A stretch of 64,000 nucleotides of DNA from an uncultured Alphaproteobacteria bacterium (lineage in GTDB: Bacteria; Pseudomonadota; Alphaproteobacteria; HIMB59), in assembly GCA_902523135.1 (NCBI GenBank), contig CABYYB010000001.1, positions 69,044-133,043 on the forward strand. The letters run 5' to 3'. The translations under genes and the position numbers were made by a program. Below, one piece after another: positions 1 to 64,000 of this stretch. Below the pieces are notes generated by a model that was not told the DNA's origin, ran no database searches, and saw only the letters and a list, made by a program, of their open reading frames with translations. Each line of letters opens with the position of its first letter. The first letter of the stretch is position 1.

Positions 1-561
1 TTTATTAGACCAAGTTCTATCTTTAACATCTAACCAATAAGTGCCTGCTGCGTCTGACAAATCACTAAAAAACTCTCCCGTTAAATAAAACCTTAAATAA
101 TCTTTCGGCAATAAAACCTTTGCAATTGATTTAAAATTTTCACTTTCGTGTTCTTTCATCCATAAGATTTTTGGAGATGTAAAACCAGGCATTGCTATAT
201 TTCCAGCTATATCCATAACAGTTTCGTCAGCCATAATTTGACTGCACTGCTTAAAACTACGTGTATCATTCCAAAGTATACATGGCCTTATGACCTTATA
301 ATTTTTATCAATACAAGTTGCACCATGCATATGTCCGGAAAAAGATACAGCTTTGATCTGCGATAAATCAAATTTTGAAACAATTTGTTTGATACACTGA
401 TCTAACGCTTTTATCCAAAATGATGGATCTTGTTCTGACCAGCCATTTTGAGGCGTGGACAGTGGTATATCTTCACTAATAACACTCAACAAAATTTCTT
501 GTTCTTCTCCAAGTATCAAACACTTCATCGAAGAAGTACCAAGATCAATACCTAAATACAT
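1..561 (-). CDS. xylB: Xylulokinase / FGGY carbohydrate kinase, N-terminal part (runs off the window edge)
   Basis: Manual translation from ATG at 561: MYLGIDLGTSSMKC...GWSEQDP...SFSGHMHG...RPCILWNDTR...GNIAMPGFTSPKILW, which are FGGY/XylB motifs. Confidence 0.85.
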   Translation of the reverse strand, partial: MYLGIDLGTSSMKCLILGEEQEILLSVISEDIPLSTPQNGWSEQDPSFWIKALDQCIKQIVSKFDLSQIKAVSFSGHMHGATCIDKNYKVIRPCILWNDTRSFKQCSQIMADETVMDIAGNIAMPGFTSPKILWMKEHESENFKSIAKVLLPKDYLRFYLTGEFFSDLSDAAGTYWLDVKDRTWSNK

Positions 562-621
562 TTTTATATTATACAGAGAATAAAACTATTTTCTATTTTT
601 AGAATTGAGTATAATCAAATC

Positions 622-1614
622 ATGAATAAGTCTTTAGATAAAAAAATTCTTAAAATAAAAAATAATAAATATTCTCCAAGAGACTTCATTATAGCAGATG
701 CTAAAGATGGCGATCTAGCAATGGGCATCACAACACCTGGATCAAAAAGAAATGAAAATGGAAAAGTACTAAAAGGATATAAAAACCTAGTAGATTACAA
801 AAATGCAATGATATCGATGACTAAATCTAGTTTAGTAGATATTATGCTGATGTCTGCATCAGTTGGTGAAGAACTTGTAAAAAGAAATTTATTTAAAAAT
901 TCGACTATTACACCTGCTATTAGAATGAATGATACGACTGATATCTGGCTGATGAGAAATGGAAATTATAGAAAAACTAATCCCAGACCTTTTCGGTCTG
1001 CTCAAATAAACAAAGTAAGTAAATTAGTTAACCTTGGTTTATTTTCTATAACATTTTCAAATAATGTTGACTATGACCTTGCAATGTTAAATGCCTACAA
1101 AGAATATAGAATTGAGGCTTCTAAATATAAATTTAAACATTTTTTAGAAGTATTTAATTCCCCGATTGATCTAAATATGAACATAAGACAAATGGGTGAT
1201 TACATTAACGATTGCATTATAAAAGCAATAGCTGGGCAGACTAAAGATGAGAGACCTCTTTTTTTGAAAATAGCTTACAATGGTCCAAAAGCAATGGAGG
1301 AACTAGCCAGCTTCGATCCTGAAAATCTTATTGTTGGTATTCTTGGTGGTAGCAAGGGCACGACAAGAGATTGTTTTGAATTAATTAAAAAAGCCAGTCA
1401 ATATGGCGCAAAAGTAGCTTTGTTTGGGAGAAAAATTAACTTAGCTGAAGATCCTATCTTATTAGTAAAAATTATGAGAGAAGTTGTTGAAAGTAACATT
1501 AAACCTAAGGATGCTGTAAAACTTTACCATTCTGAATTAAAGAAAAATAAACTCATACCCGACAGGAAACTTTTAAAAGACCTTGAGATAACTGAAAAAG
1601 TTTTAAAATTATAA
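622..1614 (+). CDS. Uncharacterised TIM-barrel protein, class I aldolase-like
   Basis: 330-aa ORF. FLKIAYNG carries a candidate Schiff-base Lys, followed by VGILGG and ALFGRKI, resembling the DhnA-type aldolase C-terminus. Sits in a sugar cluster. Confidence 0.55.
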   Translation: MNKSLDKKILKIKNNKYSPRDFIIADAKDGDLAMGITTPGSKRNENGKVLKGYKNLVDYKNAMISMTKSSLVDIMLMSASVGEELVKRNLFKNSTITPAIRMNDTTDIWLMRNGNYRKTNPRPFRSAQINKVSKLVNLGLFSITFSNNVDYDLAMLNAYKEYRIEASKYKFKHFLEVFNSPIDLNMNIRQMGDYINDCIIKAIAGQTKDERPLFLKIAYNGPKAMEELASFDPENLIVGILGGSKGTTRDCFELIKKASQYGAKVALFGRKINLAEDPILLVKIMREVVESNIKPKDAVKLYHSELKKNKLIPDRKLLKDLEITEKVLKL

Positions 1615-2586
1615 TTTAGATATATTGGGTAAATTTCCAGAAGAGGCATTAACTTTCATCATAGATGTCCCAGCTGCATGAGCCTTTTTGAGAGTTTTTT
1701 TTATGTCCCAATTTTCATGTATTCCAAATATAAACGCTGCACAAAAAGCATCTCCAGCTCCAACTGAATTTATTACCCTACTTATTGGTAAAACCTTTGA
1801 TTTAGTGTAAATTTTTTTTGATCTATCAAAATAGAGCGACTCAATTGGACTATGAATAACAACCCCTCTAATAATACCCTTTTTGAAAACTTTACTGATT
1901 AACTTGATTAAGATTTTTTGATTAAGTTTTTTATTGAAGTCGTAAATTTTTTTATTAAATAGTATCTCTGCTTCAATTTCATTCAAAAGCAAATAATCGG
2001 TGAATGGCAATGAGCTTTCAATAATATTTTTATATTTAGGGTGCTTATTTGAAACTAAATCTAAAACTGTTATCACATTTTTACTTTTAGCTTTTTTTAA
2101 AACTTTTGATAAACGAGTTTTTTTGTCAACATCAAATTTATCCAATTTACCTAATAGTGTAATATATCCGACATAAAGAACTTTAGGTAAAATTTTTAAA
2201 TGGTTAATTTTAAAATGTTTTTTATCAAGTAAGCTGTTTGCCCCTGGATAATATAAAAAAGTTCTTTCTTTTTGTTTTTCAAACATACAAACGGTATGAG
2301 AAGTAGAAATTTGCTTTGATACAATTAAATATTTAGTCTCTATTTTATTTTCTCTACAATGTTTTTTTATAATTGATGCATCTGTATCAAGTCCAATTGA
2401 TCCCATTGCGTACATTGGATGTTTAAATCCTAAAGAATTTAAATCTGTTAAAACATTTGATGGACCTCCACCTACGCATTGAAAAGTATTCGAAATTGGT
2501 TCTAATTTACCTCTCTCAGGTAAATTATCTATTTTGTACGTGGTATCTACACACCACATTCCAAGGCCAATTATACCTCTTTGCAT
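1609..2586 (-). CDS. PfkB-family carbohydrate kinase
   Basis: GGGPSN, NEIEA and NSVGAGDAF PfkB signatures. Confidence 0.9.
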   Translation of the reverse strand: MQRGIIGLGMWCVDTTYKIDNLPERGKLEPISNTFQCVGGGPSNVLTDLNSLGFKHPMYAMGSIGLDTDASIIKKHCRENKIETKYLIVSKQISTSHTVCMFEKQKERTFLYYPGANSLLDKKHFKINHLKILPKVLYVGYITLLGKLDKFDVDKKTRLSKVLKKAKSKNVITVLDLVSNKHPKYKNIIESSLPFTDYLLLNEIEAEILFNKKIYDFNKKLNQKILIKLISKVFKKGIIRGVVIHSPIESLYFDRSKKIYTKSKVLPISRVINSVGAGDAFCAAFIFGIHENWDIKKTLKKAHAAGTSMMKVNASSGNLPNISKL

Positions 2587-3251
2587 TATATTTCATTCCA
2601 GAGAGGATGTATCGCAACTTCATCTTCTTCAATTTCAGTAAACCTTCCTACACTCTCTAAAAAATAGTTATCTTTATTATCATCGTTGACTTGAGAAACC
2701 TCTCCTGCCATAACCATTCCTGAACCATCAGCTGAGTAAAATTTATGATATATGTTTCTTTCAACAGTGACGCTCTGACCTCTTTTTAAAATTAAGGGTT
2801 CTCTTGGTGCAACGGAAACTATTTCACCATCAACAAGAACATCAATTTTTGAGTTTAATTCAATTTGATTTGAGTCGACTTCTAAAAATTCAATTACTAA
2901 TTCCCCGCCTCCCCGATTAATTATATCTTCCAGTTTTACCTTATGGCTATGAAAAGGAATTTCTTGGCCCTCTCTCATAAATAATAACTTTTCTGCATAA
3001 GGTTTGTCATCGTTATTACCCTGTATTCCATTCCTTATACAAAACAAGGTGATACCTTTTTTTTCAAATTCGCCTTTACCAAAGTCAGTAACATCCCAGC
3101 CCATTTGATGATTTTTTAAATAATTTTTTAAGTTAGGATTATTGTTATACTCTTCTTTAGACCAATAGCCCCATTTAGGTAGAACCCACGAATATCTATT
3201 GATCATATCTTTAGCTTCAGATATCGCAGCATTTATTTCAGATCTTTTCAT
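2586..3251 (-). CDS. D-lyxose/D-mannose family sugar isomerase (cupin)
   Basis: MKRSEIN...GWDVTDFG...YAEK...PFHSHKVKLEDIINRGGG...GEVSQVNDD...DNYF family motifs. Confidence 0.9.
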   Translation of the reverse strand: MKRSEINAAISEAKDMINRYSWVLPKWGYWSKEEYNNNPNLKNYLKNHQMGWDVTDFGKGEFEKKGITLFCIRNGIQGNNDDKPYAEKLLFMREGQEIPFHSHKVKLEDIINRGGGELVIEFLEVDSNQIELNSKIDVLVDGEIVSVAPREPLILKRGQSVTVERNIYHKFYSADGSGMVMAGEVSQVNDDNKDNYFLESVGRFTEIEEDEVAIHPLWNEI

Positions 3252-3297
3252 TTCAACTTAGATTATCAAAAAAATAAATAATTGATATAATCAAGTA

Positions 3298-4314
3298 ATG
3301 AAAACAATAATTGTTGATCCTTTTCCAAGACAAATGGATCTTATTTTCTCTAAAGATAAGCTTGTTTATTTAAAAAAAAATTTCAAACTTATTAACGCTC
3401 CAATAAAAAATAAAAAAAATTTTTATCAAAACAATATATCAAAAGCAGATTTTATAATTGGACAACCTGACCTTCCAAATTCAATTTTAAAAAAGGCAGC
3501 AAAACTTAAAGCTATATTCAATGTTGAGAGCAACTTCATGGACAATATGGATTATGAGTATTGTTTTAGAAATGGTATCTATGTTCTCTCCACTGCTCCT
3601 GTTTTTGCTCAAACAGTTGCTGAAATTGCAGTTGGTTTTACTTTATCTCTCAAGAGGGAAATTCATCAATCACATATAGATTTTATTAATAATAAAGAAA
3701 AATATGGATTGGAAAGTAATATGAATTCTAGTTTATTACAGAATAACACTGTCAGTTTTATTGGTTTTGGAGATCTGGCCAAAAAGTTAAAACCCTTGTT
3801 AGAGCCTTTCACAAATAATTTTCTTGCATACGACCCTTGGCTTCCAAGCAAGTTGCTTGAGGATAATAATTGTAAAATTAATTCTCTTAGTGAAATATTT
3901 AAAAAATCAGATGTGATATATGTTCTTAGTTCTATCACAACAAAAAACAAACATATGATTGATAAAAAGCTACTGAATCTGATGAAACAAAATTCTTGTT
4001 TACTAATTCTAAGTAGGGCTAATGTAGTGAATTTTAAAGACCTACTAAAAATTTCAAAAAAAAGAAAAATAAAAGTTGCAACAGATGTATTTCCTGAGGA
4101 GCCAGTAAAAAGAAATGATCCCATACGTAAATCTAAAAATATTCTTTTCTCAGCACACAGAGCGGGAGCTCTAGAGTCTGTCTTTTATGAAATGGGCGAA
4201 ATAGTGTTTGAAGATTTAAAATTAATAAATAAAGGCCTCCCTCCAAAGTTATGTAGAAAAGCAGAGCTAGAGACTGTCGGAAAACTAAGATCCAAACCAG
4301 TAAAGATTAATTAA
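3298..4314 (+). CDS. D-isomer-specific 2-hydroxyacid dehydrogenase
   Basis: IGFGDLA Rossmann motif, YDPW, SRA, DVFPEEP and SAHRAG catalytic R/E/H. Confidence 0.85.
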   Translation: MKTIIVDPFPRQMDLIFSKDKLVYLKKNFKLINAPIKNKKNFYQNNISKADFIIGQPDLPNSILKKAAKLKAIFNVESNFMDNMDYEYCFRNGIYVLSTAPVFAQTVAEIAVGFTLSLKREIHQSHIDFINNKEKYGLESNMNSSLLQNNTVSFIGFGDLAKKLKPLLEPFTNNFLAYDPWLPSKLLEDNNCKINSLSEIFKKSDVIYVLSSITTKNKHMIDKKLLNLMKQNSCLLILSRANVVNFKDLLKISKKRKIKVATDVFPEEPVKRNDPIRKSKNILFSAHRAGALESVFYEMGEIVFEDLKLINKGLPPKLCRKAELETVGKLRSKPVKIN

Positions 4315-4353
4315 TTAAGTTGAATTTAACGAATTAATTTAGTTCTATGTTAT

Positions 4354-4812
4354 ATGCTTATTAAAATTGATCCTATTCTTAGTCCAGAGGTTTTGCATAC
4401 TTTAAGAGCGATGGGACATGGAGATAAATTAATTTTATGTGACTCAAATTTTCCCGCCTATTCGATGAACTCCAAAGTTCATCGTATTGATGGTGTAAAT
4501 GCTGCAAGAGCTGCCGAGGCTATACTCTCCGTATTTCCTCTAGATAGCTTTGTCGACTCTCCTATTCAAAGGATGGAAATTGATGGAAATCCAGATCAAT
4601 TAAATGAAGTTCATCAAGAAATAATTGACATAACTAAGAAAATCTCAGGAGAGCATTGGAAAATTTCATCTATTGAAAGGTTTAAATTTTATGATGAGGC
4701 CAAAAAGGCATTTGCCATAATAACAACAAACGAAACCAGACCATTTGGATGCTTTATCTTAACTAAAGGAGTTGTTAAACCTGATGGTACTGTTTGGGTA
4801 CTAGATAAGTGA
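4354..4812 (+). CDS. RbsD/FucU-family sugar mutarotase
   Basis: MGHGDKLILCDSNFP, ERFKFYDEAK and ILTKGVV motifs. Confidence 0.9.
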   Translation: MLIKIDPILSPEVLHTLRAMGHGDKLILCDSNFPAYSMNSKVHRIDGVNAARAAEAILSVFPLDSFVDSPIQRMEIDGNPDQLNEVHQEIIDITKKISGEHWKISSIERFKFYDEAKKAFAIITTNETRPFGCFILTKGVVKPDGTVWVLDK

Positions 4813-5714
4813 GTATTTGTGTATTTGGGATATTCGTTGCAGATCTGTGTTTTTTTGCAAATGATATTCCAGTACCAGGTCAAACCATATTAGGAAAAAA
4901 ATACATCATCGGACCAGGTGGTAAAGGGTCTAACCAAGCAATAGCAGCAGCAAGAGCTGGAGGTAATGTATCATTTATAAGTAAAGTAGGTAAAGATAGC
5001 TATGCCGATCTTGCAATCTCTTTATACGAGAGAGATCAAATAAATTATGATGGTTTGGTTATCTCTGAAAATGAATCAACTGGGGCTGCAGGTATATTGA
5101 TTAATGAAAAAACTGGGCAAAATGCAATAAATGTTGTTCCAGGAGCTGCTGGTACAATCGATGAAAAGTTAATCGACTCAAAGTTAAATATAATTGAGTC
5201 TTCTGATGTTTTTTTAACTCAGTTAGAGACACCAAAAAAGGTAACAATCTATGCTCTAAAAAAAGCGAAAAATTTTAATTGTACAACAATTCTAAATCCT
5301 GCACCCGCCAGTGAAATAACTGATGATAACTTTCAATATTTTGATTTTTTTACCCCCAATGAAACGGAAGCAAGTTTTTATTACGGCCAATCAATTAAAA
5401 ATGAGGAAGACTGTAAAAAAGCAGGAAATTTTTTTTTAGATAAAGGGATAAAGAATATAATTATTACACTTGGAGAAAATGGTTGTTATTTTAAAAACAA
5501 TAAAGAGGAGTTTATGGTACCTGCTTCAAATCTAAAAAAACCAGTAGTTGACACAACAGGTGCGGGAGATGCTTTTAATGGAGCTTTAAGTGTGGCAATC
5601 TCACAAAATAAAAACTTCAAAGAAGCTATTGAGTTTGCTAATCTTGTAGCAGGTGTTTCTGTTACAAGAGAGGGAGCAGCAAATTCAATGCCATACAAAG
5701 AGGACTTACTTTAA
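4809..5714 (+). CDS. rbsK: Ribokinase
   Basis: GPGGKGSNQAIAAAR, LNPAPA, PNETEA and DTTGAGDAF. Confidence 0.85.
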   Translation: MSICVFGIFVADLCFFANDIPVPGQTILGKKYIIGPGGKGSNQAIAAARAGGNVSFISKVGKDSYADLAISLYERDQINYDGLVISENESTGAAGILINEKTGQNAINVVPGAAGTIDEKLIDSKLNIIESSDVFLTQLETPKKVTIYALKKAKNFNCTTILNPAPASEITDDNFQYFDFFTPNETEASFYYGQSIKNEEDCKKAGNFFLDKGIKNIIITLGENGCYFKNNKEEFMVPASNLKKPVVDTTGAGDAFNGALSVAISQNKNFKEAIEFANLVAGVSVTREGAANSMPYKEDLL

Positions 5715-5716
5715 AA

Positions 5717-6742
5717 ATGCCTTATATTTCAAACAGAAATCGTTATCAAAAAATGCAATATAGAAAGTGTGGTGATAGTGGTTTAAAGCTACCTGTCTTA
5801 TCGATAGGGTTATGGCATAACTTTGGTGGCAATGGAATGGCTTCAGAGTCTAAAAAAATCCTTTTTGAGTCTTTTGATGCAGGAATAACACATTTTGATT
5901 TAGCAAATAATTATGGACCACCTTATGGCAGTGCTGAGTCTAACTTTGGAAAAGTCATGAAAAGTGATCTTGGAAAATACCGTGATGAGTTAATTATATC
6001 ATCTAAAGCAGGTTACGATATGTGGGATGGGCCATATGGTGAATGGGGTTCAAAAAAACATGTAGTTGCTAGTTGTGATCAAAGTTTAAAAAGGATGAAA
6101 CTAGATTATGTAGACATTTTTTATTCTCATCGTTTTGATCCAAATACACCTCTTGAGGAGACAGCTGATGCTTTAGAAAGTATCTATAAAGCTGGTAAGG
6201 CCTTATATATTGGTGTCTCCTCTTACTCCTCCAATAAGACAAATAAAATGATTTCAATTTTAAAGAGCAAAGGTATCAAACTGTTAATTCATCAACCCTC
6301 ATATTCATTAATCAATAGATGGATTGAAAAAGATTTAACAAAAACTCTTATAAAAAAAGGAGTTGGTTGTATTGCCTTTTCCCCACTAGCCCAAGGTTTT
6401 TTATCTAATAAATATTTGAAGGGAATTCCAAAAGGTTCAAGGGTTAGTGAAAATAGCTCTTTTAGCAAAGATTTAATAACAAAAAAAAATACTAAAATTA
6501 TTAATGACCTTAACAAATTAGCTCAAAAAAGAGGGCAGAACTTATCTCAAATGGCTTTAGCTTGGGTTTTAAATAATAAAGCAATCACCTCAGCATTGAT
6601 TGGTGTACGGACTGTTAGTCAGCTTCGGGATTGTCTTGCGTCTCTTGATAACTTGAAATTTGATAAAGAAGAATTAAAAAGAATTAATCAAAAAGCAAAA
6701 GATGGGCAAATCAATATCTGGGCACCATCAAGTTCTTATTAA
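5717..6742 (+). CDS. Aldo-keto reductase, L-glyceraldehyde-3-phosphate reductase (YghZ/Gpr) type
   Basis: GLWHNFG, THFDLANNYGPPYGSAE, SKAGYDMW and DYVDIFYSHRFD. Confidence 0.9.
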   Translation: MPYISNRNRYQKMQYRKCGDSGLKLPVLSIGLWHNFGGNGMASESKKILFESFDAGITHFDLANNYGPPYGSAESNFGKVMKSDLGKYRDELIISSKAGYDMWDGPYGEWGSKKHVVASCDQSLKRMKLDYVDIFYSHRFDPNTPLEETADALESIYKAGKALYIGVSSYSSNKTNKMISILKSKGIKLLIHQPSYSLINRWIEKDLTKTLIKKGVGCIAFSPLAQGFLSNKYLKGIPKGSRVSENSSFSKDLITKKNTKIINDLNKLAQKRGQNLSQMALAWVLNNKAITSALIGVRTVSQLRDCLASLDNLKFDKEELKRINQKAKDGQINIWAPSSSY

Positions 6743-6786
6743 TATAAATAATATTTTGAATATAGTTAATTTAGCAATAGTTGGTA

Positions 6787-7641
6787 ATGAATGATCAGCA
6801 TTTAAAAATTATTCAAGTTAGTGACCTACATTTTTTAAAAGAAGGTGAAACAATGTATGGCGCGAGTCCGGTAATTAGATTTAGGGCTTTTGTGAATGAT
6901 GTTAATAAAAACCATAAAAATGCTGATTTAGTTGTAATAACAGGAGACATTGCCCATAATGGCATTAAAGAAAGTTATCAACTGTTCAAAGAGGAATTGA
7001 AGAGACTTGACTTACCTTCGGTAATTATGATTGGAAATCATGATAATCGTGAGGTAGTTAAAGCAGAACTATCAAGTGTGACTAAAATTGATGATAATGG
7101 ATTTATTCAATCCTCAATAGAAATCAAAAATCATAAATTAATATTTTGTGACACAGTGTGGGAAAATAAAAATATTAATAACATTCATGAAGGTTATTAC
7201 TGTTTGAATAGATTAAGTTGGCTAGAAAAAGAGATTTTGTCTTATCGGTCGAATTCGAATTTAATTTTTATGCATCATAATCCAATGAATGTTTTTATGA
7301 AGTCAATGGATAACTATTCTTTTAATGATAAAGACCAAGAAATTATTGCTAAATTCTTAGACAAATACGCGCCTAAAATTAAATATTTATTTTTTGGTCA
7401 TGGCCATAGACCATTAAGTGGGAAATGGAAAAACGTACCTTACGCTAGCTTGAGGGGATTGTTACATGCAAGAGAGTTAGACTTTGATAGTGATGTTGAA
7501 AATTTTAAAATGGAAGAGCCAAGTTATGGTATAATCTTTGTTAATGAAAATAATTTAACTTTCCACATTCATGATTTCATGAATAAGGGGAAAATTTATG
7601 AAGGTGATGAAAATTATTTAGGTTTTCCAGACATAGATTAA
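6787..7641 (+). CDS. Calcineurin-like metallophosphoesterase (CpdA/GpdQ-like phosphodiesterase)
   Basis: SDLH, TGD, GNHD, MHH and GHGH metal motifs; ATG at 6787 preferred over TTG at 6781. Confidence 0.85.
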   Translation: MNDQHLKIIQVSDLHFLKEGETMYGASPVIRFRAFVNDVNKNHKNADLVVITGDIAHNGIKESYQLFKEELKRLDLPSVIMIGNHDNREVVKAELSSVTKIDDNGFIQSSIEIKNHKLIFCDTVWENKNINNIHEGYYCLNRLSWLEKEILSYRSNSNLIFMHHNPMNVFMKSMDNYSFNDKDQEIIAKFLDKYAPKIKYLFFGHGHRPLSGKWKNVPYASLRGLLHARELDFDSDVENFKMEEPSYGIIFVNENNLTFHIHDFMNKGKIYEGDENYLGFPDID

Positions 7642-7642
7642 G

Positions 7643-9076
7643 TTAGCCTCTTCCTCTACTCCCATGTTTTAAATAAACGTTTTTTGCAAGTATTTTATGC
7701 TCTTGTGATTTGCGAATATCAAAAATTTTTTTTCTAGCATACTGAGCAGTTTCTTTAACATTAATTATTTCTTTTTGAGACTCATTATCGAACAAATTTA
7801 CGTTCAAACTTTTTTTTGGCGGATTGTGAAAAAAAGCAGGTGGGAAATTTTTTACTTCAGGAATTTGTGACTTAATAAATTTAGCGAGTGGATCTTGATC
7901 CATAGCTTGCTTATAAGGGTTGTACATCCTAATAGTATTGATACCAGTTGTCCCAGACTGCATTTGTATTTGACTGTAATGAATTCCAGGTTCAAAGTCT
8001 GTAAACAATGCTGCCAAACGTGGAGCAAAATATCTCCAATCAAGCCATAAATTATAAGAAGCAAATGAAGCTAACATTGCTCTCATTCTAAAATTAATCC
8101 ATCCATAATTTCTTAGATAAATCATACACGCATCAATAAAATGAACTCCAGTCTTGCCTTCAATCCAAGCCTCTAATTTCTCTTCATCTTTATCACGTAT
8201 TTGATCATACACAGGAATAAAGCTTGTATGTTCAATTGATGGCTGATCCTCTAATTTTTGAATAAAATGCGATCTCCAATGTAACCTAGATAAAAATGAA
8301 TTTATAGATTTAGCAAAATTTTTATTGGTATGCTTTATATGATCTCTTTTTTTTGTAGCCTCTTGAAAAACTGCGCGGTGTGAAATTGTTCCGTAGGTTA
8401 AATGAGTTGATAATCTTGAGCAACTTTTTTCAGCAGTTATTGGGCTAGACATCTCAAATTGATAATTTTCACCTCTTTTATTCAAAAAAGACTGAAGTAA
8501 TTTTTCTGCTTCAACAGATCCACCCTTTTGCCTATATGGACATGGCGTTGAATCATAAAAAAATTTTGGTAATTCATGGTTTGTTAATTCTAAATTAACT
8601 GATTGTTTTATGATGGGAAAATTGGGATTTTTAATAATCTCGTTTCTAAAATTTTTAGCCCATAGGTTTCTATCATGTTGCCCTCTTTTAACGCCTGGGT
8701 AAGAGCACTCAATCCAGTCAATTTTATTTTGAAAAAAAAAATTTTTTAAATTTTTATCTCTTTGGTAAGTCCATTGAATACCTGTTTCTTGTTCGCTAAT
8801 TACGCTTGAAAAGCTATGTTTATCTTTTAAAAACTTGAATATTTCTAATGCATCACCAAAAAAGATATTTAAATGTAAATTATTTCTGAGTAATTGTCGT
8901 TTAAGCTCAATTACACTCTCTAATGTAAATTGCCACTGCCTTAATGACATATCTTTTTGCTTCCACAGCTCAGGTTCAATTATGTAAATTAGTATAGATC
9001 TTTTATTTTCATCAATAAGAATTTCATTGTCTTTGTATCTTAAATTCTTCTTAAACCAGACGATCCTATTTGACAT
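7643..9076 (-). CDS. Cryptochrome/DNA photolyase family protein
   Basis: VWFKKNLR.DN N-terminus, SRLSTHLTYG, WINFRMRAML and DFEPGIHYSQ FAD-binding motifs. Confidence 0.9.
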   Translation of the reverse strand: MSNRIVWFKKNLRYKDNEILIDENKRSILIYIIEPELWKQKDMSLRQWQFTLESVIELKRQLLRNNLHLNIFFGDALEIFKFLKDKHSFSSVISEQETGIQWTYQRDKNLKNFFFQNKIDWIECSYPGVKRGQHDRNLWAKNFRNEIIKNPNFPIIKQSVNLELTNHELPKFFYDSTPCPYRQKGGSVEAEKLLQSFLNKRGENYQFEMSSPITAEKSCSRLSTHLTYGTISHRAVFQEATKKRDHIKHTNKNFAKSINSFLSRLHWRSHFIQKLEDQPSIEHTSFIPVYDQIRDKDEEKLEAWIEGKTGVHFIDACMIYLRNYGWINFRMRAMLASFASYNLWLDWRYFAPRLAALFTDFEPGIHYSQIQMQSGTTGINTIRMYNPYKQAMDQDPLAKFIKSQIPEVKNFPPAFFHNPPKKSLNVNLFDNESQKEIINVKETAQYARKKIFDIRKSQEHKILAKNVYLKHGSRGRG

Positions 9077-9082
9077 CTGTTT

Positions 9083-9844
9083 CTAATCTTTAATTTTGAA
9101 GCCTTTTGAAAAAATGTAAATAATTGCAGAAATATTTAAAATTAAAAATGTAAATATCATAATCAAACTTGTTGTAATACTTACATCAGCCATTTCATAA
9201 AAGCTCCATCGAAAACCACTTACTAAATAAAGAACTGGATTTACCAAAGAAACGTTTTGCCAAAACTCTGGTAACCAATTTATTGAATATAGCGATCCAC
9301 CAAGAAATACGAGTGGAGATAAAATTAGTGTTGGAAATATTGATAGCTCCTCCCAATTTGATGACAACATCCCTATAAGAAAACCAAGTAAGCTAAAAGT
9401 TAAAGATGTTAAAACGAGCATTAAAATCATTGTAAAAGGGTGCATAATATATATTTCAACAAAAAATAACCCTGTTGCTAATATTAAACTTCCTAAAATT
9501 ATTGATTTTGTGGTAGCAGCACCAACAAATCCAATAACAATCTCTGTTGTTGATAGTGGGGCAGCATATATTTCATTTATAGTTCCAAGAAACTTTGGAA
9601 AAAAAATACCTGATGAAGCGTTTGAAACACTTTGTGTAAGTAAAGCTAACATTATCATACCAGGCACTATGAAAGAACCATAAGAGATATCTTCTATCAC
9701 AGGGATGCGACTCCCTATTGCGGCACCGAAGACAACAAAATAAAGAGAGGATGATATAACAGGAGAAAATATACTTTGAACAGTTGTTCTTCTCATTCGA
9801 TCCATCTCATGCAAGTAAATTGCCATTATGCCTGTCCAGTTCAT
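9083..9844 (-). CDS. ABC-2 type permease (YadH-like)
   Basis: Six hydrophobic segments, FIVPGMIM, FLGG..YS, NPVLYLVSGFRW; coupled to the ABC ATPase. Confidence 0.9.
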   Translation of the reverse strand: MNWTGIMAIYLHEMDRMRRTTVQSIFSPVISSSLYFVVFGAAIGSRIPVIEDISYGSFIVPGMIMLALLTQSVSNASSGIFFPKFLGTINEIYAAPLSTTEIVIGFVGAATTKSIILGSLILATGLFFVEIYIMHPFTMILMLVLTSLTFSLLGFLIGMLSSNWEELSIFPTLILSPLVFLGGSLYSINWLPEFWQNVSLVNPVLYLVSGFRWSFYEMADVSITTSLIMIFTFLILNISAIIYIFSKGFKIKD

Positions 9845-10770
9845 ACACTCTCCTCCAAAAGTTTTTCAAATATCGTCTCTAGAGATGTCTGGGAGGAATT
9901 TAAATCTTTTAATTTTAGACCTGCCGACTTTATGTCTTGAAGAAGTGCGGTAATACCAGTCGAAGATCCGTGGGAGTCATATGAATATGTTAAAGAGTTA
10001 TTACTATTCATTTTTAATTTATACGACTCTAAAGTAGATGGGATTTGACTAAAAGGCTCTTGAAATTCTATAGTTAAATTCTTTTGGCCCATTTTTCGCA
10101 TTAAATCATTCTTATTATCAGTAATTATGATTTCGCCATTATTGATTACAGATACTCGATCAGAAATAGCCTCAGCTTCTTCAATATAATGAGTTGTAAG
10201 GATGATTGTCACACCATTTTCTTTGAGTTCTTTCACTGCTCTCCACATATCTCTTCGCAAATTAATATCAACACCTGCAGTAGGCTCGTCTAGAAAAAGT
10301 ATTTTTGGTTCATGACTCAATGCTTTTGCAATTAATGCTCTTTTCTTCATACCACCAGAAAGCTCACGAAGCTTACTATCCTTTTTATCCCAAAGACTAA
10401 GATCTTTAAGAATTTTTTCTATGTATGCAGGATCTTTTTTCTTACCATATAGGCCTCTAGTGTAAGAGACATTTTGAAAAACTTTTTCAAAGGCTTCTAA
10501 ATGGAGTTCTTGGGGCACAAGACCAATCATCGATCGAGTTTTTCGGTAATCTTTAACAACATCATATCCATCAACTGAAATTGTTCCTGATGTAGGCAAA
10601 ACTATCCCACATATGGCATTTATGAGTGTTGTTTTTCCAGCACCATTTGGACCAAGAAGTGCAAGAATTTCACCTCTTTGAATTTCTAAATTAACCCCTT
10701 TAAGGGCTTCTAAACCTCCTTGAAAAGTTTTTTTTAGATTATCAATTTTAATTAAGATATCTGCTGACAT
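9841..10770 (-). CDS. ABC transporter ATP-binding protein (YadG-like)
   Basis: GPNGAGKTT, LSGGMK, LDEPTAGVD and TTHY. Confidence 0.92.
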   Translation of the reverse strand: MSADILIKIDNLKKTFQGGLEALKGVNLEIQRGEILALLGPNGAGKTTLINAICGIVLPTSGTISVDGYDVVKDYRKTRSMIGLVPQELHLEAFEKVFQNVSYTRGLYGKKKDPAYIEKILKDLSLWDKKDSKLRELSGGMKKRALIAKALSHEPKILFLDEPTAGVDINLRRDMWRAVKELKENGVTIILTTHYIEEAEAISDRVSVINNGEIIITDNKNDLMRKMGQKNLTIEFQEPFSQIPSTLESYKLKMNSNNSLTYSYDSHGSSTGITALLQDIKSAGLKLKDLNSSQTSLETIFEKLLEESV

Positions 10771-10807
10771 AATTAGATTGCGTACAGTATATTATAAGCA
10801 AATAACA

Positions 10808-11707
10808 TCAAGATAGTTTATCAGTTATCTTATTTTTTTTACTTTTTTCAATTAAGTAAGTGCTAATTAAAACAGCAATAAGGGCAACAATAATTTTATA
10901 AGTTATTTTTTCATTTAAAAAAAGATATCCAAATATCAAACCAAAAATTGGAATAATGTAGGCAACTTGTGATTGAAAAACTAAGCCATTATTTTTAAGA
11001 ATATAAAATCTCATTAACCATGCTATCGCAGTCGCAACGATACCAAGATACAAAAGAGAAATTGTAGCATTAAGAGACGGTCTTAATTCTGTTGGATTTT
11101 CAAAAATAAACATAATTGGTAATAAAAGAATAACTGCCCAAATTAAAATACTTGATGTAAGTACTTCATTTTTTATATGTTTTAGCTTGAGTGAAAATAG
11201 TCCACCTATGGTGTAACAAACTGGACCCAAGATTACCATAAAAGCATAAAAGATATTTGACTGATTGATTAGAATGTTATCTGAAAATAAATAAACGATA
11301 CCAAGAAAGCCAATTAATATTCCAACAAATTTTAAAAGATTAATTTTTTCATTTTGAATAAATAAATGCCCTAAGATTGTTGCTGCAATAGGTGCCGTAG
11401 ACATCAAGATTGCTGCTAGATTACTTTGAACCTTTAATATACCGAATGAAATAAAAAAAAAGGGGAGAACTAAATTCACAAATCCTATAGTTGCGTACCA
11501 TAACCAATTCTCTCCAAATGCTTCAATTGAAATTTTTCTTATCCAACAGTAAACAAGCATTACTATTGCAGCAAAAAAAATTCTACCAAAGGCAAGTGCC
11601 ATTGGTGTATAGCTTTCTGAGGCAATTTTGATGTTAAAGAACGCACTTCCCCATATACCAGCTAATAAAAATAAAAGTAAAAAATCTTTAAAAGATGCTT
11701 TGTGCAT
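10808..11707 (-). CDS. DMT/EamA family transporter
   Basis: About 10 TM segments, IWGSAF start, two EamA-like halves. Confidence 0.85.
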   Translation of the reverse strand: MHKASFKDFLLLFLLAGIWGSAFFNIKIASESYTPMALAFGRIFFAAIVMLVYCWIRKISIEAFGENWLWYATIGFVNLVLPFFFISFGILKVQSNLAAILMSTAPIAATILGHLFIQNEKINLLKFVGILIGFLGIVYLFSDNILINQSNIFYAFMVILGPVCYTIGGLFSLKLKHIKNEVLTSSILIWAVILLLPIMFIFENPTELRPSLNATISLLYLGIVATAIAWLMRFYILKNNGLVFQSQVAYIIPIFGLIFGYLFLNEKITYKIIVALIAVLISTYLIEKSKKNKITDKLS

Positions 11708-12390
11708 TATATGAGAGTAAACTGAACACGTTTATTCATTTTTCCTTTACTCTCATACTTCATAAATTTAAAATCGCCAATTTCATTTGTATTAGCTACG
11801 TGAGTTCCACCACACGGTTGTAAATCAATATCTCCTATTTTAACAAGTCGAATTTTATCATTTGTTCTTGGCGGTTTAACTGACAAGGTTCGTACTAGCT
11901 CAGGTTTTTGATCTAGCTCTTCATTAGTTATCCACTGATAAGAAATAGAGTGAGATTGTTGAATAAATTCATTAATGATTTTATTTAAAGTTTCAAATTC
12001 AAATGTTTCTTCGCCTAAATCAAAATCAATCCTACTTTTTTCTAAACCAATTGATCCTCCTGTAACATAATAAGGTAATGCTGCACACATTAAGTGCATT
12101 GTGGTGTGCATTTTCATTAGGCGATATCGATGATCCCAATCAATATGGCCTTTTATTTGTCCAGAAAGATTTATATTTTCTGAGTCAACAACATGGGCAA
12201 TACCTAACTCATGTTTAACTGTATTGATAACATTGAATTTTTTATCATTAATTTCTAGTAATCCCTTGTCTCCAGGTTGCCCACCACTTTGAGCATAAAA
12301 AGAGCTATCTTGAGTAATGATTTTGTCGCCCTCGACTAATAAAATTTTTTCTTCAAAACTCTTTGTATAACTATCTTTGAGATAAATCAT
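11707..12390 (-). CDS. alaX: AlaX alanyl-tRNA editing protein
   Basis: FYAQSGGQPGD, MKMHTTMHL (HxxxH) and QPCGGTHV (CxxxH). Confidence 0.92.
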   Translation of the reverse strand: MIYLKDSYTKSFEEKILLVEGDKIITQDSSFYAQSGGQPGDKGLLEINDKKFNVINTVKHELGIAHVVDSENINLSGQIKGHIDWDHRYRLMKMHTTMHLMCAALPYYVTGGSIGLEKSRIDFDLGEETFEFETLNKIINEFIQQSHSISYQWITNEELDQKPELVRTLSVKPPRTNDKIRLVKIGDIDLQPCGGTHVANTNEIGDFKFMKYESKGKMNKRVQFTLI

Positions 12391-12560
12391 TTTTTTGCTT
12401 CCTCTATCATAAAATCAACACAAGACTCTATACCTCCTTGAGTGTTGCTTTGTTTTTCACATTCCTCATAGTATTCGTGGTATTCAAATGTCGAAGAAAT
12501 ATATAGGCCCAAACCTATAATGCTAAAGACTGCAATACTATATAATATTTTTTTAGCCAT
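12387..12560 (-). CDS. Small membrane-anchored hypothetical protein (57 aa, not in ORF track)
   Basis: Manual translation MAKKILYSIAVFSIIGLGLYISSTFEYHEYYEECEKQSNTQGGIESCVDFMIEEAKK. It fills the helicase-alaX gap exactly, with an ATGA overlap into alaX. Confidence 0.7.
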   Translation of the reverse strand: MAKKILYSIAVFSIIGLGLYISSTFEYHEYYEECEKQSNTQGGIESCVDFMIEEAKK

Positions 12561-12561
12561 C

Positions 12562-13863
12562 TTAAATTAATCTGTCTTGGAAACCTATCAATTGATTGTT
12601 AACAATGATATCTGATTTTTTAATAGGTCTAAGCAGTTCTATGCCTTCTAAACTTATACATCTACTTAGTGCAACATAAAGTTGTCCTGGGGCAAAAGAG
12701 CCTTGACTCATATCTATAATTACTCTTTCAAATGTTTGTCCTTGACTTTTATGAATTGTGATTGCCCAAGCCAATCTCATTGGATACTGTTTGAAAGATC
12801 CTGTTATTTCCTCTTGAACTTCTTGTTGATCATCATCATAGGTATATTGAATACGATCCCATTTTTCTTTTTTAACCTCATATATTTTATTATTGATTTT
12901 TACTTTTATTTTTTTTTGAGCGATATCATGAATTATACCAATGGATCCATTAACCCACCTTTTTTCAGGATCATTTTTAATCATAATTACTTGGGCTCCT
13001 TTTTTTAATTTTAAGATTTCATCGGTGGGGAATAATTCTTTATAAAATTGGCCAGTAGCTTGTGCCCTGTAAGAAAACTCCTCCTGATTTAGCTGGCTTA
13101 AATATTTTTGATTAATGCTACTCGCTCGAGCATTAGTTGTAGTAAGTATGATTTTACCTTCATCCATCTCAATGTGATCAGTTAAAGAGTCGTTTATATT
13201 CTCGATCTGCGTGTGAGTAATTGAGCCATCTCTTACAGAGTTAAGCAAATGAATAAAATGGTCATCTTTTTGACGATAAATATTATGTAGTTCAAGTGTT
13301 TTAAATTGTGCGTCTTGGAAAATATTTGAGTGAAAGAAGAAATGACCTTTAGGATAAATGCGCTGTAGAAGTCCTGACTCATCCATATTCACAACTGGTG
13401 GTAGTTGAAATAAATCCCCAAAAACTATTAACTGAACTCCGCCAAATGGTTGTGTAAGTTTTTTTCTGTGAACACGTAGGCTATAATCAATCGCATCAAA
13501 AACATCAGCACGAACCATAGATATCTCGTCAATAATTAATGTTTCCAAATTTTGAAGAATTTCGATTTGTCTTACTTTTTTTATATGTCGTGTTTGAATA
13601 ACCTTTGGTGGAAAACCAAAAAATGAGTGAATAGTTTGTCCTTTAACTCGAATTGCAGCAACTCCTGTTGGAGCAAGAACAACTGTATTCTTCTTTGTTA
13701 TAGATCTAAAGTAAGCCAATAGTGTAGACTTACCACTACCTGCTTTACCAGTAATATAAAAATGATCTTTTGTGCTTTCTAGTTGCTCAATGATATTTTC
13801 AAATTCTTCACTGAGCTCGAAATCATCAGGTAGTAAACTATTATAATTTCGCTTATAGCTCAT
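12562..13863 (-). CDS. Pif1/RecD-like SF1B DNA helicase
   Basis: GKAGSGKS, APTGVAA, GQTIHSFF, IDEISM, PFGG..GDLFQLPPV, AITIHKSQGQT and QLYVALSR. Confidence 0.9.
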   Translation of the reverse strand: MSYKRNYNSLLPDDFELSEEFENIIEQLESTKDHFYITGKAGSGKSTLLAYFRSITKKNTVVLAPTGVAAIRVKGQTIHSFFGFPPKVIQTRHIKKVRQIEILQNLETLIIDEISMVRADVFDAIDYSLRVHRKKLTQPFGGVQLIVFGDLFQLPPVVNMDESGLLQRIYPKGHFFFHSNIFQDAQFKTLELHNIYRQKDDHFIHLLNSVRDGSITHTQIENINDSLTDHIEMDEGKIILTTTNARASSINQKYLSQLNQEEFSYRAQATGQFYKELFPTDEILKLKKGAQVIMIKNDPEKRWVNGSIGIIHDIAQKKIKVKINNKIYEVKKEKWDRIQYTYDDDQQEVQEEITGSFKQYPMRLAWAITIHKSQGQTFERVIIDMSQGSFAPGQLYVALSRCISLEGIELLRPIKKSDIIVNNQLIGFQDRLI

Positions 13864-14332
13864 CGATAATATTATTTAACATTTGAAAACATTCTTTCAC
13901 TGTGCCTTTTTGAATTTGAATTCTAGAAAATTTTGGATTGAAATTTAATCGTTCGATATAAATATTTTTTTTAAAATATAGTCCGATAAAAACTAAACCT
14001 ACAGGTTTTAATTTGGTACCACCGTTTGGACCAGCCACACCTGTTGTTGAAAATGTTAGCTGACTTTTGGAAATTTTGTGCAAATGTAAACACATTTGAG
14101 CACATACTTGACGGCTGACTGCACCGTACCTTTTGATAGTACTTGGTTTGACTTTGAGATTTTTAATTTTTGATTCATTTGAATATGTTATCAAACCAGT
14201 TTTATAAATTTTAGATATACCAGACACAGCTGTAAATTCTGCTGCAAGCAAACCACCAGTACAAGATTCTGCTGTTGAAACTGATATGTTTTTATCTAGT
14301 AAATATTTGATTGTTTTCGAAACGACGCTCAT
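13853..14332 (-). CDS. pncC: CinA C-terminal domain / NMN deamidase (PncC)
   Basis: AESCTGG, YSNESK, GAVS and TGVAGP..G...KPVGLV. Confidence 0.85.
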   Translation of the reverse strand: MSVVSKTIKYLLDKNISVSTAESCTGGLLAAEFTAVSGISKIYKTGLITYSNESKIKNLKVKPSTIKRYGAVSRQVCAQMCLHLHKISKSQLTFSTTGVAGPNGGTKLKPVGLVFIGLYFKKNIYIERLNFNPKFSRIQIQKGTVKECFQMLNNIIDEL

Positions 14333-14426
14333 AAGCTAGTTATACATATTATAAGGACGAAGAAATAACAATGGTGCTTATTGGTATAAAAAAAATGCAT
14401 AATTAATCCCCATAATTCACAATAAA

Positions 14427-14435
14427 TGTGGATAA
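14427..14435 (-). promoter_or_regulatory. Perfect DnaA box (TTATCCACA on - strand)
   Basis: tgtggataa in an intergenic region, with a near-consensus taattcaca just upstream; function unproven. Confidence 0.35.
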
Positions 14436-14455
14436 ATTAACAAAATTTGTCTATA

Positions 14456-14476
14456 AATATGCAAATATTGCATATT
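14456..14476. promoter_or_regulatory. Perfect 9-bp inverted repeat, putative operator
   Basis: aatatgcaa-ata-ttgcatatt upstream of the small ORF at 14522. Confidence 0.5.
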
Positions 14477-14521
14477 ACTATAAAATCCTATAACCTAATT
14501 AAAGGAATCATGGAGGTTTAA

Positions 14522-14605
14522 ATGGCAGATATGTTTACAGGACACTACCCCTTTATAGTTATGATTATTTGGTTCATAGCAGGTTTCATCGGATCAAAAA
14601 TGTGA
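14522..14605 (+). CDS. 27-aa single-TM small protein
   Basis: MADMFTGHYPFIVMIIWFIAGFIGSKM preceded by a strong SD (ggagg) and followed by a GC hairpin. Confidence 0.6.
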   Translation: MADMFTGHYPFIVMIIWFIAGFIGSKM

Positions 14606-14612
14606 TTGTGAT

Positions 14613-14634
14613 GAGGGCAGTCCACGCTGCCCTC
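14613..14634 (+). other. GC-rich stem-loop (no U-tract)
   Basis: gagggcag-tccacg-ctgccctc, a perfect 8-bp stem in an AT-rich genome. Confidence 0.6.
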
Positions 14635-14718
14635 TCCCTACCCTAAAAGATGACATTATTACCCTTGCTGAAGCAATTGTGAGGGAATAATGTACACTTA
14701 ATAAAATCAGGAAAGAAA

Positions 14719-16032
14719 ATGAATAAGCCAAATAATTTAGAACCGCTGTGGATGCCTTTCACTCCGAACAAAGTATTTAAGAAAGATCCAAGAATTATAG
14801 TCGGTGCTAAAGATATGCATTTTATTAGTGACGATAATCGAGAAATTTTAGATGGCACTGCAGGGCTATGGTGTGTAAACGCTGGTCATGGTAGAAAAAA
14901 AATTCAAGAAGCTGTAAATAAACAAATTGAAAATCTTGATTACTCTCCACCTTTTCAATTTGGACATCCAAAACAATTTGAACTAGCTAATCGTTTAGCA
15001 GAGATTTTTCCTGAAGGAATGAATCATGTTTTCTTTTCTAATTCAGGATCTGAAGCAGTAGATAGTGCATTGAAAATTGCGCTAGCTTATCAACGTGCAC
15101 GCGGACATTCATCTAAAACTAGATTAATAGGTCGCGAAAGAGGTTATCATGGTGTGGGCTTTGGAGGAATAAGCGTAGGTGGTATGGTAAAAAATAGAAT
15201 GTACTTCGGATCAATGCTAAATGGTGTTGACCATTTACGCCATACCCACAATTTAAAATTAAATGCTTTTTCAAAAGGTGAACCTGAACATGGAGCAGAA
15301 CTTGCCGATGATTTAGAGCGTCTTGTTCAATTGCATGATGCATCAACTATTGCAGCTGTAATTGTTGAGCCTATTGCTGGATCAACTGGTGCGCTGCCTC
15401 CGCCTAAAGGATACTTAAAAAGATTAAGAGAGCTCTGCACAAAACATGACATTTTATTAATTTTTGATGAAGTCGTAACTGCTTTTGGCCGTATGGGAAA
15501 AGCAACTGGATCTGAGTTTTTTGGTGTAACACCAGATATTATTTCATGTGCAAAAGGCATTACAAATGCCACCATCCCTATGGGTGCAACCATAGTTCAA
15601 GACTTTATTTATGAGTCAATGATGGAAAATGCGGATGCTCCAATAGAATTATTTCATGGATATACTTACTCTGGTCATCCTGTTGCTTGCGCTGCAGCCT
15701 TGGCAACACTAGATATTTATCAAGAAGAGGGATTATTTGATAATGCCGCTCATATGGCGCCTATTATTGAGGAAGCCGCTCATAGCCTAAAGGGCACAAA
15801 ACATATAATCGATATTAGAAATTTAGGAGTGATTGCTGCACTCGAATTAGAGCCTAAAGGTAACGCTGTTGGTGCAAGAGGTTTTGAAGCTATGAAAAAA
15901 GCTTGGGATCTTGGCTTAATGGTAAGAGCTAACGGAGATACGCTTGCTTTTTCTCCACCTTTAATAATTAAAGAAAATCAGGTCGATGAAATGTTTACGA
16001 AAGTAAAAAAAGCCCTGGAACAAGTAGACTAA
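14719..16032 (+). CDS. Class III aminotransferase (omega-amino acid/beta-alanine:pyruvate type)
   Basis: LWMPFT, DGTAGLWCVNAGH, NSGSEAVD, RGYHG, IFDEV, AKG (PLP Lys) and HGYTYSGHP. Confidence 0.9.
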   Translation: MNKPNNLEPLWMPFTPNKVFKKDPRIIVGAKDMHFISDDNREILDGTAGLWCVNAGHGRKKIQEAVNKQIENLDYSPPFQFGHPKQFELANRLAEIFPEGMNHVFFSNSGSEAVDSALKIALAYQRARGHSSKTRLIGRERGYHGVGFGGISVGGMVKNRMYFGSMLNGVDHLRHTHNLKLNAFSKGEPEHGAELADDLERLVQLHDASTIAAVIVEPIAGSTGALPPPKGYLKRLRELCTKHDILLIFDEVVTAFGRMGKATGSEFFGVTPDIISCAKGITNATIPMGATIVQDFIYESMMENADAPIELFHGYTYSGHPVACAAALATLDIYQEEGLFDNAAHMAPIIEEAAHSLKGTKHIIDIRNLGVIAALELEPKGNAVGARGFEAMKKAWDLGLMVRANGDTLAFSPPLIIKENQVDEMFTKVKKALEQVD

Positions 16033-16300
16033 AAACGTCCCCACTACAACCATACCCTGTTTCAAAAACGCCGCTTGGTTGGTAAAAACCACATAACATT
16101 ACCCATCTATATAAAAAGACAATTCCAGGAACTAAAATAATCGCATTAATAAGAAAAAGAGCTATAGAAATAACTACCCTCATTGGTAGCTTTGTATTCA
16201 TATACTGTTTATAAAAAATACGAATTATCAAACCAGTGGTTACAGCAGATAACAATAGAAATGGTGCATCAAGGTATGTAACTAAAAATTCATAATACAT
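15995..16300 (-). CDS. Hypothetical membrane protein
   Basis: Two hydrophobic helices; fills the gap and overlaps the 3' end of the aminotransferase by 38 nt; ATG at 16300 assumed. Confidence 0.5.
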   Translation of the reverse strand: MYYEFLVTYLDAPFLLLSAVTTGLIIRIFYKQYMNTKLPMRVVISIALFLINAIILVPGIVFLYRWVMLCGFYQPSGVFETGYGCSGDVFSLLVPGLFLLS

Positions 16301-16339
16301 TTCTTTAAAACTTAGCAATGATACATTAAGACTTTAAAA

Positions 16340-16984
16340 ATGCAAAAATACATATCTGAATTTATAGGCACATTTATTTTACTAGTATCTATTGTTGGTT
16401 CTGGCATAGCAGGACAGCAATATACGAATGATCAAATGGTAATTTTGTTTAGTCATGCTGTTGTCATAGGTTTCACACTAATTTTTATAATAAGAATATT
16501 TGCAAATTTTTCTGGAGCTCATTTTAATCCTATTGTTTCAATAATATTTTTCTTACAAAAAGATTTGAGTTCTAGGGATTTATTTCTTTATATACTAATA
16601 CAAATTATTGCAGCTGTATTAGGCACACTTTTTGCAAATTATATTTTTGGATTAAATGTAATTGAGTTCTCTTCAAATATAAGAAGTGGAGCAAATATAT
16701 ATATTTCCGAAATTTTTGCTGCAACTGGATTGTTATTGGTCATACTTTTATCGAGAGCAGATGGTAAAAATGTAGTTTCATTTAATGTTGGTATTTATAT
16801 TACAGCGGCACTTATATTTACATCATCAACAAGTTTTGCAAATCCGGCTGTAACAATAGCTAGAATGTTTACTGAGTCATTTACGGGTATTAATCCCTCC
16901 ACCGTAATATTTTTTATTAGTTGTCAAGTTATTGGAATGTTTGCAGCCTACATTTTGTATAATCAGTTCTTTAAAAGCAAATAA
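16340..16984 (+). CDS. MIP/aquaporin family channel (AqpS-like)
   Basis: SEFIGT, SGAHFNPIVS and TSSTSFANPAVTIAR. Confidence 0.88.
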   Translation: MQKYISEFIGTFILLVSIVGSGIAGQQYTNDQMVILFSHAVVIGFTLIFIIRIFANFSGAHFNPIVSIIFFLQKDLSSRDLFLYILIQIIAAVLGTLFANYIFGLNVIEFSSNIRSGANIYISEIFAATGLLLVILLSRADGKNVVSFNVGIYITAALIFTSSTSFANPAVTIARMFTESFTGINPSTVIFFISCQVIGMFAAYILYNQFFKSK

Positions 16985-17077
16985 TTTCAAGGATTTTGTA
17001 AATTATTAACAGAGACAATTCGTATTGTTGACTTACTTACAAGTTAAATTTTAATGACTTCAATATTAATTAAGTAG

Positions 17078-19240
<2,163 letters not shown>

Positions 19241-19243
19241 TTA

Positions 19244-19906
19244 ATGTTCAATTATGGTAATATCCAACTTAAAGTTTGTGGTATTACAGATCAAAAATCT
19301 TTAGAAGTAATTCAAAAGTACTCTGTAAGTAGGGTGGGCCTTGTAAGTGATTACTTATATGGCCCAAATACACTTAGTACTAAAGAAATTCAAGAACTGA
19401 CTATTGCATCCTACAATTTAAAATTAAATCCAATTTTATTGATTGGAAATTTACAGATGCAAGAAGTAATTAGTATTGTAAATGATGTAGCAATAAAAGA
19501 AGTTTGTATATCTAATCAATATATAAATGAAGAAATTGAATTGCTGAATAATAAAACAGATGCAAAAATTTCAATTTCGGTAAATTATGAGAATTTTGAC
19601 TATAATTTCTTTGAAGAGATTTTAAATAATATAAGTAGTTTTTATTATGATTTAAATATTTACAGAAAAGATACTATTGAGAAAAAATCTCTTGTAGAGT
19701 GTGAAAAACAAATCAATCAATTAAAGAGCTTTTCGAAACCTCTTTACCTTGGTGGGGGGATAAATATAGATAATATAAAAGAGGCAATTAAAACAGTATC
19801 TCCTCATGGAATTGATATTTCAACAGGCTTAAAACAATCTAATAGTGTGGATGAGGAAAAGCTTAAAAAAATCCTTGATAATCTTGGGTTTGACGAGATT
19901 TCTTAA
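19244..19906 (+). CDS. Divergent phosphoribosylanthranilate isomerase (TrpF)-like TIM barrel
   Basis: KVCGIT at the N-terminus and LGGGINIDNI...PHGIDISTG at the C-terminus; the middle is divergent. Confidence 0.6.
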   Translation: MFNYGNIQLKVCGITDQKSLEVIQKYSVSRVGLVSDYLYGPNTLSTKEIQELTIASYNLKLNPILLIGNLQMQEVISIVNDVAIKEVCISNQYINEEIELLNNKTDAKISISVNYENFDYNFFEEILNNISSFYYDLNIYRKDTIEKKSLVECEKQINQLKSFSKPLYLGGGINIDNIKEAIKTVSPHGIDISTGLKQSNSVDEEKLKKILDNLGFDEIS

Positions 19907-20390
19907 TAATAAATCGTTCCTCTAAGTTATTTATGAGTCTTTTGTAAGTATATTGGGTTTTTAAATCAATAAAATTAGGATTGAGGTCTAAAACAGGCTG
20001 TATAACAAAATCTCTTAAATGTGAGGAGGGGTGAGGAATTGATATTAAATGATTTTTAACTTTCAAGTTTTCGAATTGAATAAGATCTAAATCAATTCTT
20101 CTTGGTCCATTCTCTATAATTTTATTTTTTTTAATCAGCTTTTCTACAGCACTCATTTTTATAAATAGCTCATTAAAAAATAAATTTGTAAGGAATAAAA
20201 AGGCAGCATTATGAAAATATTTTTGGGTGGTTAAACCAAAGGGCTTAGTAAAATAAACCCTACTGACCTTTTTAACATGACCAAATTTATTCATTAAGTT
20301 TAATGCATTGTTAAAATTACTTCTCCAATTGCCTACATTTGATCCGATAGCAATATATGATTTATATCGATACGCTAACTTTTTTTGCAT
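19863..20390 (-). CDS. folK: HPPK (2-amino-4-hydroxy-6-hydroxymethyldihydropteridine pyrophosphokinase)
   Basis: YIAIGSNVG, GPRRIDLDLI and IPHP....RDFV; start uncertain. Confidence 0.9.
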   Translation of the reverse strand: MQKKLAYRYKSYIAIGSNVGNWRSNFNNALNLMNKFGHVKKVSRVYFTKPFGLTTQKYFHNAAFLFLTNLFFNELFIKMSAVEKLIKKNKIIENGPRRIDLDLIQFENLKVKNHLISIPHPSSHLRDFVIQPVLDLNPNFIDLKTQYTYKRLINNLEERFIIKKSRQTQDYQGFF

Positions 20391-20709
20391 TATATTTTTT
20401 AGCAATCTCAATTTTATTTATTTCTAATTTTTCTATTTGAATTGGAAATTTATCATCTAGTTGTTTTTTAAGATCTATAATTAATTTTTCCAATGTTTTA
20501 TATTGAGAGGCTGAAACAAATTTAATTATTTCATTTTTGATATCTGAATAACTTGTAACATTTTCAATATTGTCAAGATCTTGATTATGATCAATATCTA
20601 ACTGACATTTTATATTTATTAATATAGTTTGGGGTTTTAACCTTTCTTCTTCGAACACTCCAATAATTGTGTCGACTTTTAGCTCTTCTATTTCGATAAA
20701 AAATTTCAT
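20362..20709 (-). CDS. folB: Dihydroneopterin aldolase
   Basis: IGVFEEER..PQ, SY and TLE motifs; between folP and folK. Confidence 0.88.
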   Translation of the reverse strand: MKFFIEIEELKVDTIIGVFEEERLKPQTILINIKCQLDIDHNQDLDNIENVTSYSDIKNEIIKFVSASQYKTLEKLIIDLKKQLDDKFPIQIEKLEINKIEIAKKYNAKKVSVSI

Positions 20710-21521
20710 TTATTTAATGCTTTCAAAACTTTTATCATTTGATTTGTCTCTTTGACATCATGAATTCTATATGTATGAATATTTTGCTTGAGAGCATGCG
20801 CTACAGAAGCTAAAGAGCCTCCAATCCTTTCATCAGCATTTGATGGGTCAATATAGTTTATCCAACTTTTTCGTGAGGATCCCAATAATACTTGGATATT
20901 TGCACTACTGAATTTCTTCAAAGATTTCATTAATTGTAAATTTTGATTTAGTGTTTTGCCAAATCCTATACCAGGATCAAACCATACCTTTTTGAGATTA
21001 ATCTTCACTTTATTAAGTATTTTCAATCTTTTTTTAATAAAATAATCAAATTCTCTTACCATATTTAATCTGGAATTAAGATTTTTTTGCATTTCCTTTG
21101 GTGTTCCTCTTTTGTGCATTAAGAAAAGTCCTGCGTTATATTTCTTTATAAGTTTAAATAGCTCTTCTGATCCTCCATTAATATCATTAATGATATGGGC
21201 ACCTTTTTTCAGTGCATACTCTTGGGACTCAATTTTATAAGAGTCCACAGAGACAAGGTATTTCTTATAGTTTAAATATGGTAAGATTTTGGATAAACGA
21301 TTTATTTCTTCAATATATGTAATTGGCTCGCTGTTTGGTCTAGTGCTTTCAGCACCAATATCAATAATTTGTGCACCATCTTTAACCATTGCATTTATAT
21401 GTTTCAATGCAGTAGATCGTGAAAATGTTTTTCCTCCATCACTAAATGAGTCAGGTGTAAAATTACATATGCCCACTAACAAAGGCTTTTTCAAAGCAAA
21501 GGAATGTTGATTAAATTTCAT
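20706..21521 (-). CDS. folP: Dihydropteroate synthase
   Basis: NFTPDSFSDGG, DIGAESTRP, DPGIGFGK, SRKS and RIHDV. Confidence 0.95.
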   Translation of the reverse strand: MKFNQHSFALKKPLLVGICNFTPDSFSDGGKTFSRSTALKHINAMVKDGAQIIDIGAESTRPNSEPITYIEEINRLSKILPYLNYKKYLVSVDSYKIESQEYALKKGAHIINDINGGSEELFKLIKKYNAGLFLMHKRGTPKEMQKNLNSRLNMVREFDYFIKKRLKILNKVKINLKKVWFDPGIGFGKTLNQNLQLMKSLKKFSSANIQVLLGSSRKSWINYIDPSNADERIGGSLASVAHALKQNIHTYRIHDVKETNQMIKVLKALNK

Positions 21522-22290
21522 AATAATTCCTTTTTATCATAGTTTCATAATCTTTTTTTAATTTTTGAAAATATTTTGTAGACGCTCTCTTCCACAAAAT
21601 ACTTTGAATTTTTTTTATTGAGGTAATCCCTCTACCAGAGCCAATCGATAATATCTCACTGTATTCTTTTAGATCCTCTAATAAAATTTTTCTTTTAATA
21701 AATTTCGATTTTGATATTTCTTCAATAAGCCTCAAAGTGTTTCCATGATAATACCCAGTTTTGGGGATAAAAATTTTATCTCCTTTTACGAAAACTAAAT
21801 TTGTGACCGCTCCTTCTGTAATTTCATTGTTTCTTAGTAATATAATTTCATTTTCAGAGTAATTTATTTCACTCATGAATTTTAATAATTTTTTGTAAAA
21901 TAAGTTTTTATTTTTAAAGTCTCTTCTTTTGTATTTTTTTATAAATCCAATGACACTATCTTTAGTTGTTGTTCTCTTTCTAAACGATATTGATAATGTT
22001 GTTCCATTAGTTGCTATTCTCAACAAGTGATTGAAATTTTTGATTTTCTTTAAATCCTCTCCCACTAAACTTCTGATAATGTTTAAATCTATTTTGGTAG
22101 CAAATTTATAATCCCGACATGTTGTGTTAAAAGTTCTCAAATATTTATTTAAACCTATTAACCTTGGTGTTTTTCCAATTACAGGTATGGATGTAAAAAC
22201 ACCTTTTTGACCCCACAGTGGCTTAAATTGTGAGGAGTAATATGAATTATTTTTTATATTGAATGATTTTTCGAATAAATTGTTTGCCAT
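21511..22290 (-). CDS. pabC: Aminodeoxychorismate lyase (class IV aminotransferase fold), divergent
   Basis: EIIL......EGAVTNLVF and G.T motifs of class IV PLP enzymes; operon context. Confidence 0.65.
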   Translation of the reverse strand: MANNLFEKSFNIKNNSYYSSQFKPLWGQKGVFTSIPVIGKTPRLIGLNKYLRTFNTTCRDYKFATKIDLNIIRSLVGEDLKKIKNFNHLLRIATNGTTLSISFRKRTTTKDSVIGFIKKYKRRDFKNKNLFYKKLLKFMSEINYSENEIILLRNNEITEGAVTNLVFVKGDKIFIPKTGYYHGNTLRLIEEISKSKFIKRKILLEDLKEYSEILSIGSGRGITSIKKIQSILWKRASTKYFQKLKKDYETMIKRNYYEI

Positions 22291-22813
22291 TTGGAGTCAA
22301 AAACGAGTCTGGGTGAAATTGTAAACCACAAATATCATATTTATGACTTTCCAAACACATTGCAACATTAGTTTCTTCACATCTCATTGTAATATGCATT
22401 GAAGAGGAATTAAATGGCTCTTTTAGTTTTAAAGAATGGTATCTACCTACTTGATATAAAGCATTATTAGGAAATCTTAAACTTTTTGAATTCGTTCTAA
22501 TATAAGTCTGATAACCATGAAATATTTTTTCTTGCTTAGAAATAGTTCCACCCTCTCCATTAGCAATAAGTTGAAAACCAAGACAAATACCAATTATTTT
22601 TTTCTTTGATTTATAATTATTATAAATATCAAGTGATACTGGGTAATCTGAGGGCTTCCCTGGTCCTGGAGAAAAAATAATGATGTCAGATTTTTTTATA
22701 AATTTTTCTTTAATGTCATAAAAATTTTTTACTTCTAAATTACCAAATCCTGACAACAAATGTGCAAGGTTATAAGTAAAGGAGTCTTCGTGGTCAATTA
22801 AAAGTAAGTTCAT
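22247..22813 (-). CDS. pabA: ADC synthase glutamine amidotransferase subunit
   Basis: DSFTYNL, SPGPG, GICLGFQ, RYHSL and QFHPDS. Confidence 0.88.
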   Translation of the reverse strand: MNLLLIDHEDSFTYNLAHLLSGFGNLEVKNFYDIKEKFIKKSDIIIFSPGPGKPSDYPVSLDIYNNYKSKKKIIGICLGFQLIANGEGGTISKQEKIFHGYQTYIRTNSKSLRFPNNALYQVGRYHSLKLKEPFNSSSMHITMRCEETNVAMCLESHKYDICGLQFHPDSFLTPNGKQFIRKIIQYKK

Positions 22814-24015
22814 TTTAATAAATCCAATAACGATTTAGCTTTTAAGTAATTTTCATGGTATTCATTTTTTGCAGTACTATCTAAAATCACACCACTAGCA
22901 GCAAATACCTCATTATTTTTTTGAAAATTTAAAATAGATCTAATTATTATGTTAAAACTCATATCCTGTTTAGAGCGATAGTAACCAAAAGAACCAGTAT
23001 AAATTCTTCTTGGTTCTTTCTCCTCTTTATTGAGTAATTTTAAAGTATTAATTTTTGGACAACCTATAACTGAGCCACCGGGCATCATCGCCTTAATCAC
23101 TGCAGATAACCTTACATTATCAAGAAGCGTTCCTGAAATTTCAGAGACATTGTGGAAAATGTATTGGTATTTTTGAACAAATTTTAAATTTTGAATTTTC
23201 ACAGTGTTTGCCTTAGTTATACGACTTAAATCATTTCTTTCTAAGTCAACAATCATATTATGTTCTTTGTCTTCTTTTTGATTATTTTCAAAAAACTTTC
23301 TAGCCTCTTTTGTTGATTTTACCTTATCTCTGCTTACTGTTCCTGCTATTGGGGAGGTGATGATTTTTTTTCCTTTTACCTTAAAAAGGTTTTCAGGAGA
23401 GCAACTAATTATATTAAAATCATCTGTTCTAACACAAAAAGACTCTGGACTAAGATTTTTCTTCATCAAATTGAAAAATAAATTCACTACATCTAAATCT
23501 TTTTTGTTCGAATATTTCTGAGCAATTTTAATTTGATAGGTTTCACCAGCCCTTATATTTTTTTTAAATTTATTAAAGATTTTTTCATATACTTGGACGT
23601 TTGGACTTACAGATATTTTATTGCTATTTGAAGAAGTAGTTTTATTAAAAGCTTTAAGGTCTTTTAGTAATTTTGATTTAGATTTGGTTATAATTTTAAC
23701 TTGTTTATCTAAAATTATTTTAGTTTGTGGTCGAAAAAAAACTCCCTCTGGAAAAGATGAATTATCTTTATTTACTTTTAAATTAATATTCTTACAAAGT
23801 AATTCATAACCAAAGAAGCCAATATAACAATCATAGGGTTTATATGATTTAAATCGCTCTAATTTATTTAAAAACTTATCTAAATTACCTATATTTAAAT
23901 TAACTTTTTCAGCAAAATCCGTATATATTTCGAAATTATTTTTATCTGAGTTTCTATAAATTATTAATTCTTTATCAGAATTTAATAAAACACTGAGTAT
24001 TTCAGAATTATTCAT
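22810..24015 (-). CDS. pabB: ADC synthase component I (chorismate-binding)
   Basis: GETYQI, SPE, PIAGT, EHNMIVDLERNDL, PGGSVIGCPK and YTGSFG; folate operon context; ATG at 24015. Confidence 0.85.
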   Translation of the reverse strand: MNNSEILSVLLNSDKELIIYRNSDKNNFEIYTDFAEKVNLNIGNLDKFLNKLERFKSYKPYDCYIGFFGYELLCKNINLKVNKDNSSFPEGVFFRPQTKIILDKQVKIITKSKSKLLKDLKAFNKTTSSNSNKISVSPNVQVYEKIFNKFKKNIRAGETYQIKIAQKYSNKKDLDVVNLFFNLMKKNLSPESFCVRTDDFNIISCSPENLFKVKGKKIITSPIAGTVSRDKVKSTKEARKFFENNQKEDKEHNMIVDLERNDLSRITKANTVKIQNLKFVQKYQYIFHNVSEISGTLLDNVRLSAVIKAMMPGGSVIGCPKINTLKLLNKEEKEPRRIYTGSFGYYRSKQDMSFNIIIRSILNFQKNNEVFAASGVILDSTAKNEYHENYLKAKSLLDLLK

Positions 24016-24084
24016 AAGCAAATTTTAGTTATAAAGATTATTTATTCAACTGAAGCGATTGCTACAATTTCACATTCATTTATG

Positions 24085-24113
24085 AAAAATGCACCCTAAC
24101 CAATGGGGTGCAT
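24085..24113 (-). terminator. Intrinsic terminator of the Fe-binding protein gene
   Basis: On the - strand: atgcacccca-ttggt-tagggtgcat followed by a T-tract. Confidence 0.75.
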
Positions 24114-24157
24114 CGGGCCTATTTGAAGCGACCAACCTTTAAAATATAAAAAATCTA

Positions 24158-25159
24158 CTACTCGTCGTAATTTATTTTATTTAAAATATTAACAACAGCT
24201 TTTCGATTTTCAGCTATTTTTAATAAATCAATATTGTCAAACTTAGCGCCTCCTGCTAATTCATTAACACCATCTGATAATGGTACTTCGGGTGAAACAG
24301 GAAATTCATTATTGTCATTTGCGTATATGCCCTGGGCTTTTTGACTAACTAAGAAATCCAAAAGTTTTTCAGATTTTTCTCTAGAACTTTCTTTAAGTAA
24401 AGCTATACCAGAAATATTAACATGAGTTCCTCTATCCTTTTGGTTAGGAAAAACAATTGTTGCTTTCTCGAGCCATATCTTTTGTTCTTCATTATTGAGC
24501 ATCTTGAAATAATAATAATGGTTGCCGATACTTAGATCACAAACCCCTGCATATATTGCTTTGACTTGGTCTCTGTCGTTACCCTGAGGTTTTCTAGCTA
24601 AATTTGCCTTTAAATTAATCAAATAATTCTCTAACCACTCCTCACCATGATGAGCCATCAAAGATGCAAACAATGAAACATTATATGGGTGAAAACCAGA
24701 TCTTGTACATATTCTTCCTTTATATTTTTCAGATACTAAATCCTCATAAGTAATATCATTAAGACCTAAATCTTTATTCACGTATATAATCCTTGCTCTT
24801 TGAGTAAGGCCTATCCAATTATCACTTTGGAGATGAGAGGGCACAGCAGAAGAATTATTAATTTTAATTGAGGCTCCTGCTTCAGCTACATCAATTAATC
24901 TTGATATATCTGATGCTAAGAATACGTCAGCTACAGGCTTATCTTTTTCTAAAATAATTTTTTGAACTAAGCCTTTCTTGGAATATATCCATTCAACATC
25001 AATACCAGTTTGACTCTCAAATTCATTTAAAAGAGGTTCAATTAACATTGGTTGTCTTTCTGAGTAAATTTTTAATACATCATCCGCATGTGCACCACTA
25101 AAACCAATAAAGAAATTAATTACTAAAATCTTTATTAAAAAAGAAATTAAATTTTTCAT
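24158..25159 (-). CDS. Fe(3+) ABC transporter substrate-binding protein (FutA/SfuC-like)
   Basis: Signal peptide, IYSER, RARII, YNVSL, KPQGNDRDQVKAI, NHYYY and GTHVNISG. Confidence 0.88.
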   Translation of the reverse strand: MKNLISFLIKILVINFFIGFSGAHADDVLKIYSERQPMLIEPLLNEFESQTGIDVEWIYSKKGLVQKIILEKDKPVADVFLASDISRLIDVAEAGASIKINNSSAVPSHLQSDNWIGLTQRARIIYVNKDLGLNDITYEDLVSEKYKGRICTRSGFHPYNVSLFASLMAHHGEEWLENYLINLKANLARKPQGNDRDQVKAIYAGVCDLSIGNHYYYFKMLNNEEQKIWLEKATIVFPNQKDRGTHVNISGIALLKESSREKSEKLLDFLVSQKAQGIYANDNNEFPVSPEVPLSDGVNELAGGAKFDNIDLLKIAENRKAVVNILNKINYDE

Positions 25160-25264
25160 ATCATATTACTAATCTCAAATTGAAAAAATCTAAATACAAA
25201 AAAAAATGAATGTTACAAATGAATAAAAAAAAACTATTTCTGAAATGAACTACAGATTAAAAAT

Positions 25265-25681
25265 TTACTTTTTTTTTAAATTTATAACTAGTGAATATTC
25301 TTCAAGAAGTGATAAGCAAGCTGGTATAGGAAGATCTTTGTGAAGCTCTTTGCAATCGTCATAATCATAGATACGGTTTTCTTCTTGATTATAAACATGT
25401 ATATGATCGGTAGTATTAGTGTCGTAAAATGATTGTTTATCAACAACGATTTGTTTTAAATATCCTTTATCAACAAGGGTATTTAGATTTTCATAAAGAG
25501 TAGTCAGAGAAAAATAACTTCTATTGTCTTTTAGAATTTCATTAATTTGATTAATAGAAAAATGTTTATGATTGCCATCAAAAATTGACTTTAAAAGCAC
25601 CACTCTCTGTTTGGTCTGTCTCCAGCCACAATTTTCTAAGACCACATCAATATCTTTTTTACAAGCGTTTGATAAGTTCAT
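25265..25681 (-). CDS. Fur-family transcriptional regulator (Irr-like)
   Basis: RQTKQR, KHFS, TLYENL and FYDTNTTDHIH resemble Irr (YFDTN..DHHH). Confidence 0.75.
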   Translation of the reverse strand: MNLSNACKKDIDVVLENCGWRQTKQRVVLLKSIFDGNHKHFSINQINEILKDNRSYFSLTTLYENLNTLVDKGYLKQIVVDKQSFYDTNTTDHIHVYNQEENRIYDYDDCKELHKDLPIPACLSLLEEYSLVINLKKK

Positions 25682-26059
25682 CAGAGTTAAACTATGTTAA
25701 ATTTCATTATTTATCAATACTTTCAGGATAAAAATTAAAGACAAAATAGCACTATTAGATTGAAATGGGTTTTAAATAACTTTGTTTAGTTAGCTGTATC
25801 AAGGCTTACTCATGTTAGTGACATTCACTTTATTTTTTTTTTGAGAGTTCAATTGATACATAACATTTACTCTATCAATAAATGATATTGGATAATATTT
25901 TTCCTCGACGATTCTTTTTATTTTAAGATTACAAACTTTATTTTTAATTTTTCTCATAGGCATATAAAATGCCTATAAGAAAGATATGTAAATTAGTTTT
26001 TTTTTTGCCTTTAAGTTTCTATGACTATTTAAATTTTCTGAAACTTATTTCAAATTTTA

Positions 26060-27166
26060 TTAGTGACAATCTTTAATTGAATTTGCAATTCCATTAATTA
26101 AATCACTATACATTGAAGGTCCAGCATCTATATAAGCTCCCAAAGGATCCATTACACCAGTAGAAATTTTCATATCATTCCCGATAGTTTCAATTATTTT
26201 TGGATTATATTGAGGTTCAGAAAAAATACATTTAATACCTTTGTCATTTATAACATCTTGTATATCTGCTATTTGTTTAGCTCCTGGTAAAACATCTGGA
26301 TTTAAAGTCAATGCTCCAGCAGGAATTACTCCAAATCTATTCTCAAAATATTGGTAAGCATCATGAAATACAACATAACTAATATCCTTTGATAAGATTT
26401 TCTTATTACTATCAACTAGTTCATCTAAAGATTTGATTGTTGCATTTGCATTATCTTCATATTTGACTTTGTTATTCGGATCTAAATCTGAAAGCTCGTG
26501 AGCAATTTCTAAGACCATTTTTTTGGCATTAACAGGATCTAGCCAAATGTGGGCATCAAACTCACCGTGTGCATGTGCGTGTGCATCGTTGTGATCGTCA
26601 TCGTGACCTTCATGTTCGTCTTCATGGCCATCATGATCATCATCGTGATCATCGTCCTTGTGACCATGATCATCCTCATCCTCATGGCCTTCATGTTCGT
26701 CTTCATGGCCATCATGATCATCATCGTGATCATCGTCCTTGTGACCATGATCATCCTCATCCTCATGGCCTTCATGTTCGTCTTCATGGCCATCATGATC
26801 ATCAAAGATATTTTTTTCTCTAAATTTTAACTTTTCTATAGATGATAGCGCCATAAATGAAATAACTTGTGATTCCTCAGCAAGTGAGTCTAGAGGTTTT
26901 TCCATAAAAGCCTCTAAATCCTCACCAATCCAAAAAATAATATCAGCTTCTTCAATCATTTTTGCATGAGAAGGTTTAAAAACAAAAGTATGAGGATTAT
27001 TTGTTCCTTCGATTATTAGAGAGGGTTCACCTATACCTTTCATAACACTCGACACCAATGAGTGGAGAGGCTTAATAGTAGTAACTACATTAACTTCTGC
27101 TTTAGCACTAAAACTGAAAAAAAATGAAACCAATATTATAAAAATTGATTTTTTAATAAAATTCAT
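26060..27166 (-). CDS. znuA: Zinc ABC transporter substrate-binding protein
   Basis: TTIKPLHSL, NPHTF, long His/Asp loop, DAHIWLDP, FHDAYQYF and CIFSEPQ. Confidence 0.95.
   Translation of the reverse strand: MNFIKKSIFIILVSFFFSFSAKAEVNVVTTIKPLHSLVSSVMKGIGEPSLIIEGTNNPHTFVFKPSHAKMIEEADIIFWIGEDLEAFMEKPLDSLAEESQVISFMALSSIEKLKFREKNIFDDHDGHEDEHEGHEDEDDHGHKDDDHDDDHDGHEDEHEGHEDEDDHGHKDDDHDDDHDGHEDEHEGHDDDHNDAHAHAHGEFDAHIWLDPVNAKKMVLEIAHELSDLDPNNKVKYEDNANATIKSLDELVDSNKKILSKDISYVVFHDAYQYFENRFGVIPAGALTLNPDVLPGAKQIADIQDVINDKGIKCIFSEPQYNPKIIETIGNDMKISTGVMDPLGAYIDAGPSMYSDLINGIANSIKDCH
26607..26803. repeat. 81-bp tandem repeat (~2.4 copies) encoding the ZnuA His/Asp loop
   Basis: catgttcgtcttcatggccatcatgatcatc recurs at 26611, 26692 and 26773 (27-aa unit). 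Confidence 0.95.
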
Positions 27167-27185
27167 ATTTATTACTCCTCTAAGT

Positions 27186-27215
27186 GTTATATTATTACAT
27201 ATGTAATAGTATAAC
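27186..27215. promoter_or_regulatory. Zur operator (30-bp near-palindrome, two abutting boxes) between znuA and znuC
   Basis: gttatattattacat|atgtaatagtataac (1 mismatch) resembles GTTATnnnATAAC Zur boxes. Confidence 0.8.
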
Positions 27216-27241
27216 GTTTCAAGTATGTCAATATATAAAAA

Positions 27242-27994
27242 ATGAATAACAGTCTGGTTGAATTAAATAATTGTGGAATCTTTAGAAATCAAAAATGGTT
27301 AGTGAGGGGTGTTTCTTTAAAAGTCTCACAAGGAGAAATTGTAACACTAATCGGACCCAATGGGTCAGGTAAATCAACTACTGCTAAAATGTCTTTAGAT
27401 ATTTTGAAACCTGATGAAGGTACAAACACAATTAAAAAAGATATTAGAATTTCATATGTACCACAAAAAATTTCAATTGATTGGTCTTTACCCTTGAGGT
27501 CAATAGATTTTGTTAATTTAGTAACAAAACATAAAACTAGTGAAATAAATGATGCACTTGGAATTACTGGTATCCAACATCTGATTAATGAAGATGTAAG
27601 AAATTTATCAGGAGGTGAATTTCAACGATTACTCATGGCCCGTGCCATAGCTAAAGAACCCCATTTTCTTGTATTAGATGAACCTGTTCAAGGAGTAGAC
27701 TATTCTGGAGAGATCGCTTTATACAAAACAATTCAAGAAATTGTAAAAAAAATTAATTGTGGCATTCTTTTGATATCACATAATTTACATGTCGTTATGT
27801 CTCAAACTGATTATGTTATTTGTCTTAATGGGCATGTTTGCTGTTCTGGTATTCCCAGTTCAGTTATAAAAGATCAAGAATACATTAAGCTATTTGGTAG
27901 TAATATTGATCCTACTTTATCGCTGTATAAGCATAATCATGATCATCATCATTTACCTGATGGAAGCATAAAAGAGGCGGATAAAAATAAATAA
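27242..27994 (+). CDS. znuC: Zinc ABC transporter ATPase
   Basis: GPNGSGKST, YVPQK, LSGGEFQR, LDEPVQGVD, CLNGHVCCSG and His-rich tail. Confidence 0.95.
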   Translation: MNNSLVELNNCGIFRNQKWLVRGVSLKVSQGEIVTLIGPNGSGKSTTAKMSLDILKPDEGTNTIKKDIRISYVPQKISIDWSLPLRSIDFVNLVTKHKTSEINDALGITGIQHLINEDVRNLSGGEFQRLLMARAIAKEPHFLVLDEPVQGVDYSGEIALYKTIQEIVKKINCGILLISHNLHVVMSQTDYVICLNGHVCCSGIPSSVIKDQEYIKLFGSNIDPTLSLYKHNHDHHHLPDGSIKEADKNK

Positions 27995-28815
27995 TGTTTG
28001 ATGATTTTATTATCAGAGCGTTTGTAGCAGGTATTGGTTTAGCATTAATTACAGGCCCACTTGGATGTTTTATTATTTGGAGGAGATTATCTTATTTTGG
28101 TGACACAATCGCCCACTCTGCATTGTTGGGTGTAGTTATCGCTTATGCAATGAATTTTAATCTGATCATTGCAGTTTTTGCTGTTTCTTGCTTTATTGCT
28201 TTGTCACTACTTTTCCTACAAAAACAAACCAATCTACCTGATGATGCATTACTAGGTCTTTTAGCACATTCAGTTTTAGCAATTGGTTTAGTTTTATTAG
28301 GTATACTTTCGTTTATAAGAATTGATCTTATGGGTCTTCTTTTTGGTGATATTTTATCAGTAAACATCACTGATGTTTTGTTCGTTTGGGTTGGTGGAAG
28401 CATTGTTTTGATAGTGTTAATACTAATTTGGAGGCCTCTATTTGCTGCAACTGTAAATTTAGAATTAGCTAAAGCAGAGGGCTTAAATGCTGATCTAGCT
28501 AATGCTATTTTTACAATTCTAATTGCCAGCGTAATAGCAATTTCAATTAAAATTGTTGGAATATTATTAATTACAGGTCTTCTGATAATACCTGCTGCTG
28601 CCTCTAGAAATTTATCATCTACCCCTATACAAATGGCAATAATTTCATCAGTGATAGGACTTGTTTCAGTTGTACTCGGATTACAAACTTCAATGATTTG
28701 GAATTCTCCGACAGGCCCAACTATACTAGCAATAGCCTTAGGTGTCTTTATTTTAACTCTGATACCTCTGAAAAAATTGCTAATTTCAAAAAAAAAAATA
28801 GAATTATCAGATTAA
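27994..28815 (+). CDS. znuB: Zinc ABC transporter permease
   Basis: GPLGCFIIWRRLSYFGDTIAHSALLG and LFGDIL. Confidence 0.95.
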   Translation: MFDDFIIRAFVAGIGLALITGPLGCFIIWRRLSYFGDTIAHSALLGVVIAYAMNFNLIIAVFAVSCFIALSLLFLQKQTNLPDDALLGLLAHSVLAIGLVLLGILSFIRIDLMGLLFGDILSVNITDVLFVWVGGSIVLIVLILIWRPLFAATVNLELAKAEGLNADLANAIFTILIASVIAISIKIVGILLITGLLIIPAAASRNLSSTPIQMAIISSVIGLVSVVLGLQTSMIWNSPTGPTILAIALGVFILTLIPLKKLLISKKKIELSD

Positions 28816-28816
28816 G

Positions 28817-29230
28817 ATGAGTTCAACACATACACATTCTAAAAAAAGTCGAAGTTTAACCAAAAATCAAAGAATTGTTCTTGATCTCTTACAAAACAGT
28901 GGCGAGCCTTTAAAGGCATACTTTATATTAGACAGTCTGAAGAAAGAGGGTTTAAACTCACCTCTTCAAGTTTACAGAGCTTTAGATAAATTGGTTAAAT
29001 TAGGAAAAATTCACAAAATTGAGAGTATTAACTCATTTATAATATGTAATAACTCAAACTGTGCGAGCAATACCGCTTTTACCATTTGCGAGAGATGTGG
29101 AAAGGTAAAAGAGATTAAAAATAAACATTTAAAGGATAGTGTCAGTGATCTGGTTAAGGATAATCAATTAGAAATTACAAGGTATAACCTTGAATTTTAT
29201 GTTTTGTGTAAGTCTTGCAAAATAAATTAA
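28817..29230 (+). CDS. zur: Zinc uptake regulator
   Basis: LTKNQ, QVYRALDKL, HKIESINSF and two CxxC motifs; in the znu operon. Confidence 0.88.
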   Translation: MSSTHTHSKKSRSLTKNQRIVLDLLQNSGEPLKAYFILDSLKKEGLNSPLQVYRALDKLVKLGKIHKIESINSFIICNNSNCASNTAFTICERCGKVKEIKNKHLKDSVSDLVKDNQLEITRYNLEFYVLCKSCKIN

Positions 29231-29319
29231 TCAAAAACTAATCTCTAAATAAATCCCTATTTTATTGCATTTTTGACTATTGACATAAATAAAGACCTAT
29301 ATATATTGACCGACTTATT

Positions 29320-29844
29320 ATGTACGCAGTTCTTAAATCAGTTGGTAAGCAATTTAAAGTGTCTCCAGGAGATGTTTTAAAAATTGATAAAATAGAGGGT
29401 AACGTTGGTGATACCATATCTTTTAAAGATATCGTTGCAGTTGGAAATGGCGACAAGTTTGAACTTGGTTCTCCAGCTGTAAAAGGTGCAGAAGTATCTG
29501 CAAAATTACTGTACCAGACTAGAGGCGATAAGATTAGAGTTTTTAGAAAAAATAGAAGAAAACATTTTCAAAGAACTAAAGGTCATCGTCAATATATCTC
29601 TATATTAAAGGTCATGGCAATCAAGTCCGCCATTGGAGAAGAAAGCTTTAAAGAGCCAGCTAAGAAAGCTGCGCCAAAAGCAGAAACTCCAAAAAAAGTT
29701 GAAAAAAAGGCTGAAACTCCAAAAAAAACTGAAGTAAAAGCTACAGAAACAAAAAAAGTTGAAGCTAAAGCTGAAAAACCTAAAAAGGTTGAAGCTAAAG
29801 AAAAAAAGACTGTGAAAAAACAAACAACTGAGGTAAAAAAGTAG
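29320..29844 (+). CDS. rplU: 50S ribosomal protein L21 with Lys/Glu/Ala-rich C-terminal tail
   Basis: MYAV...GKQFKV and GHRQ. Confidence 0.95.
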
Positions 29845-29848
29845 AAAT

Positions 29849-30094
29849 ATGGCAACAAAAAAAGCAGGTGGAAGTTCCAAAAACGGAAGAGACTCGGCTG
29901 GTAGAAGGCTTGGAGTTAAAAAGTTTGGTGGAGAACACGTAATTCCTGGAAACATTATTGTTCGTCAGCGCGGTACAAAATTTTACCCGGGCGAAAATGT
30001 TGGGATTGGAAAAGATCATACTCTTTTCTCCTTAGTTGAAGGCAAAGTTCTGTTTAAAAAATCTCGAAACAGACAGTTTGTTTGCGTTAACTAA
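29849..30094 (+). CDS. rpmA: 50S ribosomal protein L27
   Basis: [24 protein letters not shown]. Confidence 0.98.
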
Positions 30095-30127
30095 ACCCAC
30101 TTAAAAAAAACTTCAAATTAAACTGTT

Positions 30128-31114
30128 ATGGCATTTATAGATAAAGCAAAAATATATATTAAATCTGGAAATGGTGGGCACGGCGCTCTTAGTTTTCGAA
30201 GAGAAAAATTTGTAGAGTACGGAGGCCCTAATGGTGGAAATGGTGGAAAAGGTGGTGATGTTATTTTTCGAGGGAACAAAGGAATCAACACTCTCCAACG
30301 ATATCGTTTTAACCAACATCATAATGCGCAAAATGGTATGGGTGGTGCTGGTCAATTAAAAACTGGCGCAAGCGGTAAAGATCTTATTTTAGACGTCCCT
30401 TGTGGAACTGAGATATACACCGAAGACATGAGTATTAAAATTCATGAGATTTTAAAAGATGATGAAACTTATCATTTTTTAAGAGGAGGTCAGGGAGGCA
30501 AAGGCAATGCTCACTTTAAAAGTTCTACTAATAGAGCACCTCGTAAGTTCCAACAAGGAGAAAAAGGACAAGAGTCAACTGTCAGATTAAAGCTGAAAAT
30601 ATTAGCTGATGTTGGTTTGGTGGGAATGCCAAATGCAGGTAAATCTTCAATTTTAAATTTTGTAACGAATGCTAAGTCAAAAGTTGCTGATTATGCCTTT
30701 ACAACACTTCATCCACACATCGGAATGGTTCAAAAAGAAGATCTTGAATTTGTATTAGCAGATATACCTGGACTCATAAAACATGCTAGTGATGGGAAAG
30801 GACTAGGTCATGATTTCTTATCCCATGTTGAAAGGTGTAAAATTTTAATTCACGTCGTAGATATCACTGAAGAAGAACCTTTTGAAAATTATAAAGTTAT
30901 TCGACAAGAACTTTTAAATTATGGAGGTAAAATAGAACAAAAAAAAGAAATTATTGCACTAAATAAGATTGAAATTGCTGATCAGAAAAGGGTTGAGGAA
31001 ATTAAAAAAGAATTTGAGACTTTAAATCAAGAAGTTAAATTGATTTCAGCTGCAACGGGCCATCAATTAGATCAATTAACAAATTTATGTTTGGAATATT
31101 TACAAGATGAATAA
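30128..31114 (+). CDS. obgE: GTPase Obg/CgtA
   Basis: SFRREKF..GGP.GG, GMPNAGKS, YAFTTL and DIPG. Confidence 0.97.
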   Translation: MAFIDKAKIYIKSGNGGHGALSFRREKFVEYGGPNGGNGGKGGDVIFRGNKGINTLQRYRFNQHHNAQNGMGGAGQLKTGASGKDLILDVPCGTEIYTEDMSIKIHEILKDDETYHFLRGGQGGKGNAHFKSSTNRAPRKFQQGEKGQESTVRLKLKILADVGLVGMPNAGKSSILNFVTNAKSKVADYAFTTLHPHIGMVQKEDLEFVLADIPGLIKHASDGKGLGHDFLSHVERCKILIHVVDITEEEPFENYKVIRQELLNYGGKIEQKKEIIALNKIEIADQKRVEEIKKEFETLNQEVKLISAATGHQLDQLTNLCLEYLQDE

Positions 31115-32225
31115 AAAATTTTTAGAATTAGCTAAAAAATCAAAAGTTATTGTCATTAAAGTTGGCTCAAATATTTTAGTTAATGAAAAGCATGTGCTGA
31201 GGAAAAAATGGCTAAGCTCCCTAATTGCAGACGTGAAAGAACTTCAAAAGAGAGGTTCTAAGATAATCATTGTTTCATCTGGTGCAATCGCTTTAGGTAG
31301 GAATATACTCTCAAAAAAAAAGTTGACTAATTTGCATGAAAAGCAGGCTGCTGCATCAATAGGTCAAATACAACTCTCGCAACAATGGCAAAAAGCTTTT
31401 GCAAAATTAAATATTCAAAGTTCTCAGATTTTAATAACAGCTGAAGATTTAAACGAAAGAAGAAAATATTTGAACATCAGAAATACAATTTACTCTCTAA
31501 TGGATTTAAATGTTGTTCCAATAATTAATGAAAATGATACTACCTCGACAGAAGAAATTCGTTTTGGAGATAATGATAAACTTTCTGCTATGATCGCAAA
31601 TGCCCTGTCAGCTGAGTTATTAATTTTATTATCTGATGTGAATGGTCTGTATACTGCAAATCCTAAAAAATCATTGCAAGCTAAACTGATTACATCTGTT
31701 GAAGAGGTTGATCAACAAATAGAAAAATATATTGATAAAGATTTAAGTGAGTTTGGTTCTGGTGGGATGTTGGCAAAAATCAATGCTGCAAAACTGTGTA
31801 TTCAATCTGGATCCACCATGATCATATCAAATGGTTTGGTGAATAATCCTTTGAGTAAGATTGATCCTCAATCTTCAACATGGTTTCACCCTTCCAAAAA
31901 TATTCTGACAAGCCGCCAGCAATGGATTTGGAATAGACCAATACAAAAAGCAATTGTTCATATTGATGAAGGGGCCTCAAAAGCACTCAAGAAAAATTCA
32001 AGTCTGTTGGCAATCGGTGTAAAGTCAATCGATGGAAAGTTTTATCGTGGTGATACTGTTTCGATCCATTACAATAAAAAAGAGTTAGCTAGAGGCATGA
32101 TTAATTATGATTTTCAAGAAATGGATAAAATAAAAGGTAAAAAATCATCAGAATTTAGTGAAATTCTAGGCTTTGTCCGAGAGGATGAGATTGTTCATAA
32201 AGATAACTTGGTGAGATCGAGATGA
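31107..32225 (+). CDS. proB: Glutamate 5-kinase (with PUA domain)
   Basis: VIKVGS, VSSGA, INENDT, FGDND and GSGGM. Confidence 0.95.
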   Translation: MNKKFLELAKKSKVIVIKVGSNILVNEKHVLRKKWLSSLIADVKELQKRGSKIIIVSSGAIALGRNILSKKKLTNLHEKQAAASIGQIQLSQQWQKAFAKLNIQSSQILITAEDLNERRKYLNIRNTIYSLMDLNVVPIINENDTTSTEEIRFGDNDKLSAMIANALSAELLILLSDVNGLYTANPKKSLQAKLITSVEEVDQQIEKYIDKDLSEFGSGGMLAKINAAKLCIQSGSTMIISNGLVNNPLSKIDPQSSTWFHPSKNILTSRQQWIWNRPIQKAIVHIDEGASKALKKNSSLLAIGVKSIDGKFYRGDTVSIHYNKKELARGMINYDFQEMDKIKGKKSSEFSEILGFVREDEIVHKDNLVRSR

Positions 32226-33475
32226 GTGACTATTTTCAAGAAATTTTAAACCATTCGAAGAGGGCATCGAGTGCCATGTCCAAACTATCTGCAGAGGATA
32301 GAAGTAGAATCTTAATGAATATTAGTGGTTTTCTATTGTCTAATAAAAATGAAATTCTAAAAGCTAATCAAGCAGATGTAGAGAGAGCAAAATCTAATAA
32401 TGTTTCTGCACCTATGATTAATAGATTAGTTTTGACTTCAGAGAAAATAGATCAACTTTCTCGTGATGTTGAGAAAATAGCCCAAATGCAAGATCCCCTT
32501 GATCAAACTTTAGAAAGTTGGACCAATGCCACTAATGGGTTACAATTTACAAAAGTCTCAGTGCCTATTGGTGTGATTGGTATTATTTATGAGTCTCGAC
32601 CTAATGTCACAATAGATGCTGCATGTCTTTGCCTTAGATCTGGAAATATTTCTATTCTTAGAGGGGGCTCTGAGTGTATCGAAACTAATAAAAAACTTTA
32701 TGAGTGCATTCAAGATGCTTTAAAAGATTTAAATTTTGATACTCATCTTGTTTGTTTTATTCAAAGTACTGATCGTAGTTTTGTTGAAGAGTTGTTAAAA
32801 GCTGAAGGAGATGTAGATGTGATTATTCCTCGTGGGGGAAAATCGTTAATTGAAACAATATCTAAAAATTCAAAAGTTCCTACAATTAAACATTTGGAAG
32901 GTTTGTGTCATACTTTTTGGGATGAAGGATATGATAAAGATAAAGCCACTGAGGTCATCGCAAATGCCAAGCTGAGAAGACCAGAGATTTGTGGGGCAAC
33001 AGAGACTTTACTTATACACTCTAATAATTCAGCAGAAGATATTTCATCAGTTTTAGATAATTTAAAATCACAAGGATGTGAAATTATTGGATGTAGTCGA
33101 CTCAAAGATATTTATTCAATCGATCGAGATGCAACAGAAGAAGATTGGTCAACTGAATATCTAGATAAGAAAATTACAGTAAAACTAGTTGATAATGTTG
33201 AAGAATGTGTAGAGCATATAAACAAATATTCTAGTGGACATACCGAGAGCTGTTTAAGTAACAATCAACAATCTATAGAGTATTTCTTTCAAAACTGTAA
33301 AAGTGCCATTTTAATGAATAATGCTTCCACTCAATTTGCTGATGGTGGAGAATTCGGATTTGGAGCAGAAATAGGTATTTCTACTGACAAGCTTCATGTG
33401 AGAGGGCCAGTAGGAGCAAAACACCTAACAACATTTAAATATCAAGTAATAGGCAATCACACCACTAGGCCTTAA
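32222..33475 (+). CDS. proA: Gamma-glutamyl phosphate reductase
   Basis: IYESRPNVT, IPRGG and NASTQFADGGEFGFGAEIGIST. Confidence 0.96.
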   Translation: MSDYFQEILNHSKRASSAMSKLSAEDRSRILMNISGFLLSNKNEILKANQADVERAKSNNVSAPMINRLVLTSEKIDQLSRDVEKIAQMQDPLDQTLESWTNATNGLQFTKVSVPIGVIGIIYESRPNVTIDAACLCLRSGNISILRGGSECIETNKKLYECIQDALKDLNFDTHLVCFIQSTDRSFVEELLKAEGDVDVIIPRGGKSLIETISKNSKVPTIKHLEGLCHTFWDEGYDKDKATEVIANAKLRRPEICGATETLLIHSNNSAEDISSVLDNLKSQGCEIIGCSRLKDIYSIDRDATEEDWSTEYLDKKITVKLVDNVEECVEHINKYSSGHTESCLSNNQQSIEYFFQNCKSAILMNNASTQFADGGEFGFGAEIGISTDKLHVRGPVGAKHLTTFKYQVIGNHTTRP

Positions 33476-33888
33476 TGGAATTCCGTAATAATTTTCAAGA
33501 ATTAAAATCTCAGATCGAATATCTTAGCTCTTTGAACAAAGAGGATGTTACTCATATAATCAAATCTTCAATATATGAGTTAGAAAGTTTAAATTTTTTA
33601 AATGAAAAAGAATTAAATGAAATTAATAAAGTGACTCTTATAAGTGAGCCCTTTAATAACCTTTTCTTTAAATATAACAAAGAGCGTTTGATAAACAAAG
33701 GTGTAGTTTATATAGAGGAAGAAAACGATTTGCAATTTATTATATCTTTACTTTATTTTTTTAAACAAAGAGTGCCGATTTTATTTCATACAAGTTCAAA
33801 ATTACAATTACAATTTATAGATATTCTAAATAAATTCCTCGAGAAAAATGGTGTCTCTAAAAAATTTTTGAGGAAAATAGATGAATAG
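33475..33888 (+). CDS. Hypothetical protein, possibly a degenerate ALDH-fold fragment
   Basis: Overlaps both proA and nadD; see findings. Confidence 0.6.
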   Translation: MEFRNNFQELKSQIEYLSSLNKEDVTHIIKSSIYELESLNFLNEKELNEINKVTLISEPFNNLFFKYNKERLINKGVVYIEEENDLQFIISLLYFFKQRVPILFHTSSKLQLQFIDILNKFLEKNGVSKKFLRKIDE

Positions 33889-34438
33889 AAAGATTGGACT
33901 GTATGGTGGATTTTTTAATCCCTTACACGAGGGACACGTTCATGTAATAGAAAGTTCAATAAAAAGTTTAAATCTGAAAAAACTATTTATCCTTCCCACT
34001 TATCAAAATCCTCTTAAAGCTAATCAAAATTTAAACTCAATAAATTCTCAATTATCAAATATCCGATCAAAAATTAAAGAGCCGTTAGTAAAAGTTTCTG
34101 ACTTTGAACATCGTTATAAAATGAAATGTACCTATGATGTGTTGCAAAAAATTAAGACTAAATGTGACCTTAGCTCTTTTTATTTAATTATAGGGCTTGA
34201 TCAGCTTGGTCATTTTCACAAATGGAAAGAATATGAGTGGATTTTAAAAAATATTAGTATTTGCGTTATTTATAGACCGAGATATGATGAATTTATTGAA
34301 AATTCAACAGTCCAAAAGCAATTCTCCCATTTATTTATGCCTAATTTAAATAGTTTTATTAACTGCTCTACTCCTTGTTTCCATATTCTTGATAATATAG
34401 GTGTAGAGATGTCATCTAGTGAGTTACGAAATTCTTAA
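33881..34438 (+). CDS. nadD: Nicotinate-nucleotide adenylyltransferase
   Basis: GGFFNPLHEGH, NPLK, IIGLD and MSSSELR; canonical position. Confidence 0.9.
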   Translation: MNRKIGLYGGFFNPLHEGHVHVIESSIKSLNLKKLFILPTYQNPLKANQNLNSINSQLSNIRSKIKEPLVKVSDFEHRYKMKCTYDVLQKIKTKCDLSSFYLIIGLDQLGHFHKWKEYEWILKNISICVIYRPRYDEFIENSTVQKQFSHLFMPNLNSFINCSTPCFHILDNIGVEMSSSELRNS

Positions 34439-34787
34439 TCACGATAAAGACCCTTCTGTTAAAGCTATAGTCGACAGTCTTGAAGACAATAAGGCTAAGA
34501 ATATCTCAGTTATTTCTCTCAAAGGAAAGGCAGAATTCGCTGAGTTCATGATCGTTGCATCCGGGCGATCAAATAAGCATGTTGACTCAGTTTCAGATAA
34601 GGTTTACCGATACCTTAAGAAAAATAAACTTTATTGCAATAAACCAGAAGGAAAGCCCCTTTGCGACTGGACGGTTATTGATGCTGGACATGTTTTAGTG
34701 CATATTTTTAGAAATGAAGTTAGAGAAATATACGATTTGGAAAAACTATGGTCTGAAGACTTCAACACGATCAATACTGCCTCTTAA
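34419..34787 (+). CDS. rsfS: Ribosome silencing factor
   Basis: DNKA, IVASGRS, W..IDAG..LVHIF and YDLEKLW. Confidence 0.93.
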   Translation: MSYEILNHDKDPSVKAIVDSLEDNKAKNISVISLKGKAEFAEFMIVASGRSNKHVDSVSDKVYRYLKKNKLYCNKPEGKPLCDWTVIDAGHVLVHIFRNEVREIYDLEKLWSEDFNTINTAS

Positions 34788-34797
34788 AAAATCAAAT

Positions 34798-36024
34798 ATG
34801 CTCAAAATATTTTTCATTTTAATTTTAATCTTTAATGTGAATGTCAGTTTTTCTGATACTAAAGAAACCTATAAACAATTAAGTATTTTCAACGAAGTTT
34901 ATAACCGAGTAAAAAATCAATATGTTGAAGAGGTAACTGATAAAGAGTTAATAGAAAAAGCTTTGAATGGGATGCTACAAGCTCTGGATCCTCATTCAAG
35001 TTTTATGAGTGAAGAAATTTATAAAGAAATGCAGATGGACACATCAGGTTCTTTTGGTGGATTAGGCATCGAAATCACGACAGATAAAGGTTTCATAAAA
35101 GTAGTCTCTCCAATTGACGATACCCCTGCCTATAAGGCTGGAATTTTAGCTGGAGATTATATAACGCATTTAGATGGCACATCAGTAGTCGATATGACTT
35201 TAAAGGAAGCAATTGATATTATGAAAGGTGAACCAGGGACCACTATAACTTTAACAATTTTTAGATCTTCCGAAGATCCATTCGATGTCGATATTAAAAG
35301 AGATATAATTAAAGTTGCATCTGTTAAACATCGTTTGATTAACGATGTAGGATACATAAGAATAATTCAATTTAATGAGCAAACAACAACAGGATTAAAA
35401 AAAAGTATAAAAGAACTTGAAGATGGTACTGATGCTCCAATTGGTTATGTTCTGGATTTAAGAAATAATCCAGGGGGATTATTAAATGAGTCTGTATCAG
35501 TTACAGATATGTTCCTTGATAAAGGAGAAATAGTTTCAATCAGAGGAAGAGAAAAGAAAGATGTTCAAGTTTACTCTGCTAAAAAAGGAGATCTAATTAA
35601 TGGAAAACCATTGATTATATTAATCAATGAGGGCTCTGCTTCGGCATCTGAAATTGTTGCTGGTGCATTACAAGATCATGATAGAGCAGTAATTATGGGC
35701 ATAAAGTCATTTGGAAAAGGTTCTGTGCAAACCATTATACCTATTGACAGCGGTGCAATCAGACTCACTATCGCAAAGTATTACACACCAAGTGGGGATT
35801 CAATACAAGCAGTTGGTATTGAGCCGGATGTTGTAGTGCCTAGAGCTGAACTAAATGTGATTGATAATAACTTTACGTTTAGAGAGTCAGATTATCGAGA
35901 AGCTTTAGATAATGAGACAAATGAAGAAAGTGAGGAGGAAGAGTCAACTGATGATATTCTTGAAAGAGATTATCAGCTATCTCGTGCCATTGATGCAGTC
36001 AAAACAATAGCTGTATTAAATTAA
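34798..36024 (+). CDS. ctpA: S41 C-terminal processing protease
   Basis: LDPHS, PDZ GLGI, DLRNNPGG, SASASEIVAGALQD and FGKGSVQ; ATG at 34798 gives a signal peptide. Confidence 0.93.
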   Translation: MLKIFFILILIFNVNVSFSDTKETYKQLSIFNEVYNRVKNQYVEEVTDKELIEKALNGMLQALDPHSSFMSEEIYKEMQMDTSGSFGGLGIEITTDKGFIKVVSPIDDTPAYKAGILAGDYITHLDGTSVVDMTLKEAIDIMKGEPGTTITLTIFRSSEDPFDVDIKRDIIKVASVKHRLINDVGYIRIIQFNEQTTTGLKKSIKELEDGTDAPIGYVLDLRNNPGGLLNESVSVTDMFLDKGEIVSIRGREKKDVQVYSAKKGDLINGKPLIILINEGSASASEIVAGALQDHDRAVIMGIKSFGKGSVQTIIPIDSGAIRLTIAKYYTPSGDSIQAVGIEPDVVVPRAELNVIDNNFTFRESDYREALDNETNEESEEEESTDDILERDYQLSRAIDAVKTIAVLN

Positions 36025-36497
36025 TGAATATAAACCCCAAAGATTATCGACCAAATGTTGGTATGATGATTATTAACCAAAATAAAGAAATATTTGTTGG
36101 AAAAAGAATAGACCACCCTTCAGAATTTTGGCAAATGCCACAAGGTGGGATTGATCCCAAAGAAAAATCTGAAGTGGCTGCTCTTAGAGAAATGGAGGAA
36201 GAGGTTGGTATAAAAAAAAATAAAGTTAAATTAATCTCACAGAGCAAAGACTGGTATTACTATTCTTTACCTAAAGACTTATCAAAAACTCTTTGGAAAG
36301 GTAAATACAAAGGTCAGCGTCAAAAATGGTTCTTGTATGAATTTAAAGGCAGTGAGAAAGATATAAATATTGAAACATCTCACCCTGAATTTTCTGATTA
36401 TAAATGGGTTAAATCAGATTTTTTGGTTCCCAACATAGTGCCTTTTAAAAAAGCAATTTACGAAAAATTATTAAAAGAATTTAAAGACTATTTATAA
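36024..36497 (+). CDS. rppH: RNA pyrophosphohydrolase
   Basis: YRPNVG, WQMPQGG, Nudix REMEEEVG, GQRQKWF and PEF. Confidence 0.93.
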   Translation: MNINPKDYRPNVGMMIINQNKEIFVGKRIDHPSEFWQMPQGGIDPKEKSEVAALREMEEEVGIKKNKVKLISQSKDWYYYSLPKDLSKTLWKGKYKGQRQKWFLYEFKGSEKDINIETSHPEFSDYKWVKSDFLVPNIVPFKKAIYEKLLKEFKDYL

Positions 36498-36853
36498 GGC
36501 GGATTATTTACCACTTGTTCAAACGTACCAAGAGCAGTTTCATTACCCTCTAGTTCTTGATAGGTTTTAGATTGTTGGTAGTTAGAGCTATTAACATCAG
36601 ACAATGGCTCTATTTGATCAACTAAGACCTCACAAACCTTTTCTTTTAGCATAACCAAACCACCTGACACAAAGAAACTCTCATCGACTTTGTTTGAAGA
36701 CATAATTGCCATTTGACCAGGTCGCAAAGAACTGATGAACGGAGAATGATTAGGCATTGCAGCAAAATCACCCTCTGCTCCTGGCAAAACTGCCATTTCA
36801 ACTTCTTTTTCAAAAATCACTTTTTGAGGGGATACGACCTTCAAATTAATCAT
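36488..36853 (-). CDS. atpC: ATP synthase epsilon subunit
   Basis: VVSP, PGAEG...HSP and VSGG; operon position. Confidence 0.92.
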   Translation of the reverse strand: MINLKVVSPQKVIFEKEVEMAVLPGAEGDFAAMPNHSPFISSLRPGQMAIMSSNKVDESFFVSGGLVMLKEKVCEVLVDQIEPLSDVNSSNYQQSKTYQELEGNETALGTFEQVVNNPPYK

Positions 36854-36855
36854 AA

Positions 36856-41250
<4,395 letters not shown>

Positions 41251-41315
41251 TTTGTATAGTTAACCTCAATTTTTTATCACATCACTAGACTAACCGGCAT
41301 CATACAAATGACGCA

Positions 41316-43388
41316 TCAAGCAATTGATAGTGGATCAATATCAATATTTAGAAAACGCCTGTATTTAGCGGGTATTTTTGACATCAAGATGTCTATTTTT
41401 TTTCTCAAAGCTTTATATGACCTCTCTTTAAAATAAAAATTCTCATGAAAGTGCCTCATTTTATAAGGAATCAATGAAGGAACAGGTCCTAAAATATCAA
41501 GTCTACTCTGTTTGGATATATCAAGAATTTCTTGGCAAGCCTCTCTTATTGCTGAGACATTAGGGTGGATTAATTGAATTTGAACAATTTTGTAAAATGG
41601 AGGAAGATTATTTTCTTCTCTTCTTTGAAGTTCTAATTTTATAAATTGATCTCTGCTTTGGTTCTTAAGAGAATTGTATATCGAATGCTTAGGATTATAA
41701 GTTTGAATTAAGACCTTACCCCTGTTACCCTCTCTTCCAGATCTTCCTGCTACTTGTTGCAAAAGTTGGTATGTTTTTTCCATAGCTCTGAAGTCAGGAC
41801 TATACAGACTTGAGTCTGCATCAATAATATTTACTAATTTTAAATTTGGAAAATGAAAAGACTTACCAATTATTTGTGAGCCAATCAACAGACTAGTCTC
41901 TAAATTAAATACATTTTCAATGATCTCTTTTTTATTTTTTTTTGATTTTAGGGTGTCACTGGAAAATAATTGATTTGAATATCCTGGAAAAAGTCGTGTA
42001 ACTTCCTCTTGAAGTCTTTCTAACCCTATACCAATCGATATGAATTTTTCAGATGAACACATTTTACATATTTGGTTAGGCTCAAAATAATTTGAACAAT
42101 GATGACAAATGAGTCTATCAATTTTTTTGTGATAAACTAAATTTACTGCACAATTTTGACACTGTATTGGTGTATGACAACTTACGCATATTTTAGATGG
42201 AGCATAGCCGCGTCTATTAAGAAAAAATAAAACTTGTCCTTTTTGTTTTAAGATCTTATTAGTTTCATCAAATACTTGTTTTGATATCCAAGCCCTAGAG
42301 CTAGGTTTTGATTTATTCATGTCAACAATTTCAACTAATGGTAATTGAGTTTTATGAAATTGATTGGAAAGATGATGAATATGAAATTTTCTCTGATTAG
42401 AATTATGAAGGCTCTCTAATGATGGGGATGCACTTATCAATAGACATAAAGCTTTTGAACATTTTGCTTTATATATGGCCATATCTCTTGCTTGATATTT
42501 TGGGCCACCTTCTTGTTTATAAGATGAGTCGTGCTCTTCATCGCAAATAATTAATTTTAAATTCTTGAAAGGAAGTAAAACTGATGACCTTGCTCCAACT
42601 AAAACACATGGTTCACCCGATAAAAGAGATCTGATTATTCTAGCTTTTTGAATTTTTGATTGTTTGGAGTGCCAAATAAAGGGCCTACAACCAAAATATT
42701 TAAAAAATCTTCTAGACCATTCTTCAGTTAGAGCTATCTCTGGTAAAAGTATTAAAGATTGATTTCCTCTTACTAAATTTGACTCAACAGCTTTTAAATA
42801 CAACTCTGTTTTACCCGAACCTGTAACACCATCTATAAGGTGAACTTGAAAATCATTATTTTTATTTATTTGAAGTGATTTAAAAATATTTTCTTGATCA
42901 GGGTTTAAAGAAATATTTTGCGCCATTCCATCAAAAATAAAACTATCTGTAGTTTGAGAAATTTTTTTTTCTTCTAATAATTTCTGCCAATCTTTTTTTG
43001 ATAGATTGTATTTATCAATTAGATTTTTTTGAGTTTCATAAATTTTATTTTCAAAAAGATAATAATTTTTTAATTGTGTATTAGGAAATTGTTGTATTGC
43101 CATCTTCAAAACCATACCTAAATCTATGAAGCAGTGTATTGACACATACTTGTAAAAATCAATGTTTTCTGTGCAAACAGTAAATTGATAATAATTACTA
43201 ATTGAAAGTACTTTTTTGAGATCGAATTTTAAATCTTTAATGTTTGTTTGAGATATAATAACACCTGCTGATTTTCTTTTTCTTAAAGGTATTTCAACAA
43301 TAGAGCCTACATCGATAGAATGTGAGTATTTATAAGTCAGGCTATCATTTATTTGCCCTATTGGCATAACTTGGTAGTAATAATCCAT
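41316..43388 (-). CDS. priA: Primosomal protein N'
   Basis: GVTGSGKTE, PEIALT, DEEHD.SYKQ, LNRRGY, Zn-finger cysteines and QVAGRSGR. Confidence 0.95.
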   Translation of the reverse strand: MDYYYQVMPIGQINDSLTYKYSHSIDVGSIVEIPLRKRKSAGVIISQTNIKDLKFDLKKVLSISNYYQFTVCTENIDFYKYVSIHCFIDLGMVLKMAIQQFPNTQLKNYYLFENKIYETQKNLIDKYNLSKKDWQKLLEEKKISQTTDSFIFDGMAQNISLNPDQENIFKSLQINKNNDFQVHLIDGVTGSGKTELYLKAVESNLVRGNQSLILLPEIALTEEWSRRFFKYFGCRPFIWHSKQSKIQKARIIRSLLSGEPCVLVGARSSVLLPFKNLKLIICDEEHDSSYKQEGGPKYQARDMAIYKAKCSKALCLLISASPSLESLHNSNQRKFHIHHLSNQFHKTQLPLVEIVDMNKSKPSSRAWISKQVFDETNKILKQKGQVLFFLNRRGYAPSKICVSCHTPIQCQNCAVNLVYHKKIDRLICHHCSNYFEPNQICKMCSSEKFISIGIGLERLQEEVTRLFPGYSNQLFSSDTLKSKKNKKEIIENVFNLETSLLIGSQIIGKSFHFPNLKLVNIIDADSSLYSPDFRAMEKTYQLLQQVAGRSGREGNRGKVLIQTYNPKHSIYNSLKNQSRDQFIKLELQRREENNLPPFYKIVQIQLIHPNVSAIREACQEILDISKQSRLDILGPVPSLIPYKMRHFHENFYFKERSYKALRKKIDILMSKIPAKYRRFLNIDIDPLSIA

Positions 43389-43422
43389 TTTAAATTTTGA
43401 TTCTAATTTATAATATAATGTA

Positions 43423-44403
43423 ATGAATTTTATTGAACTGTTAGAACAGTTAAAAATAGATAAATCCTCAATACAAGACTTTGATAAATGGGCTACTTAT
43501 TTAAAAGACATAAAAGGCCACTCGGAAAACACATATAGATCTTACTGCTTTGATGTATGTGATTTTTTAATTTTCTTTAAATTCTATAATGGAAATTCCG
43601 TATCTTTATCAAATTCAAAAGATTTAAATTTGCAGACATTTAGGGCTTGGTTGGCAGATCTCAGTGAGAATAGAAAATATAAAAATATTTATAAAAAACC
43701 ATTGTCAGCAAGATCAAGGAGAAGAGCTATTAGTTCTATTAAAAATTTTTTTAAGTATTCATCTCTAAATAATGATTTATATAAAGTTGCTTATAGCGAG
43801 GTTCAATTATTAAAAAATCCAAAAATTCCAAGATCCCTTCCTAAACCTATAGCAGAGGGAGATATTGAGATTTTAATTGAAGAGTTAAAAAAAATATCAA
43901 AAAAAAGCTGGGTTCAAAAAAGAAATATAGCTTTGCTTTATCTTTTGTACGGATGTGGGCTACGAATAAATGAGGCGCTATCTATTACTAAAAACCATTT
44001 AATTGATAAAAGTTCTCTTACAATCTTGGGCAAAGGTAATAAAGAAAGATTAGTGCCAGTTCTTGATATTGTAGCTAATTCATTAGAAAATTATCTAAAA
44101 GAAATACCATATGATTTGCCAAGTGATGTTTCGATATTTATTGGCGATAGAGGTAATCCGCTTAAAGCCTCAGCTTTCCAAAGAGATTTGAAGAATGCCA
44201 GAGTTAATTTGGGGCTACCAAAAACAGCAACACCTCACTCATTAAGACATAGTTTTGCAACTCACCTATTAAAAAATGGTGGGGATTTAAGAATAATTCA
44301 AGAATTACTAGGACATAGTTCGTTATCTACAACTCAAATATACACTGAAGTAGATGACATAAGTTTAGAAAAAACTTATAAAGAAAAAAACCCTAGTAAA
44401 TAA
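43423..44403 (+). CDS. xerC: Tyrosine recombinase XerC
   Basis: YGCGLRINE, GKGNKER, TPHSLRHSFATHLL, LGH and TTQIYT; divergent from priA, as is typical in Alphaproteobacteria. Confidence 0.85.
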   Translation: MNFIELLEQLKIDKSSIQDFDKWATYLKDIKGHSENTYRSYCFDVCDFLIFFKFYNGNSVSLSNSKDLNLQTFRAWLADLSENRKYKNIYKKPLSARSRRRAISSIKNFFKYSSLNNDLYKVAYSEVQLLKNPKIPRSLPKPIAEGDIEILIEELKKISKKSWVQKRNIALLYLLYGCGLRINEALSITKNHLIDKSSLTILGKGNKERLVPVLDIVANSLENYLKEIPYDLPSDVSIFIGDRGNPLKASAFQRDLKNARVNLGLPKTATPHSLRHSFATHLLKNGGDLRIIQELLGHSSLSTTQIYTEVDDISLEKTYKEKNPSK

Positions 44404-44405
44404 AT

Positions 44406-45170
44406 TTAGATTTTACCTCTAACTATAAAATGAGGATTGATTATATCCTTCTTTGAATATTTCAACCTTTTACCTTTTAAGTCTTTTACAGTACCACCTG
44501 CTCCCTCTACAACTGCTTGTGCTGCTGCAGTGTCCCATTCAGAAGTAGGTCCTAGCCTAGGGTATAAATCTGCTAGTCCCTCTGCTATCATACAAAACTT
44601 TAAAGAACTTCCGGCTTGTAGAGTATCAAAGTTATTAAACTGAGATAAATAAGTTTCTGTCTCATTATTTAGATGACTTCTGCTCGTAACAATTTTTAAT
44701 TTATCGGATGGTGATTGCACAGAAATAGATTTGATATTTTCATTTAATAACTTGTATGAACCTTTTTTAAGACCCCCAAAAAATAACGTCTTATCTTTCG
44801 GAATGTAAACAAACCCTTGGGTGGGATAATTGTTATTAATCAAAGCAATATTAATTGTAAATTCACCATTCTTATTGATAAATTCTTTAGTTCCATCCAA
44901 AGGATCAACTAACCAGTATTTTGGCTCATCAGTGAATTTTTGCTCTCCCTCCTCTGAAATTATGGGGTAAGCTGAAATAGATGATAATAAATCAGAAATG
45001 TGTTCATGTGATACTAAATCTGCTTCTGTTAATGGACTTTTATCATCTTTAAATTCAATACTTTGATCATAGTTATCATAAATATTAAGAATTTTTTGGG
45101 AACATAGCTCAAGATTTTCACTGATTTCATTGAAAAACTCAAATTGTCGTATTATGTAATTATTTGTCAT
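44406..45170 (-). CDS. cysQ: 3'(2'),5'-bisphosphate nucleotidase
   Basis: KDDKSPLTEAD, SEE, DPLDGTKEF, GSSLKFC and EWDTAA. Confidence 0.93.
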   Translation of the reverse strand: MTNNYIIRQFEFFNEISENLELCSQKILNIYDNYDQSIEFKDDKSPLTEADLVSHEHISDLLSSISAYPIISEEGEQKFTDEPKYWLVDPLDGTKEFINKNGEFTINIALINNNYPTQGFVYIPKDKTLFFGGLKKGSYKLLNENIKSISVQSPSDKLKIVTSRSHLNNETETYLSQFNNFDTLQAGSSLKFCMIAEGLADLYPRLGPTSEWDTAAAQAVVEGAGGTVKDLKGKRLKYSKKDIINPHFIVRGKI

Positions 45171-45252
45171 TTTTTTGAAATTTTACTTTTTTTTATATAC
45201 ATTTAGATTATTTTTTGTATTTTTCCAATAATACGACAAATGGTCAATTATA

Positions 45253-46725
45253 ATGAATCATACTTTATTTTTTAAAATTAACCCATCAATAAAATTTCCT
45301 GCTTGGGATAGCGATAGTCATTATAAATTCCTTTTTAGTAAAAAATTATTTAAAACAAAAAGATCTTATGAAAGGTGGTTGGAAAAAATATCAATTTTTC
45401 CAGAGAATTTAAATATAGAAAGTCTTTTAAACATACATTCAGGCCATATAAATAAATTAATTTATGAAGACTCCATAAGAAAATTTGAAAAACAAAGATC
45501 ACTTATTTTGTTTATCCAATACGTTGAGGTAAATAATAATAAATTTTTATTTGCAAATGATAGACGTAATGGAAGACTATGGGTCAAAGTTAAATCAAAT
45601 AAAATAAAAGATATTTCTGAGAGTTTAAAATATTTCTTAAAATTAAGAAAAAAAAATGTTGTAATTTTTCCAGACACTTATCTTCTTAAAATTTTTCTCG
45701 ATCAAAAAATTGATGAAAATCAAATTAACAATAAATTAAAACTCTCAATTCATTTTCCTGAATATTTATTTTATACAAATAACCTCAAAATTAATAATAC
45801 GAAACTACTCAATAAATTTAATTTACCTCCAAACAGTTATCTGTCAGATCTAGAAGCAGAAAGTATTCATATTATCAGAGAAGTAGTTAGCGAGACAAAA
45901 AATCCTGTCATGCTTTACTCAATAGGAAAAGATAGTTCAGTGATGTTAAGGCTTGCTCAAAAAGCTTTTTACCCTAGCCTTCCTCCATTTCCTCTACTAC
46001 ATGTTGATACTCGATGGAAGTTCCGAGAAATGTATTTATTTAGAAATTGGGTAAAAAAAAATAGTGGTATGAAGCTAATAACACATATTAACCCTGATGG
46101 TATTAAATCAAATATTAATCCCTTTGATCATGGCTCTGCTCTCCACACTGATATAATGAAAACTCAGAGTCTAAAACAAGCCTTGGACAAATATAAATAC
46201 GATGCTGCTTTTGGTGGAGCAAGAAGGGATGAAGAGAAATCAAGAGCTAAAGAAAGGGTTATTTCATTCCGAAACCCCTCTCATCAATGGGATCCCAAAA
46301 ATCAGCGTCCAGAGCTTTGGTCTCTATATAACTCTAAAGTCAATAAGGGTGAAAGCACAAGGGTTTTTCCATTATCTAATTGGACAGAATTAGATATTTG
46401 GCAATATATATACCAAGAACAAATACCAATAGTTCCCTTATATTTTGCAAAAGTTAGACCTGTAGTCGTGAGAGATGGAGTGATTATTATGGTCGATGAT
46501 GATCGATTTAATATTCAATCTAACGAAAAAATTGAATTAAAAAGAATTAGGTTCAGAACACTTGGTTGTTATCCCTTAACTGGTGCTATTGAATCAAATG
46601 CAAATTCACTTGAAGACATTGTTCTTGAACTTCTTCAATCCAAAACATCTGAAAGACAAGGAAGAGCTATCGATACAGATTCAAGTAGCTCTATGGAAAT
46701 CAAAAAAATTGATGGTTATTTTTAA
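45253..46725 (+). CDS. cysD: Sulfate adenylyltransferase subunit 2 with ~190-aa N-terminal extension
   Basis: [34 protein letters not shown] and RFRTLGCYP. Confidence 0.93.
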
Positions 46726-48591
46726 ATGTATAAAGCAGGTACAATTAGCAGATACTTAAAAAGTCAAGCCTCCCTTGATCTATTAAGGTTTATCACTTGT
46801 GGATCTGTTGATGATGGTAAAAGTACATTAATTGGGAGGATGCTTTATGAATCTCAAATGATATTTGATGATCAAGTTGCTTCATTAAAAAACGACTCAA
46901 AAAAATATGGAACACAAGGTGAGAATATAGATTTTGCATTACTGGTCGATGGTTTATCAGCTGAGAGGGAACAAGGTATTACTATAGATGTTGCATATCG
47001 ATTTTTTTCAAGTAGCAAAAGAAAGTTTATTGTAGCAGATACACCAGGTCACGAGCAATATACTAGAAACATGGCGACTGGGGCCTCAACAGCTGAGTTA
47101 GCTATCTTACTTGTTGATGCCCGTAATGGCATACTTACACAAACTAAGAGACATTCTTTTATTGCATCTCTTCTTGGAATTAAAAATATTATCTTGGCAA
47201 TTAATAAAATGGATTTAGTTAACTATGATAAAAATATTTACAAAAAAATAAGCTCTGAATACGAATTTTTCTCAAAAAAATTAAATTTTGAAAATATTCA
47301 AAGTATTCCTATATCAGCACTTAAGGGAGATAATATTCACAAAAAATCTAAATACATGAAATGGTACAATGATAAAACCCTATTTGACTATTTAGAAACT
47401 ACAAAAACTAAAATACAAAGCTCAAACAGTTTTGTACTTCCTGTTCAAAGTGTCAATAGACCTAATTTGAATTTTAGAGGATATTCAGGAACCGTCGCTG
47501 AGGGAAAAATTAAAAAGGGTGATGAGTTAATTTCTCTTCCGTCAAATCGAAAAGTAAAAGTAAAAGATATTTTTGTAGGTGAAAGATCACTTAAAACTGC
47601 AAATTTAAAGCAAAGTGTTACACTTACCATAGACAAAGAGATAGATACCTCCAGGGGCGATATACTCTGCTCAAAAAACTCCACAATTGATATGGCTGAC
47701 CAATTTAACATGAATGTTATTTGGATGTCAGAGGATAAGGGTTTTACTGGAAGAACTTATTTAGCGAAAATTCATAATATCTCAACCAGTATTAAAATTA
47801 TGAACATAAAAAAAATATATGATGTAAATACGTTAGAATTTGCTGCTGGAAATGAACTTAAACTCAATGATGTTGCAGAAATTTCTATCTCATTTAATAA
47901 AGCTGTTCCCTTTTCGACTTTTAAAGAAAATAAAATTTTGGGATCTTTAATAATTATTGATCCAATTAATAATCAAACTATTGGAATGGGAATGATAAAC
48001 TTTTCTCTGCGTAGATCACAAAATATTCAACTTCAAAACTTAACCATTAATAAGAATTTAAGAGAGAAGATAAACGGTCATAAAGGTCAAGTGCTGTGGA
48101 TGACTGGTCTCTCGGGATCAGGAAAATCCACAATAGCTAATGAACTAGAAAAAATATTATACTCTCAAGGTAAAAAAACATACATTCTTGATGGAGACAA
48201 TATTCGACACGGATTAAATAAAGATTTAGGTTTTACAGACAAAGATAGAGTTGAAAATATAAGGCGAGTTGCAGAGGTTGCAAAACTTATGTGTGACGCT
48301 GGACTAATTGTGATCATTGCTTTTATATCACCATTTAGATTAGAAAGAGAAATGGCACGATCACTTTTTGAAAAAAATGATTTTAAAGAAATTTATATTT
48401 CTACTCCTTTAAAAGTAGCTGAAAAAAGAGATCCAAAGGGTTTATATAAAAGGGCAAGACAAGGTAAAATACCAAATTTCACAGGGATAGACAGTATCTA
48501 TGAAAAACCTATCAATCCTGACCTAGAAATTGATACCTCTAAAGTTTCTTTAAGTAAGGCTGTAAAAAAAATATTGAATATTATTAATTAA
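46726..48591 (+). CDS. cysNC: Bifunctional sulfate adenylyltransferase subunit 1 / APS kinase (CysN/CysC, NodQ-like)
   Basis: [27 protein letters not shown] and NKMD; C-terminal [16 protein letters not shown] and RDPKGLY. Confidence 0.95.
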
Positions 48592-49024
48592 GTCGAATTT
48601 CCAATTGTTGAAATTTAGTCATATCAAAAACTATGTTTTCAAAAACAACATCTTCAAAATTTAAATCAGGGTTTAATGAAAACCCGAATGGTTCCAGAGG
48701 TTGACCTTTAAAATCTCTCGAAAATTCTCCATTTCCATCAGTATCTTGAAAGGCAAACAGGCCAATGTTGATATGTGGAAATGCTTTCAAATTAATCTGA
48801 TTAAATTTGTTTATATCCTGCTCTACAACAATAAAAAGAGGTACGGAATTTTCCTCAAAATAATATTTCCTATCATACCCTAGAATGTGAATTGGGCTTG
48901 AAGCATCAACAAAACCTGTGATTTTTGCTGTGAGATGATCTGAATATGAGGTTTTTATTACAAAAAAAGCCTGAAAAATCAGGAAATAAATGATCAATTT
49001 AATACTAGCCAGATAGCTGTGCAT
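48584..49024 (-). CDS. Exported protein, DUF2141-like
   Basis: Signal/TM segment and FQDTDGNG......G.P.EPFGFS.N motif. Confidence 0.65.
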
Positions 49025-49202
49025 AACTTTTGAAAGATTAATGTATTTTTACAAAAGTTGTACAAACAATTTAATTGGATTTAAAACAAAAGAACAAACT
49101 ATAAAAAAAACTTGAAAAACATGGTTTTTTTTTTAATTAATTTGAAATGTCGTATCATCATTCTACAAATAAACTACATGCATAATGAATAACTGTGGAT
49201 AA
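49018..49202. promoter_or_regulatory. AT-rich region with DnaA boxes
   Basis: tgtgcataa (49018-49026) and perfect tgtggataa (49194-49202) flank A/T tracts. Confidence 0.35.
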
Positions 49203-49234
49203 CTCTGTTTAAAAGTATTAATTTATCCTTGGTT

Positions 49235-49525
49235 ATGAAAAAAGGATACATCATTGTGAGAGTTTCAATTCACAAAAATGAATTATTTCAAAAATATCCT
49301 CCTTTATCAACTGAAGTGATGAAAAAATATGGGGGTAAATACATAATTAGAGGTGGAAAAACTGAAGTTTTTGAAGGGGAATGGCCTGTAGACAGAACTA
49401 CAGTAGTAGAGTTTGAAAGTTTTGAAAGTGCTAAAAAATGTTATGAGTCTGTTGAATACTCAGAGGCTATGAAAATTAGGCAAAATAGTACAAAAAGTGA
49501 CCTCATATTAATAGAGGGATATTAA
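49235..49525 (+). CDS. DUF1330 family protein
   Basis: KYGGKYIIRGG...EG, VVEF.S...A...Y.S.EY and R; ATG at 49235. Confidence 0.85.
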   Translation: MKKGYIIVRVSIHKNELFQKYPPLSTEVMKKYGGKYIIRGGKTEVFEGEWPVDRTTVVEFESFESAKKCYESVEYSEAMKIRQNSTKSDLILIEGY

Positions 49526-49698
49526 TTCTTTTTAAAAAATTGATCGGCTAATTTAAGTTTGTCTTTTTTCTTTTTCAATAAAATCTCTAAGTTTTTGATT
49601 TCTAATTTATGATTGCCAATCATCTCCTCAATTTCTTCAACACTCAAATCATCTAAATCAATTGTTTTTGTTTTTTTTGGCTCTTCTTCATCAAACAT
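49522..49698 (-). CDS. DUF1192-like small coiled-coil protein
   Basis: MFDEE...DLDDLSVEEIEE.I.....EI...A..FFK; ATG at 49698 with SD. Confidence 0.75.
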   Translation of the reverse strand: MFDEEEPKKTKTIDLDDLSVEEIEEMIGNHKLEIKNLEILLKKKKDKLKLADQFFKKN

Positions 49699-50530
49699 TT
49701 GTTCTATATCCTTCCTTTGTCCAAATAATTGGAAAAAAACTTTCATCTAACTCATCTGTTTCTAATTTTTTATATTTTTTATAAATTCTCGCAGTACCTC
49801 CTGTGTTTGTGGGATGAAATTTTGAGTCAGAGGGAACGCAATGAGCAACTATTGCCCTTCTATTACTGTTTGTATTATTAATACCTGACCCATGCCATGT
49901 GTATCCATGATGAAATGCTACTCCACCTGCTGGAACTTCAACATATTGAATTTGAATTTCTTTATTTAATTTTGACGCGTATTCATTTAACTCTTTTTTA
50001 TAATCTCTTGGAGAATGAAATTGTCCCTTAGGAGGGCTCAATCCCCAAAGATGTGATCCTTTTACATATTCAAGTGTCCCTTTTTCTTTATCGACATTAT
50101 CGATGGGCATCCAACATGTCATCATAGTTTGTGGAACAACCCAATCATCATACGCAGCATCTTGGTGATAAGCTAAAGTTTTACCTCCAGGTGGTTTCCA
50201 TAAAACATTATCTTGTAAAAGTCTTGATCCACTCCAACCCATTAGTTCAGCACAAGCTTTTCCTAAAAATTCATTGCAAACTATTTCCTTTATTGAATTA
50301 TCTGATTTCCATGCATTACAAATTTGTCTAGTAACATCTTTGGGTCCACTTTCAAACTTCCAATTCCACTCGTCAGGTTCAATACCTGTTTCAAAGTTTC
50401 CATTAAATAAACTATGAAATCTCTCATACAATCGCTCAAAATGGGTCGTATCAAGAAAACTCTCAATAATCAAAAAACCATTTTTCTGAAAATCTTTTTT
50501 TTGATCTTCATTTAAAGAAATTTCTATCAT
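49691..50530 (-). CDS. PhyH-family Fe(II)/2-oxoglutarate dioxygenase
   Basis: F..NGF, KPPGG...YHQD, WMPID, HGSG.N and RRA. Confidence 0.88.
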   Translation of the reverse strand: MIEISLNEDQKKDFQKNGFLIIESFLDTTHFERLYERFHSLFNGNFETGIEPDEWNWKFESGPKDVTRQICNAWKSDNSIKEIVCNEFLGKACAELMGWSGSRLLQDNVLWKPPGGKTLAYHQDAAYDDWVVPQTMMTCWMPIDNVDKEKGTLEYVKGSHLWGLSPPKGQFHSPRDYKKELNEYASKLNKEIQIQYVEVPAGGVAFHHGYTWHGSGINNTNSNRRAIVAHCVPSDSKFHPTNTGGTARIYKKYKKLETDELDESFFPIIWTKEGYRTNV

Positions 50531-50618
50531 TTAAAAATTTTATTATCCTTTATGAAATATATTTTAGATTATCATTTAAATAAATTGACATTTTTGGTAG
50601 ATTTCTGATAATCCAATA

Positions 50619-50783
50619 ATGTCAAAAAAACTAATATTAATAATACTTTCTTCATTTTTTTTTATCACAAGTTGCGCAACTGTGAGCGAAAAAGCTAATG
50701 ACGCTTACGATACTGTAGCGGGTGCCGTATCTAAAGGTTACAACAAAGTTAAAGATACAGTAACCGGCGGCGACGACGATTAA
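50619..50783 (+). CDS. Small lipoprotein (54 aa, not in ORF track)
   Basis: MSKKLILIILSSFFFITSC-ATVSEKANDAYDTVAGAVSKGYNKVKDTVTGGDDD with lipobox ITSC; preceded by TTGACA-N16-GATAAT. Confidence 0.8.
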   Translation: MSKKLILIILSSFFFITSCATVSEKANDAYDTVAGAVSKGYNKVKDTVTGGDDD

Positions 50784-50836
50784 GTTTAGCGCTTTACAAG
50801 GCGTGTCCTTTGCTGAGCTCAAATTAATTTAATTTT

Positions 50837-51562
50837 ATGAAATTTATATCTCTCCAACATATTTCAATTGAGGATCCGGGGACGTTTAAAGATTTTCTTA
50901 TAGAAGATGGTCATAGTATAACAACTATCCAATTGGATGAGGGTGATAGTATTCCAAATAATTTACATGAATTTGACGCTATGCTTTGTATGGGTGGGCC
51001 TATGGATACATTTATGGAGGATCAATATCCATGGTTAGTAGCTGAAAAAAAAGCAATAGGTGAATATGTTTTAAACCTTAAGAAACCTTTTTTAGGGTTT
51101 TGCTTAGGATGTCAGCTTTTAGGTGAGGTATTAGGAGGAAAAGTAGTTGAGTCTAAACCACCTGAAATTGGCGTATTGGATATTAACATTGAAGCAAGTG
51201 CCAAAGAAGATCATATTTTTGATTTTCTTCCAAATAAAATAAAAGCATTGCAATGGCATTCTTATGAAGTGGTAGGTTTGGAGACTAACTCTAAAGTGAG
51301 AGTTATAGGTACCTCGCCCTCAACAAAATATCAAATATTTGGTTATGACAAGTATGCCTATGGAATTCAATTTCATTTAGAAATTCGAAAAACCACTGTT
51401 GATGATTGGGCTAAAGTTCCTGAATATAAAAATGCTCTCGAAAAATCACTCGGTGCTGATGCCTTACCTCAAATGAAAGATATGGTAGCTAAAGAAATTG
51501 ATACTATGATGATGCAATGCAACCAAATGTATAAAAATTTCGTTAAACTAACTAATAATTAG
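50837..51562 (+). CDS. Type 1 glutamine amidotransferase (GMP-synthase-like, stand-alone)
   Basis: QH...EDPG, MGGPM, GFCLGCQ, QWH and QFHLE. Confidence 0.88.
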   Translation: MKFISLQHISIEDPGTFKDFLIEDGHSITTIQLDEGDSIPNNLHEFDAMLCMGGPMDTFMEDQYPWLVAEKKAIGEYVLNLKKPFLGFCLGCQLLGEVLGGKVVESKPPEIGVLDINIEASAKEDHIFDFLPNKIKALQWHSYEVVGLETNSKVRVIGTSPSTKYQIFGYDKYAYGIQFHLEIRKTTVDDWAKVPEYKNALEKSLGADALPQMKDMVAKEIDTMMMQCNQMYKNFVKLTNN

Positions 51563-51583
51563 TTTTTTATAAACTTAATTTAG

Positions 51584-52621
51584 ATGCACAGAAGAAATTT
51601 TATAAAAAAGGTTATACTTTTTTCATTTTCCTTTGTAATTCTAAAGACAAAAATTATGGCAAACTCGCTCTTTAAACCTTTCAATCTAGTAGATGGGGTC
51701 TTTGTTAATAACTACGTTTCACATAAAAGTAGTTTCAAAGATTTTTGGAAATGGAGGAGGGAATCAAGTAAGCCAGAACCTATTTCGTTTCCTATTATTG
51801 AAAATGACCTTGAATATTTAAAATCTAATAAATCAAAAAAAACAATTACTTGGATTGGTCATTCAACTTTTTTAATACAAATTGATGGTGTAAATATATT
51901 AACTGACCCCCATTTTACAAAAAGAGCATCACCTCTGAGTTTTATGGGACCTGCAAGAACAACACCTCCTGGATTAAAAATTGAGGAATTGCCTTTTATT
52001 GACTTTGTTTTAATTTCTCATAACCACTACGATCATCTAGACTCAAAAACAATCCAACTTTTATTAAAAAAACAAAATGTAAATCAACCAAGATTTTTTG
52101 TGCCACTTAAATTGAGAGATATTTTATCAAAATTAGGTGCAAGAAATGTTATGGAACATGAATGGTGGCAAATGACACAGTTCAAAAATTTAGAAATTCA
52201 TTCTGTCCCAGTACAACATTGGAGCAAAAGAACATTTAACGATACCAATAAAACACTTTGGTGTGGTTGGGTTGTTAAAGCAAATAATTTTAAGTATTTT
52301 TTTGTAGGTGATACTGGATATTCAAAAGATTTTAAGGATATTCAAAAAAAGTTTGGATCGTTTGACTTATCAACAATTCCCATAGGGGCATATGCTCCAA
52401 GATGGTTTATGAAAGACTCGCATTGTAACGTTGAAGAAGCAATTCAAATTCACAAAGATGTTAAATCTAAAAAATCTATAGCTATGCATTGGGGGACATT
52501 TCAATTAACAGATGAACCTATGGATGAACCTATAAAATTACTCCAAGAACTAACTAAGCAGTTAAAGATAAGCAAAGATGAGTTTTCTTATATGACTCAC
52601 GGTCAAACAAAAAAAATTTAA
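51584..52621 (+). CDS. Tat-exported MBL-fold hydrolase (NAPE-PLD/RomA-like)
   Basis: HRRNFIK twin-arginine motif, WIGHST, ISHNHYDHLD, GDTGY, PIGAY and HWGTF. Confidence 0.88.
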   Translation: MHRRNFIKKVILFSFSFVILKTKIMANSLFKPFNLVDGVFVNNYVSHKSSFKDFWKWRRESSKPEPISFPIIENDLEYLKSNKSKKTITWIGHSTFLIQIDGVNILTDPHFTKRASPLSFMGPARTTPPGLKIEELPFIDFVLISHNHYDHLDSKTIQLLLKKQNVNQPRFFVPLKLRDILSKLGARNVMEHEWWQMTQFKNLEIHSVPVQHWSKRTFNDTNKTLWCGWVVKANNFKYFFVGDTGYSKDFKDIQKKFGSFDLSTIPIGAYAPRWFMKDSHCNVEEAIQIHKDVKSKKSIAMHWGTFQLTDEPMDEPIKLLQELTKQLKISKDEFSYMTHGQTKKI

Positions 52622-52794
52622 GTAAAATAATTATAGGCCTGATATGACAGCGTAATTACAATTACTATTAATGCCCATATACTTAAATTACTCAAAAACT
52701 GTTTAAGGGAAGAGTTTGTATCTAAAAAATGAGGTCCAACTAAAATCAGTAGACATATAAAATAGATAATAGGCATTATGATTTCAGCAGACAT
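52618..52794 (-). CDS. Small two-TM membrane protein (58 aa, not in ORF track)
   Basis: MSAEIIMPIIYFICLLILVGPHFLDTNSSLKQFLSNLSIWALIVIVITLSYQAYNYFT; TAATG coupling to the ion channel gene. Confidence 0.7.
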   Translation of the reverse strand: MSAEIIMPIIYFICLLILVGPHFLDTNSSLKQFLSNLSIWALIVIVITLSYQAYNYFT

Positions 52795-53576
52795 TATTGA
52801 TCTTTTTTTAGTTTATCTAAACTAATCTCCTCAGAAAATTGTTCATTTAACTTTTCAGCATTATTTCTGGTTTTTATCATATCATCCTTTTTTTCGTTCT
52901 GATTTACAACTACATCAACCAAAATTGCTATTAGAAGATTTAACATTGTAATAGCACAGACAATTATAAAACTAAAAAAATAAATCCATGCCCACCAATA
53001 AATATCTTGTAGAGGCAACATTACCTGTTCCCAAGATGATAATGTTAAAACTTGAAATAAAGTGATCATTGAAATCCCCACATCAGACCATCTCTCGGGT
53101 ATGCTATTTGAAAAGACTATTGCTCCAATAGTTGCATAAATATAGAGAATTATGAAAAGAAGCAAACTTACATAAAAAACTCTTTTTAACGATCCAATCA
53201 AAGACTCAATGATTAATTTTAACTCAGGAATAATAGATATAACTCTCAAAACTCTAAATACTCTTAATAATCTCAAAAGAAGAAAACTGGAGTTGTTAGG
53301 TATTGGTATTAATGAGACCAAAACAATAAATGTGTCAAAAATATTCCAACCATTTTTAAAAAAATTTGATTTTTTCGGCTCTCCTATAAAACGAATTGAA
53401 ATTTCTATTACAAAAAAAATAGTTATTAAATAATCAAGATATTTAATGAGCTCTCTTGAGAACTCTCCTAAATTGTAAGTATTTAAACCGATAGTAAATG
53501 CATTAAATATGATGATAAATAAAACTGAGTATTGAAATAACTTGCTTTCTCTGATTTTAAAAAAGGTATGTTTCAT
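52794..53576 (-). CDS. Voltage-gated cation channel, BacNav/NaChBac family
   Basis: WNIFD, S4 RLLRVFRVLRVI, pore LFQVLTLSSWE and S6 LNLLIAILV; likely start at ATG 53576. Confidence 0.9.
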   Translation of the reverse strand: MKHTFFKIRESKLFQYSVLFIIIFNAFTIGLNTYNLGEFSRELIKYLDYLITIFFVIEISIRFIGEPKKSNFFKNGWNIFDTFIVLVSLIPIPNNSSFLLLRLLRVFRVLRVISIIPELKLIIESLIGSLKRVFYVSLLLFIILYIYATIGAIVFSNSIPERWSDVGISMITLFQVLTLSSWEQVMLPLQDIYWWAWIYFFSFIIVCAITMLNLLIAILVDVVVNQNEKKDDMIKTRNNAEKLNEQFSEEISLDKLKKDQ

Positions 53577-53623
53577 ATTTTTTAAGAATTTATTATCCAA
53601 AAAAAGAGTATATAAATCAACCA

Positions 53624-53663
53624 ATGGTTCTGTGGTGAAACGGATATCACACTTGACTACGGA
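53624..53663 (+). repeat. attL-like direct repeat: 5' half of tRNA-Arg(ACG) up to the anticodon loop
   Basis: atggttctgtggtgaaacggatatcacacttgactacgga, identical to 56889-56928 (40 bp). Confidence 0.95.
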
Positions 53664-53755
53664 AAACACACAGATTGACAGCTTTTACATTAACCTTGTA
53701 AATAATAGATTTTACATTGGAACATCTGTTCAAAACTATGATTAGAAAATAAAAA

Positions 53756-53778
53756 TGCATCAAAAATGCATCATAAGT
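53756..53778 (+). repeat. Left arm-type repeat pair (TGCATCA x2, 11-bp period)
   Basis: tgcatcaaaaatgcatcataagt; aatgcatcataagt (53765-53778) recurs at 56816-56829. Confidence 0.8.
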
Positions 53779-54228
53779 CTAATCTAATTTTTCGAAAATT
53801 TTTTTTGGGTAATCAGTGTCTGCAATTTTAAAATTTAATTTCCCGTTACTACCCTTGATTGTATATTGCTCTCTTTTTAATCTAGATGCGGACACCCATT
53901 CTACATCTTCATAATATTCATCTAATATTTGTTTAAGCTCCTCATACTCAATGCAAGCAATTCCATCTCGACCACAAATAAGTATAAGGTATATATTTTC
54001 TAATAAGTCACGCATAATCTTCATCTCTTCCTGGTGCTCTTTGGTAAAAGAAAATCTCCAGGGGCTTATTTTTTTGGTAGAGAATTTTAGATAGAGTCCC
54101 ACTTTATCATTAATCATAAATGAATTATTTCCAGAAGTAGGGAATACATCTATTTTTATAGGTTTTCCTTTTCTTACTAATCTATTTAGAACAACTCCAT
54201 TGAAAAATTCATATTCATTAAGAGGCAT
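53779..54228 (-). CDS. Hypothetical protein (149 aa), possibly restriction-endonuclease-like fold
   Basis: Alpha/beta pattern with GLYLKFSTK, PWRFSF and LILICGRDG; fold assignment is inference. Confidence 0.7.
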   Translation of the reverse strand: MPLNEYEFFNGVVLNRLVRKGKPIKIDVFPTSGNNSFMINDKVGLYLKFSTKKISPWRFSFTKEHQEEMKIMRDLLENIYLILICGRDGIACIEYEELKQILDEYYEDVEWVSASRLKREQYTIKGSNGKLNFKIADTDYPKKIFEKLD

Positions 54229-54234
54229 TTTTTA

Positions 54235-54242
54235 ATTATATT
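54235..54242. promoter_or_regulatory. Overlapping divergent -10 elements (putative bidirectional leaderless promoter)
   Basis: - strand TATAAT-N6-ATG(54228); + strand TATATT-N5-ATG(54248). Confidence 0.55.
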
Positions 54243-54247
54243 AGATT

Positions 54248-56158
54248 ATGGTTTTTAATCCAAATGATTACATAAACTTTGAGCAAGATAGATACGATAA
54301 ATATTTACAATCTCTTAAATTCGATACAAGTTTTATTGAAAAAACAGTAACAAAATCAATCAATAATTTAGTAAATGAAGATTGTAAGTCCTTTGTTATA
54401 TATGGAGAACCTCAAAGCGGTAAAACTTCAATGATGGTCGCTTTGACAGCAAAATTATTAGATGAAGGATATAGATTTATAATTGTATTGGTGCAAGACA
54501 ATTTAACTCTTGAGCAACAAAATCTTAGACGATTTGAAGAGAGTGAAATTAATCCAAGCCCAAAATCATTTTACGACATTTTACAACCCGAAGTTAATAT
54601 TAAAGAGGGAGAGTTTATAGTATTTTGCAAAAAAAATTCATCGAACCTCTTAAAACTTTTAAAAAGAACTGACAATATACCTAATAAAGTCATAATCGAT
54701 GATGAAGCAGACTATGCCTCGCCAAATTCTAAAATTAATAGAGCTGACAAAGATGGAATAAAAGAACGAACAAGAATAAATGAACGAATTTATAAACTTT
54801 TAGGTAAAACTGGTGTTTTTATTGGTGTTACTGCAACCCCTGCTCGTTTAGATTTAAATAATACCTTTACTAATGAGCATCATATGTGGACATATTTTGA
54901 ACCACACACTAATTACAAAGGACAAGATTTCTTTTTCCCATTAAAGCCAAAAGAAAATCCTCCAAAATATAATCTTCATTTCTTAAAAGAAGAGTCTTCT
55001 AATGAAGGTGGGGAGCTTAGAAATGCAATTTATAGATTTTTAGTTAATGCCAGCTTTGTTAATCTTTATATAAATGAGCCTCATTCGGGCAATTTGAAAA
55101 ATTATATCATGCTCATACATACCAGTGTTAAAATGAGCGACCATAAAGAGGACAGAAAGGTTGCTGAAATTCTTTTTAGTGACCTTAAAAACAAAAAATC
55201 ACAAAAATTTTTTAAGCATTTAAAAAAAATTCATGAAATAGCCTATAAAAAAACTAGAGATGACAAAAGAGCTAAAGAAATAACAAAATTTATTGCTAAA
55301 AATGGTGACAGAAATTTAATCGGGGTTCTTAATAGTGATAAAGACAATAAAACAGTAATAGACATAACTAAGTTTTCTGAAAAGCCGTCAACATTATTTA
55401 CTATATCTATAGGTGGAAATGTAATCTCAAGAGGTGTTACTTTTGATAATTTATTAGGTATGTATTTTACACGGGGCGTAAAAACTCTAATGCAACAAGA
55501 TACATATATCCAGAGAGCTAGAATGTTTGGAAATAGAGGTGAGGATATTCAACATTTTGAACTTACCATACCTGAACAACTTTATCAGCAATGGTGGACT
55601 TGTTTCTTTTTACATAGACTTTCATATCAATCTGCTATGGCTGGACAACATCCAGTATGGTTGGAAGGTGCAGGTACAAGAGCTGTTGCACCTTCAAGTG
55701 TGGATAGAGCTCATGTGAGAGTAGATAAAGGGACAATGAGTTTTGAAAAAGTGAAATATAATAAAATATTAGATGAAATTCTAAATACATCTGCGAGAAT
55801 TAATGACAAAAGAAGACATCAAGACTTACTCTATAAAATTTCTGAGTGTATGCCTGATGATTTTGTTCCAAAGCATGTCTTAGATTTTATAGAGACAGAA
55901 TCTCAAAATGAGGATTTTGCAGTAGCTATTCACAATACAGTAAATATAGAGAAATATGCAGACGCTGAATATGATACTATTTATCGTGCAAGAAGTTTTT
56001 TTGGTGCTAATGATTACAGCACCTACCCATTAGCAAGACATCACTTTAAAATTCTTAAAAATCAAAAAGGATACTGCAGAATGATTTATAATTTTAGACA
56101 TGGGAAAGTATCTTTTTTAAAAAATAAAAGAATTAACGACTTAAGAGAAATAATTTAA
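54248..56158 (+). CDS. Z1-domain SF2 helicase-like protein
   Basis: Walker A GEPQSGKT, IIDDEADYAS, TATP, MLIHTS and IGGNVISRGVTF...YFTR...DTYIQRARMFG.R, characteristic of Z1 proteins. Confidence 0.85.
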   Translation: MVFNPNDYINFEQDRYDKYLQSLKFDTSFIEKTVTKSINNLVNEDCKSFVIYGEPQSGKTSMMVALTAKLLDEGYRFIIVLVQDNLTLEQQNLRRFEESEINPSPKSFYDILQPEVNIKEGEFIVFCKKNSSNLLKLLKRTDNIPNKVIIDDEADYASPNSKINRADKDGIKERTRINERIYKLLGKTGVFIGVTATPARLDLNNTFTNEHHMWTYFEPHTNYKGQDFFFPLKPKENPPKYNLHFLKEESSNEGGELRNAIYRFLVNASFVNLYINEPHSGNLKNYIMLIHTSVKMSDHKEDRKVAEILFSDLKNKKSQKFFKHLKKIHEIAYKKTRDDKRAKEITKFIAKNGDRNLIGVLNSDKDNKTVIDITKFSEKPSTLFTISIGGNVISRGVTFDNLLGMYFTRGVKTLMQQDTYIQRARMFGNRGEDIQHFELTIPEQLYQQWWTCFFLHRLSYQSAMAGQHPVWLEGAGTRAVAPSSVDRAHVRVDKGTMSFEKVKYNKILDEILNTSARINDKRRHQDLLYKISECMPDDFVPKHVLDFIETESQNEDFAVAIHNTVNIEKYADAEYDTIYRARSFFGANDYSTYPLARHHFKILKNQKGYCRMIYNFRHGKVSFLKNKRINDLREII

Positions 56159-56812
56159 TTGTTTGAAAATTTTAGTAAACTTCTAAAAAAAGCTACTAAT
56201 TTAAAAAAAGAAAAAAAATATCTTGATGCACTTGATGTGCTAAAAAAAGCGATTAATCAAGGCAAAGATGAAGTAACTATTTTACATAGACTAAGAGTTC
56301 CTGGGTATTTAACACTAGCTGGAAAGATTGATGAAGCTTGGAGAGAGACAGAAAAAATTCGTATTAATGTAAAAAATCAAAAAGTACCTTTTGAAATAAT
56401 GGATGTTTATAATTCATTCTCAAGTATTAAAAAAGCAGAGGGTGACTTTGATAGTGCTCTTATTTACGGTTTAGTAGGATTAATTGAGGATGCAAACAGA
56501 TTATACAAACTTTACGAGTATTACTTGGAAGAACACAAAGAACAGCAAAGAGAATTTGGAGAGGATTACCTTATTGACTGGGGTTATGCCAAAGATGAAC
56601 ATAGTGGAATGAAATATTTAGAAGAATTCGAAAATAGAAAAAAAGTAGATATTAAATGGCTTAAAATACACATTAATGAAAAAACATTAAAAAAGACCTC
56701 TTTCAAAAACAGAGAGGATAAACTGATAGATACATTCAAAAAAATTTCTAATAAATTACCACTAAAAGGTGATGAAAATTTAGTAGAGGATTTTTTTGAG
56801 TTATTAAAATAA
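56159..56812 (+). CDS. Hypothetical alpha-helical (TPR-like) protein
   Basis: 217-aa ORF abutting the Z1 gene (TTG start); helix-pair patterns YLDALDVLKKA, AGKIDEAW and EGDFDSAL. Confidence 0.65.
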   Translation: MFENFSKLLKKATNLKKEKKYLDALDVLKKAINQGKDEVTILHRLRVPGYLTLAGKIDEAWRETEKIRINVKNQKVPFEIMDVYNSFSSIKKAEGDFDSALIYGLVGLIEDANRLYKLYEYYLEEHKEQQREFGEDYLIDWGYAKDEHSGMKYLEEFENRKKVDIKWLKIHINEKTLKKTSFKNREDKLIDTFKKISNKLPLKGDENLVEDFFELLK

Positions 56813-56815
56813 TTT

Positions 56816-56835
56816 AATGCATCATAAGTGCATCA
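56816..56835 (+). repeat. Right arm-type repeat pair (TGCATCA x2, 11-bp period)
   Basis: aatgcatcataagtgcatca. Confidence 0.8.
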
Positions 56836-56890
56836 TAGGATTTATATTGATTATCTGTGTGTGTTGATTATGTTGAAAAACAAGGTGTAT

Positions 56891-56965
56891 GGTTCTGTGG
56901 TGAAACGGATATCACACTTGACTACGGATCAAGAATTCAGGGTTCGAATCCTTGCAGAACCGCCA
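56891..56965 (+). tRNA. tRNA-Arg(ACG)
   Basis: Cloverleaf: acceptor GGTTCTG/CAGAACC, D-stem GTGA/TCAC, anticodon arm CTTGA-CTACGGA-TCAAG, T-arm CAGGG-TTCGAAT-CCTTG, encoded CCA. Confidence 0.95.
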
Positions 56966-56967
56966 TT

Positions 56968-57798
56968 TTAAATTTTTAAATTATCAATGAGTCTAATTTT
57001 GCCTTTAAAGATTGCATAAAAAAGTCTCGACTCAGAAACTTTGCCATTGAAACTTAGGTCCTCATTATTTCTAAATTCGAAGTAATCAAATTCTTCAATA
57101 TCTTGTTCAACAATGAAATCTTTAGCTTTTTGGTTTGCAATTTCAATATCAAATGAATTTTCTAATGATTTTAAAAAATTTTCTACTTTTTGATGAAAAA
57201 TAACAAAATCTTGTAATTGTTTTTTACTTAATTTTTCGTTTCTTGATGAATAAGCAATACCTTCTTCATTTCTTTTTGTTGGTACAGATACTAGATCCAA
57301 AGATTTATATTTTTCTTGAATAAATTTTTCAATTATCTTGAGTTGCTGAAAATCTTTTTCACCAAAATAAACCTTGTTACTTTTTACAATTGAAAAAAAT
57401 TTATTTAGCACAGTGATTACACCATCAAAGTGTCCTTTTCTAAATTTATCGCAAAGAATATTATTAAAATTAGTATTTTTTAAAATAGTTTCATCTTTAT
57501 TGAAAATTTCTTCTGCTGATGGTTCAAATAATAGATCTACGTCGTTGTCAGAGCAAAAATCGTAGTCAAGGCCCTTATTCCTAGGATAAGATTTAAAATC
57601 TTCTTTACTGTTAAATTGTTTTTCATTTACAAAAATACTTACAATAGTTTTGTGATTATCATTTTTTGATTTTTTTATCAGTTCTCCATGTCCCTTATGA
57701 AGGGCGCCCATAGTAGGAACAAAACCAATTGAGTATTTTCGATTTTGATAAGCAGTCAAATATAACTGTAAATTAGAAATGTCTTTAATTATCAACAT
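56968..57798 (-). CDS. panC: Pantoate-beta-alanine ligase
   Basis: FVPTMGALHKGH, SIFVN..QF, GHFDGV, FGEKDFQQ, SSRN and RLIDN. Confidence 0.95.
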   Translation of the reverse strand: MLIIKDISNLQLYLTAYQNRKYSIGFVPTMGALHKGHGELIKKSKNDNHKTIVSIFVNEKQFNSKEDFKSYPRNKGLDYDFCSDNDVDLLFEPSAEEIFNKDETILKNTNFNNILCDKFRKGHFDGVITVLNKFFSIVKSNKVYFGEKDFQQLKIIEKFIQEKYKSLDLVSVPTKRNEEGIAYSSRNEKLSKKQLQDFVIFHQKVENFLKSLENSFDIEIANQKAKDFIVEQDIEEFDYFEFRNNEDLSFNGKVSESRLFYAIFKGKIRLIDNLKI

Positions 57799-57871
57799 AA
57801 TTTGTTTTTATTTATTGACTTCATATCAATAATTGTTAAATGTAGGAACCAATTTTTTAGGTGTATTAGCA

Positions 57872-58006
57872 ATGAAAAGAACATATCAACCAAGTCAATT
57901 AGTTAGAAAAAGAAGGCATGGATTCCGTTCTAGAATGTCAACTGTTGGTGGTCGTAAAGTCATTAATGCTAGAAGAGCTAAAGGTCGATCTAGACTGTCT
58001 GCTTAA
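57872..58006 (+). CDS. rpmH: 50S ribosomal protein L34 (not in ORF track)
   Basis: [44 protein letters not shown]. Confidence 0.98.
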
Positions 58007-58009
58007 TTT

Positions 58010-58339
58010 TTGAGACTTCCTACACTAAAAAAACCTTCCCAATTTTCTCAAATCAGAAACAAAGGGAACTACTTTAAAAGTTCAAGTTTTAATGGCTATA
58101 TTCTTCATGACGCAGATTTAGAAACTTTTCTAGTTGGTATTATAGCTAGTAAAAAGCTTGGCAATGCAGTTGAAAGAAATAGGGCTAAAAGAAGGGCTAG
58201 AGAGGCAATTCGCACATGCAGTCTTATTAATACATTAAATCAAGTCAAATTTGTAATAATACTCAAAAAAACAGTTTTGAAAGTACCTTTTATTGATTTA
58301 AAACAAGATATTGAAAAATTCTTATCTCATGAAAAATAA
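58010..58339 (+). CDS. rnpA: RNase P protein component
   Basis: [19 protein letters not shown] motif; follows rpmH. Confidence 0.93.
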
Positions 58340-58565
58340 TATAAAAAAGTTTTGGAAAATATCTTTTATTGCACCGATTAAATTTTATCAATTATTCATA
58401 TCACCTATGTTACCAAAAACTTGTAGACATCTTCCAACATGCTCTGAATATACAATTGAGGCTATTCAAGAATTTGGTGTTTTAAAAGGAATAACAAGGG
58501 GAATAGTTAGAATTCTTAAATGTAATCCATTAGGATCATCTGGTTACGACCCAATAAAAAAATAA
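58329..58565 (+). CDS. yidD: Membrane protein insertion efficiency factor
   Basis: [17 protein letters not shown] and RILKCNP....GYDP. Confidence 0.93.
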
Positions 58566-58566
58566 T

Positions 58567-60255
58567 ATGGAAAATCAAAAGAACTTATTCCTAGCTATTA
58601 TTATTTCAATGGCAATTATTTTTGGTTTTCAATTACTGGTGCCTCAACCAGAGAGAACACCAGTCACTGAGGAACAAACAAATGATGAAAGTCTTGTTGA
58701 TCTTAGTATTCAAAAATCTTCAACTACTGTTTTAGCTGATAGAGGGGAAGTAATAAATCAGACAGGAAGAGTGAACTTTGATAACACTAAAATTAAAGGC
58801 TCTATTAATTTAAATGGAGCAGTAATTGATGATCTAATCCTAGAAGAGTTCAGGGAAACCTTAGATCCAACATCTGACTTAATTGAATTTTTAAATCCTT
58901 TAGGATCTGATAATGCCTATTATTTAGATACAGGTTGGGTAAGCTCTGACAGTACAATTGAGTTACCAAAAAGTTCTAGTATTTGGATTGCTGATAAAAA
59001 CACTATTGGTGTTAATGAACCTGTAAAACTGACTTGGACTAATGATCAGAACATCACTTTTGAAAAAATCATAACTCTAGATGAAAACTATTTATTTAGC
59101 GTTGATCAAAGGGTTATAAATAATTCAGGTCTTTCTTTTGACCTTTATCCTTACGGATTATCCAAAAGACAAGGAATTCCAGAAATGCAAAATTTCTTCA
59201 TTCTTCACGAGGGCCCCTTGTCAATAACTGATGGTGTGCTGGAGGAATATGATTATGACGATTTAAAAGATGATAAAAAAATTAAACATTCTTCTGTTGG
59301 AGGGTGGATTGGGATGACAGATAAGTATTGGCAGACTGCAATAATCCCAAACCAAAACGAACCTGTTCAGCAGACATACAGTTACAGCTTTGTTGATAAT
59401 ATAGATAATTTCCAAACTGATATTGTTGGGGAAAGAATAGCTGTTTCAAATAATGCGAGTATATCTCATAATTTTAAAATTTTTGCAGGGCCAAAAATCG
59501 TAAATATTATTGATGAATATATGGAAGAATATGGGTTTGACGGTTTTGATCGCTCAGTTGACTTTGGTTGGTTTTATTTTTTAACAAAACCCATTTTTAA
59601 TGTTTTAGAATTTATATACGGGTATGTAGGAAACTTTGGTTGGTCAATAATTCTGTTTACAGTTTTGATGAGAATATGTTTTTTTCCACTTGCTCAACAA
59701 TCGTTTAAATCAATGGCAAAAATGAAAAAACTTGCTCCTGAGATGCAAAGACTTAAGGAACAATACGGAGATGATAGAGCTGGAATGCAAAAAGAAATGA
59801 TGGCTTTATATAAAAGAGAAAAGGCAAATCCTATAGCTGGTTGTTTGCCAATACTTTTACAAATCCCAGTATTTTTTGCCTTGTACAAAGTTTTATTTGT
59901 AACTATTGAGATGAGACATGCTCCTTTTATAGGATGGGTACATGATCTCTCAGCGCCAGATCCCTTAGGGGCTCTTACTCTTTTTGGTTTTGTGGAATGG
60001 AACGTTCCAGGTATTTTGCAAATTCTAAATGTTGGAATTTGGCCAATCTTAATGGGTATTTCGATGTATATTCAATTTAAATTGAACCCAGCTCCGGTAG
60101 ATAAAATGCAGGCCAAAATTTTTGGTTTATTACCAATAGTATTTACTTTCATTTTAGGTGGCTTCGCAGCAGGGCTAGTTATTTATTGGACAACTAACAA
60201 TGTTTTATCAATGGCTCAACAATACATAATTCAAAGAAAAATTATGAAGAGTTAA
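58567..60255 (+). CDS. yidC: Membrane protein insertase
   Basis: DFGWFYFLTKP, GNFGWSII, GCLPILLQIPVFFALYKVL, DLSAPDP and GLVIYW. Confidence 0.97.
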   Translation: MENQKNLFLAIIISMAIIFGFQLLVPQPERTPVTEEQTNDESLVDLSIQKSSTTVLADRGEVINQTGRVNFDNTKIKGSINLNGAVIDDLILEEFRETLDPTSDLIEFLNPLGSDNAYYLDTGWVSSDSTIELPKSSSIWIADKNTIGVNEPVKLTWTNDQNITFEKIITLDENYLFSVDQRVINNSGLSFDLYPYGLSKRQGIPEMQNFFILHEGPLSITDGVLEEYDYDDLKDDKKIKHSSVGGWIGMTDKYWQTAIIPNQNEPVQQTYSYSFVDNIDNFQTDIVGERIAVSNNASISHNFKIFAGPKIVNIIDEYMEEYGFDGFDRSVDFGWFYFLTKPIFNVLEFIYGYVGNFGWSIILFTVLMRICFFPLAQQSFKSMAKMKKLAPEMQRLKEQYGDDRAGMQKEMMALYKREKANPIAGCLPILLQIPVFFALYKVLFVTIEMRHAPFIGWVHDLSAPDPLGALTLFGFVEWNVPGILQILNVGIWPILMGISMYIQFKLNPAPVDKMQAKIFGLLPIVFTFILGGFAAGLVIYWTTNNVLSMAQQYIIQRKIMKS

Positions 60256-60830
60256 TGAGCCTTGTCTCAAATTATTTCAAAAAACAAACTAAGTTTTTAC
60301 TAAGCGCTACACAACCTCGTCAATATCCTAATGTAAGTTTTCCTGAAATAGCTTTCATAGGTAGGTCAAATGTTGGAAAATCTAGTTTAATCAATGCAGT
60401 TTTTATGAAAAAACTGGCACATATTTCCAATACCCCCGGTAAAACAAGACAAATTAATTTTTTTAATCACGGGGACTCAATGATGGTTGTTGATCTTCCA
60501 GGGTATGGATTTGCAAAAATATCTCAAAAGGAGGCATTTCAGATATCAGATCTTGTCTCTCAATATTTAACATCACGTGAAAATTTAAAGAAAATATTTG
60601 TATTAATTGATAATTCATTGGGGCCAAAAAAAATAGACATAGAGATGATTGACTCGATGAAACAAATAAAACAAAAAATTATTATTTGCTATACAAAAAG
60701 TGACAAAAAAATAAAAGAAAATTCGGCTTTTTTAGACAATTTAAATACTGAATTTGAAAACTACATTGTAAGTTCAAAAACAAACGAAAACATATTTGAA
60801 ATTCAAAAAAAAATTTTTGAATTTTTATAA
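60255..60830 (+). CDS. engB: Ribosome biogenesis GTPase EngB/YihA
   Basis: GRSNVGKSSLIN, TPGKT, DLPGYG and TKSDK. Confidence 0.95.
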   Translation: MSLVSNYFKKQTKFLLSATQPRQYPNVSFPEIAFIGRSNVGKSSLINAVFMKKLAHISNTPGKTRQINFFNHGDSMMVVDLPGYGFAKISQKEAFQISDLVSQYLTSRENLKKIFVLIDNSLGPKKIDIEMIDSMKQIKQKIIICYTKSDKKIKENSAFLDNLNTEFENYIVSSKTNENIFEIQKKIFEFL

Positions 60831-60872
60831 ATCTTCTTGGCTTTTATATAATAAACATTAGTTTACACGCTT

Positions 60873-61556
60873 ATGAACAATATAACAAATTGGGTTTTTG
60901 ACTTAGACAATACACTTTATAAAGCGGAGTGTGGTTTGTTTGATAAAGTACACATACTTATGGGCAAATTTATTGAGGAAAAGTTAAATTTAAATTCTGG
61001 AGATGCACAAGCTCTGAGGTCTAAATATTATCATCAATATGGAACAACACTCAGAGGTCTTATGATTGAACATCATGTGAATCCTAATGAATATTTGGAC
61101 TACGTACATCAAATTAATTATGAAGTAGTTCAACCTAACACATCTCTGGCGGAAATATTAAAAAGCTTAAATGGAAAAAAGTATATTTTTACAAATGCTA
61201 ACTTTGAACATGTGGAAAAAGTTTTAGAAAAACTTCATATGACTAATATTTTTGATGGATGTTTTGACATTTCTGAGAGTGATTACATGCCAAAACCTCA
61301 CAAAGAAGTTTATGACTCATTCCAAAATAAATTCAATTTAGACAATAGTTCAACAGCTATGTTTGAGGATCTTCATATTAATTTGAGAGAGCCACATAAA
61401 ATGGGTTGGCAAACAGTTTGGGTAACGAATAACCTTGAATACAACCTAAATAAAGATGTCAATCAACAAGAAGATATTCAAAAAATTATTGATGAAAAAG
61501 GCTACATATCACACGTTACTGATGATTTGGAAAATTTCTTAAAAAACGTGGTATAA
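60873..61556 (+). CDS. Pyrimidine 5'-nucleotidase (HAD family)
   Basis: [25 protein letters not shown] and MFED. Confidence 0.88.
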
Positions 61557-61563
61557 AAGTATT

Positions 61564-62394
61564 ATGAGCCATCAAGATATAATTGAAAAATTATGGGATC
61601 AAAGAGATCAGATTAATTTTATTGAGGATAATGAAGCAAAAAAAAATGTAGAGAGTGTTCTTAACTTATTGGATGAGGGAAAGCTTCGAGTATGTGAAAA
61701 AATAGAAAATGATTGGCATGTGAATCAATGGCTTAAAAAAGCAATTCTTTTGAGTTTTAGAATTCAAGATATGGAAATAATAACTGGCGGTCCAAGCGTT
61801 AAAGATGGATCTACTGCATGGTGGGATAAAGTTCCCTCAAAATTCCAAGATTGGAAATCAGAAAATTTTCAATCAGCTGGTTTTAGAGCTGTTCCTAACT
61901 GTGTTGTAAGGAGATCAGCATTTATTGCAAAAAGTGCAGTGCTTATGCCTTGCTTTGTTAACTTGGGTGCATATGTAGATGAGGGAACAATGGTTGATAC
62001 TTGGGCTACTGTTGGATCTTGTGCTCAAGTAGGAAAAAACTGTCATATCTCAGGAGGAGCAGGTATAGGAGGGGTCTTAGAACCTTTGCAGGCAAATCCA
62101 GTTATAATAGAGGATAATTGTTTTATTGGTGCGAGGTCAGAAGTCGCCGAGGGTGTAATTGTTGGAGAGGGATCAGTATTATCCATGGGGGTATTTATTG
62201 GTGCTTCAACAAAAATTTATAATCGTGAGACTAAAGAAATTTATATGGGGAAAGTTCCTCCATATTCTGTAGTCGTTCCGGGTAGTCTTCCAAGTTCTAA
62301 AGGAGATGCATCATTGTACTGTGTTGTGATTGTGAAAACGGTTGATGAAAAAACTCGTTCAAAAACCTCCGTTAATGAATTATTAAGAGATTAA
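61564..62394 (+). CDS. dapD: Tetrahydrodipicolinate N-succinyltransferase
   Basis: [26 protein letters not shown] and GGVLEPLQA. Confidence 0.97.
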
Positions 62395-62395
62395 A

Positions 62396-63559
62396 ATGTT
62401 AGACACAATAGAGCTATCAAAAAAATTAATATCTTTCGACTCCGTTACCCCGGCAAAACAAGATATTTTTGATTTCTTAATGGGAGTATTTGAAGAAAAT
62501 GGTTTTACAACAAAACAACTAAACTTTGATGGAGATGGGAGTTACGAAGTAATTAATATCATGGCTACGTATGGTCCAATTAATACAAATGGAAAACATT
62601 TTAATTTTTTATGTCATGTTGATGTAGTGCCTCCTGGTAACTTAGAGGATTGGGACACTCCACCTTTTGAACCAACAATTAAAGATGGATATCTTTATGG
62701 TCGTGGATCAGAGGATATGAAAGGGTGTACGGCAGCTAGCATGGTAAGTGTCTTTAAATTCATTAAGGAAAATAAAGATTTTAATGGCACAATAAGTTTT
62801 ATCATAACTGGGGATGAAGAAGCAGACTCCGTAAATGGTGTAAAGAAAGTCGTAAAATGGTTGAAAGAAAATAATATAAGAATAGACGGGTCAATAGCCA
62901 CTGAGTCATCCTCTGAGAAAATAATCGGTGATCAGATCAAAGTTGGGAGAAAAGGAGCTGTGGATGTTCAAGTTGAAATTATTGGAAAGCAGGGGCATGC
63001 TGCGTATCCTCAGCTAGCTCAAAACCCTTTACATTGTTTGTCTAAGATTATCTCATTTTTTGATGATCAAAAACTTGATGATGGTACAGAATACTTTGAA
63101 CCATCCACTCTGCAATTTACTCAGATCAATTTAAATAACAAGGCAAAGAATGTAATACCTGAAAAATTGATTACTGTTGGTGATATGCGCTTTAATGACA
63201 ACTGGGATCAAGAAAAAATACAAAACTATTTTGATGAACACCTGACTAAGATTTGCTCTGAAAATAATTGTACATATAAATTGAAATTAACTTTTAGAGG
63301 TATGCCTTTCCAATCTTTCGATAATTCATTTACAAAACATTGTATTAAAGCAATCAAAGATGTTACGGGATTAGAAGCTAGCCAAGATACTGGAGGTGGA
63401 ACATCAGATGCTAGATTTATGCAAGAGGTCTGTCCTGTCTTCGAATTTGGAACGATTAATAAAACCCTGCACAAAGTTAATGAGTGCGTTTCTATTGAAG
63501 ATCTCAAAACGACTGAACAAATCTATTTCAAAACTTTAGAAAATTTTTTTGATAATTGA
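62396..63559 (+). CDS. dapE: Succinyl-diaminopimelate desuccinylase
   Basis: HVDVVPPG, GRG..DMKG, GDEE, GKQGHAAYP, GGTSDARF and HKVNE; follows dapD. Confidence 0.92.
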   Translation: MLDTIELSKKLISFDSVTPAKQDIFDFLMGVFEENGFTTKQLNFDGDGSYEVINIMATYGPINTNGKHFNFLCHVDVVPPGNLEDWDTPPFEPTIKDGYLYGRGSEDMKGCTAASMVSVFKFIKENKDFNGTISFIITGDEEADSVNGVKKVVKWLKENNIRIDGSIATESSSEKIIGDQIKVGRKGAVDVQVEIIGKQGHAAYPQLAQNPLHCLSKIISFFDDQKLDDGTEYFEPSTLQFTQINLNNKAKNVIPEKLITVGDMRFNDNWDQEKIQNYFDEHLTKICSENNCTYKLKLTFRGMPFQSFDNSFTKHCIKAIKDVTGLEASQDTGGGTSDARFMQEVCPVFEFGTINKTLHKVNECVSIEDLKTTEQIYFKTLENFFDN

Positions 63560-64000
63560 AACAAGGAGATTTAATTCCTGATATTACTTTAAGATCTGTT
63601 TCGGCAGATGGTACAAAAAATTTTGGATTACACGACAACTTCAAATTGAAAAGGGCAATGATAATTTGTGTCCCAGGGGCATTTACTTCAACATGTCACA
63701 TACAACATCTTCCTCCATTTATTAAAGGTGCAAAAAAGTTAATGTCAGAAAAACAAATTGATCAAATTTGTTGCATGACCACTAACGATCCTTATGTGCT
63801 TGATTTGTGGAGAAAAGAGTTAGGTGAATCAGAAATTTTATTTTTATCAGATGGAAATAATGAATTTTTATTATCTTCTCAATTGATTAGAAATCATGAA
63901 AAAAGCTTTATGGGTCAAAGACTTATTCGTTCAATTATACTAATAAATAATCTTAAAGTTGAAAAATTAATTTGTGATAATCCAGGTGAGTTAAAAGAAA
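63556..64000 (+). CDS. Peroxiredoxin (Prx5/redoxin type), truncated by the window end
   Basis: Manual translation from TTG 63556: KQGDLIPD...VPGAFTSTCHIQHLP...NDPYV...W...LSDGN. Confidence 0.85.
   Translation, partial: MKQGDLIPDITLRSVSADGTKNFGLHDNFKLKRAMIICVPGAFTSTCHIQHLPPFIKGAKKLMSEKQIDQICCMTTNDPYVLDLWRKELGESEILFLSDGNNEFLLSSQLIRNHEKSFMGQRLIRSIILINNLKVEKLICDNPGELKE

Follow-up and report, generated by a model that had tools for sequence, protein, structure and literature searches.

Analysis of the window, a stretch of 64,000 nucleotides, revealed two genes, named H and S, that belong to a marine clade of head-to-head pairs new to this study. No family methylase was found at its 37 loci, most of them on short contigs; purifying selection on H and S is strong, and the spacer between them is conserved. 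We give an about even chance to the reading that H and S are the two subunits of a methylase-independent defence against foreign DNA such as that of phages, with a third gene, T, as a likely passenger. A fuller version is put forward tentatively, as possible rather than probable: in streamlined marine bacteria the two genes would be a new anti-phage system that stands alone. A DEAD-Z1 translocase and its resolvase-fold partner, whose active site is non-canonical, would recognise phage DNA with no methylation mark to guide them, would be expressed from one 19-bp bidirectional leaderless promoter, and would take a methylase as an optional add-on.

The pair lies in a 3.3-kb cassette at a tRNA-Arg(ACG) gene (56891..56965, plus strand). 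Two identical 40-nt copies of this tRNA's 5' half, in direct orientation, bound the cassette, with the left attachment site at 53624..53663 (plus strand) and the right one at 56889-56928, which contains the first 38 nt of the tRNA. Two inner repeats on the plus strand (53741..53775, with two short ATGCATCA-type units, and 56803..56837) are 77% identical and possibly represent an integrase arm-type site. The three ORFs make up the whole cargo and all three are real genes, as the preliminary description had it; its statement that methyltransferase and Mza-type partners are missing was borne out, since a search with Pfam, PADLOC and NCBIfam profiles recognised neither a methyltransferase nor a MORC, AIPR or nuclease family in the cassette. 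The GC content of the cassette (28-30%) equals that of the genome (31%), so composition gives no mark of it. One or two copies of the tRNA half with other cargo were found upstream of the same tRNA in 27 of 40 loci of relatives, and the cargo of this cassette array is mostly non-defence. No mention of the array was found in the accessible portions of the literature on marine flexible genomes. Contig depth on the cassette was about 1% of that of the flanks, a figure that does not equal a share of cells.

The H gene (54248..56158, plus strand) encodes a DEAD-Z1-C motor of 636 aa, of the same type as H.CglI and N.NgoAVII. Matches to Pfam Z1 (E 7.7e-21), SWI2_SNF2 and ResIII and to PADLOC Helicase_II (E 1e-44) agree with the SF2 motifs and Z1 signatures described earlier. 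All motifs are intact (Walker A GEPQSGKT, DDEAD, H291/H299, R395 and Q422/R425), and across the H proteins checked Walker A was intact in 24/24 and DDEAD in 23/24. The H profile gave nothing significant against solved structures, and no solved H.CglI fragment was retrieved by sequence; no close H relative was found on plasmids at E 1e-20. Each of two RNA runs yielded a single short contig, of depth 3, that matches the 5' portion of H exactly; these may be DNA carry-over and were not counted as expression.

The constant partner of the motor, S (53779..54228, minus strand), is a 149-aa protein whose alpha/beta nature, previously proposed, was upheld by a confident structure model (pLDDT 86). The model has a predicted Hjc/RecU-like PD-(D/E)XK fold, with matches to Hjc (Z 10.0, rmsd 3.0 over 116 residues), I-Ssp6803I (9.7) and RecU (8.6), and the best six rows of the fold search all have the restriction-endonuclease-like core fold. 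Foldseek returned the same fold but at E values of at least 0.008, and weak RecU sequence matches were obtained for 12 of 90 S family members. Weaker fold matches were NhoI (Z 6.3), DpnI (5.3) and Eco15I (5.0), which are modification-dependent enzymes. Conserved residues are K48, W57, H65, Q66, E68 and D88, together with the aromatics F59, F61, W111 and Y122, which like W57 are kept in methylase-bearing loci too. K48 is invariant, position 46, the expected place of the E in (D/E)xK, is Y/F in 81/81 aligned loci, and positions 35-36 are N/S/A at the expected catalytic D in the same 81 loci; a glutamate in helix 1 is kept in 62% of the head-to-head clade. Residues were mapped to motifs from the secondary structure and from the Hjc/RecU motifs, and a search for Hjc sequences gave two marginal matches. 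The predicted fold fits the earlier proposal of a divergent nuclease-like protein, but S is predicted to lack the canonical acidic catalytic residues. S may still cut, with K48, H65, Q66 and E68 as a non-canonical site, at somewhat less than an even chance.

S matched no Pfam, PADLOC or NCBIfam family, and its profile gave nothing significant against solved structures, yet the family comprises 870 clusters at 50% identity. S occurred in 1/187 genomes of the order and 1/401 of the class, the window's own genome both times, and in 3/401 genomes of a Pelagibacteraceae sample, with one further weak match containing stops. Viral contigs held no S relative. Two distant S relatives sit on cyanobacterial plasmids.

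The divergent start codons of H and S are only 19 bp apart, a closeness overlooked in the preliminary description. The spacer (54229..54247) contains two -10-like hexamers that overlap, TATATT at 54237-54242 (plus) and TATAAT at 54240-54235 (minus), and no Shine-Dalgarno motif. Among 31 distinct head-to-head spacers, 19 were 18-20 bp long, and in 18 of these 19 each strand has a -10 box; a second class measured 27-31 bp. The spacer is likely a bidirectional promoter giving two leaderless mRNAs. It is absent from the list of a full sigma-70 promoter scan because that scan demands a -35 box.

The H-S pair was near-constant across phyla. Of the 119 loci collected through S, 110 have H next to it (108 by ORF search and 2 by tblastn), while S without H was seen in three loci of one element; given this way of collecting, H without S lies outside these counts. 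The preliminary ideas of a stand-alone helicase and of independent single-gene cargos do not fit this co-occurrence. The head-to-head arrangement was found at 37 marine loci, and 25 of the H proteins formed one clade (SH-aLRT 95); flanks of at least 500 nt on both sides were available for 4/36 head-to-head contigs, L175 and the window, most contigs being short. Values of dN/dS were 0.018-0.091 for H (11/11 pairs computable) and 0.016-0.122 for S (9/11), which is strong purifying selection on both. Complex prediction of H with S returned a score of 0.00 (mark 0.32), which counts neither for nor against a complex. The pair was not found described in literature on Z1-domain defence, DEAD-Z1, Z1/MORC restriction or CglI/NgoAVII. 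MANTIS only cites CglI.

An SPPY-type N4/N6 methylase was present in 46 of 71 tandem loci, at most 100 bp from the pair in 43 of the 46. Used as tblastn queries, 35 family methylases gave no match in the 37 head-to-head loci (most contigs short). The window's own genome (82% complete) was searched with PF01555, PF00145 and the family profile only: the family profile matched a CcrM-like gene (E 1.9e-6) and one weak candidate (E 0.002), and PF00145 (m5C methylase) was not found. A C5 methylase unrelated to that of the family lay within 2.5 kb in 6/37 head-to-head loci, directly beside S in one of them, L175, an integrase/primase element that also carries HNH. L007 is the only related locus with a PLD-B3 R-type gene, located behind H. 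Help from neighbours is thus possible. Other neighbours of related loci include frequent Type II RM pairs, MORC-type genes, Dsr1 and PDC-M59A, while in the window, L127 and L129 the pair is flanked by housekeeping genes or tRNA repeats, without such neighbours. Across 35 methylase-bearing loci, mean pairwise identity was 40% for the methylase, 57% for S and 65% for H. Methylase identity tracked S (r 0.50) more than H (0.23), the pairs of loci not being independent, a pattern that fits sequence specificity residing in S.

Under the proposed mechanism, one bidirectional -10 element would make both subunits from leaderless mRNAs, and S would fill the place of the PLD-B3 R subunit of CglI, engage DNA and license H to translocate at the cost of ATP. 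The cassette encodes no self-mark, so the trigger would have to be a feature that host DNA does not have. We favour a structure that arises as phage DNA replicates or recombines (an end, fork or junction), with a Hachiman-like logic, and not a specific sequence: S looks like a junction resolvase, and its conservation is close to that of the motor, whereas the methylases next to it differ much more. Once triggered, the motor would drive the blocking or cutting of such DNA.

The alternatives differ in which parts they hold essential. A three-gene system would need T (56159..56812, plus strand), a 217-aa helical protein with no assigned family, as a TPR sensor. Its TTG start directly follows the H stop within the same repeats, and in the window's lineage the H-T junction is spanned by contigs of several runs. 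The TPR likeness claimed for it may hold weakly, at the N-terminus: the model of a homologue (P0203) reached TM 0.47-0.48 against TPR proteins, under the 0.5 bar, T's own model (pLDDT 42) was too poor for a structure search, and the Pfam TPR profile had no match. However, T was matched in 0/120 loci of the pair and in 1/187 genomes of the order (the window's own), its homologues number only 13, all 87-100% identical, and phages held no T relative. The closest H relative with flanks (L007, 84%) has another gene in the slot, and one contig (short side 28 nt) joins an H variant to the same tRNA end without T. Judged by its distribution, T is likely a lineage-specific, exchangeable passenger in the slot behind H; H-S is a pair by these comparisons, and the module with TPR sensing suggested earlier is very improbable, the proposed neighbourhood check having favoured H with S and failed for T. 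Equally remote, and largely refuted, is the view that a methylase-motor-partner RM system lost its methylase and left its restriction half, the pair, as a relic that is silent or in decay. The methylase in so many tandem loci would suit such an origin, but synonymous sites are near saturation at dN/dS 0.02-0.12, the motifs are intact, the dedicated spacer is conserved, and separate methylase-free tandem lineages exist (L043/L085 and L049/L066/L086).

Two further readings, each unlikely, retain both genes in working order. H and S could be a modification-dependent (Type IV-like) enzyme in which S reads a non-host base through its conserved aromatics and H translocates to cut or block. A cognate methylase would then be unnecessary, and the NhoI, DpnI and Eco15I matches point the same way, although these score under Hjc/RecU and within the range of common folds. 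The same S residues are kept where a methylase is present, no reader domain (SRA, EVE or PUA) was found in the cassette with Pfam, and the C5 methylase beside S in L175 speaks against plain 5mC targeting. It is similarly doubtful that the pair is a non-cutting accessory motor, with S a dead nuclease fold that binds DNA, helping restriction enzymes or methylases that are encoded nearby or in trans, or clearing proteins from DNA; as a helper the pair would need no methylase of its own. Loss of the canonical catalytic acids across the whole S family and the Type II RM pairs, MORC-type genes and PLD-B3 gene often close by are consistent with this, and the accessible part of PMC12278908 offers a precedent in the catalytically inactive HamA-like domain of AbpA. 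Those neighbours are unrelated among themselves, however, and are absent in the window, L127 and L129, yet selection is strong.

The two-subunit defence reading would matter in several ways. The H-S family is large, has no Pfam, NCBIfam or PADLOC model and is RM-like in most genomes, while in the head-to-head clade H and S stay under strong selection without the methylase. If the fuller version is true, the family methylase would be an optional add-on and not the core of self/non-self discrimination. A 2.4-kb two-gene construct would be the simplest route to the role of a DEAD-Z1 motor without a PLD nuclease, and would also ask whether a PD-(D/E)XK fold without acidic residues can cut. It would further bear on self/phage discrimination in SAR11-type bacteria, which have few known defences. 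The predicted 19-bp two-way leaderless promoter would be a very compact natural co-expression element.

Compared with known systems, the pair resembles CglI, NgoAVII and BceSIV, as far as the available parts of PMC4267653 and PMC5861437 describe them, in its DEAD-Z1-C H subunit of about 630 aa with a separately encoded partner; the ATPase of H.CglI depends on the partner subunit (PMC4267653). H shares with CglI-type proteins the Q-containing Walker A, DDEAD, the motif V arginine and the QxxR motif VI, and its H291/H299 correspond to H282/H290 there (PMC5861437). Unlike CglI and NgoAVII, the cassette has neither a PLD-B3 R subunit, with neither S nor T matching the PLD or NgoFVII family, nor an m5C methylase, and the partner is a small protein of predicted PD-(D/E)XK fold encoded head to head. 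CglI-type enzymes are R2H2 complexes whose ATPase and cleavage are site-dependent. Methylase-H-S cassettes belong to the same families (H about 41-48% and S 41-53% identical to those of the window), with H adjoining S and the same non-canonical site in S, but are tandem, whereas the window's clade is separate and marine, head-to-head and without the SPPY methylase. Hachiman (HamA-HamB; PMC12278908) likewise pairs the gene of an SF2 motor with that of a restriction-fold protein, and separates self from non-self by DNA structure and not methylation, the logic that may by analogy apply to H and S; in contrast, HamB is Ski2-like and HamA is a DUF1837 protein with an intact D-ExK motif. H and S gave no match to these Hachiman families in Pfam/PADLOC at E 0.1. 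Hachiman is further marked by activation through DNA damage or ends and by abortive infection. Mza (mzaABCDE) shares a Z1-domain SF2 protein, but the 636-aa H scored 53 bits against the MzaC model (cut-off 1500) and the cassette is without MORC, AIPR and C5 methylase; with dN/dS far below 1, this contradicts a relic of an Mza or RM operon, which the preliminary description had named as counter-evidence to its proposal. S shares its predicted fold (Z 8.4-10.0) and the lysine on the motif III strand with Hjc, RecU and I-Ssp6803I, and we take the HQ in the helix after that strand to parallel RecU. Unlike these enzymes, S has N/S and Y/F in place of the acidic metal ligands and is tied to a motor gene.

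The three open reading frames lying between 53779 and 56812 exist as the preliminary description gave them: the 636-aa DEAD-Z1-C motor H (54248-56158, + strand), its 149-aa partner S (53779-54228, - strand) and the 217-aa helical protein T (56159-56812, + strand) behind H. The three-gene defence module proposed from them was reduced to H and S. A total of 119 loci were gathered via S (the best 80 of 301 metagenome loci and 39 genome loci, some DNA being present twice), and counts therefore describe S-bearing loci rather than H without S. H adjoined S in 108 of the 119 by ORF search and in two more by tblastn; it was missing from three loci of one element, and six other loci ended less than 250 nt from S. 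The 108 were head-to-head, with H and S divergent (36), H then S (71) or S then H (1). T had no match at E < 1 in the 119 loci and L175, so with H-S adjacency near-constant the unit was taken as H+S. Among 187 genomes of the order, T was found in the window's own genome only. Its 13 homologues shared 87-100% identity. Contigs from other runs bridged the H-T junction in this lineage, and one joined divergent H straight to 56818, skipping T (a weak observation from a single contig with a short side of 28 nt).

In L007, whose H was 84% identical, T's slot was occupied by a PLD-B3 gene of NgoFVII type whose product has an HxK motif (L007:437-1441). S was present and a methylase absent, the locus lay between tRNA genes, and it may be a hybrid that includes an R subunit of CglI type. 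One element with S but without H (L046-L048, L147) lay beside a serine-recombinase-like fragment and tRNA-Ser.

Two identical 40-nt stretches of the tRNA-Arg(ACG) 5' half (53624-53663 and 56889-56928) enclosed the three ORFs and no other cargo. The same tRNA region was compared in 40 of 68 matching same-genus genomes. Extra copies of the 40-mer (one or two) were found upstream of the tRNA in 27 of the 40, each delimiting 0.6-3.3 kb of diverse cargo that included polysaccharide-lyase-like, cupin, HNH-HIT, DUF3427-NucS-like and PLD proteins; none of H, S and T occurred in any of the 40. The window locus is therefore a single cassette in a tRNA-anchored array. The array (window 53624-56965, L087-L126) grows upstream of tRNA-Arg(ACG) and is bounded by copies of its 5' half; the tRNA 3' end is the commoner cassette boundary. 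No integrase was present in the annotated part of the relatives' stretches, and a tyrosine-recombinase-like gene (XerC-type, by eye) lay at 43423-44403, at a distance of 9 kb. Just inside both cassette ends were short direct repeats of ATGCATCA type, arranged in pairs (53741-53775 and 56803-56837), with no such pairs among the 40 relatives' loci; if the cassette were circularised, the attachment core would have them on either side, in the manner of integrase arm sites. The adjoining ion-transport gene (52794-53669) was voltage-gated-channel-like, and its long GTG start, called within the attachment copy, is unlikely to be the true one, since most relatives' ORFs had 260-268 aa.

No family was found for S in three profile libraries. 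It had 71 close homologues and 870 representatives at E <= 0.001; the Atlas clusters nearest to one homologue (P0041) were unnamed. The confident predicted model (pLDDT 86) best matched Hjc (Z 10.0, rmsd 3.0, 116 aligned), followed by I-Ssp6803I (Z 9.7) and RecU (Z 8.6). Foldseek placed the same proteins on top, yet at E >= 0.008, and Pfam RecU was weakly matched by 12 of 90 members (best 0.0016). K48 was invariant; the position two before it was Y or F in 81/81 aligned loci and Y, F, H or L in 96% of 126 rows (window and distant representatives). H65, Q66, E68, D88 and W57 were strongly conserved. Mapped onto the catalytic motif by secondary structure and the motifs of Hjc and RecU, the expected aspartate position would be occupied by N, S or A. 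Extended forms of S were a 361-aa protein whose C-terminal extension had no known family (L073:6998-8083 and L138:4113-5198) and P0254 (313 aa).

A gap of 19 bp separated the start codons of H and S. Of the 31 distinct spacers in 39 loci, 19 were of 18-20 bp, 11 of 27-31 bp and one of 39 bp, and all were without a Shine-Dalgarno motif. Hexamers resembling a -10 box lay 5-7 nt ahead of the ATG on both strands in 18 of 19 short spacers, against 2.7% per shuffled spacer, and in 1 of 12 long ones. With short spacers aligned on the central TATA, the hexamer-final T was conserved in 19/19 on one strand and 18/19 on the other, and the base before it varied; as the spacers share descent, this is conservation and not 19 independent trials. 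The spacer likely yields two leaderless mRNAs. For bidirectional promoters, PMC12825309 describes a -10 element common to both directions, 18 bp being the most frequent distance between start sites.

An SPPY-type N4/N6 methylase was present within 4 kb in 46 of 71 tandem loci (same direction), in 43 of these within 100 bp. The remainder comprised 13 loci too short to judge and 12 without it, of which six were clean (L043, L049, L066, L085, L086, L164) and six had a broken H, another methylase or a probably more distant one. The 35 family methylases had no match in any of 37 head-to-head loci. Sequence of 500 nt was available past H in 13/36, past S in 14/36 and on both sides in 4, with L175 and the window in addition. 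A C5 methylase lay within 2.5 kb in 6 of the 37; four faced their own restriction-enzyme-like gene (TdeIII family in two), that of L014 was directly behind H, and that of L175 immediately adjoined S, within an integrase/primase element from a single-contig genome. Besides head-to-head H and S and the C5 methylase, this satellite-like element (L175:2274-11513; primase-AAA25, tyrosine integrase) contained an HNH gene and a 203-aa gene with no annotation. The window's genome (1.19 Mb, 82% complete, present in marine metagenomes) had a single PF01555 gene, which was CcrM-like yet scored under the curated threshold, and PF00145 matched nothing in it; three Pelagibacteraceae genomes carrying the pair had no family methylase match. 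Five Bacteroidota loci (L146, L151, L153, L158, L160) had MORC/GHKL-type genes between methylase and H.

Among 86 H proteins of at least 560 aa placed in a tree, 25 head-to-head rows formed a clade of their own (SH-aLRT 95) and L050 stood apart. The 45 rows labelled with a methylase all fell in a second clade (SH-aLRT 95), which also contained a methylase-free subclade (SH-aLRT 100). Having only a midpoint root and several long branches, the tree gives no direction for methylase gain or loss.

We propose, at roughly even confidence, that S takes the place of the R subunit as DNA-engaging partner of the motor, and that H+S would act with no self-mark, DNA structures arising in phage replication being its most likely target. 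This is by analogy with Hachiman, which responds to DNA damage according to PMC12278908. A fixed rather than fast-changing target fits the mean identities, S (57%) being nearly as conserved as H (65%) and neighbouring methylases averaging 40%; methylase identity tracked S (r 0.50) more than H (r 0.23), which points away from a fixed target. Recognition of modified bases is an unlikely alternative activity of the pair, and a role as a non-cutting accessory motor is doubtful to the same degree.

Decay into a relic is very improbable, as Walker A was intact in 24/24 and DDEAD in 23/24 H proteins of the head-to-head clade, and dN/dS (Nei-Gojobori, 11 chosen pairs) ranged from 0.018 to 0.091 for H and from 0.016 to 0.122 for S (nine computable), values that are rough at dS of 0.6-2.5. 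A three-gene TPR system of H, S and T is just as hard to credit, given the distribution of T.

H matched Pfam Z1, SWI2_SNF2 and ResIII, and PADLOC 'Helicase_II' at 1e-44. Mza and Hachiman were excluded by profile as the identity of the cassette, MzaC matching H weakly, in line with the earlier remark that no Mza partner genes were recognisable in the islet. The H-S pair was not described in the literature searched, which contained few subscription papers; such homologues may be among the H subunits aligned in the PMC5861437 supplement. In that paper, the CglI H subunit (DEAD-Z1-C) has the same size and motifs as H, namely a Q-containing Walker A, DDEAD, the motif V arginine, QxxR and two histidines eight apart (H291/H299 in H). 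According to PMC4267653, the CglI subunit is an ATPase solely when complexed with its R partner at unmethylated sites. H+S would work like a CglI-type motor system, but the PLD-B3 R subunit and the m5C methylase of CglI are absent from the cassette, which places the pair outside CglI; the methylase-free head-to-head form appears to be new.
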